DNA from: Scyliorhinus canicula
Taxonomy: Eukaryota
DNA: 64,000 nt
Assembly (NCBI RefSeq): GCF_902713615.1
Contig: NC_052149.1
Coordinates: forward strand, 127,227,256 to 127,291,255
Direction: 5' to 3'
Position 1 is the first letter of the stretch. The number at the start of each line of letters is the position of its first letter. Under the pieces are notes generated by a model that saw nothing but the letters and a program-made list of their open reading frames with translations, was not told the DNA's origin and did not search any database. This document shows, piece after piece, positions 1 through 64,000 of the stretch. The position numbers and the translations under genes are program-made.

Positions 1-1279
1 ACGGGGTCTCGGTTTTCCAACGGGAAACGGACCGAATGGTTGACCGGTACGGGCTGAGGGCCAGTTTTCCATACCTAGACAATGTCACTATCTGCGGCCA
101 CGATCAGCAGGACCATGATGCCAACCTTGCCAAATTTCTCCACACCGCCACTCTCCTCAACCTAACTTATAACAAAGAGAAGTGCGTGTTCAGCACGACT
201 CGCTTAGCCATCCTCGGCTATGTGGTCCAGAACGGAGTTCTAGGGCCTGATCCCGACCGCATGCGCCCCCTCATGGAACTCCCCCTCCCCGACTGCCCCA
301 AGGCCCTCAAACGTTGCCTGGGGTTCTTTTCTTACTACGCCCAGTAGGTCCCCAATTATGCAGACAAGGCCTGCCCACTCATCCAATCCACTCTTTTTCC
401 CAGAACGGCCGAGGCTCACCAGGCCTTCAACCGGATTAAGGATGACATCGCCAAGGCCGCGATGCATGCAGTCAACGAGACGTTACCATTTCAAGTCGAG
501 AGCGATGCATCAGACGTCGCTCTAGCCGCCACTCTCAACCAGGCAGGCAGGCCCGTGGCATTCTTTTCACGAACCCTTCATGCCTCTGAAATTCAGCATT
601 CTTCCGTCGAAAAAGAGGCCCAAGCCATCGTTGAAGCTGTCGGCATTGGAGGCATTACCTGGCCGGCAGGAGATTCACTCTGCTCAGTGACCAACGGTCA
701 GTAGCCTTCATGTTCAACAACACACAGCGGGGCAAGATCAAAATTGATAAAATCTTGAGGTGGAGGATCGAGCTGTTCACCCACAACTACGAGATTTTGT
801 ATCGCCCCGGTAAGCTCAACGAGCCCCCCGACACCCTATCCCGAGGTACATGTGCCAGCGCACACGTGGACCGACTCTGGACTCTACACGACAACCTTTG
901 TCACCCGGGAGTCACACATTTGTACCACTTCATCAAGGCCCGCAACCTGCCCTCCTCTGTCGACCCGTTGGTTGAGAGGGTACAGGTACTCCACGCCAAC
1001 CCACAGTACGCCTGTGTAGCGTACCCCGATGGCCGCCAAGATACTGTCTCCCTCAGGGACCTGGCACCAGCTGATTCCACACACACACACACCCCTCCGT
1101 TCCGGCGCCATCCTCCCCTCACCCGGCGCACCCAGCTGCAACCCCTGCCCACGCCCGAGGATGACGAGGATTTCGGCATGCTCCCGGAGTCACCAAGGAC
1201 CAGACCGACACCGGAATCGCTGCCACCACTGCGGCGCTCCCAACGGCAGATCAAGGCTCCGGACCGACTGAACCTGTAA
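1..1279 (+). mobile_element. Gypsy/Ty3 LTR retrotransposon pol remnant (RT C-terminal part, RNase H, integrase with catalytic core deleted); runs off the left edge
   Basis: ORF track shows YLDNVTICG (RT), FQVESDASDVALAATL and YRPGKLNEPPDTLSR (RNase H), and HDNLCHPGVTHLYHF (IN zinc finger) joined directly to DPLVERVQVLHANPQYA. The protein closely resembles the element at 50961-55726. Stops and frameshifts are present. Confidence 0.93.
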
Positions 1280-1426
1280 CTTGTTCAGGATTCGTAAATC
1301 ACCATATATATATATTCTGTATAATTCTCCTCCACCCCGCTGGACTCAATTTTTTTCCCTGTACGTTAAAACTTCTACTTGTATATAGTTCTCCACCACC
1401 TCCCCCGGACTCAATTTTAACAGGGG

Positions 1427-1651
1427 GTAGTCACCACTGTTGTATATATTAGGTGATTTGTGGTAAGGCCCTGTACTACAGGTACAGGGGTAGTACCCTG
1501 CCTGCTGGCTCCGCCCAGTAGGCAGAGTATAAATATGGGTGCTCTCCGTACAGCAGCCATTTCGCCAGCTGCTGTAGGAGGCCACACATCTTAGAGTAAT
1601 AAAGCCTCGATTGCATCCAACTCTCATCTTTGTGTAATTGATCGTGCATCA
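1427..1651 (+). repeat. 3' LTR of the Gypsy element at 1-1279 (left boundary approximate)
   Basis: Follows the PPT-like ttttaacaggggg; contains GC box ggctccgccc, TATAAATA 1528-1535 and AATAAA 1598-1603; ends ...gtgcatCA at 1651. Confidence 0.75.
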
Positions 1652-1689
1652 GTTATATAACCTCTAACCTGGACTACACTACCAGGATG

Positions 1690-2170
1690 CCCGGACGTGG
1701 GATTTGTTGCCTCCTCTGACATTCCCCAGGTCCAGGAGGTGAGCTATGGCACACATGTCCCCAACAAACACCAGGGGGTGCCCTTCATCAATAGGCAGGG
1801 GCTCTACTCCCCGAATGTGCAGTTGGCCCCAAACCGACACCGAGGCCTGTTATAACAATGCCGATGCATCCACCAGGAGCCTCATTGAGCGGTGGATCAG
1901 CATTCTGAAGATGTGCTTCCGATGCCTGGATCGGTCAGGTTAGTCCCAGGAGGGTCTCTAACATCGTGCTGGCCGCCTGCTGTGTCCTGCACAACATCAC
2001 GCAGCAGAGGGCGGACATGCTGGAGGAGGAGGAAGGATGCCAACCTCATCTGATGAGGAGGGCGAGGAGGGTGTCCAGGAAACACCAGGCATGGAGCCCG
2101 GGTTGGGGGGCAGGCCACCCAAAGTGTGATCCAGGGTCACCGCACACGGGACAACCTCATCACCGCCAGA
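1690..2170 (+). mobile_element. Degenerate PIF/Harbinger (HARBI1-like) DDE transposase fragment
   Basis: Translations CYNNADASTRSLIERWISILKMCFRCLDRSG and LAACCVLHNI match the HARBI1-type C-terminal motifs; frames are broken. Confidence 0.75.
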
Positions 2171-2279
2171 TTTGTCACTAAGAGGCCCTGCCACCAGGAT
2201 CTGTGTCACCCTGTCTCACCTCTCCATCCCCCCCCCCACACCCCTTCAAAATGGAACCCCCATTCCAATCACCGCTCAC

Positions 2280-2595
2280 ACCTTCCCCGTCACTCAGCCC
2301 CTCCCTCCAGCTTCCCCATCCCTGCTCCCTTCACTCCACCATCCCCGTCCCTCAGCCCCTCCCTCCATCTTCCCCGTCCCTCCTCTCTTCACCCCACCTT
2401 CCCCGTTCTCCTCCCTTCACCCCACCTTCCCCATCCCTCCTCCCCTCACTCCACCTTCCCCGTCCCTCCTCTCTTCACTCCACCTTCCCCTTCCCTCCAC
2501 CTTCCCCATCCCTCCTCTCTTCACTCCACCTTCCCCGTCCCTCCCCCTTCACTCCACCTTCCCCATCCCTCCTCCCCTCACTCCACCTTCCCCTT
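2280..2595. repeat. Pyrimidine-rich degenerate tandem repeat (~29-bp unit, ctccaccttccccrtccctcctcycytca)
   Basis: About 10 imperfect units visible directly in the sequence. Confidence 0.8.
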
Positions 2596-5500
2596 AGTAA
2601 CAAGTATACCACTTTGGATACTGTTGGGGGGGGACTTACCAGGGGTAAGCCATGGGGTGAAGGTCTCTGGCCCAGAGTCTGTCCCTGTTGCTCAGAAGGG
2701 AAGGGGGGAAAGGAGTAGAACATTAGTCATTGGAGACTCCATAGTTAGGGGGATAGATAGAAGATTCTGTGGGAACGAGAGAGATTCGCGGTTGGTGTGT
2801 TGCCTCCCAGGTGCCAGGTTCCGTGATGTTTCGGATCGTGTTTTCGGGATCCTTAAGGGGGAGGGGGAGCAGCCCCAAGTCGTGGTCCACATAGGCACCA
2901 ACGACATAGGTCAGAAAAGGGATGGGGATATAAGGCAGATAGTCAGGGAGCTAGGGTGGAATCTTAGAGCTGGAACAAACAGAGTTATTATCTCTGAGTT
3001 GTTACCTGTGCCACGTGCTAGCAAGTCGAGGAATAGGGAGAGAGCAGTTCAACACGTGGCTACAGGGATGGTGCAGGAGGGAGGGATTCAGATACCTGGA
3101 TAATTGGGGCTCATTCTGGGGTAGGTGGGATCCCTACAAATGGGATGGTCTACACCTGAACCAGAGGGGTACCAATATCCTGGGGGGGAGATTTGCTAAT
3201 GCTCTTCAGGAGGGTTTAAACTAATTCAGCAGGGTGATGGGAACCTGAATTGTAACTCCAGTGTACAGGAGGTTGAGAGTAGTAGGTCATGAGTAAAGTT
3301 TCAAGGTCGCAGGAGTGTACCGGCAGGCAGGAAGGTGGTTTGAAGTGTGTCTTCGTCAATGCCAGGAGCATCCGGAATAAGGTGGGTGAACTTGCAGCAT
3401 GGGTTGGTACCTGGGACTTCGATGTTGTGGCCATTTCGGAGACATGGATAGAGCAGGGACAGGAATGGTTGTTGCAGGTGCCGGGGTTTAGATGTTTCAA
3501 TAAGCTCAGGGAAGGTAGTAAAAGAGAGGGAGGGGTGGCATTGTTAGTCAAGGACAGTATTACGGTGGCAGACAGGACGTTTGATGAGGACTCGTCTACT
3601 GAGGTAGTATCAGCTGAGGTTAGACATAGGAAAGGAGAGGTCACCCTGTTGGGAGGTTTCTATAGGCCTCTGAAAAGTTCTACAGATGTTGAAGAAAGGA
3701 TTGTAAAGATTATTCTGGATAGGAACGAATGTAACAGGGTAGTTGTTATGGGGGACTTTAACTTTCCAAATATTGACTGGAAATACTATAGTTTGAGTAC
3801 TTTAGATGGGTCCGTTTTTGTGCAGTGTGTGCAGGAGGGTTTTCTGACACAGTATGTAGATCGACCAAAAAGAGGCGAGGCCACATTGGATTTGGTACTG
3901 GGTAATGAACCAGGCCAGGTGTTAGATTTGGAGGTAGGTGAGCACTTTGGTGATAGTGACCACAATTCAGTTATGTTTAAATTTGTGATGCAAAGGGTTA
4001 GGTATATACCACAGGGCAAGTGTTATAGCTGGGGGAAAGGCAATTATGATGCGATTAGGCAAGATTTAGGATGCACAGGATGGGGAAGGAAACTGCAGGG
4101 GATGGGCACAATGGAAATGTGGAGCATGTTCAAGGAACAGCTACTGCGTGTCCTTGATAAGTATGTACCTGTCAGGCAGGGAGGACATCATCGAGCGAAG
4201 GAACCGTGGTTTATTAAAGTAGTTGAATCACTTGTCAAGAATAAGAAGGAGGCTTATGAAAAGGTGAGACGTGATGGTTCAGTTAGGGCGCTTGAGAGTT
4301 ACAAGTTAGCCAGGAAGGACCTAAAGAGAGAGCTAAGAAGAGCCAGGAGAGGACATGAGAAGTCTTTGGCAGGTAGGATCAAGGAAAACCCTAAAGCTTT
4401 CTATAGATATGTCAGGAATAAAAGAATGACTGGGGTAAGAGTAGGGCCAGTCAAGGACAGTAGTGGGAAGTTGTACGTGGAGTCCGAGGAGAAAGGAGAG
4501 GTGCTAAATGAATATTTTTTGTCAGTATTCACACAGGAAAAAGATAATATTGTTGCGGCGAATACTCAGATACAGGCTACTAGACTAGACAGGATTGAGG
4601 AATTCTGGAAAGTGTGAAAATAGATAAGTCCCCTGGGCCAGATGGGATTTATCTTAGGATTCTCTGGGAAGCTAGGGCGGAGATTGCTGAGCCTTTGGCT
4701 TTGATCTTTATGTCGTCATTGTCTACAGGAATAGTGCCAGAAGACTGGAGGATAGCAAATGTTGTCCCCTTGTTCAAGAAGGGGAGTAGAGACAACCCCG
4801 GTAACTATAGACCAATGAGTCTTACTTCTGTTGCGGGCAAAGTCTTGCAAAGGATTATAAGAGATAGGATTTATAATATTCTAGAAAGGAATAATTTGAT
4901 TAGGGATAGTCAACACGGTTTTGCGAAGGGTAGGTCGTGCCTCACAAACCTTATTGAGTTCCTTGAGAAGGTGACCAAACAGGTGGACGAGGGTAAAGCA
5001 GTTGATGTGGTGTATATGGATTTCAGTAAAGCGTTTGCTAAGGTTCCCCCATGGTAGGCTATTGCAGAAAATACGGAGGCATGGGTTTGAGGGTGATTTA
5101 GCGGTTTGGATCAGAAATTGGCTCGCTGTAAGAAGACAGAGGGTGGTGGTTGATGGGGAATGTTCAGACTGGAATCCAGTTACTAGTGGTGTACCACAAG
5201 GATCTGTTTTGGGGCCTCTGCTGTTTGTCATTTTTATAAATGACCTGAAGGAGAGCTTAGAAAGATGGGTGAGTAAATTGGCAGATGACACTAAAGTCGG
5301 TGGAGTTGTGGACAGTGCGGAAGGATGTTACAAGTTACAGAGGGACATAGATAAGCTGCAGAGCTGGGCTGAGAAGTGGAAAATGGAGTTTAATGCAGAA
5401 AAGTGTGAGCTGATTCATCTTGGAAGGAGTAACAGGAATACAGAGTACTGGGCTAATGATAAGATTCTTGGTAGTGTGGATGAGCAGAGAGATCTCGGTG

Positions 5501-6160
5501 TCCATGTATATGGATCCCTGAAAGTTGCCACCCAGGTTGATAGGGTTGTTAAGAAGGCATACGGTTTGTTAGCTTTTATTGGTAGAGGGATTGAGTTTCG
5601 GAGCCATGAGGTCATGTTGCAGCTGTACAAAACTCTGCTGCGGCTGCATAATGTGCAGTTCTGGTCGCCGCATTATAGGATGTGGAAGCATTGGAAAGGG
5701 TGCAGAGGAGATTTACCAGGATGTTGCCTGGTATGGAGGGAGGATCTCATGAGGAAAGGCTGAAGGACTTGAGGCTGTTTTCGTCAGAGAGAAGGTTAAG
5801 AGGTGACTTAATTGAGGCATACAAGATGATCAGAGGATTAGATAGGGTGGACAGTGAGAGCCTTTTTCCTTGGATGGTGATGGCTAGCACGAGGGGGCAT
5901 AGCTTTAAATTGAGGGGAGATAGATATAGGACAGATGTCAGAGGTAGGTTCTTTACTCAGAGAGTAGTAAGGGCGTGGAATGCCCTGCCTGCAACAGTAG
6001 TGGACTCGCCAACACTAAGGGCATTTAAACGATCATTGGATAAACATATGGATGATAAGGGAATAGTGTAGATGGGCTTTATATTGGTTTACTGATCGGC
6101 GCAACATTGAGGGCCGAAGGGCCTGTATTGCGCTGTAATGTTCTATTCTATTCTATTCTA
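2590..6160 (+). mobile_element. CR1-clade LINE, 5'-truncated: ORF1 SGNH esterase part, ORF2 APE endonuclease + RT with frameshifts, (TTCTA)n 3' tail
   Basis: ORF1 has LVIGDSIVRG and VHIGTNDIG. ORF2 has VFVNARSIRNK, VMGDFNFP, SDHNSV, PQGSVLGP and KLADDTK. The 3' tail ttctattctattcta ends near 6160. Confidence 0.95.
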
Positions 6161-6249
6161 ATTGGAAGAAGCACTGGGGGTGGAAAAGGGACAAATTGTA
6201 TTCTGGGTGGTGACCTTCAATGTCCATCATGAACAGTATCTCATTGCTC

Positions 6250-6633
6250 TTATGTGTTGGGCACTGTGGACTTGTGAAGCAGACATATGCCACCAACACT
6301 GAAGAAGGTTCAACACTATTTTATTAACTGTTATAAAATAATAGACATACTATAACTGTGGGTTTAAACAATGCTAGTTTAACTAGAGACCTGTGCCTGT
6401 CCGAACCAGTTGAATCTCTCAGCACGTGGTGAGAGTCCGTACTGTAACTGATGAGCTCTTGTGCTTCTGAGAGGCAGCATCCAGAATGAGCGGGAAAAGT
6501 GATGCCATCTGCCTTTATAGTGCATGTGTTCTAACTGGTGATTGGCTGCAGTGTTTGTGCATGTTGATTGGTCCAAGTGTATGTCCATCAGTGTGTGTGT
6601 CTGCACCATGATATGCTGGTGTATATTATGACA
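6250..6633 (-). repeat. 3' LTR of Gypsy 6250-13544, with polypurine tract at 6634-6646
   Basis: Direct repeat of 13161-13544; the adjacent tcccccccttttt reads AAAAAGGGGGGGA on the minus strand. Confidence 0.93.
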
Positions 6634-6965
6634 TCCCCCCCTTTTTAAAAAAAATTGATGTGAATGTGTGACAATAAATAGTGTGGATGTGTGAAGAATG
6701 TTCCTCACTACATGTGAGGTGCAAAGACATATGGACAAATCTATGTACAGGAAAACAAAACTATATACAAGGGAAGGTGCCTGGTGCAGATAATTAGTGT
6801 GCAACAAATTGAACAAGAACAGTGCTCTATACAAGCCACTAGAAAATTAGTTAACAGGGAAGGAAACATCTCAGAGAGTCCATAAATTTGCAAAGTTCAT
6901 AAATTCAATCTCTGAGGTGGGCAACGAACTCTGGTTGACCGCCTCAAGGGTAGGTCGATAGCCGC

Positions 6966-7997
6966 CAGGTCAGGAGCTGGGCGGGCTGCAGCACAGTCAG
7001 GGGGAGGCAGAGTGACCGGAAGCTCTGCACAGTCCATGGCAGGGTCAGCGGAGGGGCTGGGTGGGCTGCAGCACAGTCAGGGGGAGGCAGAGTGACCGGA
7101 AGCTCTGCACAGTCCATGGCAGGGTCAGCAGAGGGAGGCAGAGTGACCGGAAGCTCTGCACAGTCCATGGCAGGGTCAGCAGAGGAGCTGGGTGGGCTAC
7201 AGCACAGTCAGGGGGAGGCAGAGTGACCGGAAGCTCTGCACAGTCCATGGCAGGGTCAGCAGAGGGGCTGGGTGGGCTGCAACACAGTCAGGGGGAGGCA
7301 GAGTGACCGGAAGCTCTGCACAGTCCATGGCAGGGTCAGCAGGGGGAGGCAGAGTGACCGGAAGCTCTGCACAGTCCATGGCAGGGTCAGCAGAGGAGCT
7401 GGGTGGGCAGCAACACAGTCAGGAGGCAGAGTGACCGGAAGCTCTGCACAGTCCATGGCAGGGTCAGCAGAGGGGCTGGGTGGGCAGCAACACAGTCAGG
7501 GGGAGGCAGAGTGACCGGAAGCTCTGCACAGTCCATGGCAGGGTCAGCAGAGGAGCTGGGTGGGCAGCAACACAGTCAGGAGGCAGAGTGACCGGAAGCT
7601 CTGCACAGTCCATGGCAGGGTCAGCAGAGGGGCTGGGTGGGCTGCAACACAGTCAGGGGGAGGCAGAGTGACCGGAAGCTCTGCACAGTCCATGGCAGGG
7701 TCAGCAGAGGGGCTGGGTGGGCTGCAACACAGTCAGGGGGAGGCAGAGTGACCGGAAGCTCTGCACAGTCCATGGCAGGGTCAGCAGAGGGGCTGGGTGG
7801 GCTGCAACACAGTCAGGGGGAGGCAGAGTGACCGGAAGCTCTGCACAGTCCATGGCAGGGTCAACAGAGGGGCTGGGTGGGCTGCAACACAGTCAGGGGG
7901 AGGCAGAGTGATCGGAAGCGCTGCACAGTCCATGGCAGGGTCAGCAGGGGGAGGCAGAGTGACCGGAAGCTCTGCACAGTCCATGGCAGGGTCAGCA
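6966..7997. repeat. Minisatellite inside the Gypsy pol 3' end: 51-bp core with optional 26-29-bp insert (80/77/51-bp periods), 14 cores
   Basis: agtccatggcaggg recurs at 7031, 7111, 7162, 7242, 7322, 7373, 7450, 7530, 7607, 7687, 7767, 7847, 7927 and 7978. Confidence 0.95.
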
Positions 7998-9203
7998 GAT
8001 GAGCTGTTCGGAGGATCCCGTGACGACTGTGGAACAAGGCGAAGGGCACGCCGATTGCAGCGCCGAATGGACCCGTCTGGTAACCGAACCAGGAAGGAAT
8101 GGGGGGCCACCTGCCTAAGGACAACAGCAGGTGCAGACCAGCCACCATCCGGTAGATGGATGCGAACCGTCATTCAGCTGGATGTCGGGGAGATCAGCAG
8201 CACTTGAGTCGTGTGTCACCTTTTGCTATGCCTGAGATGCCTGTATCTTGTGGAGCACGGGAACATGATCAAGATTCGGGGTGTGAATCGACGGCACCGT
8301 CGTCCTGAGGGTGCGGTTCATCAGCAACTCTGCAGGTGACAGCCCAGTGGAGAGCGGGGCGGAGCGATAGGCCAACAAAGCTAGATAGAAGTCAGATCCG
8401 CATCGGCAGCCTTGCAGAGTAGCCTCTTGACTATGTGAACCCCCTTTTCTGCTTTGCCATTGGACTGAGGGTACAGGGGACTGAATGTGACGTGTGCGAA
8501 GTTGTACTGCCGGGCAAAGCTGGCCCATTCCTGGCTGGTGAAGCAGGTGCCATTGTCCGACATCACTGTGAGCGGGATGCCATGCCGGGCAAATGTTTCT
8601 TTGCAAGCCCGAATGACAGTAGAAGAAGTGAGGTCGTGCAACCTGATGACCTCCGGGTAGTTAGAGAAGGAATCAATGATTAACACATAGTCCCTGCTCA
8701 ATGCGTGGAACAGGTCAATGCCCACCTTGGTCCAGGGCGATGTGACCAACTCATGGGGCATCAGGGTCTCCCGTGGTTGGGCGGGTTGAAACCGCTGGCA
8801 GCTGGGGCAGTTGAGTACCGCATTGGCGATGTCATCGTTAATGCCCGGCCAATAGGCAGCTTCCCTGGCCCTGCGGTGACATTTTTCAACACCTAGATGG
8901 CCTTCGTGCAGCTGCTGTAGGACCAGCTGGTGAATGCTGTGCGGGATCATGATGCGGTCTAGCTTCAGGAGAACCCCATCAACGACTGCCAGATCGTCAC
9001 AAACATTGTAAAACTGTGGGCATTGGCCCTTGAGCCACCCGTCCGTCATTAGGGGCATGACACGCTGTAGTAGGGGATCAGCCGCTGTGTCACAGCGAAT
9101 TTGTACCAGGCATTCAACCGATGCTGGCTAGTGGGAAGCTGCGAACTGAACTTGAGCATCGACCTGGCAAATGGACCCTTCGTGATCGCTTGGAGTGGTG
9201 ACC

Positions 9204-10273
9204 GGTGCTATGTCTTTTCGTCCGACGTCATTTCGTCCAACGACACTTCGTCCACGTCTTTTGGTCCAACGTCTTTTTGTCCACCCGTCTTTTGGTCCAA
9301 CGTCACTTCGTCCAATTATCCAATTACAAATAGTTTTATTTAGTTTTTCAATGTTACTGCTCAAGGATCCTCTCCACCTATTTCGCATCTTGAGGTTGAG
9401 TTCTGCATTTGTGCTGCTTGATCTCCAGACATTATTAAAATCGCTTATTGTCACGAGTAGGCTTCAATGAAGTTACTGTGAAAAGCCCCTAGTCGCCACA
9501 TTCCGCTGCCTGTCCGAGGAGGCTGGTACGGGAATCGAACCGTGCTGCTGGCCTGCTTGGTCTGCTTTAAAAGCCAGCGATTTAGCCTGGTGAGCTAAAC
9601 CAGCCCTCTCCAGACATTATTAAGATAAGCTGCAGGATATTCACCCATGTATGCTCCAGCGTGATGAGAGCCATTGTATCTGATGGAATATTTGATCATT
9701 TCAGACCTGTAATGTCAGAACCCACTGCCAACCAGAGGTTTTAATCACTCGACGAAAATCGAGTTTAAACCTGCTTCTTTCAGAACTGCACTCATTGTCT
9801 AAATCCAATTAGACTCCCACTTATATCTGTGTCTGTCGGAATTGTAGAATATCAAATCATCTTGTCCTCTCCCCATTATTCTCTCTCGGGTACAGTTCTG
9901 GAAATCTAACTTTTAGGGAATTTCGGGAATTTACAATTTACATCAATTTTAAGTAATTTCGGGAATTTTAAGTAATTAGTCAACTTTTAGATTTTTTAAC
10001 TGCATTTTTAGATTTTTTAACTTTTTAACTGCATTTTTCAACTTGCATTTTACTTGCATTTTATCAATTACTTGCATTTTAGCAATTAAATTCACTTGCT
10101 GTATTGTACTTGCATTTTATCAATTAAATGGTTTTATACGGAGTTAATTTGTTTCGGATAATTGGACGAAGTGACGTTGGACCAAAAGACGGGCGGACAA
10201 AAGGACGTTGGACCAAAAGACGTGGACGAAGTGTCGTTGGACGAAGTGACGTCGGACGAAAAGACGCGACACG
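9204..10273. mobile_element. Non-autonomous DNA transposon (Mutator-like MITE) inserted in Gypsy pol
   Basis: Internally repetitive TIRs of about 118 bp (9204-9321 / 10156-10273); 9-bp TSD gtggtgacc at 9195-9203 and 10274-10282; AT-rich non-coding interior. The superfamily is inferred from the 9-bp TSD and long TIRs. Confidence 0.85.
9439..9606 (-). mobile_element. Short tRNA-derived SINE (family A) inserted in the MITE, 17-bp TSD
   Basis: TSD tctccagacattattaa at 9422-9438 and 9607-9623; same family as 14030-14209, 50150-50312 and 56518-56704. Confidence 0.88.
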
Positions 10274-13140
10274 GTGGTGACCGACCTAGAGAGGCCATCG
10301 GCAATGACAAGGTCTTTGCCAGGGGTATAAACAAGTTGGAAATCATACCTCCGGAGCTTGAGCAGGATGCGCTGGAGGCGAGGCGTCATATCATTCAAGG
10401 CCTTTTGTATTATGTTGATGAGCGGACGATGGTCGGTCTCGACAGTAAACTGAGGAAGTCCATAAACATAGTCGTGGAACCTCACGACACCGGTCAGAAG
10501 GCTGAGGCACTCCTTCTCTATTTGCGCGTAGCGCTGTTCCGTGGGGGTCATTGCCCACGACACATACGCAACAGGGACCCATGACGAGGCCTCATCATGC
10601 TGAAGAAGCACGGCTCCAATGCCAGACTGACTGGCCTCCGTATAGATTTTCGTTTCCTTGGTTGGATTGAAAAAAGCCAGCACTGGGGCTGTGGATAGCT
10701 GTGTTCCCTCCACTCGAGCTCGTGGGCAGGGAGCCACTGGAAGTCCGTTGTCTTTCGAACCAGGTTCCTGAGAGCCGTGGTATGCGAGGCGAGATTGGGA
10801 ATAAACTTTCGTAGGAAGTTTACCATGCCCAGGAACCGGAGGACCGCTTTCTTGTCCTCGGGCGTTTTCATGGATGTGATGGCAGCAATCTTGTCCTAAT
10901 CCAGCCGCACACCCAAATGGGAAATATGATCACCCAGGAATTTAATGTCCGATTGGCCGAAAGAGCATTTGGCCCTATTGAGGCGGAGGCCATGTTCGTG
11001 AATGCGCTTGAAGACGCACATGAAGGTGGCTGATGTGCTCCTGCGGGATAGTGGACCAGATTATTATGTCGTCGACGTAGACACGGACGCCTTCGATTCC
11101 CTCCATCATCTGTTCCATTATTCTGTGGAATACTTTGGACACCGAGATGATGCCAAATGGCATTCGGTTGTAGCAGTATCTGCCAAAGGGCGTATTGAAT
11201 GTACACAGCTTTCTGCTCGATTCATCCAGCTGGATTTGCCAGAAGCCTTTTGAGGCATTGAGTTTTGTGACGATTTTGGCAAGGGCCATTTCACACGTGA
11301 GTTCCTCACGCTTGGGAATCGGGTAGTGCTCCCTCATGATATTCCGATGAAGATCCTTAGGATCTATGCAAATTCTCAGCTCACCGGACGGTTTCTTCAC
11401 ACAGACCATGGAACTCACCCAGTTGGTCGGTTCCGTGACTCTGGAGGTGACCCCTTGGTCCTGGAGGTGCTGGAGGTCCTGGAGCTGTTGCTTGAGGCGG
11501 TCCTTAAGGGGCGCTGGGACCCTGCGAGGTGCGTGTACCACAGGCGTTGGGCTTGAGTAGAATCTTGTATGTATACGGGAACGTGCCCATGCCCTCGAAG
11601 ATGTTGAGGTAGTGTTGGATGATGGTGTCGAGTTGTGCCCTGAAGTCGGTGTCAGGAGAGGCAGACGCGTCGCTGGGAGAGAGAGAGTGAACCCTCTGCA
11701 CCAACTTCAGCAGCTTATATGCCTGCGCACCAAGCAAGGAGGCTTTCGAGGCGGCAACGATCTCAAAGGATAGTACAGCTGTGTGAGCACAGTGCGTCAC
11801 CTCGAGTTGGCAGGAGCCACTGGCAGCGACGGCATTTCCGTTATAATCAAGCAGTTGGCATGCAGAAGGCAGGGTGGCAGGCTGGACACGGAGGCTGCGA
11901 AGGTCAGACGACGCAATGAGATTAGCGGAGGCGCCAGTGTCCAGGCGGAACCTCACTGGGGACCGATTGACCGTAAGGGTGGCACACCACTCATCACCTG
12001 GATCAATTGTATTGGAATGGGTTTGGTGCTGCGCTTTGGAGACATCCTGTACTTGGTTATGATGCCGACTTGGAAAGGGGCTTGCAGGTCATCGCTGTCA
12101 AAGTTGGCAGACAGGTCTGGGACAGGCTCATTCAGTGTGGGCTGAATGGCCCGGACATCCCTGCGGGTCTGGCTGGATCTCCTGAAACTAGCAGGCTGAG
12201 TCGACCTGCATAAAGCAGCATAGTGGCCAAGTTTGCCACACTGCAGACTGCGTCGGGTCTTCACGGGACATTGTCGCTTTAAGTGGGCGGAGCCATAGTT
12301 GACGCACGCCATTGCGTCGGCGCGTTCGTTACGCCACAGCGCATGCGTGGTACGATCCAGCGTGGTGCTTGCCTGCCCAGTACGTTCCTCGATGTCACCA
12401 CGTTTGTTGCGTCCCAGCGCGGGAGCCCGCGAAAAGCGCGCAAAATGGCCGCCTTCGTCCAGACTTAGGCCCTGGAGAGACTTAATAACCTGGACCCGTT
12501 CTGCCTCATGGGGAGTTTGCCGTGCCGTTTCAGCAGCCTGGATGCGGGAATATCGCGTGGAGGCGTACTCATGGAACACGCAGGTCTCTATGTCAGTGGA
12601 CAGGGTGAGCTGCTTGACTTTAAGAAGCTGCTGGCGAAGGGGCTCCGACTGCACACCAAAAACTATCTGGCCACGTATCATGGAGTCAGAGGTGGACCCG
12701 TAGTTGCAGGACTGCGCAAGGACACGGAGGTGGGTGATAAACGACTGGAAAGGTTTGTCCTTACCCTGTAAGCGCTGCTGAAATATATATCGCTCGAAGC
12801 TCTCGTTTACCTCGACCTCGCAGTGGCTGTCGAACTTTAGGAGGACCGTCTTGAACTTCGATTTATCCTCCCCGTCAGCGAAGGTGAGCGAGTTAAAGAT
12901 GTGGAGGGCATGGTCCCCAGCTGTGGAGAGGAAGAGAGCAATCGTCCGTGCATCCGAGGCAGCTTCCAGGTCCATGGCCTCGAGGTACAGCTGGAAGCGC
13001 TGTTTAAAAATCTTACTGTTGGAGGCCAGGTTGCCGGCAATGCGGAGGGGCGGCGGCAGGCGAACGCTGTCCATATTGCAGGATGGCTGAAGACTGGTGG
13101 AAGGCTGATCACTGGAAGGTAGGTCTCAGAAGTACTAACA

Positions 13141-13160
13141 TCCCTCAACTACTGGTACCA
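13141..13160 (-). promoter_or_regulatory. tRNA primer-binding site (TGGTACCAGTAGT..., resembles the complement of the tRNA-Leu(TAA) 3' end)
   Basis: Starts with TGG immediately after the 5' LTR. The tRNA identity comes from my recall of vertebrate tRNA-Leu(TAA) ending ...CTGGTA-CCA and was not searched. Confidence 0.7.
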
Positions 13161-13544
13161 TGAAGTGTTGGGCACTGTGGACTTATGAAGCAGACATATG
13201 CCACCAGCACTGAAGAAGAGTCAACACTATTTTATTAACTCTTATAAAATAGTAGACATACTATAACTGTGGGTTTACACAATGTTAGTTTAACTGGAGA
13301 CCTGTGCCTGTCTGAACCAGTTGAATCTCTCAGCCCGTGGTGTGAGTCTGTACTAAACTTGAAGAGCTCTTGTGCTTCTGAAAGGCAGCATCCAGAATGA
13401 GCGGGAAAAGTGATGCCCTCTGCCTTTATAGTGTGTGTGTTCTAACTGGTGAATGGCTGCGGTGTTTGTGCATGTTGATTGGTCCCTGTGTATGTCCATC
13501 AGTGTGTGTGTCTGCACCATGATATACTGGTGTATATTATGACA
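13161..13544 (-). repeat. 5' LTR of Gypsy 6250-13544
   Basis: TG...CA ends; direct repeat of 6250-6633. Confidence 0.93.
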
Positions 13545-14029
13545 TGCTCCACCATTGACTGAGCTGGCCGTCTCCTAAAGGACATAACTGTTAGACTGGG
13601 TCGGCGACAGGTTCCGAGGGAACCAACAAGAGGGGAAAACATATTGAACCTCATCCTCATCAACCTGTCTTCCACAGCTGCATCTGTCCATGCCAGTATT
13701 GGTAGGAGTGATCACAACAAAGTCCTTTTGGAGACAAAGTCCCATCTTCACATTGAAGAAAATCTCCATTGTGCATGGCACTGCCACCATGATAAATGGA
13801 ATAGACTTTGAATAGATCTAGCAGCTCAAGGCAGGGTATCCATGAGGCGCTTTGGGTCATCAGCAGCAACAGAATTTTATTCAACCACAATCCATAACCT
13901 CATGGCCTGGCATATCTCCCACTCTACCATTACCACCAAACCAGGGGATCAACCCTGCTTCAATGTAGAGTGCACGAGGGCATGTCAGGAACAACACCAG
14001 GCATAGCTATAAATGAATGAAATGAAAAT

Positions 14030-14209
14030 GAAATAAAAATCGCTGATTGTCACAAGTAGGCTTCAAATGAAGTTACTGTGAAAAGCCCCTACTCACCACA
14101 TTCTGGCGCCTGTTCAGGGAGGCCGGTACGGGAATTGAACCGTGCTGCTGGCCTGCCTTGGTCTGCTTTAAAAGCCAGCTATTTAGCCCAGTGTGCTAAA
14201 CCAGCCCCC
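14030..14209 (-). mobile_element. SINE family A copy
   Basis: Close similarity to 9439-9606, with an (aaatg)n tail. Confidence 0.85.
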
Positions 14210-14214
14210 ATGAG

Positions 14215-14670
14215 GGGCTGGATTCTCTGTTCCCCGATACCGATTTCATAATCGGCGATCGGGCAGACAATCCTTTTTACGACCGAATTGAGGGGGAGCC
14301 TATTTTTGGATTCTCTGCCTTGTCCAAAACGGCGTCATCGGGGAGTACGCCGCAAGCCGTTCGGAGGGGGTGGTTTGGCGAGGGCTGGGGGGACTGTTGG
14401 GGGGTGGTCCAGGCGTGGCGAGGTGGTGTCCGGGGGGGCACAATCTGGCAGGATGGGTCCTCACGCATGTTGTACGGCGTGACCGCTGTAGGTCAGCATT
14501 ATGCGCATGCGCGGCCACGAACCCGGCAATTCTCCAGCAGTTTATTTCGTAAAGGCCGTGTGTTATACATGGTGCAGCTGCTAGCCCCTCACCAGTCAGA
14601 GGGTCGGTGCTAGGGCCTCGGCTAATTTTTCATCACAGAACTAAACACTTCCGACGGACATAGCCTCAAA
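14215..14670. mobile_element. GC-rich Harbinger-like MITE fragment (a second piece lies at about 14925-15122)
   Basis: Begins with gggctggattctc, the terminal motif shared with 19061, 37309 and 43411. Confidence 0.55.
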
Positions 14671-16102
14671 ATCAGAGTACCCGCCGAGGTGTCAACCTGG
14701 TGAAGCCACAGGACTACTTGAGTGTCAAACAGAATAAGCCGCAAGTGACAGACAGAATGAAACGATCCCACAACCAATGGATCAGATCTAAGCTCTGTAG
14801 TCCTGTCACATCCAACTGTGAATGGTTGTGGACAATGAAACAACTCACTGGAGGAGGAGGCTCCACAAATATCCCCATCCTCAATGATGGAGGAGCCCAG
14901 GTACATCTGTACAACAGACAAGGAGCCTGATTCTCCGATTCTCCGATCTCCCAGCTGTGTGTTCCTCAGCAGCGCGACTTTCACTGGACGCGGAATTCTC
15001 TTCTCCCGCCGCATGTCAATGGGATTTCCCATTGAAGCCACCCCACACCACCGGGAAACTCCTGGTCGGAGGTGCCCTGTCGGTGGGAAAAGTGAATTGC
15101 AAAGGCCGGAAAATTTCGGCCCAGGCTGAAGCTTTCGCAACAATCTACAGCCAGAAGTGCCGAGTGGATGGCCCATCTCGGTCTCCTGAGTTCCCCAGAT
15201 GTCAGTCTTCACCCAATTGGATTCACTCCACGTGATATCAGGAAATGGTTGAAGACACTGGATACTGCAACGGCTATGGGCCCTGACAATATTCTGGGAA
15301 GAGTACTGAAGGCTTATGCTCCAGAACTTTCCCCTAGCCAAGCTGTTCCAGTACAGCGACAGCACTGGTAATGGGGAAAATTGCCCAGGTATGTCCTGTA
15401 CACGAGAAACAAGACAAATCCTATTCAGCCATTTGCTGCCCCGTCCGTCTGCACTTGATCATCAGTAGTGATGGCAGGTCATTAACAGCGCAATCATGTG
15501 GCACTTACTCAGCAATAACCTGCTGTTTGATTCTCCGTTTCAGTCACTCAGATCCTGACCTCATTACAGCCTTGGATCAAACATGGACAAAAGAGAAGAA
15601 CTCCAGGGGTGAGGTGAGAGTGGATGCCCTTGACATTGAGGTAGTATTTGAACAATGTGGCATCAAGGAACTTATGAAAACTGGAGTCAATGGGAATTGT
15701 GAGAAATCATTTTGCTCGTTGGAGTCAAAGGAAAATATTTCAGGTTTGGGCTGATAATGTAACACTCACATTCACGCCGCACAGGTACCAGGCAATGACC
15801 GGCTGCAACAAGAGAGAATCTAACCATCGCACCTTGACATCCACTGGCATTGCCATCACTGAATTCCCCCACTACCAACATCCTGGGGGTTACCATTGAC
15901 CAGAAACTGAACTGGATCAGCCATATAAATACTTTGGCTACAAGAACAGGTTAGAGGCTGGGAATCCTGCGGTGAGTAACTCACCTCCTAACTCCCCAAA
16001 GCCTGTCCACCATCTACAAGGCACAAGTCAGGAGTGTGATAGAATGCTCTCCACTTCCCTGGATGAGCGCAGCTCCAACAACACTCAAGAAGCTCAACAC
16101 CA

Positions 16103-16290
16103 GGAAAGGGGAGGCATGGAAGTGACGAATAAAGGCAGGGATGTATGGGTAGTCAGGGTTTAGGGCTGGGGGGAGTTGGGTATATTATTGTGGGGTTTTT
16201 TGCGTGTGTGTTGGATCTTTCTGTTGTTGTTCAAAATGTGAAAGTTTTGAAATTATAAATGTCTCAATAAAATATTTTCCAAAAAAAAAA
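16103..16290 (+). mobile_element. 5'-truncated L1-type 3' UTR insertion with poly(A) tail and 10-bp TSD
   Basis: AATAAA 16266-16271; A10 tail 16281-16290; TSD ctcaacacca at 16093-16102 and 16291-16300. Confidence 0.8.
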
Positions 16291-19060
16291 CTCAACACCA
16301 TCCAGGACAAAGCAGCCACTTGATTAGCCACGACCACTACCATCCAGAAGGGCAAGGGCAGCAGATACCTGGGAACACCACCACCTGGAAGTTTCCCTCA
16401 AACTCATTCACCATCCTGACTTGGAAATATATCTGCCGTTCCTTCACTGCCACTGGGTCAAAGTCCTGGAACTCAATCTCTAACAGCACTGTGGGTGTCC
16501 TACACCTCAGAGACTACAGTGGTTCAAGAAGGCAGCTCATCCCCACCTTCTCAGGGGCAATTAGGGATGGGCAATAAATGATGCTCTGGCCAGCGAAACA
16601 CAGATCCCAGAAATCGATACATTTTAAAAATCCAACCTCATCTACTTCCCTGTTCTCTGTGTGGAAATCGGACCCACTCAGCAGGATATTTGACTGCAGG
16701 AGCTATCACCATTTGTCCAATTCTGTCACCACCTGAAATCCCCACACAACCTGAATTTATCTTGGGCCTTAATGTATTGTTGGAAACCAGCTATTTCTGA
16801 TAGGTAAAAGGATCATTGATTTAGCCATTTTGTTTTAAATACAACCCAGTTTAAAAAACATTTTAAAATTGTTTCTGTACTAAACCACACAGTTTAGTCA
16901 GTTTCATTACAATTTTTAAAAAAACACATAGCTTACAGAGAAATCTGCAAAGCATACAGGATTCATTTGGAACATTTGTAGTCTAATTAGAAGCAAATGC
17001 AACATTTCTACTGAAGGTCAAAATGAGCACCATAATTAACATGAATCTACCATTGTTCAAAATGTGAATAGTATAGCAGACAGCAAATACCAGACCTGGT
17101 TAAAAGTGTAAGTTTACATTCCAACACACAGAAGACACCTATAGATGCAACGTAGTCATACCAATGTTGCACATTGATGATTAACAACTAATCATCCAAT
17201 CAAATGTATTGGGAATTCACCCAAACCAATCAGCATGTTACAAGGGTAGGAACAGATGGACTCAGATTGACAACATTTTCCTTAAAGATAGTGGTCCAGG
17301 CAGCCATTTTCCATTCTAGAATCACTCTATACTACTAGCTGTCTACTGTCTTCATTTCGTATTTTCATATTTCTACTCTAACTCTAAATCTGCGCAAGCT
17401 GTTTTGCTTTGAGCAAGAAACCATTACTGTATTTTGAAAGTTCAGATCGATTGTACGCTACTAAGTTTAATTATAAATCTTAAAGTCTTCTGCTGGCAGG
17501 GGCTTTATTGAGAATATTTGATTTGTAACCACAAGAAGATTTCAAACTCTGAATTATAATCAATACACACCCAATAAAGATTACATTTCACATCCGAGAC
17601 ATGTAGAGCAAATTTCTACTACGTTAGTGTATATGAGACTACACTTAACCGCAGGGTAGATTTCACCATGTATAAAACATCCTTGGATATATCACAGAGT
17701 GGTAGGGTTAGCGGAGTTAAATAGGTCGAGTTCTTCAGACCACATGAAACTTTAACAAAACATCTTTTAATGCTACATGCATGCGGGAGAACGAAACTCG
17801 GCAGCTTTAACTGCAGCTTGGTCCAAGTCGTTCTGCCCACACAAAGCTGTTTTACACATCTTATACTGTTTAGGTTGTACAGACTGATTCAAGGGAATAC
17901 AAAGTGATTCAAAGTACTACAATACAACCGATTACTGATACCGGCAGTTTGATTAAGTTACAGTCATTCCTCTGATTAGATAATGCGGATACATTGACAT
18001 ACTCCACTTCTAATCGTTCGACGGACACATCTTGTCCATCTGCTTTGCAATACAAAGGAACGTCCTTTAGACAATCCAGTAATGAGGTGGTGAGCCCTAT
18101 TTCCCTGATACCTGTATCTGGGTGGGTGCACAATGCCCTTTCCAGACATGCTGGAGCCAGGCTGAACGTTTTCGATTTGTAGGCTGGGAAATGTGTTACC
18201 TGAGATATGCCGGCGTGTCGTGTGCTAATTTGCGTTTGTCCACATTTTGAGTTTGTGAGATTGCCAGGTTAATCTTCTCCAGGCATTCCCTTCCAAGCTG
18301 TCCCATGTGTACCTCAGATTCTCCATTTTCCCCACTACAGGCAGTGAGAGGGATGGGGGAGGGAGTGGGGGGGATTTAGGAAGATTGATCGAAGGCTCAG
18401 GTGAAAGGATGGAGCTTGATGGAGTAGTGAGACTTGGAGAGGGGGAGGGGTGAAAGGTGAGAGTTCAGACAGCAGAGCCTAGGCATCTGAAGGCTCTGCT
18501 GTCAATGGTGGGATGCAGGAAGCAGCAATGGGCAGGAGACCAGAGTCAGAGGATGGAAGGATGAGGGAGGGAATGTGAACCTGCTGCAGGACGCAGAGCT
18601 AGGGAGGAGTGAGGTCATGGAGGGAATTGGAGGTCAGTGTGGTCAGGGGTTGTGGGTCAGTGGGGTCAGGGATAACAGATCAGTGGGACCTGGGTAACAA
18701 ATCAGTGATATCAGGGGTAACAGGTCAATGAGGCCAGCATGGATGAAGGTAGCCAGTAGAGGACATTGGAATAATGGAATTAAGAGGCGGAACAAACTGG
18801 GAGAAGGGTTTCTGAGTGCAAGGGACCGATGTAGCGCTGAGACAGACAATTTTGTCGAGATGAAAGTAAGAGTCTTGATTAATAAGGGGATCAGGGGTTA
18901 TGGGGAGAAGGCAGGAGAATGGGGATGAGAAACATATTAGATATGATTGAATGGCAGAGCAGACACGATGGGCCGAGTGGCCTAATTCTGCTCTCATGCC
19001 TTATGGTTTTACGGTCTTATGATTATGCTCTGTGTTGTGGCCGCAGTAGAGGTGCACACA

Positions 19061-19735
19061 GGGTGGGATTCTCTAACCACCCGCCGGGTCGGAGAATCGC
19101 CGGGGGGCGGCATGAATCTCGCCCCGGCCGGCTGCTGAATTCTCCGGCGCCTGGGTTTTGGCGGAGGTGGGAATCGCACCACACCCGTCAGGGGCCGTTG
19201 GCAGCGCCCCCCGCCCCCCCTCCCCGGCGATTCTCTAGCCCGCGATGGGCTGACTGGCCGTCTGTTTTCTGTCGGTCCCGCCGGCGTAAATCACAACAGG
19301 CCCTTACCGGCAGGACCTGGCTCCACGGGCGGCCTGCAGAGTCCTCGTGGGGGCGCGGGGGGTCTGGTCCCCGGGGGGTGCCCCAACCGTGGCCCCACCG
19401 ATCCGCAGGCGGGCCTGTGCCGTGGAGGCACTCTTTCCCTCCGGAATGTCCGCTGTCAACCTCCACCTTGGCCGGTGCTGAGATGACGCCAGCACATGCT
19501 GGCACTCCCGCGCATGCGCCAACTCGCACTGGCCGGCGGAGGCCCTTCGGCACCGGTTGGCGTGTTGCCTAGCCCTTCCACGCCGGCTGGCGCGGTGCCA
19601 GACACTCTGCCACAGCCCTATTCCCTGAAGGTGCAGAGGATTCTGCACCTTCGGGGCGGCCCGACGCCGGAATGGTTCATGCCACTCCTATGCGCCGGAG
19701 TGGCCCGCCCCACCAGTTCGCGTAGAATCCCGCCT
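19061..19735. mobile_element. GC-rich Harbinger-like MITE
   Basis: TIRs gggtgggattct / agaatcccgcct; CpG-rich interior with no protein homology. Confidence 0.7.
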
Positions 19736-20299
19736 CTAGTTCTTTAAATAGTCGAATGATTTATTAACAAAAACGTGGAAAGATAACTAAGGAACAATAA
19801 TACTTTTGATTTGATTTATTATTGTCACATGTATTAGTATACAGTGAAAAGAATTGTTTCTTGCATGCTGTACAGACAATGCATACCGTACATAGGGAAG
19901 GAAGGGGAGACGACAGAATGTAATGTTACAATTATAACGAGAGTAAAAGATAGAATTAGAGGGTCTGCTGGGCCCAGTTTGCAAGAATTTGCCTTGCTCT
20001 GGCGCCATCTTGCATTGAACAGCATTGAATACAGACAGAAACAAAACAAATGAAATCAGTGAATTCTCCTGGAGCTACTCTTAGTGTGACCTCCTCTTGT
20101 ACGACTTACGACCAACTGCCTCTAACGTGAGGCACATGGTAGATCTCTATTGCCACCTGTTGTTTGGAGGTCATATCAATAACTATATATTGACAGACAA
20201 CGATCTACAAGACTGTGCACAGGCATGTCACCATAGAGGCCTCCGTGACAGAGAGGATGTGGAGTTGAAGCTCAGCTCCTGAGGGCCCATTGGGACAGA

Positions 20300-20465
20300 G
20301 GCCCATGTTTACTGGTTCCTATTGGAGGGTCCAGTGGGAAGTGGGATGATATTTATTGGTCCCTATTGGAGCGTTCAATGGGAAGGAGGCCCATGTTTAC
20401 TGGTCCCTATTGCAGAATCCAATGTGAAGAAGGCCCATGTCTGTTGGTCCCTACTGGAGGGTCCG
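20300..20465. repeat. Degenerate ~44-bp tandem repeat (about 4 copies)
   Basis: ggcccatgtttactggtccctattg recurs. Confidence 0.6.
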
Positions 20466-22219
20466 TGGGACATGGACACCACGGTCGATGTGGAGGATGG
20501 TTCCTTTATGTTGTAAGTGTGTGGTTATCCACCTCTCATCCTAGTTAAACACTAGGACCCAGAGTCTGACCATGGAAGTGGAAGGAGAGGGAAAGGAATC
20601 TGAATGTGTTCTGAATGGACAGGATGTGTCAGTGGCTCAGTATCTGTCCCTCCAGCTCACACTGATGGGGTTGTCATGTGAGAGTACCTTTAAGAAATGG
20701 ATGTTTAAGTAATGTACCTTTAAGAAATGAGGCAGCTCATATTACTGAAGGGATGTCAGAGTGTGGGTGGAGCTGGCTTTTTTAGCTCAGCCGTTTTGCA
20801 GTGTTTAGGTTTCAGTTTTGAGAGAGAGCAGCTGAAAAGTGTCTGGCTGTTTTGCTGTGAGCTGTTTGAAAGGAAAAGCCAGTTTTGAGGAAAAGCAGAC
20901 TGTTAGATTTGGCAAAAACATTGCAGTTAACATTACCTGACAAAATGCAAAAAGATGAGGTAATTATGGCGGTGGCTAAGCATTTAAAGTTGCCTGAGAT
21001 AGAGTCTGACTCATTGGAAATAGAAAAAGTTCAGTTACAAATTAAACAAATGGAACATGAGAAAGAATTAAAGCGGCTTGAATACGAAAGAGAGGAAAAA
21101 GAAAGAGAGAGAGCGAGAGAGGAAATAGAAAAGGAGAGAAGAAAGGAGAAAAGAAAGAATAGCCAGAGCAGAACAAACATAAAAAGAAAGGGAGATACAG
21201 ATCAGGGAAAAGGAAAAAGAGAGGGAGTTTGAACTTCAGAAAATGGCCATGAAACATGAAAGTCAATTAAAATTGGCTGACTAAAAGGGAAACATACAGT
21301 TGGGTGATAGTGATGAGGATAGTGAGAAAGAGCGTCATAGTCGAAAGCTTGGTGGGAATCTATTTAAATATGTCCAAGCATTGCCAAAGTTTGACAAGAA
21401 GGAAGTGGAAGCCTTTTTCATTTAATTTGAGAAGGTAGCTAAACAAATGAAATGGCCACAGGACATGTGGGTGTTACTGATTCAAACAAAGCTGGTAGGT
21501 AGAGCTTGTGAAGTGTTTGCATCATGACCGGAGGAGGTATCTGGAACGTATGAGGAGGTGAAGAAATCCATCTTAAGTGCATATGAGCTCGTGCCTGAAC
21601 CTACAGACAAAGGTTGAGAAATTTAAGGAAATAATTTGGTCAAACATACATGGAGTTTGAAAGGCTCAAACAGAGTAATTTTGATAGGTGGATAAGTGCT
21701 TTGAAAATAGATCAAACGTATGAAGCCCTCAGAGAAATTATACTTTTGGAGGAGTTTAAAAATTCAATTCCTGATGTAGTGAGAACTCATGGGGAAGAAC
21801 AGAGGGTTAAAACTGTGAGATTAGTGGCAGAAATTGCAGATGATTATGAATTAGTTCATAAATCAAAGATTGGTTTCTGACATCAGTTTCAGCCGGTGAG
21901 GGATAGAAACTGGGGACATGAGAAATACTCAAGTGGTAAAGGTAAAGGTGATCTGATGGGAGACAATAAAGAGAATGTACCTCAGATTAAAATAGAAATC
22001 CAGGAGGGTGGGAAAGAAATGAAAAGTTTCAAATGTTTTCACTGTAATAAACTAGGCCATGTAAAGGCACAGTGTTGGTGGTTGAAGAAAAGCACTGGAA
22101 AGGCTGATGTGGTAAACCAGGATAAGACAGTGGGATTTGTTGGAGTGGTAAATGAAAGCCCAAGGGAAGAGAAGGAGGTGCAAATGATTGTACAGCCTGT
22201 TTAAGAAGTAATTGTTAAG

Positions 22220-25200
22220 GACTTCCGGTTGCGGCTATGCGGAGCTAAGCCGCACGTTCGGCAGCTCCCGCTTTAAGAGGACTTGTGGGCTCTTTTAAGG
22301 GTCCCAAACAGCGCTGATTCGACGATTCCCGTTGGATTAAGGGGTCTGGAGCAAAACCCCCTGGGATTTATGGTGCGGACTCGAAGTGGGGCAAGGAGAA
22401 AAACGGCAGCAACTCCCCTGGAAAAGCGGGGGAAGGTGGACAAAATGGCGGCCGGTGGAGCCCCTGAGGAGTGGAGGCAGTGGGCTGAGGAGCAGCAGGC
22501 GGACCTTCTGCGCTATTTCACGGAGCTGAAAGGGGAGTTGTTGGAATCCCTGAAGGTGACGACTAGTAAGCTGCTGGAGACCCAGACAACCCAGGGTGCA
22601 GCGATAATTGAGTTGCAGCAGCAGGCCTCTGAGCGCAAGGAGGAGGTTTCGGCCCTCGTGGGGAAGGTGGAGATACACGAGGCGCTTCATAAAAAGTGGC
22701 AAGATCGGTTCGAGGAAACGGAGTTTCGGTCACGGAGGAAGAACCTGTGGATCCTGGGCCTCGAGGAGGGGCTGGAGGGGTCGGTCCTGCCGGCCTATGT
22801 GGCTGTGATGTTGAACTCGCTGGTGGGGGCAGGATCCTTCCATCTGCCCCTGGAGCTGGAGGGGGCCCACAGAGTACTGGCCAGGCGGCCCAAGGCGAAT
22901 GAACCCCCGCGGGCGGTGCTGGTGCAGTTCCATCGGTTCAGTGACCGGGAATGTGTTCTCCGATGGGCCAAGAAGGTGACGAGCAGCAAGTGGGAGAATT
23001 CAGTAGTGCGTATCTACCAGGACTGGAGTGTGGAGGTGGCCAAGAGGAGAGCTGGGTTTAACCGGACGAAGGCGGTGCTCCATGGAAAGCAGGTGAAGTT
23101 CGGCATGTTGCCGCCTGCGCGCCTGTGGGTCACCTACAAGGACCGACATCACTACTTTGAGTCCCCGGAGGAAGCGTGGGCCTTTGTGCAGACTGAAAAG
23201 CTGGACTCGAACTAGAGATTGGGGGCTGTGGGAGTATTTCTGTATCATTGTTTATGCTGTAGCGGGTTATTCTGTTTGTTTTTGTTTTTTCTCTCGCTTT
23301 CGGACGATGTGGGTTATGGTTTTGTGTTCTAAGGGGGGTGCTGGGGTTTGTGGTTGACCTGTGTCTTTGTTTGTATGGAGTTGGTGGTTGGGTTGGGACT
23401 GCTGTTTGGGAGCTGCGTTGGTGGGGTGGGGCAGTGTGAAAGCGCGGACTTTTCTCTGGTTTCCCGCGCCTGCGGGACGAGTGGGTGGAGCTGGTGGCGA
23501 GGGGCGTGGTTATTAGACCGGGTTTCCCGCGCTGAAGCGGTGCCAAGGAGCTGATGCAGGGGAGGAGGGGGGACCTCATATCGGGAGGGGTCGGAGTTAG
23601 AGCGGAAGCTGCCGGGGTCAGCAGAAGTCAGCTGGCTCACGGGAGTACAGTGGAGGGAGAGTCACGGCTAGGAGGGGTCCTAGCCCGGTGGGGGGGGGGG
23701 GGGGGGGGGGGGGGGAGATACCGGGTTGCTGCTGGATTCGCCAGGGAGGAGTTGCTGCGGGTCAGGGGGGTCGGGGTGAGGTTCTATCGCCGTGGGAAAC
23801 GGGCCAAATGGGTGCTGGCCAGGGGCGAGCAGTCGATGGGTTGTGGCTAGTCGACGGGGGAGGGGGGGCGGGGTGCCCCCTGATCCGGCTGATTACGTGG
23901 AACGTGAGGGGGTTGAATGGCCCGGGTGTTTTCAAATCTGATGGGACTGAAGGCGGACGTGGCCATGCTTCAGCAGACCCACCTGAAGGTGGCGGACCAG
24001 GTCCGTCTGAGGAAGGGGTGGGTGGGACAGGTTTTTCACTCAGGGCTCGACTTGAAGAACCGGGGAGTGGCGATCCTGGTGGGGAAGAGGGTGGCGTTTG
24101 AGGCGTCTGAGGTTGTGGCTGATAGTGGCGGCAGATATGTGATGGTGAGCGGTAAGCTGCAGGGGGAGAGGGTGGTGTTGGTTAATGTGTACGCCCCAAA
24201 TTGGGATGATGCTGGTTTCATGAGGCGTATGTTGGGCCGTATTCCTGGCCTGGAGGTGGGGGGCTTGATCGTGGGGGGGGACTTCAATACGGTGCTGGAT
24301 CCCCTACTGGATCGTTCTAGTTCAAGGACAGGCAGGAGGCCGGCGGCGGCCAAGGTGTTGAGGTGGTTTATGGACCAGATGGGAGGAGTGGATCCCTGGA
24401 GGTTCGGGAGGCCGAGGGCTCGGGAGTACTCTTTTTTCTCCCATGTGCACAGGGTTTATTCCCACATTGATTTCTTTGTTTTGAGTAGGAGACTGATCCC
24501 TAGGGTGGAGGAGGCCGAGTATTCGGCTATTGCAATTTCGGACCATGCTCCGCATTGGGTGGATCTGGAGATGGGGGCGGTGCGGGACCAGCGCCCGCTT
24601 TAGCGTCTGGACGTGGGGTTGTTGGCTGATGAGGAGGTGTGTAGGAGGGTTCGGGGATGTATCGAGAGGTACCTCTAGGTTAATGATACTGGGGAGGTCC
24701 AGGTGGGGATGGTGTGGGAGGCTCTGAAGGCAGTGATTAGGGGGGAGCTGATCTCCATCCGAACCCATAGGGAGAGGGGGGAGAGGAGGGAGAGGGAGAG
24801 ACTGGTGGAGGAGCTGTTGAGTGTGGATAAGAGGTACGCGGAGGCCCCGGAGGAGGTATTGCTGGGGGAGCGGCGTAGCTTGCAGGCCAAGTTTGATTTA
24901 TTGACCACCAGAAAGGCGGAGACACAGTGGAGGAAGGCGCAGGGAGCGGTCTATGAGTATGGAGAGAAGGCGAGCAGGATGCTGGCGCACCAGCTTCGTA
25001 AGCGGGACGCGGCTCAGGAGATTGGTGGAGTGAAGGATAGAGATGGGAATGTGGTGCGGCAGGGGGCAGAGGTCAATGAGGTCTTTAGGGACTTCTATAG
25101 GGAACTGTACCGGTCGGAGCCGCCGGCAGTGGGAGGGGGAGTTTTTTGGACAGGCTCCGATTTCCAAGGGTGCAGGAGGAGCAGGTGGAGGGACTGGGTG

Positions 25201-28176
25201 CGCCGATCGAGTTGGAGGAGCTGGTCAGCTGGATTGGCCACATGCAGTCGGGGAAGGCGCCAGGACCGGATGGGTTCCCGGTTGAATTTTATAAGAAATA
25301 TGCGGACCTGCTGGGCCCCCAGTTGGTCAGGACCTTTAACGAGGCATGGGAGGGGGGTGTTCTGCCCCCGACGATGTCTCGGGCACTAATCTCCCTGATC
25401 CTGAAGCGTGATAAGGACCCCTTGCAGTGCGGATCATACAGGCCGATTTCACTGCTGAATGTAGGCGACAAGTTGCTGGCGAAGATCTTGGCCACTAGAA
25501 TAGAGGACTGGGTGCCGGGGTGGTACATGAAGATCAGACGGGTTTTGTGAAGGGGAGGCAGCTGAACACTAACGTGCGAAGGCTGCTAAATGTGATAATG
25601 ATGCCGGCAGCAGAAGGAGAGGCGGAGATTGTGGTGGCATTGGATGCGGAGAAGGCCTTTGACAGGGTTGAGTGGGGGTACTTGTGGGAGGTGTTGGAAA
25701 GTTTTGGGTTTGGGGTGGGGTTTATTAAATGGGTGAGGTTGCTGTACGAGGCCCCGATGGCGAGTGTAGCGACAAATGGGAGGAGGTCCGAGTACTTCAC
25801 GCTCTACCGTGGGACGAGGCATGGGTTCCCCCTGTCCCCCTTGCTTTTTGCGTTGGCAATTGAGCCTCTTGCCATGGCTCTCAGGGAGTCGGGGAGGTGG
25901 AGGGGTTTGGTGCGAGGTGGGGAGGAGCACCGAGTGTCGCTGTATGCAGACGACTTGCTGTTGTATGTAGCAGACCCGGTGGGGGGAATGCCGGAGGTAG
26001 AACATAGAACAGTACAGCCCTTCAGCCCTCGATGTTGTGCCGAGCAATGATCACCCTAGTCAAACCCACGTATCCACCCTATACCCGTAACCCAACAACC
26101 CCCTCCTTAACATTACTTTTTAGGACACTACGGGCAATTTAGCATGGCCAATCCACCTAACCTGCACATCTTTGGACTGTGGGAGGAAACCGGAGCACCC
26201 GGAGGAAACCCACGCACACATGGGGAGGAGGTGCAGACTCCGCACAGACAGTGGCCCAGCCGGGAATCGAACCTGGGACCCTGGAGCTGTGAAGCATTTA
26301 TGCTAACCACCATGCTACCGTGCTGCCCCCTGGTGATGGAGATTCTTGCTGAGTTCGGGAGTTTCTCGGGATATAAATTGAACCTGGGCAAGAGTGAGCT
26401 GTTTGTCGTACACCCGGGAGATCAGGAGGAGGGGATCGGCAGGCTCCCGCTAAAGAGGGCAGTGAGGAGTTTTAGGTACCTGGGGGTTCAGGTGGCTAGG
26501 AGCTGGGAGACTCTGCACAAGCTCAATTTTACTAGGTTGGTGAAGCAGATGGAGGAGGAATTTAAAAGGTGGGACATGCTGCCGTTTTCGTTGGCAGGTA
26601 GAGTACAGTCCATTAAAATGACGGTGCTCCCGAGGTTTTTGTTTTTGTTTCAGTGCCTCCCCATTTTTGTTCCGAGGGCCTTTTTTAGGAGGGTGAACAG
26701 CAGCATTCTGGGATTTGTTTGGGAGCACGGGACTCCGAGGGTAAGGAGGGTCTTTTTGGAGCGGGGCAGGGATAGAGGGGGGCTGGCGCTGCCCAACCTC
26801 TCTGGGTACTATTGGGCGGCTAAGTGGGTAATGGATGGGGAGGGGGCAGCATGGAAACGGATGGAGATGGCGTCCTGTGGAGGCATGAGCCTGAAGGCAC
26901 TGGTAACGGCGCCGCTGCCGCTCCCTCCAACAAGGTACACTACGAGCCCGGTGGTGGCGGCTACCCTCAAAATTTGGGGGCAGTGGAGGCGACACAGTGG
27001 GGGGCTCGGTGGAGGCCCCGCTGCAGGGGAACCACCGGTTTGTCTCAGGGAACATGGATGGCGGGTTCCTGGGGTGGCACAGGGAGGGCATTAGGAAGTT
27101 GGGAGACCTGTTTATCGACGGGAGGTTCGCGAGCCTTGGTGAACTGGAGGAGAAGTTTGAGTTCCCCCCGGGGAATATGTTCAGGTACCTTCAGGTCAAG
27201 GCGTTTGCTCGGCGTCAGGTGGAGGGGTTCCCTTTGCTGCCCCCGCGGGGGGTAAGGGATAGGGTGCTTTCGGGGGTGTGGGTCGGGTTGGGAAGGTGTC
27301 TGACATCTACCAGGTAATGCAGGAGGTGGGGGAGGTGTCGGTAGAGGAGCTGAAGGCTAAGTGGGAGGTGGAACTGGGGGAGCAGATTGAGGAGGGAACA
27401 TGGGCGGATGCCCTGGAGAGGGTGAACTCCTCCTCTTCATGTGCGAGGCTTAGTCTCATCCAGTTCAAGGTGCTACACTGGGCCCACATGTCCGGATCTA
27501 GGAGGAGTAGGTTCTTTGGGGGTGAAGACAGGTGCGCCAGGTGTTCGGGGAGTCCAGCGAACCATGCCCATATGTTCTGGGCATGCCCGGCACTGGAGGA
27601 GTTCTGGAAGGGGGTGGCGAGGACGGTGTCGAGGGTGGTGGGATCCAGGGTCAAGCCAGGCTGGGGACTCGCGATATTTGGGGTTGAGGTGGAGCCGGGA
27701 GTGCAGGAGGCGAAAGAGGCCGATGTTTTGGTCTTTGCGTCCCTAGTAGCCCGGCGGAGGATCTTGCTGCAGTGGAAAGATGCGAGACCTCCAAGCATGG
27801 AGACCCAGATTAAGGACATGGCGGGATTCATTCAGCTGGAGAGGGTCAAATTCGCCCTGAGGGGGTCGGTACAAGGGTTCTTTAGGAGGTGGCAGCCTTT
27901 CCTCGACTTTCTGGCTCAACGATAAGGTACCAGTCTGCAACAGCAGCAACCCGGGGGGGAGGGGGGTAAAGGGGGGGGGGGTTTGGGGGATAGTGTTTAA
28001 GTTAATTTGCTTATTGTTAATTTATTTTGTTGTTTATTGGGGTTGGGGGTCTGGGGGGGTTTGTTATATGCGTTGTTACGGGTGCCGGGGGGGTTTATTA
28101 CTATTATTGTTATTGTTATTATTGTTTTGTTGATATATATTTTTCAAAAAATTCCAATAAAAATTATTTTTTTTAA
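22220..28176 (+). mobile_element. Full-length L1-clade LINE (ORF1 22283-23215; ORF2 about 23875-27925 disrupted) with 17-bp TSD
   Basis: TSD aagaagtaattgttaag at 22203-22219 and 28177-28193; insertion at TT/AAGA. ORF1 has an RRKNL.ILGL-type motif. ORF2 has ITWNVRGL, GGDFNT, SDHAP, LYADD and a C-terminal CARC...HMFWACP. AATAAA lies near the 3' end. Confidence 0.95.
25999..26331 (-). mobile_element. V-SINE (HE1-like) inserted in L1 ORF2
   Basis: tRNA-like head, V-domain GGGTTTCCTCCGGGTGCTCCGGTTTCCTCCCACAGTCCAAAGATGTGCAGG, and CR1-like tail; splits the L1 frame MPEV|MEIL. Confidence 0.9.
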
Positions 28177-31080
28177 AAGAAGTAATTGTTAAGAAGGTGC
28201 CAGATGTCTTTGAAGAATTTACTTGTGTGGGTAAAGTTTACTCATGTGTATCACGAGGAGCACGTAAAGAAGTCGCAATTTTAAGAGATACAGGGGATAG
28301 TCAATCTTTAATGGTAAGAGATGAGGAAATATGTAGTTTGGGAAGAATGTTGCCAGAAAAGGTGGAATTCAGGGTGAGAGGAGTAGCATTCCATTATATA
28401 AGGTAAGGTTGGAAAGCCCAGTGAAGAGTGGTGAAGTGGTAGTAGGAGTAATAGATAAACTTTCTTGTCCAGGAATACAGTTTATCTTGGGTAATGATAT
28501 AGCTGGATCGCAGGTGGGAGTGATGCCTACTGTGTTTGATAAGCCAGTGGAAAATCAGACAACTGAAGGGTTGAAGGACGAATATCCTGGGATTTTTCCG
28601 GATTGTGGAGTAACCCGGTCGCAAAGTCACAGGTTAAAACAAGAGGAGAAATCAAAGAGTGAAGATGAAGTTGAAGTGCAATTATCAGAAATGATTTTTG
28701 ATCAGATGGTTGAAAAAGTACAAGAGGTGGAGGATGTGGTGGATATTTTTAGTTCAGGAAAATTGGCGGAGTTACAACAGAAAGATGTAGAAATAAAACG
28801 GATATATCAGAAAGCGTATACAGAAGAGGAATCTGACAGTATACCAGAGTGTTATTACCGTAAAAGTGATGCCTTGATGAGAAAATGGAGACCTTTACAT
28901 ATGCAGGCGGATGAAAAGTGGGCAGAAGTTCATCAAGTAGTATTGCCGGTAGGGTATAGAAAGGAGGTGTTGCGAGTTGCACATGAGAAAACTCAAGCTA
29001 AAATCCAGAAACATTTTTATTGGCCTGGACTACATAAAGATGTAGTTACATTTTGTCAATCATGTCACACATGTCAAGTGATAGGGAAACCTCAAACAGT
29101 GATAAAACCAGCACCCTTAATACCCATTCCAGCATTTGAGGAACCTTTTACGAGGGTCCTAATTGATTGTGTAGGACCGCTTCCTAAAACAAAAAGTGGG
29201 AATCAATATCTTTTGACTATAATGGATGTGTCTACTAGGTTTCCAGAGGCCATTCCAGTACGTAATATTACAGTTAAAAGGATTGTGGAGGAGTTACTTC
29301 AATTCTTTACTAGATATGGACTACCCACAGAAATTCAATCGGGTCAAGAATCGAATTTTCCTTCAAAGATATTCAAAGAAGTTATGGATAGCTCAGGAAT
29401 AAAACAATTTAAATCAACTGCGTATCATCCAGAATCGCAGGGAGCGTTAGAAAGGTGGCATCAGATATTGTCAAGATTATACAGAGGATTGGGATAAAGA
29501 AATTCCATTCGTATTGTTTGCAATTAGGGATGCACCTAATGAATCTACCAAATTTAGTCCTTTTGAACTAATTTTTGGTCATGAGGTAAGAGGACCACTT
29601 AAATTGATTAAGGAAAAATTGGTGGGTGAGAAATCGGAAATTACACTATTGGATTACATGTCAAATTTTAGGGAATGATTAAATAGAGCAGGTGAATTGG
29701 CTAGACAACATTTGAAAGTGGAACAAAATGTGATGAAACGTGTAGCGGACAAGAAATCCAAAGTTCATAGTTTTGTCAGTGGGGTTAAAGTTTTAGTGTT
29801 GTTCCCAGTGGTAGGTGAGCCTTTAAAAGCTAGGTTTCGTGGACCGTATCAGATTGAAAGGAAATTGAGGTGAATTATGTGGTACAAACACCAGATAGAA
29901 GGAAGACTCACCGAGTGTGCCATGTGAATATGCTTAAAAGGTACTTTGAAAGGGAAGGAGAGAAAAAGGAGGTTTTAATGATTCTAACTCAAAGTGACGA
30001 ACCAAATCAAGATGACTGAATTTGACATACCTCAAATTAAATCGGAAAATGAGGATGTTCTTAAAAACTGGGATGAATTGTTAAGTTACCTTCCAGAGGA
30101 AAAACAAACTGACCTGAAAGAGTTATTGATATCACATGGGCAAGTTTGTAGAGATAAATTGGGAAGTACAAAATGGCTACACATGATGTAGATGTGAGAA
30201 ATGCTGTTCTTATCAAACAACATCCGTATAGACTTAACCCTTTAAAATTGGCACAGGTTAACAGAGAGATTGAGAGTATGCTGAAAAATGGCATAATTGA
30301 AGTGGGTTGCAGCCAATGGAGCTCACCCATAGTGATGGTACCGAAACCAGACGGAGCCCAACAGTTACATTCCCGGCAGCCCTCCTGGTCCACCGCTACC
30401 CAAGCCATTCGGCCTGGGGTGTCGCCGATGTTTAACACACCGTCCCTCCATGGGCTGAATACAGGACCAGTGAGGGCCCCACCCACACGATGAAAGTTCT
30501 CCATCGTAAAGGAATCAGTGATCTGTAAGCAGAAGGTGTGGTCATTCTCACTCTCTAATCCTCCGGATCGCAATCTCATCCTGTCCATGGCCTTTCACTG
30601 AAGGGTTAAAGCTCTGTTAACTGATACTTGTACTGGATAAACTGTCAATTCTCTTTCAGTGCTCATTTGTATTTGATTGTTTTTCCTGTTTCAATGTATT
30701 TTGTAATTCCTGTTGCTGTGACGTTTGCCTCTTGTCCAGGTTGTTGTTGTAAATGAGAATTGGTTCACAATTGACCCTCCTGACTAAATAAAGGTCAATA
30801 AAATCAGTGAATAAATCCATCAGAAAGCTGCCCTGTGTAGGGCAGGTTTGGACTGTCTTGAAAGCCCCTTCAAGAGGTTTAACTGGCAGCACAGTGGCAG
30901 AATCATTACTGATGTGTTTCAGGGTATTACGGGGCAGATGATGTGATGCTGAGATTCAGCACAACATTCTCATGTTGTCATTAGAAGGGGACTATTGGAG
31001 CTCAGAACCAGATATCTCCGGGATCCGACCTGGTCCCCCACCCCCACTCACTCCCACTCCCAGGAACTGGATTTATATTC

Positions 31081-31119
<39 letters not shown>

Positions 31120-33454
31120 CCACCGATATGTTCCATTATTATCTTCCTGTGGTAAACTGATCAGAAATGTTATTGTGTTTCCTGTACCTCCTGTCAAAGG
31201 GGGGTCTCTACCTCTGGATCTTTGTTTATCTCCCGCTGTCTGGTTCCAATGTCACAGCTGAGGGCCAGATTATCAAACTCAGTTCTCTTAAAAAGTTTGT
31301 GTCCTTTTTCGCAAACTCCTTCTCTGGCCCTGAATCATTTCCTCAGACCCTTTTACACCTGGAATAGTTCCCAGCTTATCTCATTCAGTTTGTCTGGAGG
31401 GACTCACCGTACAATAAAGGGTTTCCCTGTGAGGAGAGGTGAGAATCCCTTTCAGAGTCTCACTGAGGTTCGAAGCTGCACTCTGGACGTGACAGGAATG
31501 AGCGACTCTGACAAGTATTGTGTTAAAACAACAATTTTATTGTATATTGAATAAGGATAATAATATGACAATTATCACTGATAATATATTTTAAATGAAT
31601 TTATAAGAATGGTAATGTGTATGAAAATGAAGAAAGGTAACTTTATTGAAAGGAGAAGCACTTTGTATATTTCTGAGGAAAAGAAGACATATTTATTTAA
31701 ATACAAACAATAACCCCAATTTGGTCTGTTCCACCGCAGCTCCCCCACAATTGGTGCCCCGTTACTGTCCCCTCAGTAAACACTGAGTCACTGAGTAACC
31801 CCAGTGGGTGGGCACTATGGTCAGTCAGTCCGTTTCTGACCCTTCCTCCTGATGTCCGTGGATGACTATTCCACCCCAGCACTGAGTCTCTGAAGCAATG
31901 TCTCTTTAAACTGGATTTCTGGCTCCATTCCAGTCTTGTGAAGCCTGCCACACAATCTTTCCCCAAACAAATCTCAGCTCTTCTCAGTTCCTCTCACAGG
32001 GAGCTCAAGGTGAAGCAGACTTTGTCATATTCAGCTTGTTTACGGAGCTCTTGATGGTGTTTTCCCATCTGTCATCAATCAGGTGTTATGTCCATCAATG
32101 AAACTTCATCTTCTGATGCTTCAGGTGACCACAGCAGATAAGATTACTCAGCGACTTGCTCTGTAATCCAAGGTCACAGAATGCCGGAGAACAACAATCC
32201 TAATCAACAAAAACAACTTATTTTAATATTCCAGTTTGAGAAACTGGAAAAACAAAAATTTTAGTCTGAACAAAACTGGGTGGCCAGTACAGAGAGAAAA
32301 CAAGATTGAGAAAAACAGGGCACTGCTGATTATTATTGATTAATTAATCAAAGGACAATCATAGCTGATTGTCATTTCATTTCATTTCATTTCATAGCTG
32401 GGTTAAGATCAGTGTTTATCAAGTGAGAAAATAATGACCCCCATGTCTGCATGGTCCCACAGTCCAAAGAGATGCACATTGGGTGGTTTGGCCATGATCA
32501 ATAGGTGGGATTTCAGGGATAGGGCAGGGGAATGGGCTGAGGTGGGTGTTCTTTCGGAGGGTCAGTGCAGACCCGATGGGCTGATTGGCCTCTTTCTGCA
32601 GTGTAGGGATTCTATAGATGGGAGCTGGCAGCATTTGAATTAGTGTCAACTGTTGTCAAACTTTTTAAAATAAAAAACTCCAGTTGTGACTTTGTCAGGA
32701 ACCAAGACTCAAATCTTTGAATTTTGTAAGAATTGTAATTTATAAAATCAACATTGAAAAAACACTTCCTCATGTGTGTGAATCTGTTTTCAGATTTAAA
32801 GTCCCAGATGTTTATCAGCACATATTCTTTATCTGAGAAAACATCATCGTATTTCAAAGGTCTCTTGTTAAACAGTCTGATTGTTGTATCTTCGGCGTCC
32901 ATTCAAACTGTGCTTTCTGGACAGAAATCTCAACTCCAACCTTATAACTTCAAACTTTGGTTTGTTTAATTATATTGTACTTTAATCCAACTCAGAATAC
33001 ACCTTGTGAGGCTTTGAACTCAGATTGCTGAAACTTCACAAACAAATGACAATTTAGAGAAGGAAACACATTGAGCTCACACACACAAACTCTTCATTAC
33101 ACACAGACACACAAATATAAAGATTTGTATATTTCCATTCTTATAACATTTATCTGAACAAATTAAAACTTTCAGCTAAACAAAACTTCAAGTAGCAGTG
33201 GGGGGGAAAGGAATCTTCGAGATTTTCACCGACAGGCACAATCTAAACGACCGAAACTCCCATTTCCTCAGCCCCTGTCTGTCACTGGTCATAAACCCCC
33301 CGAGGGGTAACCCTCTCTCGCTCTCTCTCTCTTTCTTTCTCTCTCCAGTACACAAGCTTACATCAACCTACATTTTCCTGTCATTGTTGATGTTACGTTT
33401 AGAGTCCGAATGCAGTCATTGCTTTCTTTCTAGGAGATGGAGCACTCTGTGTTT

Positions 33455-34625
33455 CACATCTCTCACTGCACCTGACACTAGGAAACGGTCAATACCGTTT
33501 TACTGCACCGTGTCTCTCTCTGCACCTGACACTAGGAAATGGTCAGTATGTTTTACTGCACCAGGTCTCTCACTACACCTGGCACGAGGAAACGGACAAT
33601 ACCTTTTTACTGCACATGTCTTTCACTACACCTGACACTAGGAAATGGTCAATATGTTTTACTGCACCAGGTCTCTCACTACACCTGGCACGAGGAAACG
33701 GACAATACCATTTTACTGCACGGGGTCTGTCACTACACCTCACACTAGGAAACGGTCAATACCGTTTTACTGCACCGGGTCAGTCACTACACCTGACACT
33801 AGGAAACGGTCAATACCGTTTTACTGCACCGGGTCTCTCACTATACCTGACACTAGGAAACGGTCAATACCGTTTTACTGCACCGGGTCAGTCACTACAC
33901 CTGACACTAGGAAACGGTCAATACCGTTTTACTGCACCGGGTCAGTCACTACATCTGTCACTAGGAAACGGTCAATACTGTTTTACTGCACCAGGTCTCT
34001 CACTACACCTGACACTAGGAAACGGTCAATACCGTTTTACTGTACCGGGTCAGTCACTACACCTGTCACTAGGAAACGGTCAATACCATTTTACTGCACC
34101 AGGTCTCTCACTACACCTGACACTAGGAAACGGTCAATACCGTTTTACTGCACCGGGTCTCTCACTGCACCTGACACTAGGAAACGGTCAATACCGTTTT
34201 ACTGCACCGGGTCTCTCACTACACCTGACACTCGGAAACGGTCAACACCGTTTTACTGCATCGGGTCTCTCACTGCACCTGACACTAGGAAACGGTCAAT
34301 ACCGTTTTACTGCACCGGGTCTCTCACTACACCTGACACTCGGAAACGGTCAATACCGTTTTACTGCACCGGGTCTCTCACTGCACCTGACACTAGGAAA
34401 CGGTCAATACCGTTTTACTGCACCAGGTCAGCCACTACACCTGACACTCGGAAACGGTCAACACCGTTTTACTGCATCGGGTCTCTCACTACACCTGACA
34501 CTAGGAAACGGTCAATACCGTTTTACTGCACCGTGTCTCTCACTATACCTGACACTAGGAAACGGTCAATACCGTTTTACTGCACCATGTCTCTCACTAC
34601 ACCTGACACTAGGAAATGGTCAATA
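33455..34625. repeat. 54-bp minisatellite, about 21-22 copies, each with an internal 7-bp inverted repeat
   Basis: Unit cctgacactaggaaacggtcaataccgttttactgcaccgggtctctcactaca; the ORF track shows an 18-aa periodicity. Confidence 0.95.
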
Positions 34626-34929
34626 ATGATTTATTGCACTGAGTCACTCAATCTGAAGCGGAATAAATGAAACAATTTTACAACGAATGACATTCATTAA
34701 TAAGTTTAGAGAGCTCTTTCTTGACATGATTGAAATTGTTGCCAATATTATCGGCATGATGGAAACCTTGGCCAAGGATAGTTTCAGAGGTGACAATCCC
34801 AGCAATGATAACAGTAACAGCTTTCACAGATATTCATTGCTGAACAGGACATGGAGAGATAAGAAAACCTCAACTGATGAAATACAAAATCAGTTCATTT
34901 ATCTCACGTCAAACCCATACTTGGGTCGA

Positions 34930-35140
34930 GCACGGTGACGCAGTGGTTAGCACTGCTGCCTACGGCACTGAGGGTCCAGGATCAATCCCGGCCCTGGGTC
35001 ACTTTCCATGTGGAGTTTGCACATTCACCCCTTTTCTGCGTGTGTGTCACCCCACAACCCAAAGATCTGCAGGGTAGATGGATTGGCCACGCTAAATTGC
35101 CTTTTAATTGGAAAGAAATAATTGGGTACTCCAAATGTTT
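34930..35140 (+). mobile_element. V-SINE copy (a more degenerate copy lies at about 32420-32620)
   Basis: A-box-like ggtgacgcagtggttagc and a V-domain. Confidence 0.8.
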
Positions 35141-35419
35141 TTAAAAACCCATAATAGGTCCTTACATGTTGTAGCATTTCTCTAGACTGGTCTTAGCTCT
35201 GAGTCATGTGTCTATTCACAGCTGTATATGGTCTTTTCGATCTTTCGATACCAGTCCTGTTAACTAAACTTCCAGATTGGAACAGGCGACATGGCCAACA
35301 TCTCACAGTTCACCATCTACAATGGAATCAAAGAAGTGACAGAAAAACTTCCAAGTTTCCAGAGAGGGAAACGTCATTGTCTTCCCTCTGAACAGATAGA
35401 AGCTGGCAGAGATCACACA

Positions 35420-35545
35420 GGGTTACCAGGATAGTGGGCATCCCCAAGGTGCAGGGTGCCATCGACTACACACATGGTGCTTTAACAGGAAAGTGGGCAT
35501 CCCCATGGTGGAGTCTGCCATCGACTACACACACAGTGTGATGTC
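35420..35545 (+). mobile_element. Two short tandem Harbinger transposase fragments (GAIDYTH motif)
   Basis: gtgggcatcccc...gccatcgactacacac occurs twice and translates to the HARBI1-type GAID(C/Y)TH motif. Confidence 0.6.
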
Positions 35546-35724
35546 CCTGTGTACACGGAATGGATTGTGACGCATGATGTACCTGTGTACACAGACTGGA
35601 TTGTGAAGAGTGTCTTCATTGGTAACGAGTCATTTTTTAAATTGTAAAAGTGTTATTTCGCTGATCGTCATGTGAAAAATTTTTTTTGCTTCTGTTGCAG
35701 CCTTGTACATTTTCATTATACTCC

Positions 35725-36898
35725 AGTCGGACACTCAGAGGGAGGGATGGAGCTCAGGGAGGTGTGTATCTGAGAGGAAGGTCGGACACTCAGAGGGAGG
35801 GATGGAGCTCAGGGAGGTGTGTATCTGAGAGGAAGGCCGGACACTCAGAGGGATGGAGCTCAGGGAGGTATGTATCTGAGAGGGAGGTCGGACACTCAGA
35901 GAGATGGATGGAGCTCAGGGAGGTGTGTATCTGAGAGGGAGGTCGGACACTCAGAGGGAGGGATGGAGCTCAGGGAGGTGTGTATCTGAGAGGACGGTCG
36001 GACACTCAGAGGGAGGGATGGAGCTCAGGGAGGTGTGTATCTGAGAGGAAGGTCGGACACTCAGAGGGAGGGATGGAGCTCAGGGAGGTGTGTATCTGAG
36101 AGGAAGGTCGGACACTCAGAGGGATGGAGCTCAGGGAGGTGTGTATCTGAGAGGAAAGTCAGACACTCAGAGGGAGGGATGGAGCTCAGGGAGGTGTGTA
36201 TCTGAGAGGAAAGTCAGACACTCAGAGGGAGGGATGGAGCTCAGGGAGGTGTGTATCTGAGAGGGAGGTCGGACACTCAGAGGGAGGGATGGAGCTCAGG
36301 GAGGTGTGTATCTGAGAGGGAGGTCGGACACTCAGAGGGAGGGATGGAGCTCAGGGAGGTGTGTATCTGAGAGGAAGGTCAGACACTCAGAGGGAAGAAT
36401 GGAGCTCAGGGAGGTGTGTATCTGAGAGGAAGTTCGGACACTTAGAGGGAAGGATGGAGCTCAGGGAGGTGTGTATCTGAGAGGAAGTTCGGACACTCAG
36501 AGGGAGGGATGGAGCTTAGGGAGTTGTGTATCTGAGAGGACGGTCGGACACTCAGAGGGAAGGATGGAGCTCAGGGGGGTGTGTATCTGAGAGGAAGGTC
36601 GGGCACTCAGAGGGAAGGATGGAGCTCAGGGAGGTGTGTATCTGAGAGGAAGGTCGGACACTCAGAGGGAGGGATGGAGCTCAGGGAGGTGTGTATCTGA
36701 GAGGAAGGTCGGACACTCAGAGGGAGGGATGGAGCTCAGGGAGGTGTGTATCTGAGAGGAAGGTCGGACACTCAGAGGGAGGAATGGAGCTCAGGGAGGT
36801 GTGTATCTGAGAGGAAGGTCGGACACTCAGAGGGAGGGAGCTCAGGGAGGTGTGTATCTGAGAGGAAGGTCGGACACTCAGAGGGAAGGTTGGAGCTC
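35725..36898. repeat. 55-bp purine-rich minisatellite (51-bp variants), about 21 copies
   Basis: Unit gtcggacactcagagggagggatggagctcagggaggtgtgtatctgagaggaag. Confidence 0.95.
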
Positions 36899-37308
36899 AT
36901 GTACACAATGTCCATTGTCCATTACCCACTAATGACACTCCGCCTACATTCAACTCATTGTTTAAGCTCCAGCCCACCTCCTGTTCCTATCCATATGTTT
37001 CAGTCAAGGAGCCAGATAAGCCTACAGTACAGGAGGAGGCCATTCTGCCCCTCGGGTCTGTGCTAGCTGTTTAATAGAGTCATTCACAACTAACATCTTA
37101 GTTTAATGTCTGTTGTGCGGAAGTGACTGGAATCTGATTAGATACAAAATGAGTGAGAAATATGAAGTCAGACATGTTTAACTAATCTGGTTACATTTGT
37201 TAATGAGGTCACGAATGTGGTAGGTAAGGGAATGTATGTGGATGTTATTTGTATGGATTTCCAGAATACATTCCAAAAGATTCCACAGGAGTGGCTGTTA
37301 ATAAAATT

Positions 37309-37913
37309 GGGCCGGGATTCTCCTAAATCCCGGCTAAGTGTTGCACCAGCGTCAAAACCGTCGCGAGCGACGCTGGCGTTAATGGGCCTCCAGGCCCAGT
37401 CATTCATCTCTTCCTCAGGGGTAGCACGCGGCGGAGCACTGTGTGCTGCTCTGGGGCTGAAAGCCAGCCCTACATGGCCGGTGTGGGCGCGTGCATGCAC
37501 GACATGGCCGGCACGGGTCCACGCATGCACACCACGGCTGTCTCCGCGCCGGCCTCCGGGCAACATGGCGGAGCCCTACAGGGGCCCAGCGCGGAGGAAG
37601 AGCGCTCTGGAATGAGGCGCGCCCGTCAATCGATTGCCCCCGATCGCGGGCCTGGCCATCATGGAAGTCCCCCCGGAGTCGGCAACCCCCGCCCCCCACC
37701 AGGCCAGCCCCCGCAGCCAGAACGCCGATGTCACGCCGAGGAGGACCACATGTGCACTCGGCCCATCAAGCGTGGAGAATCCCTGCGGGGGCCGCTTTCA
37801 ATGGCCCTCGACTGGCATAGCAGCGACCGGACCAGCGTCGGAGCGGCGTGGCGGGATTCGCACGCCCACCCTGCCGATTCTCCTGCCTGGCGCAGGCTCA
37901 GAGACTCCCGCCC
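37309..37913. mobile_element. Harbinger-like MITE inserted in a CR1 RT fragment
   Basis: TIRs gggccgggattctc / gagactcccgccc; CR1 RT sequence on both flanks. Confidence 0.75.
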
Positions 37914-39404
37914 ATGTAATTTGAGGAAAGCTTTTGCCATGGATAAGGAATTAGTTAGGAGGTAGGAGACAGGGAGTGGGGATAATGTGTGTGACTCCAA
38001 TCAGCAAGATGTGAATAGTGATGTCCCCAAGGATCTGAGCTGGAGCCTCAGCTTTTCACTGTATTTCTCAATGACTTGGATGAAGGAATAGAGAGACATA
38101 TATCCAAGTTACTGACCGCACTAAGTTAGGCAGCTTGGAGGAGGTTACAGAGATAGGGAGGGTGGAGGACAGGGAGGGGTTTGAGAACAAGGATGAGAAT
38201 TTAAAATCGAGGCATTGCTGGACCGGGAGTCAGTGTAGGTCAGTGAGCAGAGGGGGTGATGGGTAAACGGGATTTGGTGTGAGTTCAGATCCAGGCAGCA
38301 GAGTTTTGGATCAGCTGATGTTTACGGAGGGTGGTAGGTGTGAGGGCGGCCAGGACAGCATTGGAATAGTCACGTTTAGAGGGAACAAAGACATGGAGGA
38401 GATTCTCAGCAGCAGATGATGTGAGGCAGGACGGACTCGGGCGATGTTACCGAGGGAGAAATAGGCCGTCTTAGTGATGGAGTGGATGATGTGGTGGGAA
38501 GGTCATCTCAGGGTCATATAGGACACCATGGCTGTGAACTGTGTGGTTCAGAGTCAGACAGGCCCAGGGAGAAGGATGGAATCAGTGTCTGGGGAACAGA
38601 GATTGTGATGGGGACTGAAGACAATGGCAGATGGAGTTCAATGTGGGCCTGTGAAATCATCCACTTTGGACCAAAGAAAGAGAAATCAGAGTCATTTCTA
38701 AATGGTGGGAAGCTGGGAATTGTGGAGGAACAGAGAGATGAGGCCAATGTTGTAAAGAGTCTGGTTGAGCAGCAGACAGCTCAGGGAGAGGGATGGAGTT
38801 TGTATCGGGAGCTGAAGACGATGGCTCTGACCTTCCCAATGTGTTTCCCAGTGAGCCTGGCTCCTCAGTCCTGACTGCTCTGAGCTGCTGTTCTTTTCAC
38901 TGATTGGACAGTTATTGTTAGAGATTCAGACCACAGCAGAAACCCCCAGTGTAAAAAATAACAGCAAAACTGTCAGATCGGAAGATTGAAACGTAACCAA
39001 CAGAGGAAGTGAAAGAAGGGGCTCAGAGCAGCTGGATGTTTGTTACTGACACGGGAGAAAACTGTGAACTGTGTCCACTACCTCGAATCTTCCAGCACAG
39101 AAGGAGGCCATTCTGCCCATCGTGCTGTGACTTACCCAATTAGTCCCACTCCCCCTCTCTATCCCCATAACCCAGCCAATCTTTCCCTTTCAGGGATATC
39201 TCCAATTGCCTCTTGTAGACCTGGGTCCACAGCAAGAGACTGTCCCTAACCTGGCTCCAAATTGGCATCTCATTCATTCATTGGAAGACAAAATGGCTGG
39301 GCTGGGAAATGGAGCTCAGGGCTCCGAACATTCCCTCTCTCCTCCTGAGGGACACTTCATGCTGGGATACAGTTCCATGGAGCCCCACAGCACAATGTGG
39401 GGGA

Positions 39405-41420
39405 GGCCGTGGTGTAGTGGTAATGTCACTGGACTAGTAATCCAGAGGCCCAGGCTAATGCCCTGGTCACAGGTTCAAATCCCACCATGGCAGCTGGTGG
39501 AATTTAAATTCAATGAATAAATCTGGAATTAAAAGCTCGTCTCAGTAATGGTGACCATGAAACCATTGTCGATTGTCGTAAAAACCCATTTGGTTCACTG
39601 ATGTCCTTCAGGGAAGGAAATCTGCCATCTTTACCTGGTCTGGCCTACATGTGTCAGACCCACAGCAATGTGGTTGACCCTGAAATGGCCACTCAGTTGT
39701 ATCAAACCACTGCAAATCCTAAAGGGAATGAAGCCGGACAAGCCACCCGGCATCGACCTGGACCTCGGAAATAACAATGGCAAATCCAACACTATAGGCC
39801 TGCAAAGTCCTCCACACCCACAACTAGTCAGCAACAGCCTGACATAGTCACACTCACAAAATCATACCTTACAGATAATGTCCCAGACACCACCATCACC
39901 ATCCTGTCTCACCGGCAGGACAGAGGTGGGGGCGCAGTGGTATACAGTCAGGAGGGAATCCTCAACATCGACTGTGGACCCCATGTAGTCTCATGGTGTC
40001 AGGTTAAACATGTGTTAAATATGTTTACCATAAACCGCATCTCCCTCAGTTTATTAGTCAGCACACCGCCATAATGAGCATGAATTGGAAAAAACGGTGA
40101 GGGAGGCAAGAGTGACAAGAGGGTGGGGAAATTCCATGTCCATCAACAGCAGAATCTCTGAACCTCCATTCCTGATGAGGCTGGTCGGGTCCTAAAGGAC
40201 ATAGCTGCTTGACTGGGACTATGGCAGGTGGTGAGAAAACTAACAAGACCTCATCCTCACCAACCTGCCTGCTGCAGATGCATCTGTCCAGGACAGTATC
40301 TGTATAAGTGACCACCGCATTGTCCTTGCGAAGCCAAAGACCCATCTCCACTTTGAGAATACCCTCTACCATGTTGTGTGGCACTACCACTGTGCTAAAT
40401 GGGACAGACGACGAACAGATCTCACTACTCAAGACTGGGCATCCATGAGAAGCAGTGGGCCATCAGCAGCAGCAGAATTGCAATCAATCACAATCTATAA
40501 CCTCATTTCCTGGCATATTTCCCACTCTCCATTATCACCAATCCAGGGTTCAATGGAGAATGTCGAAGGAACTGCCAGGAGCAACACCAGGAATACCTAC
40601 AAATGAGGTGTCAACCTGGTGAAGTGACACCACAGGACTGCCTGTGTGCCAAACAGCATAAGCAGCAAGTAATAGGCAGATCTGAACTATTCCATTACCC
40701 GTGGATCAGACCTAAGTTCTGCTGTCCTGCCACATCCAGTAGTGAATGGTGGTGAACAATTAAACACCTCAATGGAGGAGGAGGCTCCACAAATATCTCC
40801 ATTCAATGATGGAGAGGCCCAGCACATCAGTGCAACGGATTAGGCTGATGTATTCACAGAAATCCTCAGCCGCAAGTGCCGAATCCATCTTGGTCTCCTC
40901 CAGGGGTCCCCAGCATCACAGATGTCAGTTTTCAGCCAGATTGATTCACTCGACATGATATCAAGAAATGGCTGAAGGCACTGGATACTGCAAAGATTAT
41001 GGGTCTTTACAATATTCCAGCAATAATACTGTTGACTTGCGCTCCAGAACTAATTGCACATCTAGCCAAGCTGTTCCAGAACAGCTACAACACTGGCATG
41101 TACCCGACAATGTGAAATGTTGCCCAGCTATATCCTGTACACAAAATGCAGGACAAATCCAACCCGGCCAATTACTGTCTCGTTAGTCTACCTGCAATCC
41201 TCAGTAATAATAATAATCTTTATTAGAGTCACAAGTAGGCTTACATTAACACTGCAATAAATTTACTGTGAAAATGTGATGGAAGGGATTGTCAACAGTG
41301 CCATCAAGCGGCAGTTACTCAGCAATGACCTGCTCACTGACGCTCAGTTAAGGATCTGCCAGGGTCACTCTGCTCCTGACCTCATTCCAGCCTTGGATCA
41401 AATATGGACAAAGGAGCTGT
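39405..41420 (+). mobile_element. LINE family B copy with a tRNA-derived (Thr-AGT-like) 5' head leading into decayed EN-RT coding sequence
   Basis: A box tggtgtagtgg, anticodon stem ctgga-ctagtaa-tccag, B box ggttcaaatcc 39472-39482; QQPDIV-type EN start near 39830; WLKALDTAK motif near 40970. Confidence 0.65.
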
Positions 41421-41693
41421 TGGTTGGAGTCATACCTGGCACGAAGGAAAATGTTTGTGATCCAACCATCATCAGCTGCTTCATCAATGACCTTCCTTCC
41501 ATTATACGTTCAGAGAGGGGATGAATGATGTTTTTCAGGTTTGTCAGCTGTAACTAGTGGAGTGTTACAGGGATCAGTGCTGGGGGTGCAACTGTTCACA
41601 GTCTATATCAATGATTGGATGAAGGGAGTGAATGTAGCTCAGGTGACAATGACACACAAAAGGTGGGAAAGTAAGTTATCGAGAGGAGGGAGA

Positions 41694-42420
41694 GGGCGTG
41701 ATTTAATGGAAAAAACCAGAGTCTCATTTTGGGTGCGAATAGCAGGTATTTCTGTGGAGCCGGCAGCGCCGAGGGCAACCCGGCTATTAAATGGGACTTT
41801 GTTTATTTGGGGACCTCCACATGCACCGCCGCCTCTGGACCCCCCAACGGCCCAACTTACTGATTAAGGGACTTTGAGCCCCCTTCACCCCACCTCATAA
41901 GGGCAGGGCTCTCCGGACCTGATCCCTGGCAAACTGGCACCTGGGCACCTTGGCCCTGCCAGCCTGGCCATGCCACTTGGGCACCCAGGTTAGCACTGCC
42001 AGGGTGAGAGGGTGGCATTGCTAGAGTGCCAGGCTGGTAGTGCCAAGGTGCCCAGGTGGCAGCAGGAGTGTCAGGGTACCACCATGCCCAGAGCAAGACC
42101 ACTCGGAGGCCTCAATTCGCCTGGGAGAGCCCCAAGTTCCGTTACATCTGGTCCATGATTGTGGAAACCCGTGCTAAACGCCGCCATGGTGAACTCTCCC
42201 ATGCACGGGCGTTCGATCCCGCAACTTGGTTAACTCTGCGCAGACATATTTAAGTGTTGCTAACTACTCACTTGAATATGCAAATCTGGATCCCGTCCAG
42301 GGACGTCTCGCGAAGTCTCGTTAGATCTCGGGAGGTGTCCCGGGCATTGTAAATCTCACGAAAGGCCTCTCATGAGATTTTCCTGGCATTTTCGTGTCAC
42401 CCAGCCGTACAATCGCACCC
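41694..42420. mobile_element. Harbinger-like MITE within a CR1 RT fragment (a partial related MITE lies at about 42675-43062)
   Basis: Imperfect TIRs gggcgtgattt / aatcgcaccc; CR1 sequence resumes at 42421. Confidence 0.6.
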
Positions 42421-43410
42421 AAGGAGTCTGCAAAAGGATAGAGACAGTGAGTGAGTGGGAAAACATTTGGAGTATAACGTGGGTAAATGTGAACGTGTCC
42501 ACTTTCACAGGAAGAATAGAAAAGCAGTAAAATATTTAAATGGAGAGAGATTGAGGAACTGGCTGATACAGAGGGATCTGGGTGTCCTGGTACATGAATC
42601 ACAAAACGTTAGTCTGCAGGTCCAGAAAGTGATCAGGAAGGGAAATGGAATGTTGGTGTTTATTACAAGAGGAACGGTTGCCCCCGATCATGGGCCTGGC
42701 CACCGTGGAGCCCCTGGAGTCGTCTCTCCCCCCCCCCCCCCCCCAACCTGGATGGCCCCCGCAGCTAGAAAGTCAAGGTCCCGCCAGGTAGGAGCATACG
42801 CAAACAACGGCAGTGGGGCTCGGCGGAACTCGGTGTGCACTCGGCCCGTCAAGCACGGACAATCGCTGGGGGCGGGGGGGCTTTCAATGGCCCCCAACTG
42901 GTGCCGCGGCGACCGCGCCGGCGCGATTGCCGCTGATTCTCCGGTCGGCGGCAATCGGCAGCCCGACGTCAGAGCGGTATTGCGCAATCCCCCCCCCCCC
43001 CCCCCCCCCCCACCTGCCGCCGATTCTCCGTCTCGGCGAAAGGATCGGAGAATTCCGGCCACGGTGTCTGGTGCTGGACACTCTCACCATTGCGACCATC
43101 TTTCTTGCATCTATCCTGTCTCGTCCTGTTAAGATTTTATAGATTTCTATGAGGTCCCGCCTCATACTTCTGAACTGCATTGAATATAATCCTATCTGAC
43201 TCAATCTCTCCTCGTAAGCCTGTCCAGCCATCCCAGGAATCAGTCTGAGTAGTTTCCTTTATTCAGGACCCTCGTCTCAGAATCTAATACTTCACTCTCC
43301 ATTTTGAGGAAAGATTCACTCGACTCATACCTGGGATGACGGGTTTATCTCAGGAAGAAAGTTTGGACAGGTTGGGCTGGTACCCACAGGAGCTTAGAAG
43401 AATAAGAGGT

Positions 43411-44023
43411 GGACCAGGATTCTCCAAAATCCCGGCCAAGTGTTGATGCCGGCGTAAACACCGGAGTGGTGTACGCCGGCATCAACGGGCCTCCTGGCCC
43501 AGCAATTCAGCAGTCTTCAGGCGGCCAGCACGGTGCTGGAGTGCTGCGCGCGACGGCCATCTCCATGACGGCACATGCGCACGGTTGCCGTCTTCGCGCC
43601 GACGCCGCGCAACATGCCGGAGACCTGCAGCGGATCCATGGGGAGGATCGCGGGCGCCCACCGATCGGAAGCGCCCGATCGTGGACCTGGACCCAAATGA
43701 GGCCTCCCCCTCCCTGCCCCCGGAGTCAGATCCCATCGTCCCTCCACCAGGACGTCCACCGCGGCTGCGGGTCCGAGCGGATTGGAACCACACCAGCGGG
43801 ACTCGGAGGAACTCGGCCAGTGTTCGGCCGGTCGACCATGGAGAATCGCCGGGTAGGCCGCTTTCATCGGCCCCCCACCGGCAGCGTGGTGACCGCAAGG
43901 GCGCGATTGCTGCCGATTCTCCGGTTGCTGGAGAATCGCCTCCCGGCGTCGGAGCGGCGTGTCGGGAATTTCACGCGTCACCGCCGATTCTCCGACCCGG
44001 CGCGGGCTAAGAAAATCCCGGCT
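43411..44023. mobile_element. Harbinger-like MITE with 3-bp TSD GGT in a CR1 3' fragment
   Basis: ggt at 43408-43410 and 44024-44026; termini ...ggattctc / gaaaatcccggc. Confidence 0.7.
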
Positions 44024-44144
44024 GGTGATCTCACTGAAACATAAGATCCTGAGGAGACTGAGAGAGTGGATACCAGGAGGCTGATGTCTCTTCTGGGGGT
44101 AAAGGAGAGGAGCAGAGTCCTCAAAGCTGGAGAATCAGAATCGT

Positions 44145-44445
44145 GGAATAACTACAGTGCAGAAGGAGGCCATTCAGCCCATTTAGTCTGCATAGGCCCT
44201 CTGAAACGGTATACTACGTAGGATCAGGGCCCTACCCTATCCTTTGAACCCAGAAATCCCACATTATCCTTTGGACACTAGGGGAAATTTAGCATGGCCA
44301 ATCCACCTAACCTACACATCTTTGGACTGTGAGATGAAACCAAAGCACCCGGAGGAAACCCACGCAGACTTGGGGAGGACGTGCAGACTCCGCACAGACA
44401 GTTTCCAAAGACTGGAATTGAACCCGAGTCCCTGGAGCTATGAGA
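44145..44445 (-). mobile_element. V-SINE copy upstream of the IgL promoter, followed by a (GA)-rich tract 44460-44590
   Basis: V-domain on the minus strand. Confidence 0.85.
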
Positions 44446-44604
44446 GCATGCCCCCAGATGAAAGTGAGGGAGAAAAATAGAGTAAGAAAGAAAGAGAGAG
44501 AGAGCAAACAATGAGAGTGAGACAGACAGAGAGACAGGGAAAGAGACAGAGACTGAGGGACTGAAACTGAGGGAGTGAGTGAGAAGAAGAGGAAGTGAAG
44601 GTGC

Positions 44605-44683
44605 TGACGTGGTGTCTCTGCCTCATACCATTTACATACTGAGGAACGGGCTGTCAGACTCTCACAGGCTGCAGCTTTATAAA
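44605..44683 (+). promoter_or_regulatory. IgL V promoter: CRE-like TGACGTGG 44605-44612, variant octamer ATTTACAT 44630-44637, TATAAA 44678-44683
   Basis: Motifs are seen in the order and spacing typical of Ig V promoters, about 60 bp upstream of the leader ATG. Confidence 0.7.
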
Positions 44684-44743
44684 GCAGAGCCCAGTGAAGG
44701 GAGAGTTTATCAGTAACCAGGCACAGGGACAGGAGCAGACACC

Positions 44744-44792
44744 ATGATTTCAGCCATCCAGCTGATCTGGCCTCTGGCATTCTGCATCGCAG
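44744..44792 (+). CDS. Ig light chain (type I/NS5/sigma-cart) leader exon MISAIQLIWPLAFCIA-G
   Basis: accATG context, hydrophobic signal peptide, phase-1 GT donor at 44793; matches the shark NS5 leader as I recall it. Confidence 0.95.
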
Positions 44793-44983
44793 GTACAAAT
44801 CTCTCTCCTTCCACCTTGAATATTTTCCTGCTCTCCATTTCAATCCAATTCTACTGACTTGTGATTGAAGGGAAAATGCTGAAAGCAGAGGAACAGTCAG
44901 TGTCTCCAACAATATCTCATTGTACAGGCTCTTTATGTGACAGTTCTTACTTCTCTATTATTACTGTTTCTCTTACTCCTCAG

Positions 44984-45284
44984 GTATCAGTGGAGACACC
45001 ATCATGACCCAGTCTCCCCCGGTGCTGTCAGTGAGCCTGGGCCAGACCGCAACCCTCACCTGTACGGCCAGCCAATCCGCTACTACTGATGTTGAATGGT
45101 TCCAACAGCGAGACGGTCAAAAACCAGCTCTGCTGATCTATAATGCAGCGAGCCGATTCACAGGAATATCCGATCGATTCACCGGCAGAGAACTGTCCAC
45201 TACACGATTCACCCTGACAATCAGCAATGTGCAGAATGAGGATGTCGCTGATTATTACTGTCAGCAAAGTAGGACCTTCCCCTA
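44984..45284 (+). CDS. Ig light chain V segment exon (GISG-DTIMTQSPPVLSVSLGQTATLTC...WFQQ...DVADYYCQQSRTFP)
   Basis: Polypyrimidine-CAG acceptor ending at 44983; conserved Cys, Trp and YYC; open frame; abuts the RSS heptamer. Confidence 0.97.
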
Positions 45285-45312
45285 CACAGTGATACAGAGC
45301 CTTACAAAAACC
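45285..45312 (+). other. 12-bp-spacer recombination signal sequence of V
   Basis: CACAGTG (45285-45291) + 12 nt atacagagcctt + ACAAAAACC (45304-45312); perfect consensus. Confidence 0.98.
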
Positions 45313-45611
45313 TCAATACATGCAGCACCACCTCCTGCACTGACACATCCCACAGTTTATATAATATATGATGGACATAAAGTCTCACCTGCTGTCCTGA
45401 CACATTGCACAGTTTTATATCATATATAATAATGGACACACAATCGCTCCTCCTTTACTGACACATCCCACAGTTTTATATAATACATAATAAACAGAAT
45501 AAAGGAAACTGAACAAATTATTCTCACTGTCCACTACACACTCCAGTCCCTGTCATGACCGCAGCTCACTGAAGGCCTCAGGTTTCCATCTTACTCTCCA
45601 TGTCCACATAT

Positions 45612-45935
45612 AGAACATAGAACATACAGTGCAGAAGGAGGACATTTGGCCCATCGAATCTGCACCAACTCATTTAATCCCTCACTTCCACCCTATCCCC
45701 GTCACCCAATAACCCTCCTAACCTTTTTGGTGACTAAGGGCAATTTATCATGGCCAATCGACTTAACCTGCATGTCTTTGGACTGTGGGAGGAAACCTGA
45801 GCACCCGGAGGAAACCCACATAGACACGGGGAGATCGTGCAGACTCCGCACAGACAGTGACCCAGCGGGGAATCGAACCTGGGACCCTGGTACTGTGAAG
45901 CCACAGTGCTATCCAGTTGTGCTTCCATGCTGCCC
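45612..45935 (-). mobile_element. V-SINE copy in the V-J intervening sequence
   Basis: Head, V-domain and (agaacat)n tail; similar to 25999-26331. Confidence 0.9.
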
Positions 45936-46105
45936 AAATGGAGAGCAGATGAAAGATTTATCATCTAAAATTAGCATACTCAACTTTCCCAACAAAACAC
46001 AGACACATTGAGAGAAACAGAGAGTGAGAAACAGTAAGAGAGAAAGACAGTAGTGAGTGAGAGGTAGAGAGAGGGTGAGAGTGAGTGAGTGAAGCAGAGA
46101 GCAGA

Positions 46106-46144
46106 GGTTTTTGTACAGCCCCTGCACTGGAAGCTGTCAGTGTG
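46106..46144 (-). other. 23-bp-spacer recombination signal sequence of J (heptamer variant)
   Basis: GGTTTTTGT 46106-46114 + 23 nt + CAGTGTG 46138-46144 (reads CACACTG, one mismatch to CACAGTG). Confidence 0.93.
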
Positions 46145-46179
46145 GTTCACGTTCGGTAAAGGAACCAAGCTCAGACTGA
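46145..46179 (+). CDS. Ig light chain J segment (FTFGKGTKLRL-)
   Basis: FGXG motif; phase-1 donor GTAAGT at 46180; joins C in frame to give KLRL-S-RENSQP. Confidence 0.97.
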
Positions 46180-47039
46180 GTAAGTAAACCCCAATCCTCC
46201 GTTATTAACCCTTTCAATACTGAAACTTTCTCAAACACAAATGCTGAATAGTTGAAGGTGTTAGTGGGGAGCTGTAGTGAATGAAATGGTTCATTGAAGA
46301 ACACTGTGTAGAACAGGGTGCCCAGCTGTATTTCTTTAGTTCCATTCCCCCCTTTAAGCAGCAAGATATAAGTAAGCAGCTTTTACCCACCGTGTGGAGG
46401 AGATCTGGACGTTTGCAGACTGTGTTCACATTCCTGGACCATGGAGTGAAATCACTCACTAGACTCCTGTCAGTCTGCGTGTGACAGACACGGGCAGAGT
46501 TTGATGTGAGCTCTGGCTCCCTGTCACACTCTCTGATATAACTGATCACAGCAGCAGCAGCAGCACAGTGAGACACCGAGGTCCCACTTCCCCCAGCTTT
46601 AACTCTGCTCTCTCCACTCCCTGCTTATCTCTTAGCAAAGTTCTGATGACAAACAGGTCCAGCAGGGCTCACAATCCAGTGGCTTCAGTGTTCCAGGCTT
46701 TTGGGGAGACTCTCAGTTACTTTCTCTTTGGGTCGAGTTCAGTCTGATATTTATTCCTGATCCAATATTCCTGAAAATCCCTGGAGATATTTTTATTGTT
46801 TGATGTGATGTGTGATCTCTGGCTGGGCCAGCATTTATTGCCCATCCCTAATTGCCCTTGAACTGAGTGTCTTGCTCGGCCATTCCAGAGGACATTTCAG
46901 AATCAACACATTACTGAGGATCTGGAGTCACTTGTAGGCCGGACAAGGTCAGGATGGCAGGTTCCCACTTCAGACCCACACATCCCATAAATTAACTTTT
47001 AAAAGTGGCCCAAACTCCACTTTCCTGTCGGTCACAATA

Positions 47040-47860
47040 ACCCTTGCCCCCCGTCAATCAGAAATCTGTCGAACTCAGCCTTGAATCTATTCAATGTCGC
47101 AGCATGCACTGCTCTCTGGGAAAGAGAATTCCAAAAACTAACGAAATTCCTCCTTACCTACGCCTTAAATGTGGATCCCTTATTTTTAAACTGTATCCAC
47201 TAATTCAAGATTCCCCACGAGGGGAAACATTCTCTCAGCATCCACCCTGTCAAGCTCCCTTGGAATCTTATATATTTCAATAAGATCACCTCTCATTCTG
47301 CAATGAGTACAGACCCAACCAGCTCAACCTTTCCTCATCAGACATTCCATTCCTCAGTGGAATCAGCCCAGTGAACCTTCTCTGAACTGCTTCCAATGTC
47401 GGAATATCCGTCCATAAGTAAGGAGACCAACACTGTACCCAGTACTCACGGTGTAGTCTCCCCAATGTGCTGTATCGATGGAGCAAGACTTCCCTACTTT
47501 TATACACCATCCCGCTTGTAATAAAGGACAACATTCCATTGACCTTCCTCATCACTTGCTGTACCTGCAGGTTAACGTTCTGTGATTCATACACAAGGAC
47601 ACCCAGATCCCTCTGTACCACAGCTTTCTGCAGTCTCTCTCCATTTCAATAATATTCTGCTTTTTTATTCTCCCGAACAAAGTGGACAAGCTCACATTTC
47701 CCCACATTATACTCCACCTGTCAAATGTTCTCCCCACTCACTGAACCTATCAATATCCCTTTTCAGACTCTGTATCCTCCTCACAACTTGCTTTCCTAAC
47801 TATCATTTTATCATCAGCAAATTTAGCTACAATACTCTCATTCCCTTCATCCAGCTCATT
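47040..47860 (-). mobile_element. Decayed CR1 ORF2 3' fragment in the J-C intron
   Basis: ORF 47286-47621 QRDLGVLVYESQ...LEAVQRRFT. Confidence 0.85.
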
Positions 47861-47899
47861 AATATAGATTGGAGAGTTAAACTCCCAAACAACAGCCAT

Positions 47900-49850
47900 C
47901 TTCCTTTGTGCTGGGTATGACTCCAACCAGCGGAGAGTTTCCCTCTGATTCCCATTGACTCCAGTTTTGCTCGGGCTCCTTGATGCCAAACTTGGTCAAA
48001 TGCTGCCTCGAGGTCAAAGGGCAGTTACTCTGGCCTCACCGCTGGAGTTCAGCTCTTTTGTCCATGTTTGAACCAAGGCTGTAATGAGGTCAGGAGATGA
48101 GTGACCCTGGCAGATCGCAAACTGAGCGTCAGTGAGCAGGTTACTGCTGAGTAAATGCGACTTGATAGCAGGGTCGTTAACAACACCAATCATTTTCCCG
48201 ATGATTGAAAGTTGACTGACGGGCAGTAATTGTCCTGATTGGATTTGTCCAGATTTTTGTGGACAGGACACACCTAGGTAATTTTCCACATTGTTGGGTT
48301 GATGCCTTTTTTTGTAGCTAAACTTAAACAATTTCGCTAGGGGTACATCCTGAACACAAGACCATAAGAAATAGGGGCCAGAGTAAACCATTCGGCCCAT
48401 CGAGCCTGCTGCACCATTCAATACGATCATGACTGATCTTGGTCTTCAACTCTATTTTCCTGCCATTCCCTGTATCCCTTAATTCCCTGAGAGACCAAAA
48501 ATCTATTAATCCAAACTTGGAATATATTCAACAATGGAGCATCCAGAACCCTCGGGGTCGAGAACTCCAAAGATTCACAATCGTTTGAGTGAAGAAATTT
48601 CTCCTTCTCTCAATCCAAAATGATCGGCTCCTTACCCTGAGACTGTGACCCTGTGTTTCCGATTCCCCGACCTGCGGAGACAATCTCTCAGCGTCTACAC
48701 AAGTCTGGAACACAAGTCTTCAGTACTACTGGGGGGATGATGTCAGGGCCCAGAGTATTCGCAGTATCCAGGGCCTTCAGTACTACTGGGGGGATGATGT
48801 CAGAGCCCAGAGCATTCGCAGTATCCAGGGCCTTCAGTACTACTGGGGGGATGATGTCAGAGCCCAGAGCATTCACAGTATCCTGGGCCTTCAGTACTAC
48901 TGGGGGGATGATGTCAGGGCCCAGAGTATTCACAGTATCCAGGGCCTTCAGTACTACTGGGGGGATGATGTCAGGGCCCAGAGCATTCGCAGTATCCAGG
49001 GCCTTCAGTATTACTGGGGGGATGATGTCAGGGCCCGGAGCATTCACAGTATCCAGGGCCTTCAGTACTACTGGGGGGGATGATGTCAGGGTCCAGAGCA
49101 TTCGCAGTATCCAGGGCCTTCAGTACTACTGGGGGGATGATGTCAGGGCCCAGAGCATTCGCAGTATCCAGGGCCTTCAGTACTACTGGGGGGATGATGT
49201 CAGGGCCCAGAGCTTTCGCAGTATCCAGGGCCTTCAGTACTACTGGGGGGATGATGTCAGGGCCCGGAGCTTTCGCAGTATCCAGGGCCTTCAGTACTAC
49301 TGGGGGGATGATGTCAGGGCCCGGAGCTTTCGCAGTATCCAGGGCCTTCACTACTACTGGGGGAATGATGTCAGGGCCCGGAGCTTTCGCAGTATCCAGG
49401 GCCTTCAGTACTACTGGGGGGATGATGTCAGGGCCCGGAGCATTTGCAGTATCCAGGGTCTTCAGCGTTTCTTGATATCACGCGGAGTGAATCAAACTGG
49501 CTGAAGACTGACATCTGTGATGCTGGGATCTCAGGAGGAGACCGGGATGGATCATCCACTCGGCACTTCTGGTTGGGCTCCTCCATCATTGAGGATGGAG
49601 ATATTTGTGGAGCCGCCTCCTCCAGTGAGTTATTTAATTGTCCATCAGCATTCACGTCTGGATATGTCAGGACTGCAGAGCTTCGATCTGATCCGTGGGT
49701 TGTGGGATCGTTTAGCTCTGTCTGTCACATGCTGCTTCTGCTGTTTGACACACAGTCCTGTGTTGTATCGGCACCAGGTTGACACCTCATTTTTCAGTCT
49801 GCCTGGTGCTGCTCCTGGCGTGTCCTCCTGCACTCTTCATTGAACTGAAA
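47900..49850 (-). mobile_element. LINE family B fragment, interrupted by a CR1 3' end (48361-48707, 9-bp TSD gaacacaag) and carrying a 57-bp array
   Basis: Similar to 14690-15700 and 40560-41420; TSD at 48352-48360 and 48708-48716. Confidence 0.75.
48721..49462. repeat. 57-bp minisatellite, 13 copies, derived from LINE coding sequence (VLKALDTANALGPDIIPPV)
   Basis: Unit starts at 48721, 48778, 48835, ... 49406; one copy has an extra G. Confidence 0.95.
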
Positions 49851-50149
49851 CCAGCAGAAAATCCACACAGACAGACTCATGTGTGTCTGATTTGTTTGTG
49901 TGTTTATTAGACGTGACTGAGCAGATAGCAAGAGTTTCAGCAGCAACAAAGATGTTTCTCTAGTTCACCTCCCACTTTCCCCATCCACTTCCAAAATCCT
50001 TACGGGGAAAGGGCTCAGCTCCTGCCATTGACTGGCTAAATGTCCCCCCTCTAGACTCCAGGCCTCCCATAATCTGCTCTCCATCTCTCTCCTGAAGACA
50101 CTCTCTCTGGCTGGGGAACAGCTCCACCCTCCCCAGGTAAATAAATAAT

Positions 50150-50312
50150 CACTTATTGTCATAGGTAGGCTTCAATGAAGTTACTGTGAAAAGCCCCCAG
50201 CCGCCACATTCCTGCACCTGTTCGGGAAGGCAAGTACGGGAATTGAACCCGAGCTGCTGGTCTTGTTCTGCATTACAAGCCAGCTGTTTAGCCCACTGTA
50301 CTAAATCAGCCC
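50150..50312 (-). mobile_element. SINE family A copy
   Basis: Similar to 9439-9606. Confidence 0.85.
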
Positions 50313-50384
50313 CTCAAGTAGCCTCATTCCTCCAAGTGTGAGGCAGGAGGGTGAACATGGCAGCCTATTGGAGCGTGAGGTGCC

Positions 50385-50765
50385 AGCCGTGCCTCAGTGG
50401 GTAGCACTCTGGCCTCTGAGTCACAACGTTGTGGCTTCAAATCCCACTCCAGAGATTTGAGCACATAATCCAGGCTGAGACTCCAGTGCAGTATTGAGGG
50501 AGGGCTGCACTGTCAGAGGTGCTGTCTTTCTGATTAAACAAACTGATGTCTGCCCTCTCAGGGGGTGTAAAAGATCCTATGGCTCTATTAGAGGGAGAGC
50601 AGGGGAGATCTCCCCGGTGTCCTGGTCAATATTTATCCCTCAGTCAACATTACCTGGTCATTATCACTCTGCTCTCTGTGATCTTGCTCTGCACAATTTG
50701 CTGTAAAACAGTTTGGGACATTCTGAGATTGGATCAGGTGCTATAGAAATGCAAATCTTTCTTTG
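50385..50765 (+). mobile_element. Deu-domain SINE (SacSINE1/AmnSINE-like)
   Basis: tRNA-like head followed by ccagtgcagtattgagggagggctgcactgtcagaggtgctgtcttt, recognised from memory as the DeuSINE core. Confidence 0.65.
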
Positions 50766-50960
50766 AGATTGGAGATTCCTAATCCTGACCCTCACCCATT
50801 GACTGCACACTCTCAGCCTCCAGGGGTCATGGGGTCATTCAGAGCAGTGACGCTGACTGACCCCTGGACACTAAAACTAATTGTAGCCTCTCGCTTGACC
50901 TCAACCCAATGCTGGGTAGCAAGGATTGAAATTAAATCTAGAACTTTCTACACTGACAGC

Positions 50961-53900
50961 TGATGGAACCATCAAATCACCAGACACGTGTTTCATATGT
51001 GAATCTAGGCTTTAATCGACTTACTTCAGAGTCAGCCTGTTACCTGTCGATGAACTCGTAGTGAACTCAGGCTGACTCTGGACACGGGTATTTATACAGC
51101 TGCACTGGGGGAGGAGTTGTGGGCGGAGCCAAGGGTGGAGCCCAGTACAAGTTCCTGAGTGCTCCCAGCACTACTCCCCCTAATGGTAGGATAGCGTTAC
51201 TGCGCTTACATAGTCAGTGTGAATTAACATATATACATCTATATTACATTCACCACATTCACCCCCTGCAAAAAAAATCAAGTCCGGCAGGGGTGGTGGT
51301 CTAGTCTATTAAGTCAGTCTGTCCGGCGGTCGAATTGTCCGCTGAGATCTGCGGAGCACCGGGGTTGCAGCCTCTTGCGGTGGCTGGATGGGTGTTGTGT
51401 GCTGGGGTACGATGGTGGACTCCAGGGAGGGTTGTATCCGAGCTTCATATGCTCCTGGTTCGACCGGGGACTGGGGGCGCTGGGGGCTGGCCGGCGCGGG
51501 GGCGCGGAACTGGTGGAGCGAGCCCGTGGGCTCGGAAGCGCCGGGGGCGGCAGCATGGGGTGTAGGGTGAGAGGTCCTTCTGTGGGGGTAGAGGGGGCGC
51601 TGGATCTGGCGGGTGCCAGATCCCGGAGGGATACCGTGTCCTGACAGCCGTCAGGGAACTCGACGAATGCGTACTGGGGGTTGGAGTGGAGCAGGCGCAC
51701 CTTTTCAACAAGGGGGTCGGTTTTGTGCGCCCTGACGTGTTTCATCAGGAGTATGGGGCCCGGCGTCCTCAGCCATGACGGAAGTGAGACCCCCGTGTAG
51801 TGCCCCTGGAAAAAATGAAGAGCCTCTCGTGAGGGGTCTGGTTGGTCGCCGTGCACAAAAGGGACCTAATGGCGTGGAGCGCGTCTGGGAGGACTTCCTG
51901 CCACTGGGAGACTTGGAGCTTTCTAGACCGGAGGGTCAGTAGGACGGTCTTCCAGACCATCGCGTTCTCCCTCTCCACCTTCCCGTTCCCCCTGGGGTTG
52001 TAGCTGGTAGTCCTGCTCGAGGCAATGCCCTTTTCGAGCAGGTACTGACGCAGCTCGTCGCTTGTGAAGGACGAACCCCGGTCGCTGTGTACGTAGCTGG
52101 GGAAACCAAACAGGGTGAAGATGCTATGCAGGGCCCTAATGACTGTGTGGGAGGTCATGTCGGGGCGCGGGATAGCGAATGGGAAACGGGAGAACTCGTC
52201 TACGACGTTTAAGAAGTCAACGTTCTTGTTAGTTGAGGGGAGTGGCCCTTTGAAATCAATCGCGAGGCGTTCAAAGGGCCTAGAAGCCTTGACCAGGTGG
52301 GCCCTATCTGGTCTATAGAAGTGCAGTTTGCACTCCGCACAGATCGGGCAGTCCCTGGTGACCGCTTTTACCTCCTCATGGAGAAAGGCAGGTTTCGGGC
52401 CCTGATGTAGTGAGCGAGCCGGGTGGCCCCCGGGTGGCAGAGGTCATTGTGGATGACTTTTAATCTGTCGATCTGCGTGCTGGCGCATGTCCCGCGGGAT
52501 AGGGCATCCGGAGGCTCGTTGAGCTTCCCGGGTCGATATTTGATATCATAATTGTAGGTGGAGAGTTCGATCCTCCACCTCAGAATTTTATCGTTTTTAT
52601 TTTGCCCCTTTGCGAGTCGTCAAACATGAATGCAACCGATCTTTGGTCGGTGATGAGGATGAACCTCCTACCTGCGAGGTAGTGCCTCCAGTGACGGATA
52701 GCCTCCACAATGGCTTGTGCTTCTTTCTCGACTGAAGAGTGTCCGAGTTCTGAAGCGGAGATGGTACGGGAGAAAAATGCAACTGATCTCCCTGCCTGAT
52801 TTAACGTGGCTGCAAGAGCTACCTCTGAGGCGTCGCTCTCTATCTGAAATGGGGTGGATTCATCCACCGCCCGCATGGCCGCTTTGGCGATGTCCTCCTT
52901 GATGCCGTCGAAGACCTGGCGTGCCTCAGGTGACATGGGAAATTGTGTGGTCCTAAAGAGTGGGTAGGCTTTGTCCGCATATTGAGGGACCCATGGGGCG
53001 TAGTAGGAAAAAAACAACGAGGGGGAGGGAGTTCTATGAGGGGGTGCATACGGTCCGGGTCGGGGCCCAGGACTCCGTTTTCCACGACATAGCCGAGGAT
53101 GGCTAGTTTGGATGTGCGGAAAACGCATTTCTCCTTGTTGTACGTGAGGTTCAGTTTCTGTGCCGTCTGGAGAAAACGGTGGATGTTGGAGTCGTGGTCC
53201 TGCTGGTCATAGCCGCAGATGGTGACATTGTCCAAGAACGGAAACGTGGCCCGCAGCCCGTACTGGTCCACCATTCGGTCCATTGCTCGTTGGAACACCG
53301 AGACCTCATTAGTGACGTCGAAAGGGACCCGGAGGAAATGGAAGAGGCGGCCATCGGCCTCGAATGCCGTGTAGTGGCGGTCCTCTGGGCGGATTGGGAG
53401 CTGGTGGTATGCCGACTTCAGATCCACCGTGGAAAGGAGCCGGTACTGGGCGATCTGGTTTACCATGTCTGCAATCCTGGGGAGGGGATACGCGTCGAGG
53501 AGCGTAAATCTATTTATAGTCTGACTGTTGTCGACCACCATGCGGAATTTTTCCCCGGTCTTAACGACCACCACCTGAGCTCTCCAGGGACTATTGCTGG
53601 CCTCTATAACCCCCTCACTGAGTAGCCTTCGGACCTCTGCTCTGACAAATACCGTATCCTGCAGGCTATACCGCCTGCTACGAGTGGCTACGGGTTTACA
53701 GTCCTTAGTGAGATTGGCAAAGAGAGGAGGGGGGGGATTCGCAGCGCAGCGAAGCTCCAGATCGTGAGTGGGGGCAGGTGCCCTCCGAAGGTGAGGGTGA
53801 GGTTCTTGAGTTTGCATTGGAAGTCTAGGCCTAATAAGAGTAGTGCGCAGAGTTCGGGCAAAACATAGAGTTTGAATTTCAAGTAACTAGCGCCTCGGAT

Positions 53901-55726
53901 TGTGAGTGTCGCGGCGGTGCGCCCCTGGATCTGGACCGAATGGGAGCCTGAAGCGAGCGCGACAGTTTGCTGCACGGGGAAAACGGGGAGCGAACAGCGT
54001 CTTACAAGGTCTGGATGTATGAAGCTCTCCGTGCTCCCGGAGTCGAAGAGGCATGGCGTTTTGTACCCGTTGATATTGACCTCTGCCATCGGGTTTCATA
54101 GATTCTTTGGTCGTGATTGGTCCAGGGTGACCGCACTGAGTTGCGGGTAGACGACGGCTCGATCAGCTGTGCTGGAGTGGCCCCGTGATGACTGCTCTCT
54201 GAGTTCATAGTCTAATTCGAATTCCTCCGCTGAGATGTCCGAGCGCGGAGATGCCGATTGGGCCCGTGGATCGCACATGGCGAGCGGCGAGGAAGATGGC
54301 ATCCAAGATGGCGGCCCCCATGAGTCACACGTGGCGGGCGGCGAGGAAGATGGTGTCCAAGATGGCGGCCCCCATGAGTCGCATGTGGCCGGCCGCGTGG
54401 TGGAGGTTTTCCAAGATGGCCGCCCCCATGGATCGCACGTGGCTGGAGGGGGCGGAGTCGGGGCATAGGCCGCAGCGTTTCAGGCCCCGCGGGGCTGCGA
54501 GTGAGGGGAGCGATTACTGCGAGTCGCTGGGGAGTTGGAAGCTGGGGCCCTTTTTGCGAGGCACACTCTTGCGTAATGCCCTTTTCGCCCGCAGCTGCTG
54601 CAGGTCGTGTTGCGGGCCGGGCAGTGCTGCTGCGGGTGCTGGTTCTGGCTGCAGAAATGGCAGGCTGGAACAGCATAGTGGCTGGCTGGAGCAGCATAGT
54701 GGCTGGCTGGAGCAGCATAGTGGCTGGCTGGAGCAGCATAGTGGCAGGCTGGAGCAGCATAGTGGTTTGGCTGGAGCAGCATGGTGGCTGGGCGGCCGCG
54801 TAACACAGGCCTTAGGGGAGTTGCTGGTCGGGGGCCCATGATTGGGTCGCGGGGTCCGCGGGGAATGAGTTAAGGCTGCGGAAGGAGACCTCCATCGTGG
54901 TAGCAGCTTCCACAGTCATTTCTAAGTCCTGGGCCCCCTTTTCCAGCAGTCGTTGGCGCACATAGTTAGACCTGAGGCCCGCTACAAAAACATTGCGTAC
55001 CGCCAATTCCCTGTGTTCAGCCGCGGTTACTGCTTGATAATTACAGTCATTGGACAAATTATTACGTTCTCTTAGGAATTCGGCGAGTGATTCCGTAGGC
55101 CGCTGACGGCGAGTCATGAACACATGGCGAGCGTAAACTTCATTAATGGGCCTTACAGACATTTTTTCGAGAACTGCTAGCGCTGCAGTATATGAACTGG
55201 CCGAGTTTAGTTGCGTAGAGATTCTGTGGCTCACCCTCGCGTGCAGTAGACTTAGCTTCTGATCGTCTGTAGTTTTGGCTGTGCTCGCTTCGGCCGGGTA
55301 GGCCTTGAAGCACCGGATCCAGTGGGAGAAGATTTCTTTAGCCCTGCATCCTGCAAGTTGAGTTCCAGGCGTCCAGGCTTGAGGGCCGATTCCATAATCG
55401 ATCTTTACTGTTCTTAAGTCGATTAAATTGATGGAACCATCAATTCACCAGACACGTGTTTCCGATGTGAATCTAGGCTTTAATCGACTTACTTCAGAGC
55501 CAGCCTGTTACCTGTCGATGAACTCGTAGTGAACTCAGGCTGACTCTGGACACGGGTATTTATACAGCTGCACTAGAGGGAGGAGTCGTGGGCGGAGCCA
55601 AGGGTGGAGCCCAGTACAAGTTCCTGAGTGCTCCCAGCGCTACTCCCCGTAGTGGTAGGATAGCGCTTCTGCGCTTACAAAGACAGTGTGAATTAACATA
55701 TATACATCTATATTACATTCACCACA
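50961..55726 (-). mobile_element. Complete Gypsy provirus in the J-C intron, antisense to IgL, decayed ORFs, 5-bp TSD ACAGC
   Basis: LTRs 50961-51257 and 55429-55726 (about 14 differences by manual count); TSD acagc at 50956-50960 and 55727-55731; PPT at 51258-51269. gag from ATG near 55395, protease LFDSGS, RT (LDAYPLP, FLDNVT), RNase H, integrase (YVHSDRG, GKVERE). Confidence 0.96.
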
Positions 55727-56099
55727 ACAGCCAATCAGAATCCTTTGTGAAATGTGTTGTTCCAAGTCTGCTCGAATGTTCTGGGATAAAGTTTTCCAGA
55801 TCTGTGAGTGATCTGAGGTTTTTTAATGTTCAACCTGTTCCCCCAAACATACTGATCAATAGTACGAGCTTCCTGACTGGTTAACAGTCACTTAAAGGGA
55901 CATTGCGTCTTTAAATGTTCTCAATATTAACCATTTCAGTGCTGAATTTGTAGTAACCTTCTTTACAAATGTTTAAGAAACATTTCAAAATGATTTAATC
56001 GGTTTACACCAAACGTTCCCTCTGACACTGAACCAATTTGAAATGTAAAAGCCGGAATTCTCTGGCCGTTCTGATCCCCGCCATTTGGGGTGATTTCCC

Positions 56100-57300
56100 C
56101 CTCATCAACACTCCTCGTTCCCTCCCCAACAAATTCAATGAAGTTAGTCAGACACGACATTCTCTTAACAAATCCATGTTGACTGTCATTGATCGAACTG
56201 TGTCTCTCTCAATGATGATTATAATTTCTCTCAGAATAATTTCCAATAATGTCCCCACCACTGAGGTTAGACTGACTGGTCTGTAATGACTCAGTCTGTC
56301 CCTTCCTCCCTTTTCAAACAATGGTACAACATTATCAGTCCTCCAGTCCTCCAACCCCACGCCTGTAGTCAGAGAGGATTGGAAAATAATGGTCAGAGGC
56401 TCCGCTATTTCTTCCTTGAGCAGCCGCGGATACATTTCACCCAGGCCTGGGGGTATCTCCCCTTTCAAAGATGTTAAACACATTAATATCTCAGCGGTGC
56501 CTTCTCCAAAATCTGGAGGGGCTGGTTTAGCACAGGGCTAAATCGCTGGCTTTGAAAGCAGACCAAGGCAAGCCAGCCGCATGGTTCAATTCCCGTACCA
56601 ACCTCCCCGAACAGGTGCCGGAATGTGGCGACTAGGGGCTTCTCACTGTAACTTCATTAGAAGCCTACTTGTGACAATAAGCAATTTTCATTTAATTTCA
56701 TTTCATAACTCCTTTCTCACTATCTTTATCACATCCAATATTTCACAATTCTCCTCCTCCTGAACTCCAATGTCTGCTTTGTCCCTCTCATTAGTGAAAA
56801 CTGTTGTAAATTATTCATTAAGAACCATCTCCATGTCTTCCACCTCCACACACAAGTTACCTTTTGCTCTCTAATTGGTCTCGCTCATTCATTAGTTATC
56901 CTCTCACAATGTCCCTCACTATTGCTTTGTGTGAACACATTTGTTCTGAACTCTCTATATCTCCAGCTTGAATATCCTCCCACTGCTCTGACACTGTTTT
57001 ACCATCAAGTCACTGTTTCCTGTCCATTTTGGCAAATCCTAGTTTAGTAAGATTGGTCTTTCGTTAATTTAAAACTTTTACTCTTGGTCTATCTTTACTC
57101 TTTTCCATAACTACTCTAAATCTAACTGAATTATGGTCACTATTACCCAAATACTCTCTCACTGATACACCTTCACCAGCCCAGATTCATGCCTTAAAAC
57201 TGTCCAAAACTGCCCCTTTTCTTCTTGGGATTGTTTTGTGCTAGTTAGAAATGTTCCTCGGAATGGATTGTCAGAATTCAGGATCATCTATACATTGACA
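56100..57300 (-). mobile_element. Old CR1 fragments interrupted by a SINE family A copy (56518-56704, + strand)
   Basis: ORF 56148-56483 EIAEPLTIIFQSSL...YRPVSLTSVVG; SINE with an (atttc)n tail. Confidence 0.8.
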
Positions 57301-57381
57301 TTGATTTGATCCCAGTTAATATTTGGGAAGTTGAAATCTTTTACAATGGCAGCGATTAAAATTCCTGCTTTTCACTTTCAG

Positions 57382-57710
57382 GCCGTGAGAATTCACAACC
57401 TACACTGACCCTGCTGCCCCCCTCCCTGGAGGAGGTCAAGACCAAGGGCACTGCCACCCTGGTGTGCCTTGCCAATCACTTCTATCCCGATGAGCTGGTG
57501 GTGGAGTGGAAGAAGGATGGTGCAGCCATTTCGGACGGGGTTCAGACCAGCAACTACCTGCGAGCTTCGGACAACACCTACAGTGTCAGCAGCCTGCTGA
57601 CCCTCTCTGGCTCTGCCTGGGAGTCCAACGCCCGCTTCTCCTGTGCCCTCACCCACGTGAGCCTCTCCTCTGCCCTCAGCAAGAGCATCAGGAGATCAGA
57701 ATGTGTGTAG
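57382..57710 (+). CDS. Ig light chain constant exon, type I/NS5 (sigma-cart): RENSQPTLTLLPPSLEEVKTKGTATLVCLANHFYPDELVVEWKKDG...NARFSCALTHVSLSSALSKSIRRSECV
   Basis: Acceptor ttttcactttcAG at 57380-57381; intact C1-set domain with both Cys, Trp and the terminal interchain Cys. LVCLANHFYPDEL/WESNARFSCALTH matches shark type I C regions as I recall them. Confidence 0.96.
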
Positions 57711-58139
57711 AATGTTAGAGACAGTCCACAGAGGAGACACAACTTTAAATAGAACAGGGGTGAGCTGTGAGGACAAAGGTCATCGTCAGCACTGAATCGC
57801 AACTCTCTTCCTTCTCCGGACTGGGTCTGAGACACTTCTGAGGGTCAGGAGCTGAGACGTTATTCGGACAGTGTAGTGAGAGCTGTACTCCATATGTAAC
57901 CTCGTGTTGTATCTGTCCTGTGAGTGTTTGATGGGACACTGCAGACTCGTGATGCCAAGTTAAACCTCTCTAAGATGCTGTAAACTGTCAGCTGTACAAA
58001 AATAATGTGACCCTCTGAAGTCCCTGCTTCAGGAAACCAGACCTTCTTCCTGCTCACCCTGCAGTTACAATTTAAGGTTTAGTCATTGTTTAAAGGGACA
58101 GGATTCTCCTGTTATTGAGAAAATCTCCACAAGTGTTTT

Positions 58140-58145
58140 AATAAA
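58140..58145 (+). terminator. Candidate IgL polyadenylation signal AATAAA (second candidate 58234-58239)
   Basis: First AATAAA downstream of the C stop codon. Confidence 0.5.
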
Positions 58146-58399
58146 CCTCCATTCTCCCTGTGAATTTATCCAGCTTCCTCTGGATGGGCTGTTTATCCAA
58201 GATTTTTTTTGACAATGTAAATCTGTAAAAGATAATAAAAAAGTATCTTCACTATGTGGATTTGGGTTTATTGTCACATGCACCAAGGTATAGTGAAAAG
58301 CATTGTTCTGCGTACAGTCCAGATAGATTGTTCCATTCATGAAAATACACAATGTAAATACATAGACATAAACATCGGGTGAAGCATACGGAGTGTAGG

Positions 58400-58935
58400 C
58401 TCAAAGAACAAAGAACAATGCAGCACAGGAACAGGCGCTTCATCCCTCCAAGCCTGTACCGCTCACAGGTCAGCCCTCAACGTCGTTCTAACGAAAACAG
58501 TCCGAGCCTGTTCAGCCTCTCCGCATAGCTAACACCCTCCAGACCAGGCACCATCCTGGTAAACCTCCTCTGCACCCTCCCCACAGCCCCCACATCTATC
58601 TGGTAGTGTGGCGACCAGAATTGTGCGCAATATTCCAAGTGCGGCCTCACCTAGGTTCTATACAGCTGTCGCATGACTTGCCGGTTTTCATACTCGATGC
58701 CCCGACCAATGAAGGCAAGCATTCTGTCTGCTTTCTTGACTACCTTGTCCACTTGTGTTGTCACTTTCAAAGATCTGTGGACTTGCAGGCCCAGACCTCT
58801 CTGACTTTCTATATTTCAAAGAGTTTTGCCATTTATGGTATTTCCCCCCTCTGTTAGACCTACCAAAATGCTGTACCTCACATTTGTCTGGATTAAATTC
58901 CATTTGCCATTTCTCTGCCCATGTCTCCAAGCGAT
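58400..58935 (-). mobile_element. CR1 3' fragment
   Basis: ORF 58688-58930 WAEKWQMEFNPDKCEVQHFG. Confidence 0.85.
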
Positions 58936-60351
58936 CTTTGTCCGACTCAGTCTACTCAGTACAAAAGATGTCCCATGTGTGCTTTGGAAATGTCCCGCTT
59001 CCCCATCAGCTGATTGGCTGCATTTCAACAAGTGATTGTCATGATTGGCTGGTTGGCCTGTCAATCAATGACACATCAGCAGAAGGTTGGATTCAAAGAC
59101 AATTATCAATCATTTTTAAATGATCAGATCTATCTGGAATCTCTGAGTTTTCGACGAACAGCGGCAGCCGTGTGCACCATCTACAAGATGCACTGCAGTA
59201 ACTCACCAAGGTTCCTCAGACAACTTCCAAAGCCACAAACACTACCATCTAGAAGGAAAAATGCCGCAAATCCTGAGGAACACCGCCACCTGGAGGTTCC
59301 CCTCCAAGTCACTCTCCACCCTGACTTGGAAATATATAACCTGTCGCTGGGGCAACATCCTGGCACCCTCTCCCTTACAGCACAGTGGGTGTACCTACAC
59401 CTCAAGTACTGCAATGGTTCATGAAGGCATCTCACCACCACCTTCTGAAGGACAACCAGGGGTGGGCGATAAATGCTGGCCTAGCCAGCGACGTCCACAT
59501 TCCGTAAATTAATTTTTTTAAATAAACTTTTTTGCATCACTCCCCACCCACATCCCCCTTCCACACCCCAACCCGACCCCCTTCTGTATCCATCCCTGCA
59601 AAAACCTATTCCCCAATTCACTACCAACGGCACTTTCAAAATCCCAACTATCTGTCTCTGGCCCTCCGATCACCACAACATTTCTGCAGCGACTGATTTA
59701 CCCAACCTCACCCTCACCTCCACCTTTGATATCCTTGTTCCCAATAAAACCATTCCTCTCTCTCACCCTGACCGTTCCCCCTGCTACGGCCTCATCTCCA
59801 CTCACTTCATCCAAGTGACGCAGACTTGAAAGGATCTGGTGGAGAACTGGTTTATACATCCACTGTCAGATCCGGCTGGACCACTTCAAACATTCCCGGC
59901 TCCTACTCCCATCTGCTAAAACTGCTCACTATTCCAGGATCATCCTGGAATGTAAAGATAATCCTGGCTTCTTTTCTCCACTGCAGACCATCTTCTTAAA
60001 CCCCTCTCCCCGTCCCCTCCACCCTCACCTCCAACAACAAGTGGGAGGGGCTCATTGACGTCTTTGTCACTAAGATTGAGACGATCCAATCAGCTGCCTC
60101 TGCCACATCCCTCCCTTCCACTAGGCCGTCTGGACAAACTTCCTCTAATTCTCCCCCCTGCCCGGGCCCTGAACTCACATCTTTCTCTAGTTTCTCTCCT
60201 AGCTCCCCTCACGGGCCACGTGGCACTAGTGCAATTCCAATGCACGCCAGTGTGTGATTCAATGAGGTCGGGATTGGCAGTCGAGACCCTGACAGGCTAC
60301 AGCCGCATACAGGCACTCTACCTTCCACACACTCTCATCCCAGCCAAGACG

Positions 60352-61200
60352 ATGGCACCTCGGAGAGCTGCCCCTTGGGTCACGGATGCAGAGCTGGAAG
60401 TATTGCTGGATGCCGTGGAGGAGAGGCGCCTTGTTCCCCGGGATGGGAAGGAGGCTGCTACCCGCCTACATCAACCAGGTCTGGCAGAGATGGCAGATGC
60501 CGTGAGCCCCATGGGCCCCACCGCGAGGACCAGACAGCAGTACAGAAAGAAGCTGCAGGACTTCCTATTGGTGACAAGGGTAAGTCACCAGCTGCGTGCC
60601 CCTATCACCACCCCCACCCCACAATCCCCACACACATTAACCCCCCCTACCCCCTCCTTCATGCGGTACCCACCAGGCGGATTGGTAGGCAGTGCTGGGT
60701 GAGGATGGGCAACGTCCCAGGTCAGCCAGGGTTAGGCACCAGCTCCATGCCCCTGGCACCATCCCTGTGTCACACTCTCCAGCACTCATGCCCTCCTCCT
60801 CGAGAGCAACTGAATCCCACCCGCCAGCAGTCCACACGCACCCCACCCTCCACCATATGCCAACACCCATACAGTCCACCATGACCGGGCATCCTGCACA
60901 CACAGGCCACCAGCTGCAGAGCACCTGTGCTGCCCGTGTCCAAGTGTTTCACGCTGTGTATTATCTGTTTCCACAGGAAACGGCCCACAACTGCTGGGAG
61001 CAGAAAACCAGAAGGTCCCGCCGCACTTGTAGCCGCTCACTGTCGGGGAGCAGAGGGCAATGGACCTGGTTGGCGGGGTGGCAGGGCGGGCAGTCACCAA
61101 GGCACAGGAGGCATTGCACCAGCAAGTGAACCCCCAATGCATCGCAATATCCCAATGGCCCGAGAGTCACTCCTCCCCCACGCCACGCCTACCCGTGATA
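60352..61200 (+). mobile_element. Degenerate Harbinger Myb/SANT-like second gene, two exons (60352-60579 and from 60977)
   Basis: MAPRRAAPWVTDAELEVLLDAVEERR...RTRQQYRKKLQD; GTAAGT donor at 60580; ccacAG acceptor at 60975-60976; ETAHN... in exon 2. Confidence 0.7.
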
Positions 61201-62570
61201 CAGAAGAGGTCGAATGTCTTGTGAAGAGGAAGAAGGATTATGTAAGCATTAGGGCACTTGAGGGACACAAGATAGCTTGGAAGGAGCTCCAGAAAGGGCT
61301 TAGGAGAGCTAGGAGGGGGCATGAGAAGTCCTTGGCGGGTAGGATCAAGAAAAACCCCAAGGCTTTTTACACTTATGTGAGGAATAAAAGAATGACCAAG
61401 ATGAAGTTAGGGCCAGTCAAGGACAGGAGTGGGAACGTGTGCATGGAGTCTGAAGATATAGGAGAGGCCCTAAATCTCATCCCTCGCCTCCCAAAGAATC
61501 CTAGGATATATCCCATCAGGCCCAGGGGACTTATCTATCCTGGAGTAGTAGTGGAAGGGAGTTTCTCAAAATGGAGAACTGTGACCAGTGGTGTTCCACA
61601 GGGATCCATGGTGGGAACCACTGTTGCTTGTGATATACATAAATGATCTGGAAGAAGGTATAGATGGTCTGATTAGCAAGTTTCAGATGACACTAAGACT
61701 GGTGGAGTAGCAGATAGTGAAGGGGACTGTCTCAGAATACAGCAGAATATAGATAGATTGGAGAGTTGGGCGGAGAAATGGCAGATGGAGTTCAATCTGG
61801 GCAAATGCGAGGTGATGCATTTTGGAAGATCCAATTCAAGAGCGAACTATACGGTAAATGAAAAAGCCCAAGGGAAAATTGATGTACAGAGAGATCGGGG
61901 TGTTCAGGTCCATTGTACCCTGAAGGTGGCTGCGCAGGTTGATAGAGTGGTCAAGAAGGCATACAGCATGCTTTCCTTCATTGGACGGGGTATTGAGTAC
62001 AAGAGTTGGCAGGTCATGTTACAGTTGTATAAGATTTTGGTTGGGCCACATTTGGAATACTGCGTGCAGTTCTGGTTGCCACATTACCAAAAGGATGTGG
62101 ATGCTTTGGAGAAGGTGCAGAGGAGGTTCGCCAGGATGTTACCTAGTAACAAGAGAGGTTGAGTAGATTAGGATTATTTTCATTAGAAAGACGGAGGTTG
62201 AGGGGGCACCTCATTGAGGTCTACAAAATCATGAGAGGTATGGACATGGTGGATAGCAAGAAGATTTTTCCCCAGAGTGGGGGACTCAATTAATAGGGGT
62301 CACGAGTTCAAGGTGAGAGGGGAAAAGTTTAAGGGAGATATGCATGGAAAGTTCTTAACGCAGAGGGTGGTGGGTGCCTGGAACGCATTGCCGGCGGAGG
62401 TGGTAGAGGCGGGCACGATAGCGTCATTTAAGATGTATCTAGACAGATACATGAATGTGCAGAGAGCAGAGGGATACAGATCCTTAGAAAATAGGCGACA
62501 GTTTTAGATGGAGGATCGGGATCGGCGCAGGCTTGGAGGGCCGAAGGGCCTGTTCCTATGCTATAATTTT
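61200..62570 (+). mobile_element. CR1 ORF2 fragment with an internal deletion and 3' tail
   Basis: LAGRIKKNPKAFYTYV, VPQGS, WQMEFN; tail gagggccgaagggcctgttcc. Confidence 0.9.
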
Positions 62571-62579
62571 TCTTTTTTC

Positions 62580-64000
62580 TCTTTGTTCTAAATCAATACT
62601 TTTCTTCAGTGTTCACAAAGGAGAGGGGCCATGTTGTTGAGGAGGATAGTGCAATTCAGGCTGGTAGGCTGGAGGAAGTAGATATTTGGAAGGAAGATGT
62701 GTCAGAAATTCTGAGAAGCCTGAGGATAGATAAGTCCCCTGGGCCTGATGGATATATCCTAGGATTCTTTGCGAGGTGAGGGATGAGACTGCACAGCCTT
62801 TGGCTTTGATCTTTATGTCCTCACTGTCTACAGGAATAGCGCCAGAGGACTGGAAAGTGGCGAATGTTGTTCCTCTGTTCAAGAAAGGGAATAGGTATAA
62901 CCCTGGGAATTATAGGCCAGTTAGTCTCAGTTCAGTCATAGGTAAATTATTGGAAAGCGTCCTGAGGGATAGGATTTATGATCATTTGGAAAGATACATC
63001 TTAATCCTGGGTAGTCAGCACGGATTTGTGAGGGGTAAGTTTTGCCTCACAAGTTTGATTGTATTCTTTGAGGAGGTAACTAAGTACATAGATGAAGATA
63101 GAACAGTTGATGTCGTATACATGGATTTTAGTAAGGCCTTTGATCAGGTGCCCCATGGTTGGCTCATGCAGAAAGTAAGGAGGCATGACATAGAAGGACA
63201 TTTGGCCGATTGGATCAGTAACTGGCTATCATATTGAAGACAGAGGGTGGTGGGAGATGGTAAATTTTCATCCTGGAGCCCAGTCACCAGCGGTATACCT
63301 CAGGGATCAGTGCTGGGTCCTCTGTAATTTATGATTTTTATCAATTACTTGGATAATGGGGTTGAAGGTTGGGTTAGTAAATTTGCTGATGACACCAAGA
63401 TTGGTGGAGTAGTGGATAATGTGGAGGGCTGTTGTAGGCTGCAATGAGACATTGATAGGATGCAGAACTGGGCTGAGAAGTGGCAGATGGAGTTTAACCC
63501 TGATAAGTGTGAGCTGATTCATTTTGGTTGGCCAAATTTGAATGCGGATTACAGGGTTAAGGGCAGGGTTCTGAAGAATGTGGAGGAGCAGAGCGATCTC
63601 AGAGTTCATGTCCACAGATCTCTGAAAGTTGCCACCCAAGTGGATAGAACCAGGAAGAAAGCCCACAGTGTGTTAGCATTTATTAACAGGGGGATTGAGT
63701 TTAAGAGCCGTGATGTTATGCTGCAACTGGACAAGACATTGGTTAGACCACAATGTGTGCAGTTCTGGTCACCTCATTATAGGAAGGATGTGGAAGCATT
63801 GGAAAGGGTGCAAAGGAGATTCACCAGGATGCTGCCTGGATTGGAGGGTAGGTCTTATGAAGAAAGGTTGAGGGAGCTAGGGCTTTTCTCATTGGAGCAA
63901 CGGAGGATAAGAGGTGACTTAATTGAGGTGTATAAGATGATGAGAGGGATAGATAGAGTGGATGTTCAGCGACTTTTTCCTCGGGTGGATGTAGCTGTTA
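62580..64000 (+). mobile_element. CR1 ORF2 RT region, frameshifted, runs off the right edge
   Basis: YRPVSLSSVIGK, YMDFSKAFD, PQGSVLGP, FADDTK. Confidence 0.92.

Follow-up and report, generated by a model that had tools for sequence, protein, structure and literature searches.

Self-complementary primer-binding sites and primer-copy fossils point to a long-primer form of self-priming in an animal Gypsy lineage

Results

A shark Gypsy element whose primer-binding site pairs with its own LTR

We analysed a stretch of 64,000 nucleotides from Scyliorhinus canicula (contig NC_052149.1, positions 127,227,256 to 127,291,255 of the forward strand), hereafter the window. A degenerate Gypsy element lies on its minus strand, with the following features (window positions, with the basis in brackets; a slash within a motif marks the putative cut).

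55726-50961, minus strand: whole Gypsy element, with LTRs, target-site duplication (TSD), polypurine tract (PPT) and gag-PR-RT-RH-IN in broken frames
55727..55731, partner 50956-50960, minus strand: TSD of 5 bp, GCTGT (sequence)
55429..55726, minus strand: 5' LTR, 298 bp, TG...CA, with the tip ...CCATCA at 55429 (sequence)
55557..55564, minus strand: TATA box, in most families conserved 74-86 nt upstream of the arm end (sequence)
55536..55548, minus strand: 5' arm of a conserved U3/R hairpin, in U3 (inverted repeat; predicted fold, z -2.8)
55530..55535, minus strand: putative transcription start, TATA+30..35 (TATA spacing and ends of primer-copy fossils)
55479..55535, minus strand: putative self-primer of ~52-57 nt, its 5' portion unpaired with the primer-binding site (PBS) (primer-copy fossils)
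55495..55507, minus strand: 3' arm of the U3/R hairpin (inverted repeat)
55479..55491, minus strand: candidate primer arm, 13 nt pairing with the PBS, ending in ATTAAA at 55484-55479 (exact inverted repeat)
55478..55479, minus strand: putative cleavage site TAAA/GCC (pairing end in every family; junction fossils)
55429..55478, minus strand: rest of R and U5, with a predicted stem from the GCC after the cut (predicted folds)
55426..55445, no strand assigned: palindromic LTR tip, overlapping the first 2 PBS bases (inverted repeat)
55415..55427, minus strand: self-complementary PBS, 1 nt from the LTR edge (inverted repeat, kept in copies)
54203..55395, minus strand: gag, ATG at 55395, two CCHC knuckles, stops and frameshifts (frames)
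52583..53886, minus strand: RT (FLDN here, YLDN in relatives) and RNase H, broken frames (frames)
51772..52443, minus strand: integrase core, followed by no detectable chromodomain (frames)
51258..51269, minus strand: PPT region preceding the 3' LTR (sequence)
50961..51257, minus strand: 3' LTR, 297 bp (LTR comparison)
1426..1651, plus strand: 3' LTR of the lineage's second family, whose arm differs (LTR comparison)

The TG...CA LTRs, the TSD, the PPT and the PR-RT-RH-IN order place the element in Ty3/gypsy. Its LTRs (298 and 297 bp) differ by 13 mismatches and one gap (~95% identity). No env match was found in the element, and the Gmr1-type gene order, with integrase upstream of RT, is absent, the order being RT-RH-IN. 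Within gag, a 21-nt tandem repeat (54800-54650) directly precedes the zinc knuckles. Elsewhere, the window holds a complete TGG-primed Gypsy (6254-13545, minus strand) with an internal 80-nt tandem repeat (6918-8086), as well as minisatellite arrays of 54, 55 and 57 nt (33459-34765, 35577-36968, 48604-49588).

A sequence-only reading of this DNA had proposed that the post-LTR segment of the minus-strand element is an antisense copy of the poly(A)-signal region of its own LTR. The 13-bp pairing is exact: positions 55427-55415 are the reverse complement of 55491-55479 (100%), and a single A (55428) separates the PBS from the LTR edge. The two 13-nt arms, 51 nt apart, form the top inverted repeat of the region; by arithmetic, the chance of a 13-nt match at that position within a 300-nt LTR is near 1e-5. 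Other details of that reading hold as well. The inverted repeat at the LTR tip is real and reaches 3 nt beyond the LTR edge (9-bp arms 55445-55437 / 55434-55426), the arm, placed about 65 nt downstream of the TATA box, begins 66 nt after it (55564-55557), and the other complete Gypsy has TGG directly after its LTR.

The PBS follows the LTR arm across the genome

The identical post-LTR 13-mer is present in 25 of the 30 nearest copies, and the other 5 carry a single CpG-type change. In the second family (window 1-1651), 10 of the 30 LTR matches are 5' LTRs. As had been predicted for this family, a complement of the family's own arm stands behind each of these, with 1-2 changes in some cases; this arm is a different one, and compared with the window element 4 of the 13 positions differ, in both arms simultaneously.

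For the genome search, the hexamer, the LTR tip and the first six PBS bases were fixed, and one A/T position was left free on each side. This layout pattern gave 6,662 matches in the genome and 0 in the control. Discordant combinations of the two free positions occurred in 35 + 37 = 72 of the 6,662 matches (1.1%), as compared with ~44% expected if the sides were independent, an expectation derived from the 60:30 A/T ratio among 90 copies. Conservation of the hexamer in this genome is uninformative, since the search pattern itself requires it.

Positions -7 to -13, which are unconstrained by the pattern, were compared in 90 of the 100 matches listed among the 6,662. There, the 630 pairs comprise 581 Watson-Crick pairs, 14 G-U pairs and 35 mismatches, and an arm pairs with its own PBS at 6.46 of 7 positions, as compared with 3.62 of 7 for the PBSs of other copies. 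Positions -12 and -13 also co-vary (82/90 paired each), and pairing declines beyond -13 to -16. A perfect -7 to -13 arm occurs in 54 of the 90 copies, with 18 distinct 7-mers scattered across a gag-based tree; the imperfect arms of the other 36, some shared by several copies, count against our best reading. Copies that share a mismatch between arm and PBS (L240, L255, L261 and L270; L245 and L247) may be replicating intermediates or recombinants. A 5' LTR 7 kb upstream of the window (L394) also shows a 13-nt pairing, and may belong to another insertion.

Priming here by a tRNA or tRNA fragment of the host, with the LTR match as mere coincidence, has a vanishingly small probability. No point in its support was found. 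The sequence-only reading had seen no tRNA primer site here, in agreement with our search of the PBS, whose best match was 6 nt among 29 genomic tRNA sequences (5 isotypes). Neither the TGG start nor the tRNA 3'-end match of a tRNA-type PBS is found in the lineage, the tRNA comparison covering those 5 isotypes, and the site varies freely among families, following the LTR of each.

The helix is conserved among distant relatives

To look beyond this genome, we took 80 metagenome loci, of which 42 were assessable (35 were without a gag start and 3 too near a contig end). These relatives are ~44-63% identical in RT. A self-match score of at least 10 was found in 32 of the 42, with matches 10-19 nt long and 26-87 nt apart, and in relatives with both LTRs present the match starts 0-2 nt from the LTR edge. 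Four of the ten non-scoring relatives show the same layout with one mismatch, three have mislocated gag starts and three are unclear; an obvious TGG site is absent from all ten. One relative (L152) has two LTRs yet no pairing, an exception that counts against our best reading. In a quick RT tree, the self-pairing relatives are scattered over the whole clade. Covariation of the post-LTR sequence with the LTR arm, which the sequence-only reading had proposed to look for, is thus found lineage-wide, in the 90 genome copies and in the metagenome relatives. The nearest named proteins come from sharks and rays (73-80% RT identity), followed by coral, sea anemone, damselfly and nematode (56-61%); scans of viral contigs found no relative.

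Of 15 distinct distant families, 13 retain A(-11), 13 retain G(-10) and 13 retain the CC that follows the arm. At -11/-10, distant relatives (L111-L186) have AG and the 90 genome copies W-S, a conservation that pairing alone requires at neither position and that may mark an initiator or an enzyme determinant. A small hairpin, RCC...GGY, starts directly behind the putative cut in L111, L113, L114, L117, L119, L125 and L150. By comparison, a canonical poly(A) hexamer stands at the arm end in only 7 of the 15 families and is absent in 8, and because of this the sequence comparison points to the helix and its end, rather than the poly(A) signal, as the conserved feature.

This bears on the proposal that the pairing hides the poly(A) signal in the 5' LTR, in the manner of the HIV-1 polyA hairpin (PMC2645353), with priming left to another RNA. 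In this genome the whole hexamer does lie within the arm, and the 5' LTR alone is followed by an antisense arm. However, no canonical hexamer is found in the arm of those 8 distant families, L113 and L114 carry a free ATTAAA/AATAAA downstream in U5, and the distance from the end of the pairing to the LTR edge is always 0-2 nt. The junction fossils described below would also be left unexplained, and they largely refute hiding as a sole role. We therefore regard the proposal as highly improbable. The sequence-only reading had offered it as an alternative or additional function: it fails as the main one, the pairing being conserved across the lineage and the hexamer not, and stands as a possible side benefit in the families of this genome, at most secondary.

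Aberrant copies record the ends of a putative primer

In some aberrant copies, the antisense stretch behind the LTR continues into the LTR. Targeted patterns detected 61 such fossils in the family-2 group and 33 in the TAAGT group, to which the window element belongs, and we examined 61/61 and 32/33, respectively. The junction fossils join TAAA to the first minus-strand bases, and in L305 and L315 the switch lies at the first bases after the cut. In L239, the antisense stretch continues through R to an initiator-like CCATTT, 32 nt after the TATA box.

The lengths of the family-2 fossils (n=61) are distributed unevenly: 23 are 28-42 nt, 22 are 43-47 nt, 2 are 48-51 nt, 1 is 75 nt and 13 are at least 109 nt long. 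Twenty-two of the 61 stop within 2 nt of the TATA+32 initiator (initiator A = 45), and only 3 stop in the 61 nt past it (48-108 nt). The per-nucleotide stop rate is 2.9% before, 14.8% at and 0.36% after the initiator (Fisher p 8e-8 and 4e-16, with bins set after the data were seen). Short fossils, nearly all of them behind LTRs whose flanks are unique, jump to a wide variety of internal sites, often at microhomologies. The TAAGT group has 8 short copies with ends between 28 and 54 nt; four reach 54 nt (TATA+31..33). The fossil of L308 and L310 ends at the base equivalent to 55532, and those of L301 and L314, from a sister family, at TATA+31/32. Since L308 and L310 share one junction and thus count as one event, the 5' end of the window family's own primer would rest on this event and two sister-family events.

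These stops are what would be expected if reverse transcriptase had copied a primer of ~45 nt (~54 nt in the window family) to its 5' end. The sequence-only reading had placed the paired segment inside the transcript rather than at its extreme 5' end, and this is supported by the primer copies, which reach 44-47 nt in family 2 and up to 54 nt in the window family and stop at TATA+30..33. Its suggestion of self-priming with a cut just 3' of ATTAAA likewise gains support from the lineage-wide covariation and from fossils that join the arm to the minus-strand start. As judged from these sequences, the primer still appears to be the transcript 5' end, as in Tf1, but longer and with an unpaired 5' part.

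The Tf1 primer is 11 nt long. A similarly short primer, with transcription starting at the A 11 nt (or a CA ~16 nt) before the cut, would require the long fossils to be plus-strand fold-back on the element's own R, stalled at the hairpin loop. The conserved A(-11) and G(-10) of the 13 distant families, often in a YAGT initiator-like context, fit such a start, as do four relatives in which pairing is exactly 11 nt and begins at that A, and snap-back does occur, as the full LTR palindromes L298, L313 and L326 attest. Against it, -12 and -13 co-vary, this genome has a conserved TATA box and initiator further upstream, and the stops pile up within 5 nt at the initiator; as a weaker point, a few short copies (L288, L296, L357) are nearer to a sister subfamily than to their own LTR. 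We consider a short primer unlikely, although it may hold for relatives without a TATA box.

Longer runs, through U3, are seen in 24 of the 32 TAAGT-group and 13 of the 61 family-2 loci. The 24 U3-spanning TAAGT loci comprise LTR palindromes, 8 U5 deletions and fold-back products. The U5 deletions (L307, L309, L316, L318, L324, L327, L328 and L362) remove the sequence between the putative cut site and the palindromic tip, use an AA microhomology, and matched the search pattern because the LTR tip is palindromic. The U3-spanning loci may be read as snap-back products and U5 deletions, and they also fit a primer formed by the RNA 3' end. On that account, the 3' copy of R would pair with the PBS and be cut after TAAA, losing the tail; the arm is indeed present at both RNA ends, and the long fossils read U3-R-arm-T-antisense U5. 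However, 45 of the 61 family-2 copies end at or before 47 nt, i.e., at or before the predicted start, with only 3 in the next 61 nt. In addition, the base of the U3/R hairpin, a structure that would be folded in a 3'-end primer, shows no stop: a looser pattern gave 114 copies, and the hairpin base is no barrier because at most 9 of the 100 copies listed stop at 20-27 nt. A 3'-end primer is accordingly very unlikely, and a primer from the transcript 5' end is the reading that we retain.

Several loci extend the catalogue of products. L322 and L323 carry arm-T-antisense U5 in both LTRs of one element, the outcome expected if minus-strand DNA folded back and copied the attached primer before transfer. 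L308 and L310 represent a window-family variant in which a 54-nt primer copy precedes a second U5 tip and PBS; the two loci are 98.5% identical, and the variant has apparently propagated. L300 has a 31-nt primer copy between its 3' LTR and the host flank, resembling the integrase-independent ends of Tf1.

Predicted leader folds and RNA reads

When folded from the predicted start, 72 of 75 leaders have the arm:PBS helix in their minimum-energy fold or in one tied with it (mean probability 0.91), and in most of 8 folds inspected the U5 stem starts at or just after the GCC behind the arm. With a longer 3' extension, one leader prefers another structure without the helix (z -1.2), which counts against our best reading. 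As compared with the three-duplex 'pretzel' leader of the Tf1/sushi group, the primer helix and inner U5 stem are predicted, and a third duplex is inconsistent across families.

A GC-rich U3/R hairpin (window 55548-55536 / 55507-55495) is conserved in L061-L110, its 5' arm ending at the predicted start. Because this arm lies in U3, the hairpin is predicted for the RNA 3' end alone. Its loop begins, on the 5' side, where transcription is predicted to start, and an effect of the hairpin on the DNA template could mimic the fossil boundary. RNA reads of three runs show read-through of the LTR from both strands, with no start and no tail seen, and a search for poly(A)-tailed retrocopies gave 0.

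Discussion

Our analysis indicates that the pairing is real and lineage-wide, and that it most likely reflects a long-primer form of self-priming. We hold with considerable confidence that the PBS binds a self-primer consisting of the first ~45-55 nt of the element RNA, which would be cut just after TAAA and extended by RT; likely only its last 13-16 nt pair with the PBS. In the model that we propose from covariation, predicted folds and fossils, transcription would start ~31 nt after the TATA box, as the spacing, the initiator motif and the fossil ends suggest. R would fold onto the PBS over 13-16 bp, with the U5 stem at the next base, and the RNA would be cut at TAAA/RCC, a site suggested by the junctions, possibly by RNase H by analogy with Tf1. 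The cut is placed after TAAA because priming needs a 3'-OH on the last A and the next base cannot pair at the LTR edge. RT would then extend the new 3' end over the spacer A into U5, as in the junction fossils; strand transfer would depend on no more than the short segment that separates the cut from the poly(A) site; and plus-strand synthesis would copy into the attached primer. A normal provirus would keep only the paired 13-16 nt, and a longer primer copy is built in for roughly 1-2% of copies.

Self-priming is established for Tf1 and inferred for Tf1/sushi chromoviruses in the parts of PMC10085805 and PMC4600332 drawn on here, and about half of Tf1 cDNA retains a primer copy (PMC11042837). 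Retroviruses inherit primer sequence, and Ty1 and Ty3 copy the PBS (PMC7472051). As described in these Tf1/sushi sources, Tf1/Tf2 of Schizosaccharomyces pombe, Tj1 and the Tf1/sushi chromoviruses resemble the shark lineage in a PBS complementary to their own 5' LTR, and they have three features that are predicted for it: a primer from the transcript 5' end, a second duplex beside the primer helix and primer copied into cDNA (PMC10085805, PMC4600332, PMC11042837). By comparison, the shark lineage has no chromodomain, two CCHC knuckles and a conserved U3/R hairpin, and its arm ends at a TAAA/RCC motif, often overlapping the poly(A) hexamer. Its putative primer is ~45-55 nt long, with the last 13-16 nt paired and fossil copies reaching 44-47 and 54 nt. 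Judged from its sequences, the lineage would work like Tf1 yet differ from Tf1/sushi in its missing chromodomain and its longer putative primer. The HIV-1 polyA hairpin also holds a hexamer in its stem, whereas the pairing here is long-range, at the PBS, and not tied to a canonical hexamer across the lineage.

Mag elements use tRNA priming. The shark lineage differs from them in YLDN/YMDN in RT and the absence of a tRNA PBS. What it has in common with the Mag lineage (Mag, SURL, Gulliver and Hydra2-1, with Micropia/mdg3 for the gag type) is the double CCHC, compactness, no env and an aquatic-animal range; two CCHC arrays in the nucleocapsid are described as the Mag/Micropia type in PMC2577118, and they occur in gag of 60 of 62 long relatives and of the window element. 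No match to a chromodomain or SH3_Tf2-1 was found in 22 relatives, none is listed for 120 homologues and none follows IN in the window frame. Of the PF24626 loci in this genome, 19 of the 20 read are IN-before-RT elements, the last being unreadable in that frame, and no element of the sushi type was seen among them. Gmr1-like RTs of this genome are 21-27% identical and form a separate branch in the quick RT tree; the Gmr1-like family (IN before RT; L211-L230) is abundant, with 7,135 first-look candidates. As a lead only, the LTR start of the shark lineage resembles the CsRN1 motif tabulated in PMC3601003. The lineage could be among the mollusc clades described in PMC6238403; neither PBS nor primer occurs as a term in the main text of that paper, and its readable supplements gave no motif match.

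For the plant TAR copia lineage (Houba, Osr-1) and the Tcn1 clade, self-priming has been predicted from LTR complementarity 0-5 bp from the LTR edge, as given in the cited part of PMC6317226; these predicted self-primers belong to another superfamily or a chromovirus clade, in plants. In the literature searched, mostly at title and abstract level and including PMC6934838, PMC2864245 and PMC5006619, we found no self-priming in an animal non-chromovirus Gypsy. On balance, we lean slightly towards the broader view that a large animal Gypsy lineage outside the chromoviruses, ranging from corals to sharks, evolved self-priming independently of Tf1, that a long capped leader would serve as primer, cut at a conserved TAAA/RCC helix junction 11 nt from a conserved AG, and that failed replication products in a vertebrate genome map both primer ends with no experiment needed.

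The literature, in the parts drawn on here, treats Ty3/gypsy self-priming as a mark of Tf1/sushi chromoviruses. tRNA independence appears to have arisen repeatedly, given a second animal lineage that is abundant, with at least 6,662 copies in a single genome, and would use a different primer. Annotation based on the PBS would miss such elements, and over-copied primers would offer a general route to start site, primer length and cut site from genome sequence. The shark lineage also raises the testable question of how RT handles a mostly unpaired primer. Such elements would, moreover, escape silencing by PBS-targeting tRNA fragments.
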